A stretch of DNA of 55,692 nucleotides from assembly GCF_002087085.1 (NCBI RefSeq), contig NZ_MWQY01000014.1, positions 62,001-117,692 of the forward strand, read 5' to 3'. The translations under genes and the position numbers were made by a program. Shown one piece after another: positions 1-55,692 of this stretch; position 1 is the first letter of the stretch, and every line of letters begins with the position of its first letter. The notes beneath the pieces were generated by a model. The model was not told where the DNA came from. It saw only the letters and a program-made list of their open reading frames with translations, and made no database searches.

Positions 1-904
1 GTCCCAGAAGGATTAAAGCAACAGCGGCGATCCAGTATACCCTGGACTGCTGAGAGAACTGCTTTGATACATCCGAGCCGAAAGTACCGTCTGATATTGC
101 TCGGGTAACGATAAGACCGGTGGCGACGGAGACCAGCAGGGCCGGGAACTGGGTTACCAGTCCGTCGCCGACAGTCAGGGAAACATAGTTGTTCAGGGCT
201 GCCGCAAAGGGTTCCCCGTGGATCGACATGCCCACGATCAGTCCGCCGATCATGTTTATCAGTGTAATGAGAATTCCGACTTTGACGTTACCCGAGACAA
301 ACTTCGTCGAACCGTCCATGGCCCCGTAAAAGTCAACTTCCCGCTGCAGGTCGTTCTTCTTTTTCTGGGCCTCCTCCTCCGTCAGGGAACCGGAATTGTA
401 CTCCGCTTCAATTGCCATCTGTTTTCCCGGCAGGGAATCAAGGGTAAAACGGGCGGCGACTTCCGCGACCCTGGTTGCACCCTTGGTAATTACAATGAAC
501 TGGACCGCGATTATTATGATGAATATGATAAGCCCGATAACAAGACCCTCGGAACCGGAAGTTCCGACGACAAAGGTCGCAAAGGCCCTGACTATTCGTC
601 CGTCAAAATTGATTCCCTGGGAAAGAATCAAGCGGGTGGAAGAAATATTCAAGCCGAGACCGAACACGGTGGTTATAAGCAGTAAAGTCGGGAACACCGA
701 AAAATCCAGTGCCCTGTGGGTATACAGAACAATGAGGATAACCACAAGGCTGAGCATCAGGTTCAATGCCATGAGAAGGTCAAGAATGAATGTGGGCAGG
801 GGAATGATCAGCATCATTACAAAGAACAGAACACCCACGGCTACAAAAACATCACTGCGATTATTCAGAAAAGAGGTGGAGAGTATTTTCTGTACATCCG
901 ACAT
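1..904 (-). CDS. flhA: Flagellar export protein FlhA (5' part; runs off window)
   Basis: Manual translation from ATG at 904 (TGATG overlap with flhB stop): MSDVQKILSTSFLNNRSDVFVAVGVLFFVMMLIIPLP..., with the FHIPEP motifs RFTLDSLPGKQMAIEA and DFYGAMDGSTKFVSG. Confidence 0.97.
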   Translation of the reverse strand, partial: MSDVQKILSTSFLNNRSDVFVAVGVLFFVMMLIIPLPTFILDLLMALNLMLSLVVILIVLYTHRALDFSVFPTLLLITTVFGLGLNISSTRLILSQGINFDGRIVRAFATFVVGTSGSEGLVIGLIIFIIIIAVQFIVITKGATRVAEVAARFTLDSLPGKQMAIEAEYNSGSLTEEEAQKKKNDLQREVDFYGAMDGSTKFVSGNVKVGILITLINMIGGLIVGMSIHGEPFAAALNNYVSLTVGDGLVTQFPALLVSVATGLIVTRAISDGTFGSDVSKQFSQQSRVYWIAAVALILLG

Positions 905-2109
905 CAGCCTACCTCCCTTTCACGCCCGGCCATGCCGTAAACCTGGGCAAGGATAATGGCGGTTACTTCGTAATATGTTTCGGGAATCTCATCCCCTATT
1001 TCCACCTCGGCGTACAGGGCCCGGGCGAGAGGTTTATTTTCGATTACCGGAACACTGTTCTCCCGGGCAATCTCCCTTATTCTCAGGGCCATGTTGTCCT
1101 GCCCCTTGGCGCTGACCGTGGGGGCGGACATGGTTTCCCGCTTCCACTGCAGTGCTATGGCAAAGTGCGTCGGGTTAGTAATGACCACATCCGCCTCGGG
1201 TACCGCACGCATCATATTCTGGGAGAGAATCTGCTGCATCCGTTCCCTCAGCCTGCTCTTTATTAGGGGATCTCCCTCGGTCATCTTCCGTTCTTCCTTC
1301 AACTCCTGCTTGCTCATTTTCAGGGATTCCCGGTGCTGATGACGCTGGAACATGTAATCGGGAAACGAGAGTGCAAGCATCAGCAGTGCAGCCTCTATAA
1401 GAATCTTGAGAGCTGCAAGGGCTATTGCCTGCAGGGACATGAAGAAGGGGACATCCACGAAGCGTACAATCCTGTCCATCTCCATTCGTATATTGATATA
1501 GGCGACAAGACCGATGGCAATGACTTTGAAGAAAGTCTTCCCCAGGTTGAAAAGAGCTTCCGTGGAAAAGAAGGATCTCTGCAGGAATTTCCCCAGGTTC
1601 GGAACAATCTTGTTCATATCAGGGGTAATGGTCTTTGTGGTAAACAGAAAGCCCACCTGCAGAAGGTTCGCCATTATGGCGGAAACGAAGGCGATTCCAA
1701 AAACCGGCAGGGTAAGACGGGCGGAATACCGGACAAAAACGGGGAAGATTCCATTATCGCCCACTATATTCGTTTCCACCGACACCGTAAAAAAGTATTG
1801 AATCATCTCGAGCATTGTTTTCAGCGTATAGGATCCCAGAAGTGCGATGGCGAGAATGGGAAAAAGCAGGACTATGGCTGCGGAGAATTCGGAGGATTTG
1901 GCGACCTTGCCCTCTTCCCGGGCTTTTCGAATCTTATGCTCCGTCGGGTCCTCGGTTCTTCCTTCATCCTCCGCGGCAAACCAGTTTAAAGGAATCTCCC
2001 AGGGCCGTAAAACAGCTTCATGCCCGGCGGGTATTCTGCTGCGTATCAGGAGGAGGAAGTAAATCCGCTGAAGGCTCTCCAGAGCACGGGTAAGGGAATT
2101 ACCAGTCAT
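904..2109 (-). CDS. flhB: Flagellar export protein FlhB
   Basis: RTEDPTEHKIRKAREEG N-terminal motif, four TM segments, NPTH autocleavage motif; ATGA overlap with fliR. Confidence 0.97.
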   Translation of the reverse strand: MTGNSLTRALESLQRIYFLLLIRSRIPAGHEAVLRPWEIPLNWFAAEDEGRTEDPTEHKIRKAREEGKVAKSSEFSAAIVLLFPILAIALLGSYTLKTMLEMIQYFFTVSVETNIVGDNGIFPVFVRYSARLTLPVFGIAFVSAIMANLLQVGFLFTTKTITPDMNKIVPNLGKFLQRSFFSTEALFNLGKTFFKVIAIGLVAYINIRMEMDRIVRFVDVPFFMSLQAIALAALKILIEAALLMLALSFPDYMFQRHQHRESLKMSKQELKEERKMTEGDPLIKSRLRERMQQILSQNMMRAVPEADVVITNPTHFAIALQWKRETMSAPTVSAKGQDNMALRIREIARENSVPVIENKPLARALYAEVEIGDEIPETYYEVTAIILAQVYGMAGREREVG

Positions 2110-2900
2110 ACCGCCGCCCCAGTTCCGGTTCTGAAAAGACGCATGATTTCCAGAAAACCGGAATTAAGGATGGTAACATAGGCAAAGGTTATAGCCGGCA
2201 GCGTAAGGAGCAGAACGATAAATGCGACCCCTATTCGAATCGGAAATCCCAGCATAAGCAGATTCATCTGGGGTGCCGCCTTCGCCAGGAGTCCCTCGGA
2301 AACCGTTACCAGCATCAGGGTGCCCATTACCGGAAAGGCGATAATAAGAGACTGTCCAAAGAGGTTTGTGAGCCCCCTTCCCAGCATGGAGACGATGTAC
2401 TCCTGCTGCAGCACCAGATCCACGGCCCGGAAAGCCTGGAAGGAACGGTAGATCCCCTTCAGAAATATATCCATGAAACCGCTTGCCGCCATGAAGGCGT
2501 ACATGGCAAGGAGGTTCAGAAACTGTCCCATCAGGGGCAGTTCGATCTGGGCCAGGGGATCGAACACCACGGAGGCTCCGAATCCCATTTGAAAAGCGTA
2601 GAACTGTCCGGAAATCAGAAGTACCGAATAGATCATGGTAATGAAGAATCCCACAAGGATTCCGATCATCGCCTCTCCCATCATCAGCATCCCATAACCC
2701 AGGGCGTTGTCGGGCAGGGGATATCCGAATCCCTGTACCATGGGAAACACCGCCAGGCTGGTAAAAAGGGTAAGGGCGACCCGGGCGACCCCGGGAATGG
2801 AAGACGACGAAATAAGCGGGGCGGTCTGAAACAGGGCGAAAATCCGCGCGAAGATGAGAAGATAAATCTGGGCGTTTACAATAACCTGTTCAAACTCCAT
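2106..2900 (-). CDS. fliR: Flagellar export protein FliR
   Basis: Hydrophobic 264 aa, GFGASVVFDP and APQMNLLMLGFPIRI motifs; between fliQ and flhB. Confidence 0.96.
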   Translation of the reverse strand: MEFEQVIVNAQIYLLIFARIFALFQTAPLISSSSIPGVARVALTLFTSLAVFPMVQGFGYPLPDNALGYGMLMMGEAMIGILVGFFITMIYSVLLISGQFYAFQMGFGASVVFDPLAQIELPLMGQFLNLLAMYAFMAASGFMDIFLKGIYRSFQAFRAVDLVLQQEYIVSMLGRGLTNLFGQSLIIAFPVMGTLMLVTVSEGLLAKAAPQMNLLMLGFPIRIGVAFIVLLLTLPAITFAYVTILNSGFLEIMRLFRTGTGAAV

Positions 2901-2917
2901 CTGAAATTACATCATCC

Positions 2918-3187
2918 TTACAATACCATCTGCGGTATCTGTCGAATAATATCGATTGTATAGGCCCGCATGGAACCGAATATAATCGGTCCAAAAAGGA
3001 CCAGGGCCAGAAATATTGCAATTATCTTTGGAACAAAGGTCAGTGTCTGTTCCTGGATCGAGGTCGTGGCTTGAAAAATAGAGATGATCAGTCCGACTCC
3101 CATACCAATAAGCAGCATGGGAGAAGAAATAATCAATACCTGAAAAACCGCGTTCCGCATCAGGGCAACGGCATATCCAATGGACAT
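2918..3187 (-). CDS. fliQ: Flagellar export protein FliQ
   Basis: IFQATTSIQEQTLTFVPK motif; ATG at 3187 with GGGAGGAG RBS. Confidence 0.96.
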   Translation of the reverse strand: MSIGYAVALMRNAVFQVLIISSPMLLIGMGVGLIISIFQATTSIQEQTLTFVPKIIAIFLALVLFGPIIFGSMRAYTIDIIRQIPQMVL

Positions 3188-3234
3188 TTTCTCCTCCCGT
3201 AAAATCAGCACTTTTTTCCCGGCGCCGCCGGTTT

Positions 3235-4017
3235 TTAAAAGAAACTCGCCACAACCTGTTCCGTAATAAGCCCCCAGCCGTCTACAAGTACAAAAAGGAT
3301 CAGCTTGAAGGGCATGGAAATCATAACCGGCGGCAGCATTATCATACCCATGGACATGAGGGTTGAAGCGACAACCATGTCTATAATGATAAAGGGTATG
3401 AACAGCAGAATCCCGATCTTGAAGGCAACGGTCAGCTCATGGAGTACAAAGGCCGGTATGAGTACATGAGTCGGAACCTCCGTTGCGTTTGCCGGACGCG
3501 GCAGATCCGACAGGCGCATGAACAGTTCGATATTGTTATAATTCCGCTGCATCTGCCTGAACATAAAAAGCCTTAAAGGGCCTTCCGCATTTGCATACAT
3601 CTCTTCAAAACCGATATCCCCTTCGGCGAAGGGAACGAAACTCTCTTCATACACAGTGGTCAGGGTCGGCCACATTATGAAAATTGTTAAAAACAGAGCG
3701 ATACCCATGAGTACCTGGTTAGGCGGCACCTGCTGTAACGACAGAGCCCGTTTGATAAAGTCAAACACGATAGCGATACGCAGAAATGCAGTGGTAAGTA
3801 TTAGTATCGATGGAGAGAGGGTGATGACCGCAAGAAGCAGAAGCAGCTGCAGCGACAGTGCGACTTCCTGATTGTCTCCGGCGCTCCGGATCGTGAGATC
3901 GACAAACGGAATATTCAAGCCGTCAGCTGGTACATTGACATCCTGCGCCTCCTGGGCAGTCAATACACCGCTACACGTCACCACTATCAGCAGGATGACG
4001 AGTACTTTTTGTTTCAT
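3235..4017 (-). CDS. fliP: Flagellar export protein FliP
   Basis: QQVPPNQVL and MGMIMLPPVMISMPFKLILFVLVDGW motifs; signal peptide. Confidence 0.97.
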   Translation of the reverse strand: MKQKVLVILLIVVTCSGVLTAQEAQDVNVPADGLNIPFVDLTIRSAGDNQEVALSLQLLLLLAVITLSPSILILTTAFLRIAIVFDFIKRALSLQQVPPNQVLMGIALFLTIFIMWPTLTTVYEESFVPFAEGDIGFEEMYANAEGPLRLFMFRQMQRNYNNIELFMRLSDLPRPANATEVPTHVLIPAFVLHELTVAFKIGILLFIPFIIIDMVVASTLMSMGMIMLPPVMISMPFKLILFVLVDGWGLITEQVVASFF

Positions 4018-4058
4018 TCCCCCCCCGGTACATCTCGAAACTACTCACTTCAGCATAC

Positions 4059-4670
4059 TCACAGATTCTTCATCCTTTGTCCCTGGTTTTTCAGGAAGTG
4101 GGCCGATGACGATACCGAGTCGTCCCCGCCCTCTTCGTTTCCGGAAAGAAGTCCGCCGATAAGCTGCCTGAAGCTTTTTTTCGGGGAGGAATCTTCCCGG
4201 GCAAGAAAAACGTCAATCTCGTCACGGCTCTCTTTATCATCGATTTCCGCGATAAGGTTGACGCTGTTTTCGGCGGATCCTACAAGCAGGAAACGCCGCC
4301 CCAGAGAAATAAGATGTACACTGCGTGTACTGGAGAGGGATTTTGAAGAGAGGATCCGGATAAGATCATTGTCCGGGTATCCCCTGCCCGCAATGCGCTT
4401 GAGCAGGAAGAACAGTCCGTAGATAGCTGCAACGACTCCCCCGAGAACCAGGACCATGGAGACAAAACTCCATATCGTGAGGTTTCCACCGGGCTCGACA
4501 GCTTCTGTTGTGTTGTTTTCCGCAGCTCCTTCACCGCCGTCGAAGATTATGTCTTCTTCAGACACAATGGCTTCTCCTGCAGGAGCTTCGCTTTCTTCCC
4601 TTTCCTGTGCTGAGAGGCTACCAACCACAGCCGCCACTAACAGCAGGAAAAGAAGCACGTTTTTTTTCAA
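4059..4670 (-). CDS. fliO: Flagellar protein FliO/FliZ
   Basis: Signal peptide, one TM segment, then FliO-like domain (RSVHLISLGRRFLLVGSAENSVNLI); directly upstream of fliP; TTG start. Confidence 0.85.
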   Translation of the reverse strand: MKKNVLLFLLLVAAVVGSLSAQEREESEAPAGEAIVSEEDIIFDGGEGAAENNTTEAVEPGGNLTIWSFVSMVLVLGGVVAAIYGLFFLLKRIAGRGYPDNDLIRILSSKSLSSTRSVHLISLGRRFLLVGSAENSVNLIAEIDDKESRDEIDVFLAREDSSPKKSFRQLIGGLLSGNEEGGDDSVSSSAHFLKNQGQRMKNL

Positions 4671-4698
4671 TGTCCCCCCCCAGAGACGTTATATCATA

Positions 4699-4727
4699 AG
4701 CCTACCAACAAAGTCGGCGTTTGTCCA
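4699..4727 (-). promoter_or_regulatory. Putative internal sigma70 promoter for fliO-fliPQR-flhBA
   Basis: TGGACA-N17-TAGGCT on minus strand in the fliY-fliO gap. Confidence 0.4.
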
Positions 4728-4743
4728 GATTTAACTCCTTATA

Positions 4744-5829
4744 TCATGTCAAATCAGACATTCTTTCCATGGGAGATACGATTTCGGTTACCCGAACACC
4801 GAAATTCTCGTCAATTACAACAACCTCGCCCTTGGCGATGAGTTTGTGATTAACCAGAATATCCACCGGTTCGCCTGCCAGCTTGTCCAGCTCGATAATC
4901 GTTCCTTCTCCCATTCCAAGAATCTCACGGATGAGCCGCTTGGTCCGTCCCAGCTCAACGGTCATCTCCATATAGACATCCATCAGGAGTCCGATATTTC
5001 CCTGATCACCGGCCGCAGCCTGGGGATACAGATTAGGAAACTGAACCGACTGTACATTCGGCGGCTGCTGATAACTCATGCTCATGCCCTGAGGCATCTG
5101 CTGTTGCATTCCTCCTCCCATCATTCCCTGTCCCATGGCGCCCATCTGCGATGACGGCTGAACACCGGGAGATGGAGAAGCCTGTTGAGGCTTAACGACA
5201 TCTGAAACAGCGGAAATAGAAAATACCTCCATCAGCTGAGAAGGTTTTTCTCCTTCGATAGTCACGGGGTAACTGACTCTAAGGAACCCGTCACCGGGCA
5301 GTGAAATATCGTCCCGGGAAAGTATCTCGGTTTCCCCGGGACTGGTCATTACGGTCTTCCGTACAGCATCTCCCAGGGTAGTGGCTATGGCCCCGGCAAG
5401 GGTATTTCCCGCTTCCGACAGGGCGGACAGGGCTGCCTCGTCCAGGTCAATCTGCTCCTGTCCCATCATCAACCCGGCTATGGCGGTAGCCAGATTGACA
5501 GGCATCAGGTACATATGTTCCCCCACAATACCTTCGGAAAAACCTATGCTGGTTACCACCAGCTGTTCAGGAGCGGTCCCGACAAAGCCGTCCCGGGTCA
5601 TAAATTCAACCTCGGGCTTTCCGATGTTGACGCTTTTTCCTATAATGCCGCTCAGATTCGAGGCCTGACTCGATACAGCCCCGGACAGCTTTGACGCGAA
5701 GGCCATCTGCTGTTCCTGGGATAACCCGGCGGGAGCCTGGCCTGCGCTCTCCTCCCCGCCAAAATCAAATCCGCCGCCGCCCTGCAGCAAAGCATCAATT
5801 TCGTCTTGCGATAATGAACCATCACTCAT
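4744..5829 (-). CDS. fliY: Flagellar switch protein FliY (CheC-like + FliN domain)
   Basis: LSQDEIDALL CheY-binding peptide, CheC-like middle region with EAGN, C-terminal FliN/SpoA domain (AKGEVVVIDENFGVRVTEI). Confidence 0.93.
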   Translation of the reverse strand: MSDGSLSQDEIDALLQGGGGFDFGGEESAGQAPAGLSQEQQMAFASKLSGAVSSQASNLSGIIGKSVNIGKPEVEFMTRDGFVGTAPEQLVVTSIGFSEGIVGEHMYLMPVNLATAIAGLMMGQEQIDLDEAALSALSEAGNTLAGAIATTLGDAVRKTVMTSPGETEILSRDDISLPGDGFLRVSYPVTIEGEKPSQLMEVFSISAVSDVVKPQQASPSPGVQPSSQMGAMGQGMMGGGMQQQMPQGMSMSYQQPPNVQSVQFPNLYPQAAAGDQGNIGLLMDVYMEMTVELGRTKRLIREILGMGEGTIIELDKLAGEPVDILVNHKLIAKGEVVVIDENFGVRVTEIVSPMERMSDLT

Positions 5830-5831
5830 GG

Positions 5832-6857
5832 CTACTCTTCTCCTTCGACGGCGAGCTCTTCGAACTCTTCTTTTTCTATATCCTCAAGTTTCTGTGTTAT
5901 CTGCACAGCCACCTTGTTTCCCACAAGGCCCGGCCTGCAGAGAAACTTTTTACGGTTCCCGATCTTCAGAACCATAGGGTCCGTTGTTCGGGTATCCTGA
6001 AGCCGTATGACATCTCCAACCCGGAGAGACAATACATCCCGCACGGTAAGGTTAATACTGCCGATTTCCGCAACAACATTGACATGTACGGTGGACAGAC
6101 GTTCCTTTATGATATTCAGGTTCTCCGTTGTCGCACCGGAACGCACGGTGGAATACATGTACTGTGCTGAGAGCTTGGAAATAATCGGCTCGATGGTCAG
6201 ATAGGGAATACAGAAGTTCATCATACCTTCCACTTCCCCGACCTTCGTTTCCAGGGTTACAAGCACAACCATTTCCGTGGGAGGGACAATCTGGGCGAAC
6301 TGGGGATTCGTTTCAATCTGTCCCAGCCGCGGCCTGAGATCGATAACCTGGCTCCAGGCTTCCCGAAGGTTCCCCAGTATGCGGACTATGATTCCCTCCA
6401 TTACCGACTGCTCGATATCCGAGAGGTCCCGCTGCACCTTCGTCCCTTCCCCCTGTCCGCCGAAGAGGCGGTCGATGATGGAAAAAGTAATGGCGGGATC
6501 GATCTCCAGCACCGCGGAGCCCTTCAGGGGATCCATATTTATTATCCCCAGGGTAGTGGGATTGGGTATGGACCGTATAAACTCCTCGTAGGTCAGCTGA
6601 TCAACCGAGGCGACGTGGACATGGACCATGCTCCGAAGCTGCGCGGAGAGGGCGGTGGTGGTCAGGCGCGCGAAGGTCTCGTGCATAATGGAGACAGTAC
6701 GAATCTGTTCCTTGGAAAATTTGTCCGGACGCTTGAAATCATAGATCTTGATCTTCCGCTGATCCGTTGCCTGAGAAACCTCTTCGCTTTCGATATCCCC
6801 TGTCGAAATCGCCGTTAACAGCTGGTCGATTTCATCCTGGGATAAAACCTCATTCAT
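5832..6857 (-). CDS. fliM: Flagellar switch protein FliM
   Basis: LSQDEIDQLL and YDFKRPDKFSKEQIR motifs. Confidence 0.98.
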   Translation of the reverse strand: MNEVLSQDEIDQLLTAISTGDIESEEVSQATDQRKIKIYDFKRPDKFSKEQIRTVSIMHETFARLTTTALSAQLRSMVHVHVASVDQLTYEEFIRSIPNPTTLGIINMDPLKGSAVLEIDPAITFSIIDRLFGGQGEGTKVQRDLSDIEQSVMEGIIVRILGNLREAWSQVIDLRPRLGQIETNPQFAQIVPPTEMVVLVTLETKVGEVEGMMNFCIPYLTIEPIISKLSAQYMYSTVRSGATTENLNIIKERLSTVHVNVVAEIGSINLTVRDVLSLRVGDVIRLQDTRTTDPMVLKIGNRKKFLCRPGLVGNKVAVQITQKLEDIEKEEFEELAVEGEE

Positions 6858-6884
6858 CCTCTACCCTCTAAACCGTCTCGGATG

Positions 6885-7439
6885 CTAAAAATCAAGTATC
6901 TGCAGGTCCATAATAATAACCCTTTCGATGTTTGGACCTGTAAGCCTGTCATTGATAAGGGTCTTCAGTTCGTTTGTTATCTGGGCCTCGTGCCGGGGAG
7001 TAAGCTCCGCCGCATTTTTTGTGCTGAAGTAGTGCCGTATTTCCGCCTGCAGAGGTGACTGCCGGTCGTTCAGCTCTGTAAGTATGGTTTTATTGTCCTT
7101 CTCGAAGCCGATCTTTACCTTGACGATCACCGTCATGGGTTCGGTATCCGAGGTCCTTGTACGGATCTCCTCTATTCCGTCCCACCACTGCAGAATCGGG
7201 GCGACTCCCTGGTAGTCCGGAGAAACCGCGGGCAGGGACTGCTGTGCCGAACCCCGTCCGAGGATCTGCATGGTAATGACAACCACGGTGACAATAAAGA
7301 TTATAGCCGCAAGCCCCATGGCTACCAGCTTGAGGATTTTTATTACTATTTCGGGGAGAAAACCTCCCCTTCCTCCGGAGTCCGGTTCAACACCGCCGGT
7401 TACATCTTCGTCGCCGAATACGACATCTTCGTCTGCCAT
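6885..7439 (-). CDS. fliL: Flagellar basal body protein FliL
   Basis: Single N-terminal TM segment plus periplasmic domain; between motB and fliM; ATG 7439 chosen by RBS spacing. Confidence 0.9.
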   Translation of the reverse strand: MADEDVVFGDEDVTGGVEPDSGGRGGFLPEIVIKILKLVAMGLAAIIFIVTVVVITMQILGRGSAQQSLPAVSPDYQGVAPILQWWDGIEEIRTRTSDTEPMTVIVKVKIGFEKDNKTILTELNDRQSPLQAEIRHYFSTKNAAELTPRHEAQITNELKTLINDRLTGPNIERVIIMDLQILDF

Positions 7440-7483
7440 GTCCACCTACTCCTGAAGAGCGGTAAATACCGCCCTTACATAAA

Positions 7484-7512
7484 AAAGTATCAAATATATG
7501 TTCCTTATGCAA
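7484..7512 (-). promoter_or_regulatory. Putative internal sigma70 promoter for fliL-fliM-fliY
   Basis: TTGCAT-N17-TACTTT with TGn extension, in AT-rich motB-fliL gap; short hairpin at 7457-7474 before the RBS. Confidence 0.5.
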
Positions 7513-7530
7513 ACCCTCATTGTTCCCTGC

Positions 7531-8256
7531 CTATAAGTGTCCTTCACTCAGGATTACAATGTCTATACGCCGGTTGTAGGCCCGGCCTTCGGGGGTATCA
7601 TTCGTCGCCAGGGGCACCGTATCGGAAAAGCCTGCAACCTGAAACTGGTCCTCCGGCACCCCGTACTGAACCAGGTATTTCAGGGTATTGATCGCCCTTG
7701 CCGAGGACAGCTCCCAGTTCGTCGGCCAGGGACCGGTCGGATCCGTTGGAGCCGCATCGGTATGCCCTTCTATCCTGAACTTCCGTCCCTCCAGGGATAT
7801 AAGCAGCTGAGATACCTTCTGCAGGGTCTCACGGGTATTTTCGATGTCTATCTCCGCACTGGCGGGGCGAAAAAACGAATCCGCCGCCAGACTGATTATA
7901 AGGCCCCGTTCATCCTCGGTAACCCGGACCTTCTTGGTCTTGATCTCCGGCTGGAACTGGCTTATCGCCCGCTTGCGGGCCTTGTCCAGGGCCCTTCCCT
8001 TGTCGACGGAAGGCAGGGTCATGATGTTGTTTCCCAGTTCCGCGAGCTCCCCTGCCTGGAGGGTGTTGCCCCCCTCGAGAACACCAAGACCGGAGAAGGC
8101 AGCCAGGATCAGCTTTAACTGGGAACCGTCCACCTCCGCGGTGGTATACATCATTACAAAAAATGTCAGAAGAAGGGTCACCATATCGCCATAGGTGAGC
8201 ATCCAGTCGGCGGCGCCTTCGGGGGGACATTTTTTGCATTTATTCGGCCTTGGCAT
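7531..8256 (-). CDS. motB: Flagellar stator protein MotB
   Basis: WMLTYGDMVTLLLTFF TM with conserved Asp; OmpA-like domain (EGHTD, NWELSSARA, NRRIDI). Confidence 0.97.
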   Translation of the reverse strand: MPRPNKCKKCPPEGAADWMLTYGDMVTLLLTFFVMMYTTAEVDGSQLKLILAAFSGLGVLEGGNTLQAGELAELGNNIMTLPSVDKGRALDKARKRAISQFQPEIKTKKVRVTEDERGLIISLAADSFFRPASAEIDIENTRETLQKVSQLLISLEGRKFRIEGHTDAAPTDPTGPWPTNWELSSARAINTLKYLVQYGVPEDQFQVAGFSDTVPLATNDTPEGRAYNRRIDIVILSEGHL

Positions 8257-8270
8257 GCTTGCTACAAATC

Positions 8271-9053
8271 CTATTCGGCGGCAGATTCCGCCATGATTGC
8301 CTCTCTCTTAAGGGGAGGCAGAAAACTCAGAAGCTTGACTTCGAGAATCCGGGGGTTGTCTCCGGACTGGATGGAGAGGATCCCTTCGATCATAATCTCC
8401 TTGACCAGGGTCTCACCCTTGTCCCGGTCCTCCAGCTTTGCCTTGATGGGAATCAGTACCAGGTTGGCAAATATTGCACCGTACATGGTGGTAATAAGAG
8501 CCAGAGCCATACCCGATCCGATGGAATCAGCGTCGTTAAGGTTTGCCAGCATGGCGATAAGCCCTGCCAGGGTACCGATCATTCCGAAGGCGGGAGCGAC
8601 CTTTCCCCAGAAGTCGAAGAGCATTATTCCGTCCTGGTGGCGTTCCTGTATCTGATTCAGCTCATTGTAGAGAAGGTTCTTGATTATTTCCGGATCAGTA
8701 CCGTCGACAACCAGCTGAATTCCTTTTTTCATGAACTCCTGTTCAACCTCTTCCAGGTCGTCCTCCAGGGCAAGAAGCCCCTCGCGGCGGGCTTTTTCGG
8801 AAAAGTTGACCAGGGTGGAAATAATGGCCTCTTCTCCCCAGTTGGGAACATTGAGGGCATGGTTCAGATAACGCATCATTCCCAGCACCCGCTGAAGGGG
8901 ACTGGAAACCATCAGGGCCGCAAAGGAGCCGCCGATAACCATAAAGATCGATGGAATATCGACATAGGAAGTCAGGCTTCCACCGGAAGTAAAGATTGAC
9001 ATCAGGATCATCACAAATCCGAGTATCAATCCAATAATCGTTCCTAAATCCAT
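8271..9053 (-). CDS. motA: Flagellar stator protein MotA
   Basis: ARREGLLALE and APAFGMIGTL motifs. Confidence 0.97.
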   Translation of the reverse strand: MDLGTIIGLILGFVMILMSIFTSGGSLTSYVDIPSIFMVIGGSFAALMVSSPLQRVLGMMRYLNHALNVPNWGEEAIISTLVNFSEKARREGLLALEDDLEEVEQEFMKKGIQLVVDGTDPEIIKNLLYNELNQIQERHQDGIMLFDFWGKVAPAFGMIGTLAGLIAMLANLNDADSIGSGMALALITTMYGAIFANLVLIPIKAKLEDRDKGETLVKEIMIEGILSIQSGDNPRILEVKLLSFLPPLKREAIMAESAAE

Positions 9054-9060
9054 TCTTCGG

Positions 9061-9258
9061 TTACTCCTCGTTCTTGAAGGCCCCTATCTGCCTGCGGTAT
9101 TCGATAATCGAATTCATAATCGTCCGGCGGTCCTCCCGGACCACCAGACGTTTACCCGACAGCATAATCAGGGTTGTATCCGGATTGGCTTCCATGTATT
9201 CGATCTGATGGGGGTTAACCCAGTAGACCGTTCCATCCAACCTTGTTACTTCAATCAT
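9061..9258 (-). CDS. flbD: Flagellar protein FlbD (SwrD family)
   Basis: MIEVTRLDG...NPHQIEYMEANPDT motif; between flgE and motA. Confidence 0.93.
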   Translation of the reverse strand: MIEVTRLDGTVYWVNPHQIEYMEANPDTTLIMLSGKRLVVREDRRTIMNSIIEYRRQIGAFKNEE

Positions 9259-9278
9259 CTGCGGCCTATTCTAACCCC

Positions 9279-10673
9279 TTAACGCTTTAAGGTCAAAAGC
9301 TCCTGCAGCATCTGGTCCGATGTTTGTATCGTTTTACTGTTGGACTGGAAACCCCGCTGTGTAACGATCATGTCGGTAAATTGTTCCGCCAGGTCCACGT
9401 TGCTCATTTCCAGGGCGCCGGCGATAAACTTGCCCTTGCCGGCAACACCGCTCTCGGAGACATTCGGGTCGCCTGAGTTGTTGGTCACGATGTAGGTACT
9501 CTCGCCGGCCTTCTCGAGCCCTCCGGGGTTAACGAAACTCGCCAGGGCGACCTGTCCGATGGTACGGTTGGTACCGTTGGAATAGACCCCGGTTATCATT
9601 CCGGACTGATCGACTTTGAAGCTCTCCAGGTATCCCATGGGATAACCGTTCTGCGCAAAGGCCTTGGTGGAACTCTTTTCAGCAAACTGGGTCATGGAGT
9701 TCACAACGCTCCCAACCTCTCCCAGATTCAGATTGAAGGTCTGCCGCAGCACGCCGCCTTCAGCGTCGGGATTGGCGTCGGGCACATCGAAAGAAATCTG
9801 CGTCTGAAGCGCCCCCTCTGTCAGTATATCACCCTGGGCGTCGGTTACCGATTCCAGGGTCCCGAGATTGTTGAAATTTACCGTAAAAGTGGCTGTGGCG
9901 TTGTTCGCCTCCCCGACCTCGGCAAGGGTGTTCGCCGTATCTGCACCGTCTGCGTCGGGATTCATGATTACCACCGCATCCCAGCTGTTCGGAGCTCCCA
10001 CGGTCTTGGTAAAGTTAATCCGCATGGTGTGGGTGTTCCCGAAATCGTCATACACTGTCTTGTCGATGGTCCAGGTGTTCTGCAGTACTTCCGCGGGGCC
10101 CGCGTCGGCGGGGATTTCTCCAACTCTCTTATCCAGGTTACAGGCCAGATAGACTTCGCTGGTTGCGGAGGCAGGGTCCTTACCGCCTATGGGAATGGTA
10201 ATGTCCCCCACATCGGAAGCTGTATTGATGATTGTCTGCCCCTCCACCTCCTGGGCCATCCATCCCTGGACCTTCAGGCCATTGGCGGGATTCACCAGGG
10301 TACCGGCTTCGTCAAGGCCAAAAGCGCCGGCTCTGGTGTAGAACTCCTTGTCTCCCTCCCGGAGGATAAAGAACCCGTTTCCCTGGATTGCGATATCCGT
10401 CATGACCCCGGTGGTCTGCAGGGAGCCCTGGGTGTGGATGGTATCGATAGCGGCAATAGTCATACCCAGTCCGACCTGTTTCGGGTTTACTCCCCCAAGG
10501 TCATCGGTAGGACGGGCGGCCCCGGACATTGTCTGGGACAGCATATCCTGAAAATTCACCCTCCCCTTTTTAAAACCGATCGTGTTGACGTTGGAGATGT
10601 TGTTACCAATAACATCCATCCGCGTCTGGTGATTCTGCAGACCGGAAACACCGGCATAAAGGGACCGCATCAT
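9279..10673 (-). CDS. flgE: Flagellar hook protein FlgE
   Basis: [13 protein letters not shown] and [23 protein letters not shown] motifs. Confidence 0.98.
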
Positions 10674-11122
10674 ATGTTCATATCCTCCTGGCGCATTACC
10701 TTTTCAATTTCATCCACATCGTAGTAGGTTCCGTTTACAAGAACCTGGGGGAATTCCCGTCCGGATACCGCTTCTACGGTACCGCGAATAACCTGATCTC
10801 CCCGAATAATCTCCACCTCGTGTCCCAGGGTATTCATGGCCTTCGATGAAGCCATTACCCCGGAGAGCTGAGTAAAGGAGCTTGCCATGTTCGTCATCTG
10901 TTCCAGTGTTGAGAACTGGGCCATCTGGGCAATAAACTCCTTGTCCTTCATGGGTTCACTGGGGTCCTGATGGGTCAGCTGGGTCAGAAGAATTTTAAGA
11001 AAATCATCCTTGTCGAGCTCCTGCTTTGACTGCCTGCCGGGATCGATCGTCTTGTTCAGCAGATCAACCTGCATCTGTGTTCTTGCCTTGTCGGCGCTGT
11101 TCATGGTTGTGGAAATATCCAT
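10670..11122 (-). CDS. flgD: Hook capping protein FlgD
   Basis: [19 protein letters not shown]...[11 protein letters not shown] motif. Confidence 0.96.
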
Positions 11123-11134
11123 CCTGCTCTTCTC

Positions 11135-12535
11135 CTACACATATACATTGACCCGACTCTCGCCGAAAATATAATCTTCGACCCTGGGTACCTGGTCATC
11201 AAAAATCCTGGTCATTTTTTCAAGAGGAAGCCCTTCGAGATTCTGTTCTCTTCGTCTTCCGGAAAAACCTTCCCTCTGTCCGACAGAGACGTCCAGGCCG
11301 GCGGTCTGAAAACCGTTTTCCCGGAAAGCCCGGTTCAGGGCCTCCATGTTCTCCTGAAAAACCTCTCGTACACTATTATTTTCGACAATTATTCGGCCGG
11401 CTATATGCCTATTATCCGAGAGATTCAGCCGTATCCGTACTTCCCCCAGTTTTTCCGGCTTGAGTATCAGGCGGATCTCACCCTGGTCCCTGTCCTTGAG
11501 TACAAACTGGGCTTTTTTTATGATCTCCCCGTTCCCCTCTTCCTTCAGAGCACGGGAAAGGTCTGCTGCAGCCTGGGCGGGACCGGTCTCGCCGCGGGAA
11601 ATCGTGGAATCCGCCTTTCCATTGAAAGCCTCGATAACGATGAAATCCTGACGGTTCTGGCCTTCCGGCTTCAGGGAATCCTGCAAGCTGACAGCCTCGA
11701 TCTTCTGTGCCTGGTGTGAAGCTGTCTGTTCGCTTTTTGTCTCCTTTCGGCTGCGAAGATCGATAAGTTCGGCCTTTACCGTCTGCCGCTGGGCATCATC
11801 GCCGGAATGAACCCTGCGAACAGCGGATGCATCGCGGCGGGCCTCACTGTCATGTCTGGTTTTTTCTGCAGCCGCTTTTCCTGCCTCTTTTGCACTTTCA
11901 GCATCTCCGGGGCCGATCCCTTCGCCGGATACAGTAAGGCCCTTTATGGCCGATTTTTCCTTATCCCTGGCATCAGAATCTGAGGTTTCTGTACGTCTTT
12001 CGGAAGAAGATGCTGACTTTTCCGGATCTATTCCGGCTTCCGCCTGTACCGGGACCTGTATCTTTACATCTGATTTGTTGTCTTTACCGGTTCCACGGGC
12101 TCCCGCGAAGACATTTTCAGGATTATTGACCTTCCGGCTGTTCTTTTCGGTGGTCTGTTTGCCATCCCCCCGGGGGGTCGGAACATGGACGGGGTTCTCT
12201 TTTTCATCCCTGGAAACGGATTCATCCGATCCTTCGCCGGAATGGTCCCTGTCTGCTTCCTTACTGTTTTCAGAAGTGTCGGTTTCCTCTTTTTTTGATT
12301 TCGCGGCGGCGTCCTTCACGGTTTCCGCATCTTTCGATTCCTTCGCCCTGCCAGGACTCTCCCCCTGAAGGTCCGCGTCTGTTTTCTCAGTCTCCCTCTG
12401 ATCCGCCGAATTGCTCCTTTCCGTTTCTGCACGGGCAAGGTATTCGCCGAAAGGAGGCCCCTCAAGCTCCGTTACCTGGGGAGAAAACTCCGCAGGTCGA
12501 TGGTCGCTGGAGATAAACTCTACCGGGGATATCAT
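11135..12535 (-). CDS. fliK: Hook-length control protein FliK
   Basis: Long low-complexity N-terminus, C-terminal T3S4 domain (IRLILKPEKLGEVRIRL); upstream of flgD. Confidence 0.9.
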   Translation of the reverse strand: MISPVEFISSDHRPAEFSPQVTELEGPPFGEYLARAETERSNSADQRETEKTDADLQGESPGRAKESKDAETVKDAAAKSKKEETDTSENSKEADRDHSGEGSDESVSRDEKENPVHVPTPRGDGKQTTEKNSRKVNNPENVFAGARGTGKDNKSDVKIQVPVQAEAGIDPEKSASSSERRTETSDSDARDKEKSAIKGLTVSGEGIGPGDAESAKEAGKAAAEKTRHDSEARRDASAVRRVHSGDDAQRQTVKAELIDLRSRKETKSEQTASHQAQKIEAVSLQDSLKPEGQNRQDFIVIEAFNGKADSTISRGETGPAQAAADLSRALKEEGNGEIIKKAQFVLKDRDQGEIRLILKPEKLGEVRIRLNLSDNRHIAGRIIVENNSVREVFQENMEALNRAFRENGFQTAGLDVSVGQREGFSGRRREQNLEGLPLEKMTRIFDDQVPRVEDYIFGESRVNVYV

Positions 12536-12544
12536 CTTTTTGTA

Positions 12545-13168
12545 TCATCCTCCTTGAACCTCCGGTTTCTTGAGCATTTTTCGGTTTAAAACCGCAGCTC
12601 TGTCCGCAGGCATCAGAGACAACCAGTACGAAACGACCGAAACGTTCCCGGCCTCCCGGGCCATCTGTTCGGTCATGCGCAGAATGTCAATCACATCCTG
12701 GTCGTCCATTGCAACGAGCCGTTCGACAGCCGCTTCCGGGGGCATCCCCGCAAAATACTCCGCGGCTTGACGAAGGTTTGCACTCTTATTTTCGTACTGT
12801 TTTACAATTTCATTGAATGATTTTTCCCGATCTTCCAGCGCCTTTTCCCGCTCTTCAAGGGCTTCCAGCTTTTGAACAATCTCCTCTTCCCTGATATCCA
12901 GCTGCTCTTCCTGTTCCAGGAGGGCGGTTTCTCTCCGGTCAAGCTCTTCCCACAGCTTCTCCAGACGTGCCTCATCCAGCAGAAGGACGGAACCGTCATC
13001 CGGAACCTGCTCGGGGGTTTCCATTCCCAGCAGCCGGAACACCGGGTTCAGTCGTTCCCGGACATCCACCAGGCCCAGATGATCGAACCAGAGTAATCCA
13101 CCGAGGAACAGAATTCCAATCAACAGGACGAGGACGATTATCCGGTATCCTGCATTTACCTTTGCCAT
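12545..13168 (-). CDS. flbB: Periplasmic flagellar collar protein FlbB
   Basis: N-terminal TM (GGLLWFDHLG), coiled coil, MPPEAAV MotE/MgtE-like C-terminus; spirochaete position between fliJ and fliK. Confidence 0.85.
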   Translation of the reverse strand: MAKVNAGYRIIVLVLLIGILFLGGLLWFDHLGLVDVRERLNPVFRLLGMETPEQVPDDGSVLLLDEARLEKLWEELDRRETALLEQEEQLDIREEEIVQKLEALEEREKALEDREKSFNEIVKQYENKSANLRQAAEYFAGMPPEAAVERLVAMDDQDVIDILRMTEQMAREAGNVSVVSYWLSLMPADRAAVLNRKMLKKPEVQGG

Positions 13169-13620
13169 TACTCTTTTCCTCCCGCTTCAATACGACGTGC
13201 GGCGGCACTGCTGTTCAGATCGTCCTGTTTCAGAATCTCGTTTTTGCGTTCTTCCCGGTAAAATTCCGCCGCTTTTTTTTCTTTCAGTTTCTCGAATACC
13301 TTTCGTTCCCGGGACGCCTCGATATAGCCGGCCTGTATTTTTTCCCGTTCCTTTCCAAGCCGGCCCAGATCCTGATGCAACTGACTGCTGGTATGCTCCA
13401 TTCTCCTGATGTAATTTTCCGCAGCCACCCGGGCGACAAAATCATTTCCCGCAGCAGCTCCGGAAACAAAAGCCTGACGCCTCTTCCGCCCGCACTCGGC
13501 AATCCGCTGGCGAATCGCTTCCATACGTCCGGTAAGCTCGCCGAGTTTCTGTTCCCATTCCCGTTCCCGGTACTCCTTGAGTTCGAGGAGCTTCTGCAGC
13601 TTGAAATGAAAACGTCGCAT
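13168..13620 (-). CDS. fliJ: Flagellar export chaperone FliJ
   Basis: MRRFHFKLQKLL, coiled coil; downstream of fliI. Confidence 0.92.
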   Translation of the reverse strand: MRRFHFKLQKLLELKEYREREWEQKLGELTGRMEAIRQRIAECGRKRRQAFVSGAAAGNDFVARVAAENYIRRMEHTSSQLHQDLGRLGKEREKIQAGYIEASRERKVFEKLKEKKAAEFYREERKNEILKQDDLNSSAAARRIEAGGKE

Positions 13621-13623
13621 TGC

Positions 13624-14931
13624 CTAATCCGTCCCCGCCAGTGAACGCAATGTTTCCAGAGTGTCTGCGATATCCGCCCGCTCATCGATTCCCTGCACCA
13701 GGAAGTCCCGTATGGCAGGCATCTTGGCGATTGCTTCATCCACAAGAGAATTGGCACCCTTTACGTATGCTCCCACGTTGATAAGGTCTTCGGACTCATA
13801 GTAGGCAGACAGCAGCTGTCGCAGTCTTCCCGCAGCTTTCAGGTCCGCTTCCTTCGCCACCTTGTTTCCCAGGCGCGACAGGGAATCAAGGACATCCACC
13901 GCCGGATAGTGATACCGCTGTGCCAGCTGCCGGCTCAGGATAACGTGTCCGTCCAGAATACCCCGTACCGTATCTGCCACGGGGTCATCCATATCATCGG
14001 CGTCCACAAGAATGGAATAAAATCCGGTAATTGTTCCCTTGTCGGAGGTACCGCAGCGTTCAAGAAGCTTGGGCAGCAGGGAAAAAACCGAGGGGGTGTA
14101 TCCCCTGGTGGCCGGCGGTTCGCCCACGGCGAGGCCGATCTCCCGCTGGGCCCGGGCAAAACGGGTTACCGAATCGAAGAGAAGCATTACATCCTTGCCC
14201 TGGTCCCTGAAGTATTCGGCAATGGCCGTGGCGACGTAGGCACCTCTGAGGCGTGCCAGGGGGGGAGTATCGGAGGAGGAGACCACCAGCACTGAACGCT
14301 TGAGCCCCTCAGGCCCGAGATCGTTGTCGATGAACTCCTTGACCTCCCTGCCGCGTTCCCCGATGAGGGCAATCACGTTGACATCTGCGGAGGTGTTCCG
14401 GGCGATCATACCGAGAATGGTGGACTTTCCGACCCCGGAACCGGAGAAAATACCCAGTCGTTGTCCCTTTCCCACGGGGGTAAAGGCATCCAGGGAACGG
14501 ACCCCGGTAACAATGCGTTCCTTAATGGCGGCACGACGCAAAACATCCGGCGGCTCCGCTATGACCGGGTAGGTTTCCACCGAACCGAGGGTGGGCCCGT
14601 TGTCCATGGGTCGGCCAAGGCTGTCCAGTACGCGCCCCAGCAGTCTGGGAGAGACGGGAACAGAGAGGGATTCACCCATGGCGGTAACACGACAGCCTGC
14701 CTCAATGCCCTCCATGCCCAGAAAGGGCATCAGCTGGACAGATTCCTCGGAAAACCCGACGATCTCCGCCGGCACGGTTCCCCTGCCCTTGGGGACATCG
14801 ATATGACATAATTCGCCCACCATCCCATGGGGGCCGTGACTCTCGATCATGAGCCCCTTCACGCGCTGAATGAGTCCCGTATATTTTATAGGATCAAAGT
14901 CGCTGAGAACTGTATTATACTTTTCGAACAT
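13624..14931 (-). CDS. fliI: Flagellar export ATPase FliI
   Basis: Walker A GSGVGKS, GERGREV, DSVTRFARAQRE. Confidence 0.98.
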   Translation of the reverse strand: MFEKYNTVLSDFDPIKYTGLIQRVKGLMIESHGPHGMVGELCHIDVPKGRGTVPAEIVGFSEESVQLMPFLGMEGIEAGCRVTAMGESLSVPVSPRLLGRVLDSLGRPMDNGPTLGSVETYPVIAEPPDVLRRAAIKERIVTGVRSLDAFTPVGKGQRLGIFSGSGVGKSTILGMIARNTSADVNVIALIGERGREVKEFIDNDLGPEGLKRSVLVVSSSDTPPLARLRGAYVATAIAEYFRDQGKDVMLLFDSVTRFARAQREIGLAVGEPPATRGYTPSVFSLLPKLLERCGTSDKGTITGFYSILVDADDMDDPVADTVRGILDGHVILSRQLAQRYHYPAVDVLDSLSRLGNKVAKEADLKAAGRLRQLLSAYYESEDLINVGAYVKGANSLVDEAIAKMPAIRDFLVQGIDERADIADTLETLRSLAGTD

Positions 14932-14963
14932 CCTTCCCTCCCTTAAAGGATGAACCTGGAACC

Positions 14964-15875
14964 TCAGGCCTCCCCTTTTTCTCTGATGGGTGCCATCTCC
15001 AGGATTTTTTCCTCAATTTCGTTGAATTGCGATTTTATCCTGGCATCGATCTCCCCGAAGTCTGTCTCGATAATACAGCCTCCACGGTCTACCCGGGAGT
15101 CTTCCATTACCGTTATGGATCTGACGTTCTCGACCATACGCATGAAATCCTTGACATGGTCGGTGGTAAGATCAACGTCTTCCAGGTTAACCCTGAGAAT
15201 GACGTCTCCACGGCTCTTGAGTTTTCTCAGGGCCTGAATAACATTATTGATGACCACGTTCTTCTGGTTTTCCGAGATAACCTTGATTACCTTCTTTGCA
15301 ATCAGAAGAACAAGGTTGATCACCTGGGTTTCGGATTCCTCGATTATCTCCGTGCGCTTTTCGATGGCGGAACTGATGATACCGTGAAGGTGGGTGACCA
15401 GCCGTTCAACCTCACCCCGACCCTCCTGGTAGCCTTCTTCCCGACCGGATTCAAAACCCTCGGCGTAGGCGTCCTTACGGATCTGTTCGAGCTGATCGTT
15501 GGCCTCTTTGAGAATCTCATCCCGCCGGGCTTCGGCTTCCGATTCAATCTCCGCGGCATTATCCTCGGCTTCCTGCTTCAGCTTCTCCCCTTCATCGGTC
15601 TTGGCCTTGAGAACCTGAAAAGCCCGTTCCTCCGCCTCCTTGACGATATTCTCCGCCTCTTCCTGTGCGGAGGCGATCATCCCGGCCTTCTCTTCTTCCC
15701 ACTGAGCCCTGAAGGCCTCAGCCTCTCTGCGCAGGTCATCGGCGGTTGGTCCGCTGTACTCCTCTGCGGGAACAGGAACCTCCACGGGCTTCTGTTCCTT
15801 GAAGGGGGTATCGAGAACGATTCTGCCGGAACTTAACTGTGTTACCTCCGTGGGCCGGAAAACATTCTTTGCCAT
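14964..15875 (-). CDS. fliH: Flagellar assembly protein FliH
   Basis: GxxxG repeats (AYAEGFESGREEGYQEG), GGCIIETDFGEIDA. Confidence 0.96.
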   Translation of the reverse strand: MAKNVFRPTEVTQLSSGRIVLDTPFKEQKPVEVPVPAEEYSGPTADDLRREAEAFRAQWEEEKAGMIASAQEEAENIVKEAEERAFQVLKAKTDEGEKLKQEAEDNAAEIESEAEARRDEILKEANDQLEQIRKDAYAEGFESGREEGYQEGRGEVERLVTHLHGIISSAIEKRTEIIEESETQVINLVLLIAKKVIKVISENQKNVVINNVIQALRKLKSRGDVILRVNLEDVDLTTDHVKDFMRMVENVRSITVMEDSRVDRGGCIIETDFGEIDARIKSQFNEIEEKILEMAPIREKGEA

Positions 15876-15887
15876 TCCCTACCTTCC

Positions 15888-16955
15888 CTATACCACCATC
15901 TCGTCCTCGCCGGAACGGGCAACAACAATTTCGCCCTGGTCCTCGAGCTTGCGGATAATGGAAACAATCTTCTGCTGGGTCTCCTCAACGTCCTTAAGCC
16001 GCACGGGACCCATGTACTCCATCTCCTCCTTGAGCATTCCCGCGGCGCGCTTGGACATATTGCGAAAAATCTTGTCCTGAACCTCGGCTTCCACACCCCG
16101 CAGGGCCTTGGCCAGTTCTCCGGTATCCACCTCCCGCAGCACCTTCTGAATCGCCCGGTCGTCGAGAAGCACGATATCCTCGAATACGAACATGCGCTTC
16201 TTGATCTCCTCTGCCAGTTCCGGATCCTCCTCTTCAAGGCTTTCGATGATGGTCTTTTCCGTCGAACGGTCCACCATATTGAGGATCTCAACGATATTCT
16301 CGACTCCACCGGCGGCGGTGTAGTCCTCGGAACTGAGGGTCGAAAGCTTCTTCTCAAGGACCCGTTCGACCTCCCGCAGAATGTTGGGGTCTGTACGGTC
16401 CATGGTTGCAATGCGCTTGGATACATCGGACTGTATCTCGTGGGGCAGACTGGCAAGTATTATGGATGCCTTCTGGGGTTCCAGGTAGGCCAGGATCAGA
16501 GCGATGGTCTGGGGATGCTCCTGCTGGATAAAGTTCAAGAGGTGCGCGGGGTCCGTACGCCGGATAAAGTCGAAGGGACGCACCTGCAGCGAACTGGTCA
16601 GACGATTGATGATATCCACCGCCTTCTGGGCACCCAGGGATTTTTCGAGAAGCTCCCTGGCGTAATCGATACCTCCGGAGGTTATGAAGTCCTGGGCCAT
16701 CATGAGTTCCTTGAACTCCATCAGCACCGTGTCCCTGTCCTCAGAATCGATATTGTCCAGCCGCGCGATCTCGAAGGTAAGCGCTTCAATTTCGTCTTCC
16801 CTGAGGTGTTTGAAAATCTCCGACGAGATTTCCGATCCCAGGGTGACAAGAAAGATTGCAGCCTTCTGACGACCGGTGAGTTCCTTCTTTAAGCCCTTCT
16901 TGGGAGCCCCGCCTGCGGCGGCTCCCGGGGTCTGTGCTTTAGCTTGTTTGGCCAT
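15888..16955 (-). CDS. fliG: Flagellar switch protein FliG
   Basis: EHPQTIALIL, MFVFEDI, GPVRLKDVE motifs. Confidence 0.98.
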   Translation of the reverse strand: MAKQAKAQTPGAAAGGAPKKGLKKELTGRQKAAIFLVTLGSEISSEIFKHLREDEIEALTFEIARLDNIDSEDRDTVLMEFKELMMAQDFITSGGIDYARELLEKSLGAQKAVDIINRLTSSLQVRPFDFIRRTDPAHLLNFIQQEHPQTIALILAYLEPQKASIILASLPHEIQSDVSKRIATMDRTDPNILREVERVLEKKLSTLSSEDYTAAGGVENIVEILNMVDRSTEKTIIESLEEEDPELAEEIKKRMFVFEDIVLLDDRAIQKVLREVDTGELAKALRGVEAEVQDKIFRNMSKRAAGMLKEEMEYMGPVRLKDVEETQQKIVSIIRKLEDQGEIVVARSGEDEMVV

Positions 16956-16978
16956 ATCGAGTCTCCTTCGTCACTGTG

Positions 16979-18688
16979 CTACTCCTCAAGCAGCCAGGTG
17001 CGAATCAGCTGGGCAACATCCTCGGGATGCTCCCGGGCCATGTTGATGGCATGCTCCTGCATGTCCAGCCTGGCCCGCTCCTCGACGGACATTTCGACAT
17101 CCACCCCCTCCTCTTCCGCACTTCTGAGGGCGGCCTCGCGCATAGCCTGGTGCTGCCGGGAGAGCTCCTCCTCCCTGAGTCTTCGACGCCGTTCCAGCTC
17201 GCGGCTTATCAGACGGAAGACGATAAGGGCGATAATCAGTACCGCCACGGCTATGAGGGAATAGATGATCATCTGCTGCAGCCGCTGCCGTGCCCTGAAC
17301 TCCTCGTCCTCCATGGCGAACTGTGCAGTCCGGTCGAACTGCAGGTGTTCAACCGAAACGCTGTCCCCCCGGTTGCGATCATAGCCGATGGCATGCTCCA
17401 CCAGGGTGCGGGCCTTCGCAAGGTCTTCATCGGAAACCGGGGTATAGTTGCGGACAATGCTTCCGGTACTGTCGAGTTTTACCGTACCCTTATCGGTATA
17501 TTCCCTGCGCCACAGGCCGTCAATAGCGGCACCGACGCTTATGCGATTAATGACCCAGGGGGTTTTTTCTTCATAGGTATTCTTCTGGTTTACCTCTTCG
17601 TTCTGGGTAACCGAGTTGTTTTTATACTCCCCGAAGAGGGCGTCGGCATCCTTGTATGAGGGCGGCACCTGCCCTTCCACCCCGGGAGGACCTTCAGGAT
17701 TGAAACCTGTTCCCTTCCACTGTTCGTCGATAACCTCCTTGGAACGGGTTACCGAGGGAACTACCTGCAGTTCCGAATAGGGTGTGGCCGGATTGTCGGG
17801 AACCATGGTTATGGGAAAGAACTCCTCCGTTTCCACAACCCGTTTGCTCATATCCAGGTCGATGTCGACCTTGAGCACCCGTACCCGATCCTCGCCGAAG
17901 ATCTGCATAAGGGCTTTCTGTATCTCGTTACGGTAGGCCTTTTCGAGATTATCCTTCTGTGCAAGCTGCCGTTTGGTGAGTTCCAGGCGGTCAAAATCCG
18001 CCAGGTCCTCGAAATCATTCAGGACGTTCATATTGTGATCGCTGATCACAATATTCTCTTCCTGCAGGCCCTCAACGGCAAAACGTACCAGTTTTACAAT
18101 ACCCTCGATCTTTGCCCGGTTGGTGGAAATGCCTGATCCCGGAGACGGGGTAATTATGACCGACGCGGTTACCGGCTGCTGGTCGTCGCTGAAAAGCTCG
18201 GTTTCCGGCATTACCAGGGTAACCTCGGCATCGTCGACATCCGCCAGAGCCTCTATGTGCTGCTCCAGGCTGTCGGTTATTGCCCGCCTTAAGTTTACGT
18301 TCCGTTCAAAATCGGTAATAGTCCAGCGGTCGAGCTTGAAGACATCCCAGGGAGACACCTCCTTGGGAATAAGGTCTTCCCGCATCAGAATCGAGACCAT
18401 TCGCTGGGCAGTAATTTTGTCTTTAACGAAAATCCGCCCCTCCGCAGAGATGGTGTGTTCCACCTTCTCCTCATCGAGACGCAAGGAAATTTCAGACAAC
18501 TTTTCCTGATCGGTAATTGCGGTAGTCAGCAGCGGCACCATGCTCGGCCGGGAACTGAACGTCACCAGACCTGCCAGCGCGCCGATAACCGCGACGACGA
18601 TTACAATAAACATGATCCGCTGAACCAGGGACCACTTACTCCAACCGCCCTTTACCTGCTCCAGGAACTTTTTCAACCATTCGTTCAT
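16979..18688 (-). CDS. fliF: Flagellar MS-ring protein FliF
   Basis: Two TM segments flanking ring domains (VTASVIITP, AIGYDRNRGDSVSV); ATG 18688 with GGGAGG RBS. Confidence 0.96.
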   Translation of the reverse strand: MNEWLKKFLEQVKGGWSKWSLVQRIMFIVIVVAVIGALAGLVTFSSRPSMVPLLTTAITDQEKLSEISLRLDEEKVEHTISAEGRIFVKDKITAQRMVSILMREDLIPKEVSPWDVFKLDRWTITDFERNVNLRRAITDSLEQHIEALADVDDAEVTLVMPETELFSDDQQPVTASVIITPSPGSGISTNRAKIEGIVKLVRFAVEGLQEENIVISDHNMNVLNDFEDLADFDRLELTKRQLAQKDNLEKAYRNEIQKALMQIFGEDRVRVLKVDIDLDMSKRVVETEEFFPITMVPDNPATPYSELQVVPSVTRSKEVIDEQWKGTGFNPEGPPGVEGQVPPSYKDADALFGEYKNNSVTQNEEVNQKNTYEEKTPWVINRISVGAAIDGLWRREYTDKGTVKLDSTGSIVRNYTPVSDEDLAKARTLVEHAIGYDRNRGDSVSVEHLQFDRTAQFAMEDEEFRARQRLQQMIIYSLIAVAVLIIALIVFRLISRELERRRRLREEELSRQHQAMREAALRSAEEEGVDVEMSVEERARLDMQEHAINMAREHPEDVAQLIRTWLLEE

Positions 18689-18782
18689 CTCCCCTCCCAA
18701 GGCACTAATGGTTAATTAGCTCCGTTTGATAGAAATATGTAACCTACCTGGTTATCATCTTACAGCAGAACGAGATACTTGG

Positions 18783-19115
18783 CTACCGTAAACTGATAAT
18801 CTCTTTGTAGGCCCGTATGGCTCCGTCAACAACGGATTTGGTCATGGTGACGGCCATATTCGCCTTCGCCATGGCAATTGTAACATCATGAGAATCAACA
18901 CTCTCCGGGTCCGTAAGCATTGCCTGAGTCAGGGATGTACTCTCCTGCTGCAGGGCATTTGCGCCGTTCAGGGCCTTCACCATGGCCTGGGAAAAACCCG
19001 TGGTCGAACTGTCTTCAGGCTGATTCTGAGGAAGCTTGCCGGACAGATGCCTGGGATTTGTCCTTTCCAGCCCGATTTTGTGGCCCGAAACATGCATTGA
19101 ATCAAAAATATCCAT
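18783..19115 (-). CDS. fliE: Hook-basal body protein FliE
   Basis: HDVTIAMAKA...AYKEII motif; downstream of flgC. Confidence 0.95.
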   Translation of the reverse strand: MDIFDSMHVSGHKIGLERTNPRHLSGKLPQNQPEDSSTTGFSQAMVKALNGANALQQESTSLTQAMLTDPESVDSHDVTIAMAKANMAVTMTKSVVDGAIRAYKEIISLR

Positions 19116-19122
19116 AGTTTAC

Positions 19123-19581
19123 CTACCTTCCTATATCCAGCGAGCGCATGAACATGGTCTTCGAGCCGTTAACCAGGGCAATATTTGCCTCGTAGGAACG
19201 GCTGGCGGAGATCATATCCACCATCTCTTCAACAATATTGACGTTAGGCATTTCAACATAGCCGGTTTTCGGACCCGATTTGATTGCGTCGGGATGCGTC
19301 GGATCGTACACAAGCCGGGTTTTAGCATCCCTGTCCTTGGTAATCTCCGCGACCCTCACCCCTTTTCCGATGCCGTTATCCAGGCGCTTCGGTAAAAAGG
19401 GAATCTTGAAGTAGGGCTCCGAGACCCGGGGCTTCATTATCACCCGGCTGCGACGATAGGGTCCCCCCTCGGGGGTCCTGGTGGTGTCCGCGTTGGCAAT
19501 ATTATTGGAAATAACATCAAGACGAAGCCGCTGGGCGCTCAGACCCGATGCCGCCGTGTTTATGCTGGTAAACATACCCAT
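19123..19581 (-). CDS. flgC: Basal body rod protein FlgC
   Basis: SNNIANADTT, YDPTHPDA, PNVNIVEEMVDMISASRSYEAN. Confidence 0.97.
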   Translation of the reverse strand: MGMFTSINTAASGLSAQRLRLDVISNNIANADTTRTPEGGPYRRSRVIMKPRVSEPYFKIPFLPKRLDNGIGKGVRVAEITKDRDAKTRLVYDPTHPDAIKSGPKTGYVEMPNVNIVEEMVDMISASRSYEANIALVNGSKTMFMRSLDIGR

Positions 19582-19604
19582 TATTCTCTATCTCCTCTCT
19601 TCCG

Positions 19605-20024
19605 CTAACGCAGAACGGTGTTTACCTGACTGAACTGGTTCGCCACCGAACGGGTCATTATTTCGTAGCGCAGCTGGTTCTGCAGCTGGGCCATCATCTC
19701 TTCTTCCAGGTCCACATTGTTTCCGTTGTTATCCGACTGGGTCAGATAATCCAGGATCTTCTTCGGTTTTACCGTCCGGTAATCAGTACTCCGGTGAAAA
19801 GGAATATGCTTAGGATCGGTCAGCGCGGCCTTCAGGCGTCCCGTCGGTTTTTCCGAGTCCAGGGCCCGTTTGAGCTCAGCCTCGAAATTGATCTCGCTGC
19901 GCTTGAAGTTCGGCGTATCGGCGTTGGCAATGTTGTTGGAGATAACACTGCGCCTGAGTACAGCCACATCCATATTTCGATGCAGCAGATCGAGGGTTTT
20001 TCCAAAACTGTTACCGTAAAACAC
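19605..20024 (-). CDS. flgB: Basal body rod protein FlgB
   Basis: SNNIANADTPNFK and NGNNVDLEEEM; GTG start with AAGGAG RBS. Confidence 0.97.
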   Translation of the reverse strand: MFYGNSFGKTLDLLHRNMDVAVLRRSVISNNIANADTPNFKRSEINFEAELKRALDSEKPTGRLKAALTDPKHIPFHRSTDYRTVKPKKILDYLTQSDNNGNNVDLEEEMMAQLQNQLRYEIMTRSVANQFSQVNTVLR

Positions 20025-20061
20025 AGCATGCTCCTTGCATAATTCTCTTTCTTATCCTCTA

Positions 20062-20089
20062 GTTTCGGCAGGAACAGCGTCCCTCCTTA
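20062..20089 (-). promoter_or_regulatory. Sigma28 (FliA)-type promoter upstream of flgB
   Basis: TAAG-N16-GCCGAAAC versus consensus TAAA-N15/16-GCCGATAA. Confidence 0.6.
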
Positions 20090-20097
20090 CACCTCTG

Positions 20098-21456
20098 TTA
20101 CAGGATGTACTGACTCAGGTCCTTGTCCTGAAGCACATCGCTCAACCGATCGTTCACGTAATCCGGGGTTATGGTTATGGTCTGCCCGCTTATTTCCGGC
20201 GCCGTAAAGGAGACCTCCTCCAGAAGCAGCTCCATTATGGTATGCAGCCTTCGGGCGCCGATGTTCTCGCTCATGCTGTTTACCTGGGCAGCTATCTCCG
20301 ACAGCCGTTTTACCGCCTCGGGGGTAAAATCCAGGGTAACGTCCTCGGTACCGATAAGCGCCTTGTACTGGGTGATCAGGGCGTTCTGAGGCTGGGTCAA
20401 TATCCTCTCGAATTCCTCGGCTCCCAGGTCCTTGAGCTCGACCCGCAGGGGGAAACGTCCCTGGAGTTCGGGAATCAGATCCGAAGGCTTGGAGATGTGA
20501 AAAGCCCCGGCGGCAATAAAGAGGATGTGACTGGTGTCGATCATCCCGTGCTTTGTATTTACGGTGCTGCCCTCCACGATGGGAAGAATATCCCGCTGGA
20601 CCCCTTCGCGGCTCACGTCCGCTCCGGATCGGTTCTCCTTGCCTGCAACCTTGTCGATCTCGTCTATGAAGATGATTCCCATCTCCTGGACCCGATCCCT
20701 GGCGATCTCCGAAACCCTTTCGGTATCCACCAGCTTGTCCAGTTCCTCAGCCATGATTATTTCCCTGGCCCGTTTTACAGTTACCCGTTTTCTCTTCTTG
20801 CCTCCGCCGAGGATATTGGAAAGGTTGCCCAGGTTCAGGTCCATCTCTTCCATGCTGTTGCCGGCGAAAACCTCGATGGTCGGGAAACCTCCCCGGGATA
20901 CGTTCACCTCAACACTCTTCTCCTCGAGTTTGCCTTCACGAAGCATCTTCCGGAACTTTTCCCGGGTATCGCTTCCACCGCTCTCCTCCACGGGAACAGG
21001 CATAGTGCCCTCCTTCGGGGCCTCCGGCTTTTTTATACCCGGAAGGAGAAGATCGAGGATCGCCTCCTCGGTCCGCCGTTCCGCCTCTTCCCGGACGCCC
21101 TCCTGAAGCTCCTCCTTGACCATGGAGACGGCCACACTCATGAGGTCCCGAACCATGGATTCCACGTCCCGTCCCACGTAGCCGACTTCGGTATACTTGG
21201 TGGCCTCCACCTTTACAAAGGGTGCGCCGCTGAGGCGGGAGAGACGACGGGCGATTTCAGTTTTTCCGACCCCGGTGGGGCCGATCATTATGATATTCTT
21301 GGGGGCAATCTCGTCCCTCAGCTCCTTGGGAAGCTTCTTTCTCCGGGTGCGGTTTCGCAGTGCGATGGCCACGGCTTTCTTTGCCTCGTTCTGACCGATA
21401 ATGTATTTATCAAGCTCCGCCACAATTTCCCGGGGAGTCATGTCGTCAATAATCAT
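20098..21456 (-). CDS. hslU: ATP-dependent protease ATPase subunit HslU
   Basis: [35 protein letters not shown]. Confidence 0.98.
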
Positions 21457-21992
21457 GCCAGCTCCTCACTGATAATGGATTCGTTGGTGTAGATGCAGAT
21501 TTTCGCCGCTATCCTCAGGCAGCGTCGGGCGATTTCCAGGGCGCTCAGATCGACACCGGAATCAAGGTAGGCCAGCGCAGCCGCGTAGGCATAACTTCCC
21601 CCGGAACCGATGGCAATGGCGCCCTCCTCGGGTTCGATAACATCCCCGGTCCCCGAAATCAGGAGTATCTTCTCCCTGTCCGCCACCAGCAGCATTGCCT
21701 CAAGGCGGCGAAGCATACGGTCCGTGCGCCAATCCTTGGCCAGCTCAACCGCAGCCCTTGTAAGGTCTCCCTTGTATTCCTTTATGCGGCCCTCGAAGTG
21801 TTCGAAGAGGGTAAAGGCGTCCGCCGTCGCCCCGGCAAAACCGACGAGGATTTTACCGTCGTATATGGTCCGCACTTTCTTGGCGTTACCTTTCATAACA
21901 GTATTGCCCAGGGTAACCTGGCCGTCCCCGGCCATGGCTGTTTTACCGTCTTTGCGTACAGCAAGTATGGTTGTCGCTTTCATCTGGTTCAT
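21453..21992 (-). CDS. hslV: ATP-dependent protease peptidase subunit HslV
   Basis: [10 protein letters not shown]...[13 protein letters not shown]; short propeptide before catalytic Thr. Confidence 0.98.
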
Positions 21993-22963
21993 TTATTCAC
22001 ATCCTTCGTGTCGCTCCCCTTTTCAGGGATATTCTTGCTTCCATGGGGGTGGGCCCTGGCATGGACGCCCCGCAGTCTGTCCAGCTCCACGTGGGTATAG
22101 ACCTGGGTTGCCCTGAGGGATGAATGGCCCAAAAGTTCCTGAACAGTACGGATCCCCGCTCCCTTGTCCATCAGGTGAGTGGCAAAACTGTGCCGCAGCG
22201 TATGGGGAGAGATCTTCTTCCCCAGTTCCGCCCTCCGGGCAGCTTCGGCCACGACGGTACGGATACTGCGGTCGCTCAAGGCCCCGCCATTCCTGTTTAT
22301 TAAAAGCGGGCCCTCAGGCCTATCCCTTTCCGTGGGAATCTTTCCTTTTCTCCGGAGAAGCTCCTGCCGAAGGGGGAGGTACACCGCCAGTGCGTCCAGG
22401 GCAGGACCTCCCAGGTAGACATATCTCTCCTTGTCGCCTTTACCAAGAACCCGTATCCGCCCCTCCGCCCTGCGGAGGTCTCTCATCCTGATCCCTGCTG
22501 CCTCGCTTACCCGACAGCCGGTAGAGTAGAGAAGCTCAAGGATAAACCGGTCACGGCTTCCGGCGAAGCCGTCTTCCTCAAGGGAGAGCATCCTGTCCAT
22601 CTCCTGAACAAAAAGAAAATCCGGAAGCCTCCGGTTTGTTTTCAGCCCCTCAATCTCCGAGAGGGGATCAGTATCTATGACCTTCCGCTTCTGCAGGTAG
22701 CGGAACCATCCCCGCAGAGAGGAAAGAACCCGGTTTATACTGCGGGCCCCCAAACCCTTGCGGTTGAGAAAACCGATAAAACCCCGCAGGACCCGACGAT
22801 CCGGCGGAAAGGAGAGGTCCTGAACCTGCGAATACTCTGCATAGAGCCGGACATCCCTGGAATAGGCTTCGACCGTCCTGGCGGAAAGACGCCGTATTCC
22901 TGCCAGATAATCAAGATATTCGTCTGCCAGAAATGCTGCAGAATATTCTCCTCCCCTGTTCAT
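21989..22963 (-). CDS. xerC: Tyrosine recombinase, XerC-like
   Basis: Complete catalytic set (CRVSE, GKG, HTLRH, LGH, TQVY); dprA-xerC-hslVU context; ATGA overlap with dprA. Confidence 0.85.
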
Positions 22964-23856
22964 GGCAGCTGCTCCTCTGGCAGTGCCCGGGGTAAATATT
23001 CCCATTGGCTCTTCCACTCTTCCATGAGTTCACCGGCAGAGTTTATCGCCCGGGCTCCGTCTTCATGAAGAGCGAATCCGCCGTCACCGACACCTGTCTG
23101 AAAACAGTCGGCATGAACAAAAACCTCCCGCCCCTGTTCCAGGGCGTAATCCGCCGTAATCAGTGCCCCGGAGCGCCTGGGAGCCTGAACAATAACGCAG
23201 CAGCGGGACATTCCGCTGATAATTCTGTTGCGCATGGGAAAATGGTAGCGCCGGGGCTGAGTAAAAACGGAATACTCGCTGAAGAGCGCACCGCCTGAAG
23301 CAATCAGCCTTTCCGCAGTGGGTCTGCTTGAAGCAGGACCGACCTCGGAAACACCGGAACCCAGTACCGCGACAGTGACTCCGCCTCCATCGATGCAGCC
23401 TTCGTGGGCCTGGCGATCTATACCCCGGGCAAGTCCTGAAACAACCGAAACATTGAATCCGGCGAGTTCCCGGGCCAGTTCATAGGCGCTGCGGGCACCC
23501 CGCCCGTTGGGTCTGCGGGTCCCCACCAGGGCTGCATACGGCGCATTTGAATAAGGCCTCCTGCCGCGATAACAGAGGGCAAAGGGAGGATCGTAGATCT
23601 CCCGGAGCAGCTCCGGATACTCTCTGGAGGAGAAAGGGATAATTCCTCCGCCGTTTTTATCAAGCCACTCAACTTCTGCAGCAGCCTGATCATATACCTC
23701 GCCGGCATTCCAGTCTTCCCTGTAGCGCCGTCCGATAAGATCCGCAACCCGGGAGGCGTTTAAGGTACCGCAGTCATACCCGGCAAGCTCATGCAAAAGA
23801 CAGCGTTCATGCAGGGTGAGCTTCGGCAGATGCTGGATAAAAGCGGTTGCGATCAC
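22960..23856 (-). CDS. dprA: DNA-processing protein DprA (Smf)
   Basis: VGTR, VSGLARGID, RNRIISGMS, SGALITA motifs; GTG start. Confidence 0.95.
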   Translation of the reverse strand: MIATAFIQHLPKLTLHERCLLHELAGYDCGTLNASRVADLIGRRYREDWNAGEVYDQAAAEVEWLDKNGGGIIPFSSREYPELLREIYDPPFALCYRGRRPYSNAPYAALVGTRRPNGRGARSAYELARELAGFNVSVVSGLARGIDRQAHEGCIDGGGVTVAVLGSGVSEVGPASSRPTAERLIASGGALFSEYSVFTQPRRYHFPMRNRIISGMSRCCVIVQAPRRSGALITADYALEQGREVFVHADCFQTGVGDGGFALHEDGARAINSAGELMEEWKSQWEYLPRALPEEQLP

Positions 23857-24578
23857 CCGTTATCCTCCTGCAGGATTCCCAGGAGCCGCTCGGCTTCCCT
23901 GGCGGCATCACTGTCGGCATCGATGTCCATTATAGACCGGTACTGATCTTCAGCGGCCTCGTACTCCCCGATTGACGCATATGCCCGGGCAAGTACAAAC
24001 CGCGCATCCGTATTGGATTCACTGATTGAAACAAGCCGCTCAAGATGGGGAATGGCCCTCTCCGGAGTTCCGAGCTCGAATACGTAGAGCACCCCCAGTC
24101 CGTAGAGGGCGTCCCGGTAATCCGGCCTGTACCTGAGGGCTTCGAGATAATAGTATTCAGCCTCGAGCATACCCTGACGCCGCTGTGTTTCATCTCCCCT
24201 GGTTTTTGCGATCCTTGCAGACGCGAGGGCGGCATAATAATAGAGGATATGGTTTTCCGGATAGATTCTCAGGGCCTTATCCAGGTACTCCAGAGCGGGA
24301 CCGAACATCCCGTCATCAAAGAAATCCACCGCCAGCATCCTGTACAGGGTCCCCAGGCGGGCTGTTGAAGAGACAATCTTTTCCACGTCATCCGTGAGCG
24401 CACGGATATCCTCTTCCAGCGCCCGGACCTCCTCTTCCGTAACGGCGGTCTCTTCACCGGCTTCCAGGGCCCGGACGCGCTCGAGATACTCCCTGCGCTG
24501 GGGAGAGCATGAGGAAAGAAGTATGACGAGAACAAGTAAAAAGATGATCAGTTTTGAGAATGAACCGCTCTTATGCAT
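23853..24578 (-). CDS. TPR-repeat lipoprotein, unknown function
   Basis: Signal peptide with LLSSC lipobox, coiled coil, several TPR-like repeats. Confidence 0.8.
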   Translation of the reverse strand: MHKSGSFSKLIIFLLVLVILLSSCSPQRREYLERVRALEAGEETAVTEEEVRALEEDIRALTDDVEKIVSSTARLGTLYRMLAVDFFDDGMFGPALEYLDKALRIYPENHILYYYAALASARIAKTRGDETQRRQGMLEAEYYYLEALRYRPDYRDALYGLGVLYVFELGTPERAIPHLERLVSISESNTDARFVLARAYASIGEYEAAEDQYRSIMDIDADSDAAREAERLLGILQEDNG

Positions 24579-24632
24579 CCTTTACCTCCTCACTATCATA
24601 ACCCTGCAAAATGCCGTCCCGCTTCATCAAGC

Positions 24633-25523
24633 CTAACCCCGGGGATGGAATTCCCTGTGTGCCCGATGCAGTCCTCCCTCCGCAACATGGGTGTATATCT
24701 GAGTCGTGGTAATGTCCCGGTGCCCCAGGAGCTCCTGCACTGAGCGAAGATCCGCCCCCCCTTCCAGCAGGTGGGTCGCAAAGGAGTGTCTGAGGGTATG
24801 GATTTTTCCCTCCACTCCCGCTTCCAGGGCAATCTCCTTGAATCGTTTCCACATTCCTTTTCTGGAAAGCGGTCTGCCGCGATGGTTGAGAAAAACCGCG
24901 TTTGTCGGATGCCTCATAGATACAAGCCTCGGACGACCGAGGCTGAGGTAACTGTCCATTTGTTCTTTGGCCGCCTCCCCCATGGGGACAAAACGCTCTG
25001 CATCACCTTTACCTACAATTCTGACCACCAGGTCCTGGGGATAATACCGGTCAAGGCTCAGTCCGCAGGCTTCTGATACCCGCAGACCGCAGGAATAGAT
25101 CAGTTCAAAGAGGGCCCGATCCCGCAGACCCAGGGGATAGGCAATATCGATCTGCTCCAGAAACCTTTCCACCTCTTCCAGACTCATGGTATCCGGCAGA
25201 CGCCGGCCCGGGCGGGGTCGCTCCAGCAGGAGTGCCGGATTATCCTTCCGCAGGTCTTCAAGCACCAGGAAACGGAAAAATGAACGAAGTGCGCTGATTC
25301 CTCTGGCAGCGGTCCGGGGATCAGGGAGGAGACCCTCAGGAGTCCGCTGGTTCATGAGCCAGAAGGAGATTTGGCCTTCATCCGCCTCGACCGGGGATAT
25401 CCCGGCCTCGAAAAGATAATCCAGAAAGCGGCCAACCACCCCGGCGTAGGTATCCACCGTGGCTTCGCTGTAATGCCGTTCGATCGCGAGGTAATCACGG
25501 TAGATCTGGAGCAGCTTCTGCAC
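24633..25523 (-). CDS. xerD: Tyrosine recombinase, XerD-like
   Basis: [42 protein letters not shown]. Confidence 0.87.
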   Translation of the reverse strand: MQKLLQIYRDYLAIERHYSEATVDTYAGVVGRFLDYLFEAGISPVEADEGQISFWLMNQRTPEGLLPDPRTAARGISALRSFFRFLVLEDLRKDNPALLLERPRPGRRLPDTMSLEEVERFLEQIDIAYPLGLRDRALFELIYSCGLRVSEACGLSLDRYYPQDLVVRIVGKGDAERFVPMGEAAKEQMDSYLSLGRPRLVSMRHPTNAVFLNHRGRPLSRKGMWKRFKEIALEAGVEGKIHTLRHSFATHLLEGGADLRSVQELLGHRDITTTQIYTHVAEGGLHRAHREFHPRG

Positions 25524-26689
25524 TACTCCCCCTGGCCTGCTATCTTTCGGTCCCTCAGAATGGTCGGAATTCCAAGATCGGTATCGCCGTTGTTTCGGCC
25601 GGAGAGAAAGAGACTCGGAGTCCCCCCCTTGGAAAGCCCTTTACCGCGAATTTCCAGCCAGTCCTTGTATTTGATAATCTCGTCCTCGTTCTCCTCTTCC
25701 GCGGCATCGGCATCCGCGGAAACAGCTTCGGATTTGAAACCCGTGGCAACAACGGTCACCCGAATTTCGTCCTCCATAGCGGGATCGAAAACACTCCCGG
25801 GAATGATCAGAGCGTCATCATCGGCGTTTGCGGTAATGATCTGGACCACCTCTTCATATTCCGACAGGGAAAGATCCTCTCCTCCGCTGATATTTACCAA
25901 TATGCCTTTGGCACCTTCGATCCGGGCGTCTTCAAGCAGGGGGTTGTTGATGGCATTCGTCGCAGCATCCACCGCCCTGTTGTCACCATGACCGACGCCG
26001 ATACCCATAAGGGCATCGCCCCGCCCCTTCATGACGGTACGCACATCGGCAAAATCGATGTTTATCTCTCCGGGTACGGTTATAAGTTCGGATATCCCCT
26101 GGACCCCCTGACGGAGAACATCGTCGGCCATAAGAAAGGCCTCTTTTATGGGAGTACGCTTTTCCACAATTTTCAGAAGGTACTGGTTGGGGATGGTAAT
26201 CAGGGTGTCCACGGCTTCCCGCAGTTTACTGATTCCCTCCTCCGCCAGGCTGCGCTTTTTACGCCCCTCGAAATCGAAGGGTTTTGTTACCACCGCCACG
26301 GACAGTATGCCCAGTTCCCGGGCAATTTTTGCAACCACCGGCGCCGCTCCGGTACCGGTTCCGCCGCCCATTCCGGCGGTAATAAAGACCATATCGGCTC
26401 CACGCAGGGCCTCCTTGATCTTCTCGGCGTCCTCCATTGCAGCCTTCTCGCCGACCTCGGGAACTCCCCCCGCACCGAGCCCGGAGGTCAGCTTGGTTCC
26501 CAGGGGAAGCTTGACCTCCGCCTGGGAGCGCTGCAGAGCCTGCAGGTCCGTGTTCGCGGCGATGAATTGTACCTTCTTTAAGTTGGATGCGATCATGCGG
26601 TTTACTGCATTGCTTCCGCCGCCGCCGACGCCGATTACCTTGATCAATGTAGGATCAGCGCCCTGTTCTTCGATAACTTCAATATGCAT
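25523..26689 (-). CDS. ftsZ: Cell division protein FtsZ
   Basis: GGGTGTG tubulin signature, NIDFAD, C-terminal DLGIPTILR peptide. Confidence 0.99.
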
Positions 26690-26731
26690 TGCCCCCTCCC
26701 TGAAGCATTTTTATAAATTCTCCTTCCCTCA

Positions 26732-26815
26732 GATTCAACCGGACCCTACCAAAATCCGACCAGACCCTCAGGGAAGGCTTTTGCCTGCAGGCATCCCCGA
26801 ATATTCCGGGATGCC
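26732..26815. repeat. Two stem-loops in the ftsA-ftsZ spacer
   Basis: CCTTCCCT...AGGGAAGG enclosing an imperfect 18-bp direct repeat, and GGCATCCC...GGGATGCC (26790-26815). Confidence 0.6.
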
Positions 26816-26819
26816 CTGT

Positions 26820-28055
26820 TTAAAAGAATTCCTTCATCCAGCCCTTCAGCCTGCTCATGAGGCCTTCGCCCTTTCTGCGGCCGATACCGCCTTCGGTGAC
26901 GGATACGCCTTCGCTTCCGTACAACACGAGGCCCATGGCCGTGGCGTATACGGGGTTCTGATACTCCTCCACCAGGCCCCTCAGTTTGTCGGGAATCCCG
27001 ATGCGGGCGGGAATCCCGAAAACCTCGAGGGCAAGTTCTGCGGCGCCGGGAATCAGGGCTCCGCCGCCGGTGAGGACGACTCCTCCGCCCAGATGGCGCA
27101 TATAATCCTTCTTCTCGAGCTGATCCCTTACCATGGAAAAGATTTCAGCCATTCTGGGCTGAATTATCTTTACCAGCTCCTGCCTGGGTATTGTGGCAGC
27201 GGGCCAGCCGCCTACTCCCGGGATCATAACCCGTTCGTCCTTATCCACGAGGGGCAGGTAACAGCACCCCGACTCCTTCTTGATCCTTTCCGCCACATCC
27301 AGGGGGGTCTTGAGGATTATCGATATATCGTTGGTAACCTGGCTTCCCCCCAGGGCCACCACATCGGTGTGATAGGGAGCTCCGTCCAGATGAACAAGGA
27401 CATCCGTGGTTCCGCCCCCCAGATCGATAAGCAGGACACCAAGCTCCTTCTCGTCCTCTGTCAGCACAGCCCGGGAAGCGGCCAGGGATTCAAGAACAAT
27501 CTCGCTGACCCGGAAACCGGCCCTGTTTACGCATTTGAGCAGGTTCTGGGCCGATGTTACAGAGCCGGTGACAATATGGACCTCCGCCTCGAGACGGATT
27601 CCAATCATATCCAGAGGATCCTTGATACCCCGCTGATCGTCGACAATGAACTCCTGGGGGATAACGTGCAGAACCTCCCTGTCCATGGGAATGACAATGG
27701 CCTTGGCGGCTTCGATAACCCTGGCGATATCCTCAGAGGAGATCTCCCGGTCCCGTCCCGAGACAGCCACAACCCCGCGGGAATTGATGCCCTCGATATG
27801 GGCGCCGGCGATACCGGTTATGACCGACTCAACCTCCCGGCCGGACATGAGTTCCGCGGCTTCTATTGCGGCGGCCACGGATTTTAATGTGGATTCGATA
27901 TTTATAACTACACCGCGGCGCAGCCCCTGGGACGGAGCAGTACCGACACCGATTACTTCGAGGATGCCGTTGTCATTTGTTTCAGCGATACAGGCACAGA
28001 CTTTGGTTGTTCCTATATCAAGTCCGACAATCAAACCGTCGTGCGGCACCGTCAT
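26820..28055 (-). CDS. ftsA: Cell division protein FtsA
   Basis: LDIGTTKV, IDLGGGTTD, VVLTGGGA actin-like ATPase motifs. Confidence 0.98.
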   Translation of the reverse strand: MTVPHDGLIVGLDIGTTKVCACIAETNDNGILEVIGVGTAPSQGLRRGVVINIESTLKSVAAAIEAAELMSGREVESVITGIAGAHIEGINSRGVVAVSGRDREISSEDIARVIEAAKAIVIPMDREVLHVIPQEFIVDDQRGIKDPLDMIGIRLEAEVHIVTGSVTSAQNLLKCVNRAGFRVSEIVLESLAASRAVLTEDEKELGVLLIDLGGGTTDVLVHLDGAPYHTDVVALGGSQVTNDISIILKTPLDVAERIKKESGCCYLPLVDKDERVMIPGVGGWPAATIPRQELVKIIQPRMAEIFSMVRDQLEKKDYMRHLGGGVVLTGGGALIPGAAELALEVFGIPARIGIPDKLRGLVEEYQNPVYATAMGLVLYGSEGVSVTEGGIGRRKGEGLMSRLKGWMKEFF

Positions 28056-28912
28056 CCCCCCCTTGTCCGGTATACGACTTCCCCGGCCCTGAAATCGAGC
28101 TCTGCCAGGCTCCCGGTGAGCCCCTGCTTCTGCACTACATCTATAACCAGCAGAATACCCTTCAGCAGTTCCGGATTTATTTCCGGACCGGTCCGGACCC
28201 GGACGCGGGCATGCCCCGGAAAGAGCACAACTTCATAGTCGGTTGTACTCTTTTTAACGAATTTTATCTCGCTTATCAAGCTGAAAAGCTCGGGAGAAGC
28301 TGCTTTCAGGTCGGAAAGTTGTTCAAGATAGCGCACCAGCTCTTCGGGAAACCTCATACCCGGCCGTGCGTCAACGAAGCGTACCCCGGAGATTACCGGC
28401 ATGGGTTTGTTTTCTCCCGCTTCGGCGGCGATTATATAGCCCTCCCGGTCCACACAAAGAGGAATGCTGGAATTCCCGGTATCAACCAGAACTGAAGCCA
28501 GGGCTGCCCGGGGAACAATGCTCATGGCGATGGAATGGGGAAACTGCTTTTTTACCCTGGCGTCCTTGATCAAGGGATTGGCGATGAGTTTCTCTTCCAG
28601 GTCGCGTTCCCTGACGCCGAGGAATGATACGCCCCCTTCAAGGCCGGCGATCCTGAGGATCTCCTCGTTACCATAGGGATAATACCCATCAATATCCACT
28701 GAAACCTTTTTCAGGACAAGCCGGGGAGTGATTACCAGATGAAAAACCAGCTCCCCGATGAGTACAAGAAGAAGAAAAATGATCAGCACGGATAAAATCC
28801 GGTTCAGATCCAAGGCTCCCTTCTGCCTGTTGTGTTTATGACGGCTTTTTTTCCTGCCCAGAGGGGACTGGTTGTCCGCATAGTATCGCTCGTAAACGGC
28901 AAAACTGCTCAC
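28052..28912 (-). CDS. ftsQ: Cell division protein FtsQ/DivIB
   Basis: Cytoplasmic tail, TM, POTRA domain (NPLIKDARVKKQFPH), C-terminal LDFR; GTG start overlapping ftsW stop. Confidence 0.88.
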   Translation of the reverse strand: MSSFAVYERYYADNQSPLGRKKSRHKHNRQKGALDLNRILSVLIIFLLLVLIGELVFHLVITPRLVLKKVSVDIDGYYPYGNEEILRIAGLEGGVSFLGVRERDLEEKLIANPLIKDARVKKQFPHSIAMSIVPRAALASVLVDTGNSSIPLCVDREGYIIAAEAGENKPMPVISGVRFVDARPGMRFPEELVRYLEQLSDLKAASPELFSLISEIKFVKKSTTDYEVVLFPGHARVRVRTGPEINPELLKGILLVIDVVQKQGLTGSLAELDFRAGEVVYRTRGG

Positions 28913-30045
28913 CGGAGACCTCCCTGCCTGGTATCGCTTCGGGAAATATTGTGCAGCAAACCGCACATGATCATGGTAATTATAAGAGAGGAACCCCCGG
29001 AGGAAAAAAACGGAAGAGGAATCCCCGTAGCCGGAACGAGGCCGGCAACGACCGCCATGTTGAACAGGGCCTGCAGGAAAATAGCGCTTACACAGCCGAA
29101 ACCCAGGAGAAACGAGAAGGAATCTCCGCTTTTCAGGGCGATTCCGTAGCCCCTGACCGCGAAAATCACAAATACGGTTATGATGGCAAGGACTCCCAGC
29201 AGACCCGCCTCTTCCGCAAGGACGGCAAATACAAAGTCCGAATGGGCTTCGGGAAGCCCTCCGATTTTTTCGGTTCCATGTCCAAGTCCGGCGCCCATGA
29301 AGCCGCCCTTCTCCAGGGCATCCCTGGCGGCGATAACCTGATACCCCGTACCCACCGGATCGAGTTCCGGCTGCAGGAAGGCTATTATTCTCTGTACCCG
29401 GTGTTCCTTCGTGAAAATCAGCATGGCCCCCAGGGGAATAATCGCGGTCATCAGGAAAAGAAAATAGGAAAGTTTTACGCCGGAAACAAAAAATATTGCC
29501 CCGCTTACAGCAACAAGAAAGAAGGCTGTGGAGAAGTCATTCTGGCTGTAGATGATTAAGGCAAAAAGAGCAGTAATGATCAGAGGAGGAAGAACCGTAT
29601 TAACCAGATCGTCCAGACGGTCCTTCTTTTTGCTGAAAAAGTGGGCAAGATAGACAATCAGCGCGAGCTTTGCCAGTTCCGACGGCTGGAAGGAGTTGCC
29701 GAAGAGGAAAACCCAGCGCCGGGCTCCCATCAGCTCACCGCCGATACCGGGAACAAAGGGAAGCAGCAGAGTGAAGCCGCTCAAGAGGAGAAAGGGAGCC
29801 ACCATTTTCCGCAGTACTTCCAGAGAAACCCGGGCGGCCGCAAGGAACCCGACGCCCCCAAGCAGAAGAAACACTCCCCGTTTGAGGAGGAAATGATAAG
29901 AGTTTCCGAATTTCAATTCTCCGTAATAATAGGAGGCGGAAAACAGGAAGGCCGCCCCGAGCCCTGCCAGGAGCACCATTACACCGGTGAAGACAGGATC
30001 GGGAGGACGGGTATCTACTCTTTCCGCAACAAATATATTTCTCAT
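28909..30045 (-). CDS. ftsW: SEDS peptidoglycan polymerase FtsW
   Basis: GARRW, FQPSELAK, PEAHSDFVF, PATGIPLPFFSSGGSS. Confidence 0.97.
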   Translation of the reverse strand: MRNIFVAERVDTRPPDPVFTGVMVLLAGLGAAFLFSASYYYGELKFGNSYHFLLKRGVFLLLGGVGFLAAARVSLEVLRKMVAPFLLLSGFTLLLPFVPGIGGELMGARRWVFLFGNSFQPSELAKLALIVYLAHFFSKKKDRLDDLVNTVLPPLIITALFALIIYSQNDFSTAFFLVAVSGAIFFVSGVKLSYFLFLMTAIIPLGAMLIFTKEHRVQRIIAFLQPELDPVGTGYQVIAARDALEKGGFMGAGLGHGTEKIGGLPEAHSDFVFAVLAEEAGLLGVLAIITVFVIFAVRGYGIALKSGDSFSFLLGFGCVSAIFLQALFNMAVVAGLVPATGIPLPFFSSGGSSLIITMIMCGLLHNISRSDTRQGGLR

Positions 30046-31124
30046 TACTGCAGCTTAAGCGTCGAAAGACTGAGGATCGCAAAAAGACCACCGAGAATCC
30101 AGAAGCGTATCACGACCTTGCTTTCGTCCCATCCTTTCAGTTCAAAATGATGATGCAGCGGGGCCATCTTGAAGACCCGCTTTTTCCTGAACTTGTACGA
30201 AACAACCTGTATTATCACCGACATTGCTTCGAGAACAAAAACTCCGCCTACAATAATCAGGAGGACCTCTTTTTTTATCATCAGGGCAATAACACCCAGC
30301 ACGCCCCCCAGGGCCAGGCTTCCGGTGTCCCCCATGAAGACCTCCGCTGGATGAGCATTGTACCAGAGGAAGCCCACGCTCGCCCCTACAAGGGCAAGGC
30401 AGGGTATGGCGAGCTCCCCACCCTCACGGATGTAGGGTACCAGGAGATACTCAGCGTAGTCGGCACGTCCCGTCAGGTAGGTCAGCAGTGTAAAGGCAAG
30501 CCCGACCAGGATAACAAGACCAATGGCCAGTCCGTCGAGACCGTCGGTAAGATTCACCGCGTTGGATGTAAATACCAGCAGAAGAACAGAAAAAGGAATA
30601 TACAGCAGTCCGAGATCGACCACAGGATGCTTGAAGAAAGGTATATACAGAAGGGTTGTATACTCGGTTCTGTTCATATACAGATAGATGACGACCCCTC
30701 CGGCGATCAGCACCTGCCCCAGCAGCTTTGAGGAGACACTCAAACCGGCGGACGAACCCCTGAGAATCTTCAGGTAATCATCCAGAAAACCGATAAAGGC
30801 AAAGCCCATCAGGGCGGCCAGGGCAATCCAGGTATACATATTATGCAGATCCTGCCACAGCAGAACCGATACAAGAATGGAAACCAGGATAAGCAGTCCG
30901 CCCATTGTGGGAGTTCCGGATTTGACCAGGTGGCTTTCCGGTCCGTCATTGCGAATGGACTGACGGAATTTAAGGCGCCGCAGGAAGCTGATCATTGAGG
31001 GCCCCAGAATAAAGGAGACAAACAGAGCCGTCACAGCGGCGTAGGCCCCGCGGAAGGTTATGTACTGAAAAATGTTGAAGGCGGTTTCAAATTTAACCAG
31101 AGGCAGAAGCAGCTCTTTCAGCAT
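30045..31124 (-). CDS. mraY: Phospho-N-acetylmuramoyl-pentapeptide transferase
   Basis: KSGTPTMGG, NLTDGLDGL, FMGDTGSL, APLHHHFE. Confidence 0.98.
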   Translation of the reverse strand: MLKELLLPLVKFETAFNIFQYITFRGAYAAVTALFVSFILGPSMISFLRRLKFRQSIRNDGPESHLVKSGTPTMGGLLILVSILVSVLLWQDLHNMYTWIALAALMGFAFIGFLDDYLKILRGSSAGLSVSSKLLGQVLIAGGVVIYLYMNRTEYTTLLYIPFFKHPVVDLGLLYIPFSVLLLVFTSNAVNLTDGLDGLAIGLVILVGLAFTLLTYLTGRADYAEYLLVPYIREGGELAIPCLALVGASVGFLWYNAHPAEVFMGDTGSLALGGVLGVIALMIKKEVLLIIVGGVFVLEAMSVIIQVVSYKFRKKRVFKMAPLHHHFELKGWDESKVVIRFWILGGLFAILSLSTLKLQ

Positions 31125-32518
31125 ACCTGCCTCCTGACGGATCCTTCCTGCAAAGCTTCGGCTATACGCTCAAGGCCGAGAGCCCGGGAACCCTTCAGAT
31201 AGACGAGATCCCCGGGACGGACATATTCCAGCAGGTCAGCCTTCAGCTTGACATCCTCGGCACTCCAGAAGGCGGAATTTCCGCCCGCAGCTTTGTACGC
31301 GGAATAGGCATACCGGGCCTCGGGTCCAAGAAAAAACCAGGCGTCGAAACCGCTTGCGGCGCACACCCTGCCCGCCTCTTCGTGCAGCTCCTTCTCCAGG
31401 GAGCCGAGCTCCTTCATGGAACCGAATACGCCGACTCTTCGTCCCCTGGTCCATCCGCTGCTTTTAATCGTATCGAGACCGGCCCTGAGGCTCTCGGGAT
31501 TCGAATTGTAGCAATCCTGGTAAAGGGAAATGTCGCCGGAGATAAATTCACTGCGTCCAAAGGAGGGACTCACCTCTTCAATACCGCGGATAATGGAATT
31601 ATCCTCAGCGCCGCACAACTGGGCCACGGAGATTGCAGCACAGGCATTCATAACGTTATGCTCACCGGGCAGGCGCAGTTTAATCTGCTGTCCCTTGAAA
31701 TGAATGATCGATCCTTCAAGCCCCCTGTACTCGACTTTCTCAACCCCCGGAGTACTGCCGGGCCCAAAGCTGCCGAAGGTTCCGCGTTTGCCCGCCAGAA
31801 GGCGGGAAGCAAAGGGTTCATCTTCCCGGATCAGACCCCGGGAAAGGGAGTCAAAACTCGAGAAAATCCCCCCTTTTTCATCGGCTATCGCTTCCCTGGA
31901 ACCGAACATTCCGATATGGGCGGTTCCGATATTCGTAACCAGAGCGATATTCGGTTTCAGAATAGAAGCAAGAAGGGGTATTTCTCCCTGCCGGTTTGTT
32001 CCGAACTCAAATACACCGAAAAGATGTTCATGTCTAAGGCCAAAAACCGACAGGGGCAGACCTATTTCGGAATTATAATTCCCGGAGGACGCGTAGGTCG
32101 GACGATGATTTCGCAGAATTGAGGCCAGAAGCTCTTTCGTTGTTGTCTTGCCGTTGCTGCCGGTAACAGCGATCTTCAGAACCGAAGAATACCTGTCCAG
32201 ATACCAGCGTGCCAGCTCCTGCAGAGCCGCCAGGGGATCCTTCACAAGGATAAAAGGCCCGGCCTCCCGTATTTCCAGAGGCAACAGTTCCCATTTATCC
32301 ACATCAGCCAGGGCTCCTGCAGCACCTGCTTCAAAAGCGGCCTTCAGGTATGCGTGGCCGTCGGTCTTCTCCCCCGGCAGGGCGACAAAAAGATCCCCTC
32401 CCGCGAGGGTCCTGGTATCGATGGATACCCCGGTAACCGAAGCTCCGCAGGAAGCGCCGACAAAACGTCCCGATACGGCATCCACTGCATTTTCCAGTGT
32501 AAAGAGAGAATCAGCCAT
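31118..32518 (-). CDS. murF: UDP-MurNAc-tripeptide D-Ala-D-Ala ligase
   Basis: TGSNGKTTTK, NSEIGLPL, DCYNSNPES, LKGSR. Confidence 0.96.
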   Translation of the reverse strand: MADSLFTLENAVDAVSGRFVGASCGASVTGVSIDTRTLAGGDLFVALPGEKTDGHAYLKAAFEAGAAGALADVDKWELLPLEIREAGPFILVKDPLAALQELARWYLDRYSSVLKIAVTGSNGKTTTKELLASILRNHRPTYASSGNYNSEIGLPLSVFGLRHEHLFGVFEFGTNRQGEIPLLASILKPNIALVTNIGTAHIGMFGSREAIADEKGGIFSSFDSLSRGLIREDEPFASRLLAGKRGTFGSFGPGSTPGVEKVEYRGLEGSIIHFKGQQIKLRLPGEHNVMNACAAISVAQLCGAEDNSIIRGIEEVSPSFGRSEFISGDISLYQDCYNSNPESLRAGLDTIKSSGWTRGRRVGVFGSMKELGSLEKELHEEAGRVCAASGFDAWFFLGPEARYAYSAYKAAGGNSAFWSAEDVKLKADLLEYVRPGDLVYLKGSRALGLERIAEALQEGSVRRQVC

Positions 32519-32792
32519 CATTCCCCCTTCCGGGAATTCGTACGCGAAGAATATCCTGCTGATCCGTTTTTTCCAGCCCCAGTTCTCTGGCAAGCTCACT
32601 GATTCGTGAGGGGGAAGAGGCGACTGCAATATTGACAATCATGAGTTTGTTTTCTTCAAACAGCTGTTGCTGCTCATCCTGCATCCTGGCAATATAGCGC
32701 TCTGCTTCCCAGAAACGGAATCCCTGCCAGATATTCAGAAAAAGCAGCGCCGGAACAGAAAACAACATAAAAACCACAAGTAAACGCTTCAT
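32511..32792 (-). CDS. ftsL: Cell division protein FtsL
   Basis: TM plus coiled coil, SPSRISELARELGL; follows rsmH. Confidence 0.85.
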   Translation of the reverse strand: MKRLLVVFMLFSVPALLFLNIWQGFRFWEAERYIARMQDEQQQLFEENKLMIVNIAVASSPSRISELARELGLEKTDQQDILRVRIPGRGNDG

Positions 32793-32794
32793 AC

Positions 32795-33742
32795 CTATTC
32801 CCACTCTTTCATTTTCCGGGCAACGCGAAATTTCGCGCTTCTGGACGGGGGATTATTGTGCTTTTCTTCCTCATCGGGAACAAGCGGCTTTTTGGTAAGA
32901 ATAGAAACAATCGGTTCCCCCTCACATTTACACATCGGCCAATCTTCAGGACAAGTACAGGTCTTATTCTTGCCCAGAAAGAAATGTTTCACAATCCTGT
33001 CTTCCAGACTGTGAAAGGAGATTACGCCCATTCTTCCTCCCGGAGCGAGTATACGCAGGGCATATTCCAGGGCCTGTTCCAGGCGGGCCAGCTCACCGTT
33101 CACCGCGATCCGTAAAGCCTGAAAGCAACGCGTGGCGGGGTGGATTCTTCCCCGGCGGTATTTGTCGGGTACAGCCTTCCAGATAACCTCTTCCAGGGCC
33201 TTACTGCTGGCAAGAGGTTTTACCGCGCGGGCCCGGACCACCGCCGCGGCAATTCGCCGGGAATACCGTTCTTCACCGTAGTGATAGAGGATATTCGCCA
33301 GCTGCTCTTCCGGATATTCATTTACAATATCCGCGGCGGTGGTCTCGAGACTCGTATCGAGCCTCATATCAAGAGGCTCGTCTGCACGGAAGGTAAATCC
33401 TCTTTCTCCCTTTTCAAAATGGAAGACGGAAATACCCAGATCAAAGAGTATAAGGTTCGGACGTTCCCCTCCCAGTGGATAGTCCTTGAAAAACAGATTA
33501 AACCAGGTATTGAAAAAACGAACCCTGGGCGCATAGGGGGCAAGCCGTTTTCTGGCAATGTCCTGAATAGCAGAATCGGCATCAAGGCCGACAACCTTCA
33601 GGTCCGGATACTTCTGCAGGAAAAGTTCAGAATGCCCCCCCTCGCCCATCGTACAATCGACGAGCAGGGCATCATTCTTTTCCGGCGCAAGATATTCCAG
33701 AACCTCTCTGCTCATTACCGGAACATGCACAATATCCGTCAT
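32795..33742 (-). CDS. rsmH: 16S rRNA m4C1402 methyltransferase
   Basis: HVPVM, DCTMGEGGHS, FQALRIAVN, SFHSLEDR, SRSAKFR. Confidence 0.97.
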   Translation of the reverse strand: MTDIVHVPVMSREVLEYLAPEKNDALLVDCTMGEGGHSELFLQKYPDLKVVGLDADSAIQDIARKRLAPYAPRVRFFNTWFNLFFKDYPLGGERPNLILFDLGISVFHFEKGERGFTFRADEPLDMRLDTSLETTAADIVNEYPEEQLANILYHYGEERYSRRIAAAVVRARAVKPLASSKALEEVIWKAVPDKYRRGRIHPATRCFQALRIAVNGELARLEQALEYALRILAPGGRMGVISFHSLEDRIVKHFFLGKNKTCTCPEDWPMCKCEGEPIVSILTKKPLVPDEEEKHNNPPSRSAKFRVARKMKEWE

Positions 33743-33763
33743 CCCCATTCCTTGCTCAAAAAT

Positions 33764-34204
33764 TTAGAGGGAAAGTATTTTTCCCAGCTCCTCGGCGGCT
33801 GCCATGAACTCTTCTTCGTTGGATTCGAGATCTTCCTGGTAGGAAGATTCGTTCCATATTTCCATATAGTTTTCCAGCCCGAGGATTATCGTCTCCTTGT
33901 TCAGATCAGCATACTCCCGCAGGGTCGGAGGAATTGTGATCCTGCCCGCTTTGTCTATTTCCACTTCCTGGGCAGGAGCAATGATGCGGCGCTTCAGGAT
34001 ACGCGCCCTTTTCTGAAAAAGGGAAGTCGACTGGGTAAGCTGTTCAGCCAGAGACTTCCACTGTTCAAGAGGAAAAAGCCAGAGACAGGTTTCGACCCCC
34101 CGGGTCAGCACGAGGCGCTCCCCTTCGAGATCCGTCCGGAGTTTGGACGGGATCAGAAGTCGTCCCTTGTCGTCCAGGGAGTTTTTATATTCCCCGGTAA
34201 TCAC
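33764..34204 (-). CDS. mraZ: Transcriptional regulator MraZ
   Basis: Two DxxGR motifs (DDKGR, DKAGR); first gene of the dcw cluster; GTG start. Confidence 0.97.
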   Translation of the reverse strand: MITGEYKNSLDDKGRLLIPSKLRTDLEGERLVLTRGVETCLWLFPLEQWKSLAEQLTQSTSLFQKRARILKRRIIAPAQEVEIDKAGRITIPPTLREYADLNKETIILGLENYMEIWNESSYQEDLESNEEEFMAAAEELGKILSL

Positions 34205-34211
34205 CCTGGCC

Positions 34212-34247
34212 TACCACTTTTCTCTACAATCTCCCACTTTTCCCCAC
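34212..34247 (-). promoter_or_regulatory. MraZ-binding repeats (4 copies, 10-bp period)
   Basis: Minus strand GTGGGG-aaaa-GTGGGA-gatt-GTAGAG-aaaa-GTGGTA directly upstream of mraZ. Confidence 0.85.
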
Positions 34248-34258
34248 ACATAGTAACA

Positions 34259-34286
34259 ATACTACCTCACCAGCCAAAATTGTCAA
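34259..34286 (-). promoter_or_regulatory. Sigma70 promoter of the dcw cluster
   Basis: TTGACA-N16-TAGTAT immediately upstream of the MraZ repeats. Confidence 0.65.
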
Positions 34287-34303
34287 CGTCAATTCTTTTT
34301 AAT

Positions 34304-34331
34304 TAAAGTATTTGCGAAGAGATGCCGATAC
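34304..34331 (+). promoter_or_regulatory. Sigma28 (FliA)-type promoter for the DUF1820 gene pair
   Basis: TAAA-N16-GCCGATAC, one mismatch from consensus, 69 nt upstream of the GTG at 34401. Confidence 0.7.
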
Positions 34332-34400
34332 TATCAGCTTTACGTTTGTGTAGTAGCAAAAGATTTGCAGCTGGGTAATCATTGATCCGGAGGAATCATT

Positions 34401-34697
34401 GTGTCGATTTACCGGGTCCATTTTTCCTGGAAAGGCAAGGAAGTAAGCCTGAAAGCCCGCAGTCTGGATCTGACCCACCCCTACTTTGTTTCAATCAAGG
34501 ATCTGATTCTGCCGAAGAACAGCAGCCTCATTATCAACCCCGCGGAAGACGATTTTCGCAAGGAGTTCTCCGAGGCGAAGCACATTATGTTGCCCTTTCA
34601 AAGCGTCTCCCTGATTGAGGAACTGCCCGAAGAGAACGCCGAAGGACCAAAGACCCTGAATTTCGTAAAAAAAGAGGAAGAGGACAAACCTGAATGA
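34401..34697 (+). CDS. DUF1820-family protein
   Basis: GGAGG RBS, GTG start; IYRVHF...LIINPAEDDFRKEF...IMLPFQSVSLIEE resembles the DUF1820 pattern (recalled). Confidence 0.7.
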   Translation: MSIYRVHFSWKGKEVSLKARSLDLTHPYFVSIKDLILPKNSSLIINPAEDDFRKEFSEAKHIMLPFQSVSLIEELPEENAEGPKTLNFVKKEEEDKPE

Positions 34698-34945
34698 CCC
34701 TGCAGGAGTATTATATTGTCTATCCCGACGGAGACCGGCAGGAAATCGAATTCCCCCTTCGGGTCAACCAGGTTGTAGACCTGAACGGAAGACCTCTCCG
34801 ACCATCATGGCCGGCGCCGAGGATAATTGCCTACCGTATCTGCAAGGTGCGAACCACCGAGGAACGGGGCTTTTTGCGACGGTTCTATTATGCTGAACTC
34901 ATGACTATGGAACAGCTTGAATCCTATGCCCGGCATGGAGAGTAA
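34694..34945 (+). CDS. Small hypothetical protein (83 aa)
   Basis: ATGA overlap with the DUF1820 gene; fills the gap to the convergent GH57 gene. Confidence 0.7.
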   Translation: MTLQEYYIVYPDGDRQEIEFPLRVNQVVDLNGRPLRPSWPAPRIIAYRICKVRTTEERGFLRRFYYAELMTMEQLESYARHGE

Positions 34946-34957
34946 AAGCCCTTTTTT

Positions 34958-36547
34958 TCAGCCGTTTTCCTTGAATATTCTATAATCAATATCCGGAAAA
35001 ACATTGTTCTTTTTTTCGATTCCGGTTACCCATTCGGTATCCACGGTGTTACGGCACAGGTTGTCGTATATGCGATTGAAGTTATACAGGTGTTCCTTTA
35101 TGCGCTTCTCCGCGTAGGGAATCGTTGTACCGGTCTTGATAATAAATGGCCAGTCCGAAGCCTGGCTCAGAAGCACCTCCCGGGCTGCCTGATTCAGAAC
35201 CCGCAGCTTGAGTCCGGACTCAGCAGGGTAACGCTTCACCAGGTCCTTCATCCGCTCTATGGCCTTGTGAACGTGCCGGTATATCCAGTCATTGCTGCCG
35301 TCGATCCATACCTCGGCGTATCCCTTGTTTCCCCAGCTGGAGAAGGTCGGTTCACCCCTGGGATTATCAGGGTAAACTTCAAGATAATCGCTGGGGGTAA
35401 GCATTTCAAGGCCGTCACCGGATTCAGCCATCAAACGAATCAGAGATTCAAGCCACTGTGGCCCTTCAAACCACCAGTGACCAAAAAGTTCCGCATCGTA
35501 GGGACAGACGATAACCGGAGGTCGGTCCATAAAACGCGACAGTTTGTCCGCCTGTTTTACCCTGTTGTAGAGAAAGTTCTCCGCGTGATCCTGGGCCTTC
35601 GCCGCTGCCACCCCGGGATCGTAGGGGCGCTTTTTATCAGTCTTTCCCGTAATCGCATAGTACTTGAAGCCTGTATATACGCGGATATCATCATCATGAA
35701 TATAGGGCCGGATATAATCCATGGGCAGATCGAAGCCGATGTCCCGGTAAAACTCGCGATACGCGAAGTCTCCGGGATACCCCTCCTCTTCTGACCAGAC
35801 CGCCCGGGAGGACGGAATATCCCGACCGAAAAGGGGAAGTCCGTTCCGGCATTCCATGGGAGCATAGATGCCGTAGGGGGACTTGGTATCGGAGAAAAGA
35901 ATACCGTGGGGTGAAGCTATGCTGTAGTTCAGGTTGTACTGTTTGATGATCCGCTCGACTCCGGGATAATAACCGCATTCGGGCAGCCAGAATCCTTTTG
36001 GGGCGGTACCGAAAAGCCGCCCGTGATTTATTACCGCCGTATGGATCTGGGCCTCCACGGCTTCCGGGTACTCCTCGAAGAGGGGCAGAAAGGCGTGAGT
36101 CGCTGCAGTGGTAATAAGCTCTATATGCCCTGATTTTTCCAGCTCCCGTATTCCCCTGAGAATGTTGTTCTTGTACAGAACAGTAAAATCCTGATAATTC
36201 TGATCCAGCAGCTCTTTGTACATCCTCACCACAGGACGAAACTGCTCGTCATCCCGGGTGCGCAGAAGCTCCTTGCTGGCCAGCTCGAGCTGCTTTTCCA
36301 GATGACCCACATACCGTTTCTGCAGGAGTTCGTCATTCAGCATGCTCGCAAGAGTCGGAGATACCGAGAGGGTTATCCTGAAGGGGATTCCCTCTTCCTT
36401 CAATGCGAAAAACCGGCGAAGCAGGGGAAGATAGGTTTCCGATATAGCCTCAAAAAGCCAGTTTTCCTCAAGAAAGTGTGCATACTCCGGATGGCGCACA
36501 AAAGGCAAATGGGCATGTAAAACAAAACTGAGATATCCTCTCGGCAT
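34958..36547 (-). CDS. GH57 (DUF1957) 1,4-alpha-glucan branching enzyme
   Basis: LHAHLP, ETYLPL, WLPECGY (nucleophile Glu), PYDAELFGHWWFEG (acid/base Asp), QASDWPF. Confidence 0.92.
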   Translation of the reverse strand: MPRGYLSFVLHAHLPFVRHPEYAHFLEENWLFEAISETYLPLLRRFFALKEEGIPFRITLSVSPTLASMLNDELLQKRYVGHLEKQLELASKELLRTRDDEQFRPVVRMYKELLDQNYQDFTVLYKNNILRGIRELEKSGHIELITTAATHAFLPLFEEYPEAVEAQIHTAVINHGRLFGTAPKGFWLPECGYYPGVERIIKQYNLNYSIASPHGILFSDTKSPYGIYAPMECRNGLPLFGRDIPSSRAVWSEEEGYPGDFAYREFYRDIGFDLPMDYIRPYIHDDDIRVYTGFKYYAITGKTDKKRPYDPGVAAAKAQDHAENFLYNRVKQADKLSRFMDRPPVIVCPYDAELFGHWWFEGPQWLESLIRLMAESGDGLEMLTPSDYLEVYPDNPRGEPTFSSWGNKGYAEVWIDGSNDWIYRHVHKAIERMKDLVKRYPAESGLKLRVLNQAAREVLLSQASDWPFIIKTGTTIPYAEKRIKEHLYNFNRIYDNLCRNTVDTEWVTGIEKKNNVFPDIDYRIFKENG

Positions 36548-36557
36548 AAAAATCCTC

Positions 36558-37292
36558 TTAATTAGTCAGATGTACGTACTGGCTGTCTATCAGTGAGATT
36601 ATTCTCTGAGGAATCTCATCTTTCTCATCGGCGATGTTTACATCAAAGAGTCCCGACAGAAAAAGGGTTTCAAGCAGCGGATTGTCGGCGGACTTCATCT
36701 CTTCCTGAACATCTCCCCGGGGACTGGAAATTATATTCGATCTGCATAATCGCTTTATGGATCCCTTGGTAATCGAAACCAGGTCGATGCAGTAACGGAT
36801 TCCGCTCTGGGGCAGGTTGATGTACCAGCAGTCGTCGGAAAGCGAGACGGGAATGTCAAAATAGTCACTGAAACTCTTGATCGTCAGTTCACCGTCAGGG
36901 AGGGTATACACACGGAGGAAAAGCTCCGTAAGCCCCTCGGAGCGCTTTATTTCAGCAGCCTCGGAAGGGAATATCTCCCAGTAACAGAAAGCCCAGTAAG
37001 GATCCCTGAGCATCAGAAAAATTTTCGTTTCGTTATAGCTTTGAGGAATCGGATACTCATTGTCATCCGAAATAAAGATATCTTCATCCTGAACGACCTC
37101 GTATTTCTTTTCCTTTATCCGCATTGCAAGATTATTTAAAACCTCGCGATCCACACGGTCCTCGTCAAGGGCCTCGATAATCTGCTCGACGAGTTCTTCC
37201 CTCCCCGTTTCAGGAGAAAAATGAACTCCTTCTTTGCGTGCAAGCTCCCGGATTATCTCGTCGGAGAGTCCTAAAAGACGCTCTTTGGTCAT
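36558..37292 (-). CDS. DUF4912-domain protein with N-terminal Rho_N/HeH-like helices
   Basis: YNETKIFLMLRDPYWAFCYWEI...WYINLP...RSN pattern; directly upstream of GH57. Confidence 0.8.
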   Translation of the reverse strand: MTKERLLGLSDEIIRELARKEGVHFSPETGREELVEQIIEALDEDRVDREVLNNLAMRIKEKKYEVVQDEDIFISDDNEYPIPQSYNETKIFLMLRDPYWAFCYWEIFPSEAAEIKRSEGLTELFLRVYTLPDGELTIKSFSDYFDIPVSLSDDCWYINLPQSGIRYCIDLVSITKGSIKRLCRSNIISSPRGDVQEEMKSADNPLLETLFLSGLFDVNIADEKDEIPQRIISLIDSQYVHLTN

Positions 37293-37318
37293 GCATTCCT
37301 CCCACGAAGCATTTTGAA

Positions 37319-37347
37319 AGTCTAGAAAAAAGAGAAATTCCTGTCAA
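37319..37347 (-). promoter_or_regulatory. Sigma70 promoter for DUF4912-GH57
   Basis: TTGACA-N17-TAGACT. Confidence 0.7.
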
Positions 37348-37378
37348 GTACCGAAACAGCGGGTCCAGCTCCAGCTGT

Positions 37379-38224
37379 TCAGCCCTCCCCGGATAAAGGT
37401 TTGCGGGCCAGGAGAATCATTACGTCCCCCTGATTCAGAAATTTACATGCCCTGTCGGCGATTCTCTTGAGAGGTGCCGGAGCCGTCCCGACAGCAAGGC
37501 CTCCCCAGGAACGCCGCTTCTCCACGCTGAAACCCTTGTCTTCAAGCAGGCGCCGGAGGGTGGTCCTGGAAAAAAGTACCATGTGATCATGTATAGCAGA
37601 GCGCCAGCCTTCTCCGAAGAGACGAGCCTGCATGCCCTGAATGTCCGGAGTCGTCACAAGGAAGATCCCCCCGGGAACAAGAATACGACGGACCTCATCA
37701 ACGAAGGCCGCAGGATCGGTCAGATGCTCAATCAGGTGACTGCAGTGAACGACTCCGAAGCTCTCATCCCGGAAAGCCGCCTCCTCAAGGGTGCCGATAA
37801 AGATGCTGACCCCCCGTTTTTCTATTCCGTAGCGGGCCGAAGGAGCACATATTTCGACCCCTTGTTCCGAAAAACCCAGCTCCTTTACGTGGGCTATCAG
37901 CTTTCCGGTCGCACAGCCTACATCCAGGAAGCTTCGGGGAAGATCCCCCGCAAGCTCGGGGAACCCGATATCCTCGAGTCCCATGAGCATAAGAGAGAAG
38001 AAATTCTCCTCATTTTCACGTTCATATTCAAAGTATTCATCGTCATAGCGCTGCGCCAGATCCTCAAGCATCGGCTGCGGGTTCTGATACACCAGCCCGC
38101 AGCGGCCACAGGTCACAAAGCCCATACTCCCTGACCAGCGGGGACTGCTCTCCGGGTATCCGCACACAGGACATTCTATGAGCCTCTTTTTTTCTTCTCC
38201 GGGAGACATGGAAAAGGTCTTCAT
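37379..38224 (-). CDS. Class I SAM-dependent methyltransferase with N-terminal CxxC...CxxC
   Basis: CPVCG/CGRCG, FLDVGCATG, HLIEHLTDP, LVPGG; TAATG coupling to the M23 gene. Confidence 0.88.
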   Translation of the reverse strand: MKTFSMSPGEEKKRLIECPVCGYPESSPRWSGSMGFVTCGRCGLVYQNPQPMLEDLAQRYDDEYFEYERENEENFFSLMLMGLEDIGFPELAGDLPRSFLDVGCATGKLIAHVKELGFSEQGVEICAPSARYGIEKRGVSIFIGTLEEAAFRDESFGVVHCSHLIEHLTDPAAFVDEVRRILVPGGIFLVTTPDIQGMQARLFGEGWRSAIHDHMVLFSRTTLRRLLEDKGFSVEKRRSWGGLAVGTAPAPLKRIADRACKFLNQGDVMILLARKPLSGEG

Positions 38225-39105
38225 TACCGGACCGCCAAAGCCTTCTGAAATACGGTCTCGTTGCCGGCATAATCCGCTACAACGATTTCAAAACGCGTCT
38301 CACCGGGATTCAGATTGATCTCTCCGAGACTTATCCTGGTTTCACTGATATACATGGTGTCGTGGGAAAATCCCGGGGTATTCAGCAGATAATGGGTACC
38401 ATCCCTGATGGAAAGGAATTCATAGGTCATGTATACCGATTCTGAACCGTTCATGTAAACGGTAACCCTGAAAGGCGCCATGGGCCAGTAATAGGAGTGC
38501 TCACTCTGATCATGCATCTCAAGCCTGAGATCCCAGCGCCCTGAAGCGACGGGTTCACTCCTCTCATCCAGAGCAATCTCCTCCTGTCCCCGTACCAGGA
38601 AAACTCCGCTTATGTTCGGGTGAGTGGTATCTATCAGGGGAGGCAGAATCAAAAGGGGATTGACGATATTATCCGTATCCGAATCTATCACCGAAAGATG
38701 CAGGTGTACTCCGAGGGAGCTTCCACTCTCCCCCATCACCCCCAGAGGAACCGCAGGGTCAAGCTGATAGTTCCGGGCGTCCTCGGTACTCTCCTGTAAA
38801 TGGGCATACAGGGAACGCACCCCCCCTGTATGCTCGGCTACAACAAAGTTCCCCATACCGGAAGGAACACGCGAGGCCGGTGCCGATTCTTCGTAGAAGA
38901 AGATAAGCTCTCCCTGATCGACAGGATAGATCTCCTGTTCGCCGCCTCCAAGATCAATACCGGAATGGAAATGGTCTCCCCGGTCTTCACCGAAGGTACC
39001 CGTAAGGAGGATATTTTTTACCGGCCACTGATAATCCAGTGAAAAGAGGATCAGGGGGCAAAGAATCAACAGAGCAGAAACCGCAGACCTTTTTAACCGG
39101 ACCAT
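38224..39105 (-). CDS. Secreted M23-family metallopeptidase
   Basis: Signal peptide, HSGID (HxxxD), YAHL and HLH zinc motifs. Confidence 0.87.
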   Translation of the reverse strand: MVRLKRSAVSALLILCPLILFSLDYQWPVKNILLTGTFGEDRGDHFHSGIDLGGGEQEIYPVDQGELIFFYEESAPASRVPSGMGNFVVAEHTGGVRSLYAHLQESTEDARNYQLDPAVPLGVMGESGSSLGVHLHLSVIDSDTDNIVNPLLILPPLIDTTHPNISGVFLVRGQEEIALDERSEPVASGRWDLRLEMHDQSEHSYYWPMAPFRVTVYMNGSESVYMTYEFLSIRDGTHYLLNTPGFSHDTMYISETRISLGEINLNPGETRFEIVVADYAGNETVFQKALAVR

Positions 39106-39106
39106 A

Positions 39107-40159
39107 CTACACGGACTCCAGGCGGTAGACCAGAACATGTCGGTCTGCAATCAGAATAAGCCTGTTACCTGACCAGACAATCGAGGTTCCCGCACCTGTC
39201 CCGGGAAGCGTCAGATGCCCCCGGTACCGGCTTTCACTGCCCAGAAGCGTAATATACCCATCCGCCTCTTCACGACTCAATACAGCCAGCAGATCCGATC
39301 CGGGATGCCCTGCCACGGCGAGCAGCCGTCCGGGAAGGCTGAAATTCCTCCTCCGCAGATTTGACCGGTCAAGCACAAGAAGCCCATTTTCCTGTTCAAT
39401 GGCGAATCGGCCTGAATGCAGGTCTGTTATACTAATGTTCCTTCTGAGTTCAGATTCGAGGGGAAAAGAGTCTATATTGTTCAGTTCGCCCTTCAGCTCT
39501 TCCAGAAGGTAGGCTGTCTGGGGATCTATACCGGCTACAACCACAGAGGCCTCCGCCGAAGCGTCCATGGCCGCACCGTAGGCGACCTTTATCCGGCCCT
39601 CCGGAGGTTCAAACCGGAAGATGATGCTGCCGTTCTGATCGAGAAACAGGAAAGTCCCGTTCAAGAGACCGACCAGGGTACGGTTTCCCGATGCCACACA
39701 GGTCGTCACGAGGGACGGAAAGGCGATACTCCACAGCTGCTCGCCCTCGGGGGTATACTCTCCAAGACGAAGGCGGTCCGTGGAAATCACGAGAAGACGA
39801 TCATCAAGAAAAAAGGGGTACCCCCGGGTTTCAATCACAGCCCGGATATCCCCTTCCCGGTTTCGCAATACAAGCTGTGTGGAGACTGAATCGTAGTTAA
39901 TTAAAGCTTCAGCAGAAACCGCAGCTCCGTAGCGGACTTTCTCGGTATACAGAGGCCGACCTTCGGGATCGAGAAATCCTGCATATCCTGAAGCGACAAA
40001 AGGGATGGTCCCGTCGACCGCCTGAGGCGCCGTTGAGACATCCAGATCAAATATCGCCTGAGGGGTGAGTGTCAGAGCTGAAGAGAGTTCTCTGGGGAAA
40101 AAAATCAGATATCCGAGAACAGCCAGAAAAGCCAGCAGGAGACGGTAACGTCGCTTCAT
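39107..40159 (-). CDS. Membrane-anchored beta-propeller-like hypothetical protein
   Basis: N-terminal hydrophobic anchor; repeated PQQ/BamB-like strands (LDPEGRPL, TPEGEQLWS, LDQNGSIIF). Confidence 0.65.
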   Translation of the reverse strand: MKRRYRLLLAFLAVLGYLIFFPRELSSALTLTPQAIFDLDVSTAPQAVDGTIPFVASGYAGFLDPEGRPLYTEKVRYGAAVSAEALINYDSVSTQLVLRNREGDIRAVIETRGYPFFLDDRLLVISTDRLRLGEYTPEGEQLWSIAFPSLVTTCVASGNRTLVGLLNGTFLFLDQNGSIIFRFEPPEGRIKVAYGAAMDASAEASVVVAGIDPQTAYLLEELKGELNNIDSFPLESELRRNISITDLHSGRFAIEQENGLLVLDRSNLRRRNFSLPGRLLAVAGHPGSDLLAVLSREEADGYITLLGSESRYRGHLTLPGTGAGTSIVWSGNRLILIADRHVLVYRLESV

Positions 40160-40171
40160 AATCTACGGGAC

Positions 40172-40200
40172 ATCCTACTTACTTGCGCTGATACTGTCAA
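40172..40200 (-). promoter_or_regulatory. Sigma70 promoter, near-leaderless, for the propeller-M23-methyltransferase unit
   Basis: TTGACA-N17-TAGGAT; -10 box 12 nt from the ATG, no SD sequence. Confidence 0.65.
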
Positions 40201-40212
40201 CGAAGGTCTGAG

Positions 40213-41016
40213 TCAGCCTTTCCGTTTCGCCTGATCCACCCGTTTAGAGTCGGATTCCATTTTAGCCCGCCAGACATCCATCTTTTTCCGTATGACCTCG
40301 CTCTCTTCCACCTCTCCCAGAAGGATGTGAATACGGCGCAGGGCGGCAAGATAATTAATGGCAAGCTTGAAATCATCAATACGGGATGTGGAGAGTTCGT
40401 ATTTTTCGCGATACCTGTTGGCGGATTGTTCAAGGAGCTGCTTGGTAAGACGCAGGTGGGCGCTTCTTTCGCTGTAAAAATCAGCCCGGGGATCCAGTCC
40501 GGCGGTCAGCTGCTTAAGATCCAGCAGATTTTTTACGATTGTGGCGTAGCGTCCTTCAATTTCGACAAAGGACCATTTCCACTTTGAATTTGCCCCGAAA
40601 CCGTCTTCCACCGCATTGATGGAAAACCCGAGTTTTCTGATAAGCTCCCAGCGTTTTCCCTCGTCGAAGCTTTCAATCTTCTGAAGAAACTCCTCGTAAT
40701 CGGAAAACGGGGCATCGATCTGACCTGAAACAGCATCTTCCAGATAGATGATCGCCTTATAGCAGCCCTTCCTGGCATCGTTCAGATAGGCTTCGTTCTT
40801 GACCCCAAGCAGGGAGAGGGAAAGGGCATTCATAAGCACGTAATAAGAGACCAGGTTGAGGACCTCATCGGCAAGAACAAGTTTATTCAGATTCGCGGTA
40901 TCCCCTTCAACGGCGGCAAGCTCTTTTTCACGTTTCTGGATAGTCTCGACGGCTGCCTTGTATTCGGCGATCTTGTTTATATAGCGTCTTTTGGCCTCTT
41001 CGCTTATCTTACCCAC
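40213..41016 (-). CDS. Hypothetical alpha-helical protein
   Basis: 267-aa ORF, GGAGA RBS, GTG start overlapping the recN end. Confidence 0.8.
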   Translation of the reverse strand: MGKISEEAKRRYINKIAEYKAAVETIQKREKELAAVEGDTANLNKLVLADEVLNLVSYYVLMNALSLSLLGVKNEAYLNDARKGCYKAIIYLEDAVSGQIDAPFSDYEEFLQKIESFDEGKRWELIRKLGFSINAVEDGFGANSKWKWSFVEIEGRYATIVKNLLDLKQLTAGLDPRADFYSERSAHLRLTKQLLEQSANRYREKYELSTSRIDDFKLAINYLAALRRIHILLGEVEESEVIRKKMDVWRAKMESDSKRVDQAKRKG

Positions 41017-42724
41017 TCTCCGACCTCTTGAGCCCCGCCTTGGGCGGATATTTTCCGATTAGTTCGCGGGCGTGGCTGATAGAGGCGGCTCCCACGGGAT
41101 CACCGGACAGCATTCTGGCTATTTCGGTCACCCGTTCATCTTCGCTCAGGCTTCGTGTATGCGTGATAGTGCGTCCGTCCTCGATCTCTTTCGTCACCAC
41201 AATATGATTATCGGCACGAACGGCCACAGATGCAAGATGTGTTATGCAAAGTATTTGTTTTCGTTCAGCCAGCAGGGAAAGCTGTTCTCCCAGGGCGAGC
41301 CCCACTTCTCCTCCGATGCCTGTGTCGATTTCATCGAAGATAAGCGAGTCGATCTGGTCAGCCTCGGACAGAACCGTTTTTATTGCCAGCATGAGACGGG
41401 AGAGTTCTCCTCCGGAAGCGATGGTTCTGAGGGGCTTAAGGGGCTCCCCCTGATTCGGAGCAATGAGAAACTCAACCTGGTCGGTACCGGAAGGTCCGCA
41501 TACTGTCTTTCCGTTCTCCCCGGTCCTCGGCTCTACCTGTACGGAGAATACCGCCTTCTGCATTCCCAGGGGACGTATTCTCTCTTCCACGGCGGCCTTG
41601 AGATTCCCGGCAACCTGCCTGCGGGATTCGCTCACCGACCGGGCAATCTGTCCGATCTTGCGATTAAGCTCTGACAGCTGCTGTTCCATCTCCTCCTTTC
41701 TCTCCTGCCAGGAATCGATGGAGTTGATTTTTGCCGCGGAGTCCTCACGGTACTGAAGGACCTCCTCGATACTGTCGCCGTATTTTTTCTCCAGTCTGCG
41801 GATCTGCATGAGGCGCTGCTCGATTTCATCCAGGCGGCCGGGTGAAAACTGAACTTCGTCATTATAGGCCCGGACAGATTCGATTATGTCCTCCATTTCG
41901 AGAAAAGCCGATTCGAAGCGGCCCAGGAGGGGTTCCAGCTTCTGAACAATACCGGTCAGAAAACTCAGCTCATCCCTGGCTTTTCTTAGGTAAGCGATGG
42001 CCCCTCCCCGGCTTTCACTGGAAAGGCGGGAAAACTCCTCGAGATGGGAATATATCTTTTCCGCCTGGGAGATTATTTCGAGCTCTTCCTGAAGGGACTC
42101 TTCTTCTCCCGGCTTGAGATGGGCGGCGTCAATTTCCTCGATTGCATGATTCAGGAAATCGAGCTCCCGCAGCTGTTCACGCTCCGCCTGATTCATGGAG
42201 TCGTATTCCCTGCGCAGCCTGGTTAATTCGCTGAAGTTGGAGGCCAGCTGTGAAACCTGATTTTCGATACCGGCGAAGGAGTCCAGGAGCTTCCGGTGCT
42301 GATCAACCTGGAGCAGTGACTGGTGTTCATGCTGACCGTGCATGTCAAAAAGCAGGGAGGTGAACTCCTGAAGCGTTGCCCGGGGAATCTGGCTGTCCTG
42401 CAGAAAAACACTTCCCCGTCCGTTTCGGCGAATGACCCTGCGCACTATGACGGTCCCCTCTTCGGGTACGATATCGTGTTCAGAAAGCCATGCCAGGGCA
42501 TCGGGATTATGATCCACCAGGAGAACCCCGGAGATTCTTGCCTCGTCGGCGTGGCTGCGGATTACACCCGTATCCGCCTTGTCCCCGAGAATTGCTCCCA
42601 GCGCCCCGACAATTATCGATTTTCCCGCACCGGTCTCTCCGGTAAGGATGTTCAGCCCCCGGGAAAATCGGATATTGATGGAATCTATAAGGGCGAAGTT
42701 CTCGATCCTCAGTTCCTCAAGCAT
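41009..42724 (-). CDS. recN: DNA repair protein RecN
   Basis: GETGAGKS, HGQHEHQ, SGGELSR, FDEIDTG. Confidence 0.97.
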   Translation of the reverse strand: MLEELRIENFALIDSINIRFSRGLNILTGETGAGKSIIVGALGAILGDKADTGVIRSHADEARISGVLLVDHNPDALAWLSEHDIVPEEGTVIVRRVIRRNGRGSVFLQDSQIPRATLQEFTSLLFDMHGQHEHQSLLQVDQHRKLLDSFAGIENQVSQLASNFSELTRLRREYDSMNQAEREQLRELDFLNHAIEEIDAAHLKPGEEESLQEELEIISQAEKIYSHLEEFSRLSSESRGGAIAYLRKARDELSFLTGIVQKLEPLLGRFESAFLEMEDIIESVRAYNDEVQFSPGRLDEIEQRLMQIRRLEKKYGDSIEEVLQYREDSAAKINSIDSWQERKEEMEQQLSELNRKIGQIARSVSESRRQVAGNLKAAVEERIRPLGMQKAVFSVQVEPRTGENGKTVCGPSGTDQVEFLIAPNQGEPLKPLRTIASGGELSRLMLAIKTVLSEADQIDSLIFDEIDTGIGGEVGLALGEQLSLLAERKQILCITHLASVAVRADNHIVVTKEIEDGRTITHTRSLSEDERVTEIARMLSGDPVGAASISHARELIGKYPPKAGLKRSESG

Positions 42725-43589
42725 CGGGGCCTCCCGACCAGTTGAGCTTGGTCCGCAGAACCTCGTAAAAGTTTCGTTTATCCGAACGGATCAGAGAGAC
42801 CTTGCGGGAGGAGCGACGGATATGCAGCTTGTCTTCCGGTTCCAGGGGGAAGACTATCTGTCCATCCATGGTCAGGATTATCCTGGTACGCTGATCTTTT
42901 TCCACCAGAATGGTTATGCATCTGTCACCGTTGACAACAATGGTCCTGTTGGAAAGGGTAAAAGGGCAGATAGGATTCAATACCAGGGCTTCCATTTCCG
43001 GATCGAGGATCGGGCCGCCCGCCGCGGCGCTGTAGGCGGTGGATCCCGTCGGGGTGGAGACGATGATTCCATCCGCCCGGTATTTTCCCACCGGGGTATC
43101 GGAAATATCAACCGAAAGACGAACAACCTTGGATATCCCGTCGGAGGCCACAACGGCGTCGTTCAGGCCTTCGAATTCCCGAACGATCTCTCCCCTGCGC
43201 TCCACGGAGACGTTGACCAGGACCCGCTCGCTCAGGCCCAGGATCCCGGAACGATACTTCTCAAAGGCCTCTTTCCACTCATCCAGGGTAACCTCGGTAA
43301 TGAAACCAAGACTGCCAATGTTGACCGCCAGAATAGGGACGTTGAGACCCGCCAGGGCCCTGGCGGTGTACAGCACAGTACCGTCGCCTCCCAGGGAAAA
43401 GACGATATCCGCGGCGTTCTCTTCGGAAAAACTTGATATATCCGGTTTGCCGGTGATACGGTTGACGGTATAGAAGATCCTGTGCTCCTGAAGATAGCTT
43501 CCGATATCGGAGATAAGAGACTCCGCCTTCTCCTTAAGGCAGTTCGCAACAAGCAGGGCACGCTTTACTTCTCTTTGCATTGACTCCAA
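42717..43589 (-). CDS. nadK: NAD kinase
   Basis: LGGDGT, LND, DGIIVSTPTGSTAYSAAAGGP. Confidence 0.96.
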   Translation of the reverse strand: MESMQREVKRALLVANCLKEKAESLISDIGSYLQEHRIFYTVNRITGKPDISSFSEENAADIVFSLGGDGTVLYTARALAGLNVPILAVNIGSLGFITEVTLDEWKEAFEKYRSGILGLSERVLVNVSVERRGEIVREFEGLNDAVVASDGISKVVRLSVDISDTPVGKYRADGIIVSTPTGSTAYSAAAGGPILDPEMEALVLNPICPFTLSNRTIVVNGDRCITILVEKDQRTRIILTMDGQIVFPLEPEDKLHIRRSSRKVSLIRSDKRNFYEVLRTKLNWSGGPDA

Positions 43590-43602
43590 GTCTACACCTT
43601 TT

Positions 43603-44622
43603 TTACGGCAAAGTGGATAATATTCTGACCAGCAATTCCGTGTTTTTCCGACCCATGGATGGGTACAGGGGAAAAAGAATGGTCCGTAAAGCCAGACTGG
43701 CAGCTACGGGGCAGTCGATTTCCTCCGACTGAAGCCTGGCATAGGGGGTGGAAGCAAAGGCGTTTTCCGTCTGGACACCGTTTCTCAGAGCATACTGCCG
43801 GACCTCATTCATCCCTGTATCGATGACCACCGGAAAAGCCGTGGGAACCACGCTTTTTTCGCTGTCCGGGGAGAAGCCGTGGTGTTTGGATTTCATCAGG
43901 GCCTGGGATAGAACTTCGTATATTTCACTTCGCTGCTGATGCATGCTCTCGATGTTCTGCATCTGGGCAAGGCCCAGAGCAGCATTTATGTCGGGCATGC
44001 GCGTTTCGGTCGGAAGTTCGTCCTCCAGAGGCTTCAAAAGGCGGCGGTATTTCATGCTTCCAGGCAGGATGACGGCCCCTCCGCCGGTTGTAATGGGATC
44101 CATGTATTCTGTACGGATCATCGTAAAGGCCGCTGCCCCCTGCTCGTCTTCCTCCGGAGCGGCTACCACGGATGTAAGGTCCTCAATAAGCGGCGTGCCC
44201 TGCTCGCGGAGGATCTCCGTATCCGGCCGGATGCCGAAGGGGGAATGAATTATCCAGGCGGCGGGATTCTGCTCCACAGTCCTCCGTACCCCTTCCGGGG
44301 ATATGCAGGCAGAGGACTCATCCACATCGATAAAAAGGGGCTGCAGACCCAGGTTTTCCAGGGCATCAAGATAATAGAGGGGAGAAAGTGCGCTGACTGC
44401 CACACTCGCCCCCTGGGGAAGATCCAGGCTCCGCAATGCGAGGCCGAGAGCCTCGGTGGGGGAACGCAGGGCAAGCCCGAGCTTTTTGTCGAGATACCTG
44501 GAAAGCTCCTTGCTGAATTGTTCCGCAAGGCTTCCGGGCCCGATTTCATCACTGACCATACACGTTAAAACCGCGTCCATGTCCCGACGCTTCAAGGTAG
44601 GCTTATAAACTGGGATTGACAT
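43603..44622 (-). CDS. DegT/DnrJ/EryC1/StrS-fold protein with degenerate active site
   Basis: Family-like layout (PLFIDVD, PLIED, MPDINAALGLAQM, LFPLYPSM) but PLP lysine motif reads TEYMDPITTGGG. Confidence 0.75.
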   Translation of the reverse strand: MSIPVYKPTLKRRDMDAVLTCMVSDEIGPGSLAEQFSKELSRYLDKKLGLALRSPTEALGLALRSLDLPQGASVAVSALSPLYYLDALENLGLQPLFIDVDESSACISPEGVRRTVEQNPAAWIIHSPFGIRPDTEILREQGTPLIEDLTSVVAAPEEDEQGAAAFTMIRTEYMDPITTGGGAVILPGSMKYRRLLKPLEDELPTETRMPDINAALGLAQMQNIESMHQQRSEIYEVLSQALMKSKHHGFSPDSEKSVVPTAFPVVIDTGMNEVRQYALRNGVQTENAFASTPYARLQSEEIDCPVAASLALRTILFPLYPSMGRKNTELLVRILSTLP

Positions 44623-44631
44623 ACTGTATTC

Positions 44632-45111
44632 TTATCTTTTTCCGATTTTTCCGAGCTGCTGCAGCTCTTTTGGATCGAAAATCCTTCTTATATCAAGAAT
44701 AATCAGATACCCCGTCTCTTCGGATGTTACTCCCTGAATATACTCGGCGCCGATACCGGATATCATTTGCGGCGGGGGCTGTACTTTACTGCTGTCAATA
44801 CTTATGACCCGGGAGACCTTGTCGATGAAGACTCCCAGCTGCATGCCATCGAGGTTAAGAATGAGAAATCCGGAAAGCAGCTTGTCTTCTTCGCTCAGAA
44901 CAGCCCGACGAAGATGAAAACGCTTGTGCAGGTTGATAATCGGAATTATCTGGCCCCGAAGGTTGAAAATTCCTTCAACATAGTTCGGCGCATTCGGTAT
45001 GGACCGCACCTCCTGGACCTTCTGGATCTCGTTGACCTGCATAATATCGATGCCATAGACCTCATCGCCTAGCTGAAAGGTAACCAGTTGTAACTGTTTT
45101 TCGTCTGCCAT
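44632..45111 (-). CDS. cheW: Chemotaxis coupling protein CheW
   Basis: YGIDIMQVNEI, IPNAPNYVEGIFNLRGQIIPIINL. Confidence 0.96.
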   Translation of the reverse strand: MADEKQLQLVTFQLGDEVYGIDIMQVNEIQKVQEVRSIPNAPNYVEGIFNLRGQIIPIINLHKRFHLRRAVLSEEDKLLSGFLILNLDGMQLGVFIDKVSRVISIDSSKVQPPPQMISGIGAEYIQGVTSEETGYLIILDIRRIFDPKELQQLGKIGKR

Positions 45112-45130
45112 CCTAAAACCTCTTGGTAGT

Positions 45131-45159
45131 AGAATAATTTATGAATCAATGTTTTGCAA
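45131..45159 (-). promoter_or_regulatory. Sigma70 promoter for cheW-DegT-nadK-recN
   Basis: TTGCAA-N17-TATTCT. Confidence 0.6.
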
Positions 45160-45182
45160 TACGGTTTTCAACTTAGCAGTAC

Positions 45183-45228
45183 GCAGAGAGCCGGGAGGGC
45201 CCCTGGAGGGCAGAATCCCGGTTTCTGC
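45183..45228 (-). terminator. GC-rich stem-loop downstream of the ABC operon
   Basis: GCAGAGAGCCGGGA...TCCCGGTTTCTGC with inner GCCC/GGGC; no U-tract. Confidence 0.4.
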
Positions 45229-45250
45229 AGATTACAGCCGGTCGGCCTGG

Positions 45251-46285
45251 TCAGATGCTTCGTTTTCGTCTTATTGCAGCGAATACACTCTGGAGAACGA
45301 TAAAAAAGCACAGCAGAGCGGAAAGTACAATCTTGTTCCACCAGGAGGATAAAGTCCCGTTACAGCGTATATAGGTCTCTATAACAGCCTTGATCAATAC
45401 TCCGAAAAAGCTTCCGATAACCGTTCCCACCCCTCCGGAGAGCAGGGTGCCTCCGATTACCGTTGAAGCTATTACTTCGATCTCGAAGCCCCTGGCCTGC
45501 TCCACAAAGCCGCTGGTGGTATTCAGGCAGAAGACAAATCCCGCCAGAGAAGCGAGAAACCCGTTCAGAATATAGGCAAGCATCTTTGTGCGCCGGACAT
45601 TCACGCCCATCAACAGAGCAGACCGCTCATTCCCGCCGATGGCAAACAGGGAGCGGCCGAACTTTGTATATTTCACAATGTACCAGACAACCACCAGTGC
45701 GCACAGAGCGATAATTACGCTGGGATGAACAAAGGGAAAGAGCTTGATTCCCCTCTTGTTCACCGTGGCTCCGAAAAAGAGATAGATATTCCTGGTCGCC
45801 ATATTCAGAAAGGTTTCATTATCCGTAATGGCTATCTGGTCTACACTGATAACCGCGGTGAGGCCCCTGCAGAAAAAGAGGCCTGCAAGGGTGACAATAA
45901 AGGGCTGCAGCCGCATATACGCAATCAGCCAGCCCTGCACGGTACCGAATACCAGACCGAAAAGCAGTACTACGGCGATGGAAGCATAGGCATTCATCCC
46001 CATAACCTGCATCATATAAGCCAGCATCATGCAGACAAGGCCGATGACAGAACCGACGGAGATATCGATACCCCCGGTTATAACAACCGCGGTCATTCCT
46101 GCCGCGGCTATTATGAGCCCTGCGTTGTCAATGAGCATATTCATAAAGGTCTGCATATTACCGAAACCCTGGGCACTGTAGACCATTACCCCGCCGGCGT
46201 ACATAATCAGGAACATTATGATTGTGATGAACAACAGAAAACCGGTACCGGCCATCTTCTCCTTGATGTAATTGCCGATTTTCAT
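45251..46285 (-). CDS. yjfF: Sugar ABC permease, YjfF-like
   Basis: GGIDISVGS, TKFGRSLFAIGGNE, IGGTLLSGGVG, LSSWW. Confidence 0.85.
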   Translation of the reverse strand: MKIGNYIKEKMAGTGFLLFITIIMFLIMYAGGVMVYSAQGFGNMQTFMNMLIDNAGLIIAAAGMTAVVITGGIDISVGSVIGLVCMMLAYMMQVMGMNAYASIAVVLLFGLVFGTVQGWLIAYMRLQPFIVTLAGLFFCRGLTAVISVDQIAITDNETFLNMATRNIYLFFGATVNKRGIKLFPFVHPSVIIALCALVVVWYIVKYTKFGRSLFAIGGNERSALLMGVNVRRTKMLAYILNGFLASLAGFVFCLNTTSGFVEQARGFEIEVIASTVIGGTLLSGGVGTVIGSFFGVLIKAVIETYIRCNGTLSSWWNKIVLSALLCFFIVLQSVFAAIRRKRSI

Positions 46286-47367
46286 TGCAGCACCGCCTTT
46301 GGAGCTTCTGATTTCTGCCTGAAGTTTCGTATCCAGCGCTTCAGTTCCTCTGACTGCATGGATACAATCAGCACAACAACGATTGCCTTGTATACCGGAA
46401 GCTGGTCAGCCGTTATTCCCATGGCGTACAGACTCGTCGTCAGTGCCTGAATCGTAACTGCGCCGATCACCGCTCCAAGCAGGCTGAATTTTCCCCCCGA
46501 CAGGCTGTTTCCCCCAAGGGCAACCGCGAGGATCGCATCCAGCTCCATGTAGAGGCCGATATTGTTTGCGTCGCTTGAATAGATCCGGCTGGAGGTAACC
46601 ACGCCGGAAATAGCCGCGGTAAACCCGCATATGAGATAACACATGAAAATGATCATCTGAGAGTTGATACCCACCAGGCGCCCGGCCCTGCTGTTGATGC
46701 CGACGGTTTTAACATAGAGCCCCAGGGCAGTACGGGTCAGAATAAAATAGGCGATAATCACCACCCCCAGGGCAATGAATACCGGCGTGGGAACCACCAC
46801 TCCGGGTAAAAAGCCGCCGATAGCCTTGAAGGATTCCATGCGCACGTACAGAATCTGCCCGGGAACCATTTTTCCGCCGATCTCCCTGGCGCTTATGAGC
46901 TGGGCGATTCCCCGGCCTGCGGTAAATAATATAAGAGTGGCAACCATGGCCTGTATTTTCAACCGGGATACAAGGAATCCGTTGAAGGCTCCGCAGGCCA
47001 TCCCGGCCAGAAGGGCAAGGCCGATGCTGAGAAACATTGGTGTGGCGTAGGCATCATAGCTTGCCCCCAGCAGGCGAACGCATACCGCAGCCGCCACCGC
47101 ACCGACAGCCCCCACAGAAATATCGATCCCCCCGGTGGCAATTACCAGGGTCATGCCGACGGCAAGTATGATGAGCTCGCTGGCACGGTTGATAATATCG
47201 ATTATGTACCCGTAAAGTACGCCATTCTGAATGGAGATATTAAAAAACGTGGGGGTCTCGATGATGTTGATTATCAGAACGAGACAGAGAGCAAATATGG
47301 GTAAAAACAGCTGCTTTTTAGAAAGTGCAAGCGCTGCGTTCTTCAGCTTTCGTAATTCAGGATTCAT
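46282..47367 (-). CDS. ytfT: Sugar ABC permease, YtfT-like
   Basis: MTLVIATGGIDISVGAV, SSDANNIGLYMELDAILAVALGG. Confidence 0.85.
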   Translation of the reverse strand: MNPELRKLKNAALALSKKQLFLPIFALCLVLIINIIETPTFFNISIQNGVLYGYIIDIINRASELIILAVGMTLVIATGGIDISVGAVGAVAAAVCVRLLGASYDAYATPMFLSIGLALLAGMACGAFNGFLVSRLKIQAMVATLILFTAGRGIAQLISAREIGGKMVPGQILYVRMESFKAIGGFLPGVVVPTPVFIALGVVIIAYFILTRTALGLYVKTVGINSRAGRLVGINSQMIIFMCYLICGFTAAISGVVTSSRIYSSDANNIGLYMELDAILAVALGGNSLSGGKFSLLGAVIGAVTIQALTTSLYAMGITADQLPVYKAIVVVLIVSMQSEELKRWIRNFRQKSEAPKAVLQ

Positions 47368-48892
47368 GGGTCTGAGCTCCTCCGGCAATGGCCGTCATAA
47401 CGTCATGCTGGGTAATATCATCGTTGTTCAGCTCTCCGACTTTCTGCCTGTCGCACAGAATACAAAGCCGGTTAACGGTCCGCAGCATTTCTTCTATCTC
47501 CGAGCTGATAAAGAGCACGGTAACCCCCTGTTTCGCCAGATCAATAATCAGCTTCTGGATCTCCGTCTTGGTACCAACGTCAATACCGCGGGTAGGCTCA
47601 TCGAGGATCAGAAATTCCGGATTCGTGATAAGCCATCTGCCGAGGATTACCTTCTGCTGGTTCCCGCCGGAGAGCTGCTTTACCAGTGTTTCCGGCGATG
47701 GTGTCTTTATCTGAAGGAGCTCGATGTACTTCTCCGCCAGTTCATTCTGTTTTGCTTCCGGCAGAAGTTTCAGGATCCCGGTCTTGGCCTGCAGGGCTAT
47801 CAGCAGGTTTTCCCGAACCGAGAGATCTTCTAGAATTCCCTCCTCCTTGCGGTCTTCCGGCAAAAAGGCCATTCCCAGTTTCATTGAATCGATGGGAGCC
47901 CTGGTGCGCACCGGGGTCTCCCTGACAAGGAGTTCCCCCCTGTCCGGTTTCTCGGCACAGTAGAGCAGCCGCGCCAGTTCGGATCTTCCCGAACCCAGCA
48001 GACCGGCGAGGCCTATGACCTCTCCCTTCTTGATAATCAGGTTAAAGGGGTCGATCATTCCGGCCCTGGTCAGATCCCTGGCCCTGACCATTATTGACTC
48101 GGTACTGCCGGAATCGGAATCAGCCTTGACACTTTTTATCTCTGCCAGATCGTCAAATTCACGCCCCAGCATCCGGGCAACGAGCTGAACCTTCGGAAGT
48201 TCCGCGACACGGTAGGTTCCGACCAGTGCCCCGTTTCTCAGTACAGTTATTGAATCGCAGATCTCATAGACCTGTTCAAGAAAGTGGGTGACAAAGATGA
48301 TACCAACTCCCTGCTTTTTGAGGTTTCTCATGACCTCGAACAGGGTTTTTACCTCGCTTTCATCAAGAGAACTGGTAGGTTCATCGAGGATCAGGGCCCG
48401 GCAGTTGATATCGATCGCCCTGGCAATAGCCACCATCTGCTGAATGGCCACTGAATACTCTCCCAGGGGTTTGGATACATCGATGTTCAGACCGACTTCC
48501 TTGAGAGCCTGGCGGGCCATGGCCTCCATTGTCTTCCATTTAATGCCCCCGAAAAGATTCAGCGGCTGCCGTTCGAGAAACATGTTCTCTGCAACGGAGA
48601 TATTCGGGCAAAGGTTGACCTCCTGGTACACCGTGCTGATTCCATTTCGCTGGGCTTCCTCGGGAGAATGGTTCACCACAGGGCCGTCCTGCCCCTGCAC
48701 CCGGATTTCTCCGGCATCCATCTCATAAACCCCGGTCAGTACCTTAATCAGGGTGCTTTTTCCAGCACCGTTTTCCCCCATAAGGGCATGGATTTCGCCG
48801 CTTTTCAAAGAAAAATCCACGTTTTTCAGTGCCTGTACCCCGGGAAATGTCTTATCTATATGACGCATGGTCAAAATACTGTTATCTTCCAT
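47357..48892 (-). CDS. ytfR: Sugar ABC ATPase (two-domain), YtfR-like
   Basis: GENGAGKS, LDEPTSSLD, LSGGNQQKV, LDEPTRGIDVG. Confidence 0.9.
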   Translation of the reverse strand: MEDNSILTMRHIDKTFPGVQALKNVDFSLKSGEIHALMGENGAGKSTLIKVLTGVYEMDAGEIRVQGQDGPVVNHSPEEAQRNGISTVYQEVNLCPNISVAENMFLERQPLNLFGGIKWKTMEAMARQALKEVGLNIDVSKPLGEYSVAIQQMVAIARAIDINCRALILDEPTSSLDESEVKTLFEVMRNLKKQGVGIIFVTHFLEQVYEICDSITVLRNGALVGTYRVAELPKVQLVARMLGREFDDLAEIKSVKADSDSGSTESIMVRARDLTRAGMIDPFNLIIKKGEVIGLAGLLGSGRSELARLLYCAEKPDRGELLVRETPVRTRAPIDSMKLGMAFLPEDRKEEGILEDLSVRENLLIALQAKTGILKLLPEAKQNELAEKYIELLQIKTPSPETLVKQLSGGNQQKVILGRWLITNPEFLILDEPTRGIDVGTKTEIQKLIIDLAKQGVTVLFISSEIEEMLRTVNRLCILCDRQKVGELNNDDITQHDVMTAIAGGAQTHES

Positions 48893-48926
48893 CCCTTTCC
48901 CTTCTTCCGGCTTGGTCGGGTCCAAT

Positions 48927-48963
48927 AAAAAAAGGCAGGGATGCAAAGCACCCCATACCTTTT
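48927..48963 (-). terminator. Stem-loop plus U-tract after the binding-protein gene
   Basis: Minus strand AAAAGGTATGGGGTGC-TTT-GCATCCCTGCCTTTTTTT. Confidence 0.65.
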
Positions 48964-48978
48964 CACTTTTTTTGCAGA

Positions 48979-49968
48979 TCAGTACATTCTGGTAGGAAGA
49001 ATCTCTTTCGCGTTGGAGGTATCGAAAACCTCTTCCACGACATACTGGATTTTATCGACCTTCTCACCCCGCTCAAGCTTCTGGATGATCTCTGCCACCC
49101 GGGGACCGTGAAGAGGATTACATTCAACAGAGCAGTTGATCTCACCGGCTATCATCCGGTTGAAGGCCTCGTGCACTGCATCGAAGGAGATAATTATAAT
49201 ATCCTTGCCAGGCTGCTTTCCCACTGCCTTGATAGCGTCGATAGCACCGAAGGCCATATTGTCGTTTTCGGCGAATACAACATCGATGTCAGGGTACGCC
49301 TTCAGGAAAGATTCCATAACTTCCTGCCCCTTGGCCTGAGTAAATTCTCCGGTTTGTTTTGCAAGGAGTTTGAATTTCGGATTTGCATCGATACCTGCCA
49401 GGATTCCCTGGGTACGTCCGACCTGTGCGGAAGATCCGATTGTTCCCTGAAGAAGAACAATGTTCAGCTCCTGGCTGGCCAGACCGTTTTTCTTGACATA
49501 GTCATTCAGCCATTTAACGCCGTCCTGACCTTCCTTGAGGAAGTTTCCACCAACCCATGCTGTATAGAGGCTGTCGTCGGAAACATCCATCATGCGGTCA
49601 GAGAGGATAACGGGAATCCCGGCAGCCTTTGCTTCGCTGAGAACGGTTTCCCAGCCGGTCTCTACAACCGGTGCCACCACGATGTAATCCACATCCTGCT
49701 GAATAAAATTGCGGATCGCCTTGATCTGATTCTGCTGTTTCTGTTGAGCATCATCAAAAATAAGCCGATAGCCGTTTTCTTCAACAAAAGTACTTTTGAA
49801 GGATTCCGTGTTTGCCGTTCGCCAGTCAGACTCAGCACCGACCTGAGCATAGCCGACAACAATCAGATCATCCTCTGCACCTGCGGCAGCCTCGTCCTGT
49901 CCACCTGCGAACACATAGCCGAGGGAGAATACCGCCAAGACCATGAAAATCACTAATACCTTTTTCAT
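48979..49968 (-). CDS. ytfQ: Sugar ABC substrate-binding protein, YtfQ-like
   Basis: VGYAQVGAESDWRTANT, AQQKQQNQIKAIR, ECNPLHGP; spirochaete-type FAGGQ signal. Confidence 0.88.
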   Translation of the reverse strand: MKKVLVIFMVLAVFSLGYVFAGGQDEAAAGAEDDLIVVGYAQVGAESDWRTANTESFKSTFVEENGYRLIFDDAQQKQQNQIKAIRNFIQQDVDYIVVAPVVETGWETVLSEAKAAGIPVILSDRMMDVSDDSLYTAWVGGNFLKEGQDGVKWLNDYVKKNGLASQELNIVLLQGTIGSSAQVGRTQGILAGIDANPKFKLLAKQTGEFTQAKGQEVMESFLKAYPDIDVVFAENDNMAFGAIDAIKAVGKQPGKDIIIISFDAVHEAFNRMIAGEINCSVECNPLHGPRVAEIIQKLERGEKVDKIQYVVEEVFDTSNAKEILPTRMY

Positions 49969-50108
49969 AACTCCTCCTTGGAATTGTGATTGAGCTCATG
50001 GTATCCCCGCTGTGCTTCCCGGTACATGAGATATCTTCCTGAGTTTTTTATGAATTTTTACCCTGCTTTAAGATCAGTTTGGATTTTTTACGGAAAAAGT
50101 ATAAAAAA

Positions 50109-51719
50109 TTACGGACAGGCGCAGGGATCCCTGGAAACTGCCGTCATTCGATAGTCCCTGGGAGAAATGCCCGTGTTTTTTTTGAATATGAAGCTGAAGT
50201 AGTGGGGATCGCTGTACCCGACTTCGTAGGCGATATCGGAACACTTCATTGCACTGCAGCTCAGAAGTCTTTTAGCGTTTTCTATCCTGGTATTCGTCAG
50301 GTACTCGATAAAGGTTTCTCCGGCTTCCTGAGAAAAAATTGTGCTGAAGTGATTCGGGCTGACATATACGAAGGAGGCCACGGTATTCAGAGACATATCC
50401 TGACTCATGTAATTTTCGGCTATGTAGTTCTTTGCCTTTCGTATAATCCCGTTATGCCGGGTATTCATATGCTCATCCCGGTAAAGGATCCACATCTCAA
50501 TAAGGTTTCTGAGTTGTCCGCGAAAGGGAATCGAAGAATCAGCAAGTGAATCCCCGAGATCATGTTGCAGGGAGACGGGAATTGCCTGCTGCGGATCGCC
50601 CTCAATCTCTTCAACCAGTCCCGAGATAATTTCTATCAGATCGTTGTAGACAAGAAGAAAAAAACTCGAGTCCGCAACGTCAAGGGACTTCCTGCCAAAG
50701 ACATCAAGATACAGGTCAATAATGTCGTCGACCTCTTCCCGGGCGGCAAAACGAAGTCTTTCAACCACAGGGCCTTCTTCTTTTCGTCTGGAATTATCCC
50801 TGCGGCTCCACTGTATATCACTGACACCGATGATCTTGTTCTTCCCCGTCAGGGACATATATCGTACAGCACGGTCAGCATCTGCATAGGAATCGACAAT
50901 CTCACCTACGTGGCTTACCATCGAACCAATCCCAATGGAAACCCTGCAGCCGCTGTTACGCTCAGTCTCAAAGCGTATCGCCTGGGCAAGGGAATACACG
51001 GTATCATCAGCAGAATCTCTGCTCAAATTCTTGAAAATAAGTCCCTGTTTTTCCAGACTGGGAGAAAAAAGCAGGACTTCCTCTCTCTCCTTTACCAGGG
51101 AGGATATAATCGATTTAACCACAGCATAGTCGGAAAAGGTATCCGATCCGGGCACAACATCCACGATCATTACAACATATGAGTTCGCTATAAGATCGAT
51201 TCCCAGGGCACGGGCAGACTCAATCGCATCCCCTGAACTCAGCTGTCCGGTGACAAGATCACAAATCCATTTCTCCCGCATTACCTCCTGGGAAGAACGG
51301 ATCTTCATTTTCAGGGTCTCGATATTGGTAATACGCTCCTTTTCTTCTTCTATCTGCCGGGTAACTTTCTCGAGGGTTGCGAGCATATCTGCAGAAGATA
51401 CAGGCTTCAGCAGGTACTCGTCGATACCTATGGAAATCGCATCTTTTGCATATTGGAACTCATCGTGACCGGAAAGAATGATTATCTTAATCCAGGGCTG
51501 ATCCTTCTTGACAATCCGCGAAAGGGTAAGTCCATCCATAAAGGGCATTTTTATATCCGTAATCAGTATGTCGGGTTTTACCTCCTGTAGAACCGTCAGT
51601 GCCATCTCTCCGTCAGGGGCCTCCCCCGCCAGTGTATAGGGAGTACGATCCCATGGAATACTGTTTCGGATTCCCTCCCTGGTAACAATTTCATCCTCAA
51701 CAAGAAATACGCTATACAT
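50109..51719 (-). CDS. YesN-like response regulator (REC + AraC HTH)
   Basis: VEDE, TDIKMP, YLLKP receiver; C-terminal AraC domain (IAYEVGYSDPHYFSFIFKK). Confidence 0.92.
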   Translation of the reverse strand: MYSVFLVEDEIVTREGIRNSIPWDRTPYTLAGEAPDGEMALTVLQEVKPDILITDIKMPFMDGLTLSRIVKKDQPWIKIIILSGHDEFQYAKDAISIGIDEYLLKPVSSADMLATLEKVTRQIEEEKERITNIETLKMKIRSSQEVMREKWICDLVTGQLSSGDAIESARALGIDLIANSYVVMIVDVVPGSDTFSDYAVVKSIISSLVKEREEVLLFSPSLEKQGLIFKNLSRDSADDTVYSLAQAIRFETERNSGCRVSIGIGSMVSHVGEIVDSYADADRAVRYMSLTGKNKIIGVSDIQWSRRDNSRRKEEGPVVERLRFAAREEVDDIIDLYLDVFGRKSLDVADSSFFLLVYNDLIEIISGLVEEIEGDPQQAIPVSLQHDLGDSLADSSIPFRGQLRNLIEMWILYRDEHMNTRHNGIIRKAKNYIAENYMSQDMSLNTVASFVYVSPNHFSTIFSQEAGETFIEYLTNTRIENAKRLLSCSAMKCSDIAYEVGYSDPHYFSFIFKKNTGISPRDYRMTAVSRDPCACP

Positions 51720-53193
51720 ATTCTCTGATCTCCGGCAGTTTAAAAGTAACAACGGTTCCTTCTCTGTACCGGCTCTCAATATGCAGTTTCGTTCCGCTGT
51801 TGTAATAGAGGGCCAGACGTTTATTTACATTATACAGACCGTAAACATCACTCAATTCGGAGCTGTCCAGGCTTCCATCAATCTGTTTATTAATATCTTC
51901 CAGCCGCTCAGGTTTCAACCCGATACCATCATCGGCAACCTGAAAACAGAGGTAGGGCTTCTCTCTCCAGCCCTTTACTGAAAGTCTGCCCCGACCCCTC
52001 TTGTTCTTTATCCCGTGATACAGTGCATTCTCCACCAGGGGCTGCAGAAGAAGCTTGAGCATGGTTTTATCCGCCATCTCATTATCATAATCTATACTGT
52101 AATCCAGTATATCCCGATAGCGAATTTTCTGGATCGTTAAATAATTGAGTACATGTTCGAATTCGTCCTTGACAGAAACCCATTCCTTTCCGCGGCTCAG
52201 GGAGCGGCGAAAAAAGCTGGAAAAATTACGGGTGACAGAGATTACCTGTTCATACTGCCGTCCTTCGGCGAGCCATATTATTGAGTCGAGGGTGTTGTAC
52301 AGAAAGTGGGGGGTAATCTGTGCCTGCAGGGCTTTCATCTCCGATTTCTGAAGATTTTTCTGTTCCCTGATATTTGCATCAATAAGTTCCTTGATCTTCA
52401 CCGCCATGGAATTCAAATTTTCCGTAAGGTTGTCCAGCTCCAGTACATTCGGCAGATCGGCCCTGGCGGCCAGATTCCCGGCGGCAATCTGGCTGGATAA
52501 CTTTTCAAGCTCGCTTATCGGCCTGTTTATGCTTACAGCCAGGGACCGTTGGGCCAGTACAGCAAACAGCATAACAGCCGCAACCACGAAAATCTGAACC
52601 AGCGAGAGGGCTGCGGCGGTATTCTTTATCTGCTCATTCGTTCTGGCGACAGACTCAATTTCAAGCACGATGAAGTCCTGGAGAATATCTGAAACCAGAT
52701 CCGCCACGCCGCGTATTTCATCCAGGGTTTTTTCATTTGCCGTCACCGGATACTGTTGTTCCATCTGGAAGCCAAGCTGGTCGACATATCTCGACAAGGT
52801 ATCCATGGCTCTGCCCGCGACCTCAAGGAGTTGACGGTTATCCTGCTGCTCAGTGCTGAACTTGATATTGTCGAGCCGGGAGTTAATGTCGCGGATGATA
52901 CCGTACTGCCGGCCTTCATCAAAATCCTTGTTGCCGGCGACAATATCCCACAACTCGTTGGAAATATCTGACCTTACAATCTGGTTCAAACGGTTTGTTT
53001 TGCTGACATTGGCAATCATCTGGTCATACTTGAGAGTATGATACCAGGATGATGCCAGACTGATCACCGGTGCAACCAGCATCAGGCTGATGATAATTAT
53101 ATAGGAAGTCTGTATTCTGTTCTGAAGACTGGTAGTTTTCGTACCGGTCATGACCAGCTTGGAGATCGGTTTCATTCCCGCTGCAGCCATCAA
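51712..53193 (-). CDS. YesM/LytS-like sensor histidine kinase
   Basis: Two TM segments, HAMP, ALQAQITPHFLYNTL, LQPLVENALYHG, DDGIG. Confidence 0.93.
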   Translation of the reverse strand: MMAAAGMKPISKLVMTGTKTTSLQNRIQTSYIIIISLMLVAPVISLASSWYHTLKYDQMIANVSKTNRLNQIVRSDISNELWDIVAGNKDFDEGRQYGIIRDINSRLDNIKFSTEQQDNRQLLEVAGRAMDTLSRYVDQLGFQMEQQYPVTANEKTLDEIRGVADLVSDILQDFIVLEIESVARTNEQIKNTAAALSLVQIFVVAAVMLFAVLAQRSLAVSINRPISELEKLSSQIAAGNLAARADLPNVLELDNLTENLNSMAVKIKELIDANIREQKNLQKSEMKALQAQITPHFLYNTLDSIIWLAEGRQYEQVISVTRNFSSFFRRSLSRGKEWVSVKDEFEHVLNYLTIQKIRYRDILDYSIDYDNEMADKTMLKLLLQPLVENALYHGIKNKRGRGRLSVKGWREKPYLCFQVADDGIGLKPERLEDINKQIDGSLDSSELSDVYGLYNVNKRLALYYNSGTKLHIESRYREGTVVTFKLPEIREYV

Positions 53194-54197
53194 TACCCCC
53201 GCGGCGGAATAGCTGAAACGTCGTCGTCTTCGGTAAAGACTTCTTCATGTACATGCATCAGCCGGGGTATTTTCTGCCCTTGCGCAAGTTTTTTTGCCAG
53301 AGACATGATGGCAGGGCCGAATTTCGGATTGCACTCGATCACACAATTGACCTCTCCCCGTCCAAGGGCATCAATTGCAGCCTGTTCCGCATCAACGGTT
53401 ATAATTACGATATCCTTTCCAGGATTCATACCCCGCTCTTTCATTACTTCGAGTATACCCAGAGTCATACCGTCGTTATGGGAAAAAACGACATCAAAAT
53501 CCTTATACTTGCTGTCCAGAATCCAGCGCATAATCTCGTTGCCCTTGGAGCGAAGAAAATCGCCTGATTCACTGTAAATAATTTTGTATTCGGGATGCTC
53601 GGAAATAATCTCCCGGAAACCGGCGGCTCTTCCCTTTGCGGGGGATGATCCTTCGGTCCCGGAGATTTCTATTATTCTGACCGGATTGGATGGTTCAGCA
53701 CCGGAGTTCTCGAACTTTTTCAACAGGAATTTCCCGGCTTCCCGTCCCTCCTGTTCACTGTCCGTACCAATAAAACCCGCGTACAGGGATTCATCATCGG
53801 TGTTTATTTTTCTGTCGGTAATCAGTACCGGGATTCCGGCATCCCGAGCTTCACGCAGAACATTGTCCCATCCATCCGCCACAATGGGAACAAAGGCAAT
53901 AACATCCACCTGATATGCAATAAATGACCTTATTGCCTTAATCTGGTTATTCTGTTTCTGTTCTGCATTTGAGAATAAAAGCTGCACACCGCTCTCTGCG
54001 GCTGCAGCCTTTATAGACCTGGTATTGCATTTCCTCCACGCGCTCTCCGCCCCTATCTGGGAAAAACCAAGTATAATCCCGTTCTTCTGCTCCTCCGGCC
54101 GTCCCTTATCATCGCTTTTTGTGCAGCTTGCAAGGAGTGCTGGCAGCACTGCACAGACAAGAGCAATTATCACCAGTTTAGCTGTTTTCCTCTTCAT
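53190..54197 (-). CDS. Second YtfQ-like sugar-binding lipoprotein (probable sensory component)
   Basis: LLASC lipobox, GFSQIGAESAWR, ECNPKFGP; overlaps kinase start. Confidence 0.88.
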   Translation of the reverse strand: MKRKTAKLVIIALVCAVLPALLASCTKSDDKGRPEEQKNGIILGFSQIGAESAWRKCNTRSIKAAAAESGVQLLFSNAEQKQNNQIKAIRSFIAYQVDVIAFVPIVADGWDNVLREARDAGIPVLITDRKINTDDESLYAGFIGTDSEQEGREAGKFLLKKFENSGAEPSNPVRIIEISGTEGSSPAKGRAAGFREIISEHPEYKIIYSESGDFLRSKGNEIMRWILDSKYKDFDVVFSHNDGMTLGILEVMKERGMNPGKDIVIITVDAEQAAIDALGRGEVNCVIECNPKFGPAIMSLAKKLAQGQKIPRLMHVHEEVFTEDDDVSAIPPRGY

Positions 54198-54544
54198 AGA
54201 ACACCGTACCCTTCAGTCCATGCGTGTACGTTAACCCATTGTAACCCCGATCGCTGCCCGCACACAAGCAGAAAATTTTCAATATAGATTTCTATTTATA
54301 TTGCTCTCACATTTTTTCTTTTCCATTTCAAAGCTTCCCCCTTACCCGCCCACAGATTCATGCCGGGCAATGAGCAATGCGAACGACCAGGTCAAGACAA
54401 GGATATGCTTACACAAGGTTCAGGAAAACATCTCCTCTTCACTTTTGATGATTGGTACTATTGGTAATTGTTCGTTGATACTGGTGGTGGTATACTGTAT
54501 CAAATCATTCCCTGGTGGATATTTATCTTTGCATAGACAGGTCA

Positions 54545-54941
54545 ATGCAACAAAATGAGACTTATGATCTCTGGCTTGAAAACACATCAATTCAGATCGT
54601 CTTCGAAAACCGTTCGATCCTGGTAGCTCCCTGGAATACCGATAACCCGGTATATACCGAGGATAGACGATCTGTACGGCGTTGAGGACTGCATGGGACC
54701 CCTCAGCCAGGACGATTACATTGGCCAGGCAACTGAGATTGTTCAGGAAACCGGAGCTGAATTTGTCTGCGGTTTTGAAATCGTGACATACACGGATAAG
54801 CAGGGTACCGTATATGCAGCTTCGCTTTCAGGTTACAAATATTTTCTGACTATTCATTGCCGGACATTCGAAATTGAATTACTGAGCTTTTTTATCCAGA
54901 GAAGGAGCAGCGAGTACGTGCACCAGGAATATAGCTTTTGA
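54545..54941 (+). pseudogene. Frameshifted, truncated MBL-fold (UPF0173-like) hydrolase remnant
   Basis: Frame A 54545-54685 LWLENTSIQIVFENRSILVAPWNTDNP; frame B continues IDDLYGVEDCMGPLSQDDYIGQATEIVQETGAEFVCGFEI, a decayed HxHxDH region. Confidence 0.55.
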
Positions 54942-54989
54942 CGCAGAATCCTTCTGAATAATTTACCCTCAAATACGAAGGAGAGATGA

Positions 54990-55277
54990 ATGATTGAACT
55001 GCAGATATTTCTTGAGGTACTCCCGGGAAAAGAAGAAAAGCTGAAAATTACTTTTCGTGATATCTTTGTTCCGGCTGTTTCAATTCAGCAGGGGTTTATT
55101 AGTGTTCACCTGCTCAAGTACGGGAATGCCATGCGCTGCTATCAAATTCAGCTACGTTTTGAAACAGAACAGATGCGCCTGGCCTGGGTGGCCTCCGATG
55201 AACATCAGGATTCATTTCCCAGACTCGCTGAACTATGCAGCTCTGTAAGCTGGCAGGGCTTTGAGCTGGTGAATTAA
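54990..55277 (+). CDS. Antibiotic biosynthesis monooxygenase (ABM)-like protein
   Basis: AAGGAG RBS; VLPGKEE, QQGFISVHLL, WVASDEH pattern. Confidence 0.8.
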   Translation: MIELQIFLEVLPGKEEKLKITFRDIFVPAVSIQQGFISVHLLKYGNAMRCYQIQLRFETEQMRLAWVASDEHQDSFPRLAELCSSVSWQGFELVN

Positions 55278-55421
55278 CAGAAAAAACATTCAGTTTTTTT
55301 ACTCTTGGCGACCAGCAGAATGTCGAAGTTACATCGCGGCATACAAAACCTGCTAAATTTTCCACCAGGGCGCCTGATTCCCGCATGCCTGTTTGTATTC
55401 GCAGCCTCACGAACTGCTTGG

Positions 55422-55671
55422 TTAATAAAAAAACCAGGTCCGGCATCTTTCGCGGGGATGCGAAAGTGCAAACCGGCCTTTTCTTTTGTCCAGAGGACAA
55501 AAAAAGCCAGGCGACGTGTCTCGGGCTCTTTTCAAGAGCCCTTCGACCCCCGCACGTTCCTCCCTTCGGTCCGGTACGCGCTCGGCCGAGGACATCGCCT
55601 GTCTTTCGTTTTACTTTATTAATGTGACCGCCAAAAGGCGGATCACATTAATAAAAAAAGCCAGGCGACGT
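55422..55671. repeat. Structured rRNA trailer with direct and inverted copies of the 5S 3' end
   Basis: AAAAAAAGCCAGGCGACGT at 55499-55517 and 55653-55671; inverted copy at 55589-55606; several hairpins. Confidence 0.8.
55616..55655 (-). terminator. Long hairpin immediately after the 5S rRNA
   Basis: TTATTAATGTGA-CCGCC-AAAA-GGCGG-A-TCACATTAATAA inverted repeat. Confidence 0.5.
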
Positions 55672-55692
55672 CCTACTCTCCCGCTTAACGCA
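55660..55692 (-). rRNA. rrf: 5S rRNA, 3' end (partial)
   Basis: Minus strand ...GCGGGAGAGTAGGACGTCGCCTGGC matches the conserved bacterial 5S 3' terminus. Confidence 0.85.

Follow-up and report, generated by a model that had tools for sequence, protein, structure and literature searches.

Sigma28/FliA drives the late flagellar and chemotaxis genes, and the class 3 promoters that it reads in E. coli and Salmonella have the consensus TAAAGTTT-N11-GCCGATAA. Class 3 genes are expressed after completion of the hook-basal body, an order established in enteric bacteria and in Bacillus. The sigma-D regulon of Bacillus subtilis combines motility genes with those of autolysins that separate daughter cells (LytC, LytD and LytF), and in Streptomyces WhiG acts in sporulation septation; to our knowledge ftsK is not a target of either sigma-D or WhiG. 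On the division side, the closest described system is Pmra, the MraZ-autoregulated promoter of the dcw (division/cell wall) cluster, which is known from E. coli and, with AAAGTG boxes, from the Mollicutes. Spirochaetes build new flagellar motors at future poles during division, and their sigma-28 regulons are small and poorly mapped. A report on Treponema denticola assigns only flaB2, out of four filament genes, to sigma-28 (PMC9481697).

Here we describe a locus of a free-living spirochaete in which a site of the sigma-28 type stands back to back with the dcw promoter. The window, by which we mean the whole 55,692-base stretch that was analysed (G000:C6:62001-117692), comes from a genome of 4.22 Mb with 53% G+C, and positions are given within it. 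An earlier note on this DNA had reported a TAAA-N16-GCCGATAC sequence ahead of two translationally coupled small plus-strand ORFs, the first of which was read as a DUF1820 protein, and had placed the -35 of this sequence 17 bp from the TTGACA of the divergent mraZ promoter; all of these statements stand. By direct reading TAAA occupies 34304-34307 of the plus strand and is followed, after 16 nt, by GCCGATAC at 34324-34331, and the 17 bases that separate it from TTGACA are 34287-34303. We consider the conserved sigma-28-type promoter ahead of these two orphan genes to be real, as judged by comparison of sequences, and 34304-34331 is probably a FliA-dependent promoter of a bicistronic operon.

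Written as octamers the site is TAAAGTAT-N12-GCCGATAC. The -35 element, TAAAGTAT (34304..34311, plus strand), contains the TAAA(G) that is expected of a sigma-28 promoter, and the -10 element, GCCGATAC (34324..34331, plus strand), matches seven of the eight positions of the consensus GCCGATAA, with its CGA core, differing only in a final C in place of A. The 12-nt spacer between them (34312..34323) falls within the 11-12 nt accepted for sigma-28 promoters, N11 being canonical, and the site ends 69 nt from the GTG of the DUF1820 gene at 34401. The likeness to class 3 FliA promoters thus lies in the bipartite TAAAG/GCCGATA arrangement, in the presence of a FliA-type sigma factor in the genome and in the flaB genes of the genus, which have the same kind of site. 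The locus departs from these promoters, however, in its spacer of 12 rather than 11, in its non-flagellar downstream genes and in its consensus score of 14/16, as against 12/16 for the flaB genes of the genus.

One rival to a functional promoter is that the match is due to chance and has no function. The 55,692-base window contains a single TAAA-N16-GCCGATA, where 0.02 occurrences were expected (100 shuffles, two of which contained one). To rank the site genome-wide, TAAAGTTT-Nx-GCCGATAA was scored at every intergenic position lying no more than 300 nt from a gene, genes having been called with a custom codon-usage model (3,411 genes). At 14/16 the site is joint first in the genome, together with a site before the gene of a secreted 144-aa protein. 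Among spacers of 5-20, a length of 12 alone showed an excess of strong matches, with four sites at 13/16 or better compared with 0-2 elsewhere, and the strict pattern T[AT]AA-N17-CCGATA gave five intergenic sites while each of the other gaps from 11 to 23 gave 0-2. The top-scoring sites of this type precede non-flagellar genes, and those of flaB are the weaker ones. Flagellar genes do not adjoin the site; flaA is either some 93 kb distant or on a different contig.

The genome contains one FliA/WhiG-type sigma factor (G000:C6:57177-57965), located on the same contig approximately 38 kb from the promoter site. It scores 302 bits against TIGR02479 (cut-off 189.6) and 438 bits against NF004935 (cut-off 343), and its best NCBIfam match is the 'WhiG' equivalog; the three other sigma paralogues that were scanned were best matched by RpoD/RpoS models.

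Conservation within the genus speaks further to the question of chance. The arrangement of mraZ, DUF1820 gene and second ORF is identical in all six genomes of the genus, and in an alignment of the six intergenic regions ATTAAAG.A.TT, around the -35 element, and CCGATACT, around the -10 element, are invariant and a fixed distance apart, while the spacer is conserved in length and not in sequence (0/11 of the gap-free columns 110-120 are invariant). The distance from the site to the mraZ -35 is likewise fixed. It should be emphasized that the six aligned genomes represent one genus and are thus not independent. Conservation was checked for the five strict sites and for three flaB genes. The latter served as a positive control: in all three a TAAAG...CCGA(T/A) site is conserved, its spacer being 11-13 long, and one flaB promoter uses 12-13. 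For comparison, the T. denticola report gives the flaB2 sigma-28 promoter, whose start was mapped, a -35 of TTAA and a -10 of CCGATAA (PMC9481697). Upstream of ftsK, and again upstream of the gene for the secreted 144-aa protein, both elements are kept in 6/6 genomes around a diverged spacer; before an NlpC/P60 hydrolase gene the -10 sequence TGCCGATA is kept in 6/6 and TAAA in only 2/6. The fifth strict site, before an HTH-cupin regulator gene, is the negative control. This site, which looks like a chance occurrence, is present in only one of the six genomes (G000), and by reading the region has instead a conserved TTGAC-containing, sigma-70-like stretch in 6/6. Chance matches of the sigma-28 type thus decay within the genus, as the HTH-cupin site has, but the 34304-34331 site persists, invariant in 6/6 around a diverged spacer. 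The high rank of the site, which is among the top two consensus matches of the genome, the single FliA/WhiG sigma factor and the six-genome footprint together argue that it is not fortuitous, and we consider a functionless chance match to be extremely improbable.

It could also be argued that a housekeeping sigma factor drives the operon from TTGTCA (34280-34285) and, after 18 nt, TAAAGT (34304-34309), CCGATAC then being, for example, the site of a regulator. This pair of hexamers scores 9/12 in a sigma-70 scan, TTGTCA and TAAAG are conserved across the genus, and DUF1820 loci outside the genus have sigma-70-type sequences upstream (TTGAC-N16-18-TAnnnT in 13 of 18). However, TTGTCA, as the complement of the mraZ -35, would be conserved in any case, the would-be -10 has lost its final T in one genus member (TAAAGG in G002), and an 18-nt spacer combined with a 4/6 match at the -10 makes for a weak sigma-70 promoter. 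Within the genus, TTGAC-N16-18-TAnnnT is absent from the 150 nt upstream of the DUF1820 gene in 6/6 genomes. Transcription by sigma-70 leaves unexplained both the invariance of CCGATACT at a fixed distance of 12 nt and the conservation of GCCGATA before ftsK, the 144-aa protein gene and the NlpC/P60 gene. We therefore view a housekeeping promoter at this position as unlikely.

The divergent gene itself offers another reading. mraZ (33764..34204, minus strand; Pfam MraZ PF02381, E 1.7e-39) is the first gene of the dcw cluster and is followed by rsmH (32795-33748), murF (31118-32638) and mraY (30045-31124), all on the minus strand and named by reading of their translations. Its sigma-70-type promoter, also on the minus strand, consists of TTGACA (34286..34281), 16 nt and TAGTAT (34264..34259), a 10/12 match, and neither TTGTCAACG nor ATACTA varies within the genus. 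TAAAG and CCGATAC could be cis-elements of this mraZ/dcw promoter that serve as an upstream element or bind a division regulator, and that resemble a sigma-28 promoter and nothing more. The two blocks are indeed located between 17 and 50 nt upstream of the mraZ -35, the usual place of activator and UP sites, and the string TAAAGTATTTGC also occurs, without CCGATA, at an mraZ-adjacent locus of another family (L052). By reading, however, both blocks are missing from the remaining five mraZ-adjacent loci in other families. The blocks also fit the sigma-28 consensus in both its halves and have the spacing that is enriched genome-wide, and the bipartite motif is kept at three further loci that have no connection with mraZ (at NlpC/P60 the -10 alone in 6/6). 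A role confined to the mraZ promoter is, in our assessment, quite unlikely, and a FliA-dependent promoter is the reading that we retain.

The interval from the mraZ -10 to the start of mraZ contains four boxes, which read CCAC/CTAC, or GTGG/GTAG on the minus strand of mraZ, at 34214, 34224, 34234 and 34244, spanning 34214..34247 with an exact 10-bp periodicity and invariant in 6/6 genomes; similar repeats were seen in six loci of other families. We take these to be MraZ boxes, and they are probably an autoregulatory operator, putatively that of MraZ. The locus thus resembles Pmra in having mraZ at the head of the cluster and, between a strong sigma-70-type promoter and the gene, GTGG boxes repeated every 10 bp. 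Unlike Pmra, it has a conserved small gene of the TP_0666 family (see below) divergent from mraZ, an arrangement found in at least five spirochaete families, including this one, and of which we know of no description.

Immediately downstream of the sigma-28-type site, at the predicted 5' end of the transcript, is a further conserved block, CTTTAC-GTTT-GTGTAG-TAG (34338..34356, plus strand), which is palindromic in its outer positions (CT..AC N4 GT..AG). The block is found in the six genus loci, and a similar one (CT..AC-N4-GT.TAG-TAG) can be read in the six mraZ-adjacent loci of other families, which lack the sigma-28 motif; an extra ~14 nt interrupts the copy in L052, and those of L055 and L056 are degenerate. 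An RNA hairpin in the 5' leader is unsupported, since minimum-free-energy folds differ among three members of the genus and, by reading of 12 loci, the central positions of the block are unpaired, and a palindromic DNA site would explain the block at least as well. The only Rfam match in 34150-34500 was PrrF at E 8.9, which was dismissed. It may also be observed, as a point against the sigma-28 reading, that the position of TAAAG is one that would suit an upstream element of the mraZ promoter.

The first gene of the operon (ORF1, 34401..34697, plus strand) encodes 98 aa from a GTG start, 7 nt after a Shine-Dalgarno sequence, GGAGG (34389..34393, plus strand), of which GAGGA is invariant in the genus. 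Its assignment to DUF1820 rests on a match to PF08850 (43.1 bits, cut-off 27; E 6.2e-11). We know of no function for DUF1820; none was found in the literature searched, in which PF08850 is unmentioned. The family has 901 relatives at E <=0.001, the best 120 of the 901 all carrying PF08850, and is present in 19 of 401 sampled Spirochaetota genomes, with identities to ORF1 of 50-66% by tblastn and of 47% at one locus. In sequence terms DUF1820 is an unusually conserved small protein, with 27 invariant columns in an alignment of 36 relatives. The predicted structure is a small beta-barrel with one helix (pLDDT 69.9), which bears a weak resemblance to Sm-like proteins and Hfq (Foldseek E >=0.06, TM about 0.46). 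VIA gave Z scores of 6.5 (3bdu), 6.0 (3by7) and about 5 for many Hfq/Lsm chains, all below the level of 8 at which the score is informative and under which, according to the tool, it may reflect only a common arrangement. Unlike Sm/Lsm/Hfq barrels, the modelled protein is without the N-terminal Sm helix, and its third and fourth strands are joined by a helix. Hfq (PF17209) was not found in the genome, and the ESM Atlas returned DUF1820 clusters only. FlgV, once mis-annotated as the Hfq of Borrelia, was discarded as a relative, two transmembrane helices being described for it (PMC11607428).

The second gene (ORF2, 34694..34945, plus strand) encodes 83 aa, and its ATG overlaps the TGA of ORF1 in the sequence ATGA, an (A/G)TGA overlap that is kept in 6/6 genomes. 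The operon is bounded by a convergent gene for a GH57 1,4-alpha-glucan branching enzyme (34958..36547, minus strand; Pfam Glyco_hydro_57 and BE_C), with 12 nt between the stop codons. ORF2 is found in six of the seven genomes of the order, including all five other genomes of the genus, and was not detected in the single genome of a second genus, which is 81% complete. It has no Pfam or NCBIfam family match. A word-based search gave 14 relatives and a profile search of 1.84 billion representatives gave 53, of which 34 were at E <=1e-10. The profile recovers proteins of T. pallidum, T. denticola and Gracilinema caldarium over their full length (E 7e-22 to 1e-28), which exact look-up names as TP_0666 in T. 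pallidum and as hypothetical proteins in the other two; ORF2 is thus, by profile, a member of the TP_0666 family, and in this it resembles the TP_0666-TP_0665 operon of T. pallidum and the relatives of that operon. TP0666 and TDE1710 were not found mentioned in the literature searched.

Elsewhere, members of this family keep different company. In Treponema and Gracilinema the TP_0666-family gene is convergent with flaA and is followed by that of a DUF8091 protein (TP_0665 in T. pallidum); in four further families it is followed by one for a protein of ~235 aa, for which a Pfam CYTH match was obtained in five of eight loci. Sequence matches to the DUF8091 group were found in neither Pfam nor the PDB, and the two types of partner show no detectable relationship (hhalign probability 0.2). 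TDE1711 was rejected as the 221-aa partner gene, being a 410-aa alarmone synthetase. The present operon differs from TP_0666-TP_0665 in having DUF1820 upstream and, by profile search, no DUF8091 homologue in the genome; it also differs in its promoter, the T. denticola-type loci having, by reading, a sigma-70-type TTGACA-N17-TAAACT upstream where the site here is of the sigma-28 type. In a two-hybrid screen of T. pallidum, TP0665 is reported among the proteins of unknown function that bind FliG-2 (PMC1943423). This binding is a lead that links the usual partner of the TP_0666 family to the motor; it is not evidence about the genome studied here, since that genome lacks the partner.

Structure prediction of the two proteins together, which the earlier note had proposed, gave a weakly positive answer. 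The ORF2 model has a pLDDT of 90.2 and no convincing solved relative (Foldseek E >=0.097, best VIA Z 5.1). The predicted ORF1-ORF2 complex scored 0.56, above the best of three controls (0.36), and its runs showed contact agreement of at least 82% and a partner pLDDT of at least 83. Of 157 solved complexes 116 reach the mark used for such predictions, as do 2 of 215 mismatched pairs, but passing scores of 0.60 or less, the band into which this complex falls, comprise only 18 of the 157 solved complexes and both of the mismatches. The models thus lend weak support to a complex of the two proteins.

The earlier note had also proposed that the two genes belong to a motility regulon of spirochaetes in general, and that conservation of the sigma28 motif in orthologues would bear on this. 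Beyond the genus the motif fails this comparison: it is kept in 6/6 genomes inside the genus, but a sigma-28-type site was found within 150 nt upstream in 0 of the 18 DUF1820 loci outside it. Nor did a profile search find an ORF2 relative within 1.5 kb of any of these 18 loci, and flagellar families accounted for 0 of 45 neighbouring ORFs scanned (of 65 listed, at 17 loci, the near-duplicate L035 having been left out). The neighbours of DUF1820 scanned outside the genus are metabolic or varied; in the window they are mraZ and the GH57 gene. What survives of the regulon proposal is its genus-specific form, to which the 6/6 conservation, the genome-wide rank and the FliA-type sigma factor of the promoter site all point; the phylum-wide form does not. 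Similarly, DUF1820 with the 83-aa protein is not a general spirochaete unit. The ORF2 profile matches 29 of the 401 Spirochaetota genomes, 27 of these 29 carriers are without DUF1820, and the two sets overlap in G000 and G181 only, the G181 genes lying on different contigs. At six loci from four other families the TP_0666-family gene is directly divergent from mraZ, without DUF1820 and without CCGATA, and by reading the sigma-28 motif is absent from all six; mraZ boxes and TTGTCAA are readable there, most clearly in L052 and L054-L056 and more faintly in L057 and L058. Since these four families have an ORF2-type gene facing mraZ without DUF1820, the combination of DUF1820 with the sigma-28 site is an arrangement specific to the genus. 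On the sequences compared, then, the claim for the genus is supported and that for spirochaetes at large is unsupported.

The simplest history suggested by these comparisons is one in which a TP_0666-family gene alone faced mraZ in the ancestral state. In the genus the leader of this gene now contains the DUF1820 gene, downstream of the conserved block at 34338..34356, with the sigma-28 promoter directly upstream of the block.

In the genus today, we propose that holoenzyme containing the single FliA/WhiG-type sigma factor (sigma-28) would read 34304-34331 and begin a transcript near 34338-34340, the mRNA probably being bicistronic and translationally coupled and yielding the DUF1820 protein and the TP_0666-family protein. 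If FliA does use the site, expression of the pair should follow late flagellar assembly, that is, FlgM export and completion of the hook-basal body, as does that of class 3 genes. Interference or coupling between the back-to-back promoters would be plausible on grounds of geometry.

The sigma-28 regulon of the genus appears to extend past the flagellins to ftsK, the NlpC/P60 hydrolase and the secreted protein. In this respect the system is like sigma-D and WhiG, FliA/WhiG-family sigma factors with targets in cell separation or division, the conserved sites here being those before ftsK and NlpC/P60; it is unlike them in that the DUF1820/TP_0666 pair has no counterpart there and in that the regulon here is a predicted one. 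The reach of the regulon into division and envelope genes suggests the division site or the new cell pole as the most likely setting in which the pair would act. A fuller scheme, in which FliA times division and the separation of daughter cells along with filament synthesis, through ftsK, NlpC/P60 and the DUF1820/TP_0666-family operon, and in which a complex of the two proteins acts where the cell divides and its new periplasmic-flagellar motors arise, is doubtful as a whole, although the binding of FliG-2 reported for TP_0665 would fit it. The interest of the locus lies in the TP_0666 family as an old divergent neighbour of mraZ, in ftsK with the same type of promoter and in the conservation of DUF1820. 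In this genus ftsK, a peptidoglycan hydrolase gene and an operon that abuts the dcw promoter have the cleanest sigma-28 sites before them, and these provide a testable handle on how completion of the flagellum and division may be coordinated. First leads also emerge on two families of orphan proteins, DUF1820 with its 901 relatives and the TP_0666 family, which is carried by the treponemes of syphilis and periodontitis.

Short assembled metatranscriptome contigs from four runs, out of seven in which small shares of the window were present, which as contigs can neither show a start nor exclude DNA carry-over, include none across the promoter; one covers 34457-34658, inside ORF1, and the others lie inside mraZ.

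The conserved features of the stretch between mraZ and the TP_0666-family gene include the following two. The first is a block of the form CT(T/A)(T/C)AC-N4-GT(N)TAG-TAG at window positions 34338-34356, which is present between these two genes in five families (loci L052 and L054-L058 from other genomes), although the copies are split in L052 and degenerate in L055 and L056. The block occurs regardless of which promoter lies upstream. It is palindromic at its outer positions while the inner positions are unpaired. In this it looks more like a candidate DNA target of a dimeric protein than like a hairpin in the RNA. The second feature is a set of four boxes (34214-34247) that read GTGG/GTAG on the strand of mraZ and are spaced at exactly 10 bp between the mraZ -10 element and the mraZ start; they are invariant within the genus and discernible in other families. 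Going by work on E. coli and Mollicutes, these boxes are probably the MraZ operator.

The start codon of DUF1820 was examined in 24 spirochaete genes, comprising the window gene (34401) and 23 other loci (L013-L035). Translation begins at GTG in 14 of these and at TTG in the remaining 10, with no ATG start, and in 22 of the 24 there is no in-frame upstream ATG. A universally non-ATG start in so highly conserved a small protein suggests that DUF1820 expression is controlled at translation initiation.

In the 401-genome phylum sample DUF1820 was found in 19 genomes and the TP_0666 family in 29. The two show near mutual exclusion, co-occurring only in the genome under study and in G181, where the genes lie on separate contigs. 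Comparison of TP_0666-family loci from Treponema and Gracilinema (L068, L060, L067 and L057) and from other families (L069-L077) showed that in the former the gene is convergent with flaA and is followed by the gene for a DUF8091 protein (TP_0665). A two-hybrid study reported binding of TP0665 to FliG-2 (PMC1943423). In four other families the next gene encodes a protein of ~235 aa that has no detectable relationship to the DUF8091 protein and matches the Pfam CYTH domain in five of eight loci.

Downstream of the operon, on the minus strand (34958-37292), are genes for a GH57 branching enzyme and then a DUF4912 protein, which together seem to form a pair for glycogen metabolism. The GH57 and ORF2 (TP_0666-family) stops lie just 12 nt apart, and no clear terminator hairpin was seen in this interval. 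A 388-aa open frame (33140-34306, plus strand), antisense to rsmH and mraZ, was not picked by the codon-usage model in gene calling and is probably a spurious ORF driven by G+C; its end lies within the promoter region.

Sigma-28-type sites also occur outside the window. The site before ftsK (contig C20, 34470-34522; L085:471-523), whose 925-aa product carries FtsK_SpoIIIE, alpha and gamma domains, reads TAAATATC-N12-GCCGATAG and lies ~26 nt 5' of the TTG start. TAAA or TTAA and (G/A)CCGATA are both present in all six genus genomes, with diverged spacers. On the same contig (40149-40186, minus strand; L085), TGCCGATA is retained upstream of an NlpC/P60 hydrolase gene in 6/6 genus genomes, the TAAA element in only two. 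As TGCCGATA lies ~10 nt before the ATG, its position suggests that the mRNA would be nearly leaderless. A complete sigma-28-type site (contig C1, 77042-77108; L084) precedes a gene whose secreted product of 144 aa is rich in Asp and belongs to no Pfam family; the site is retained in every one of the six genomes.
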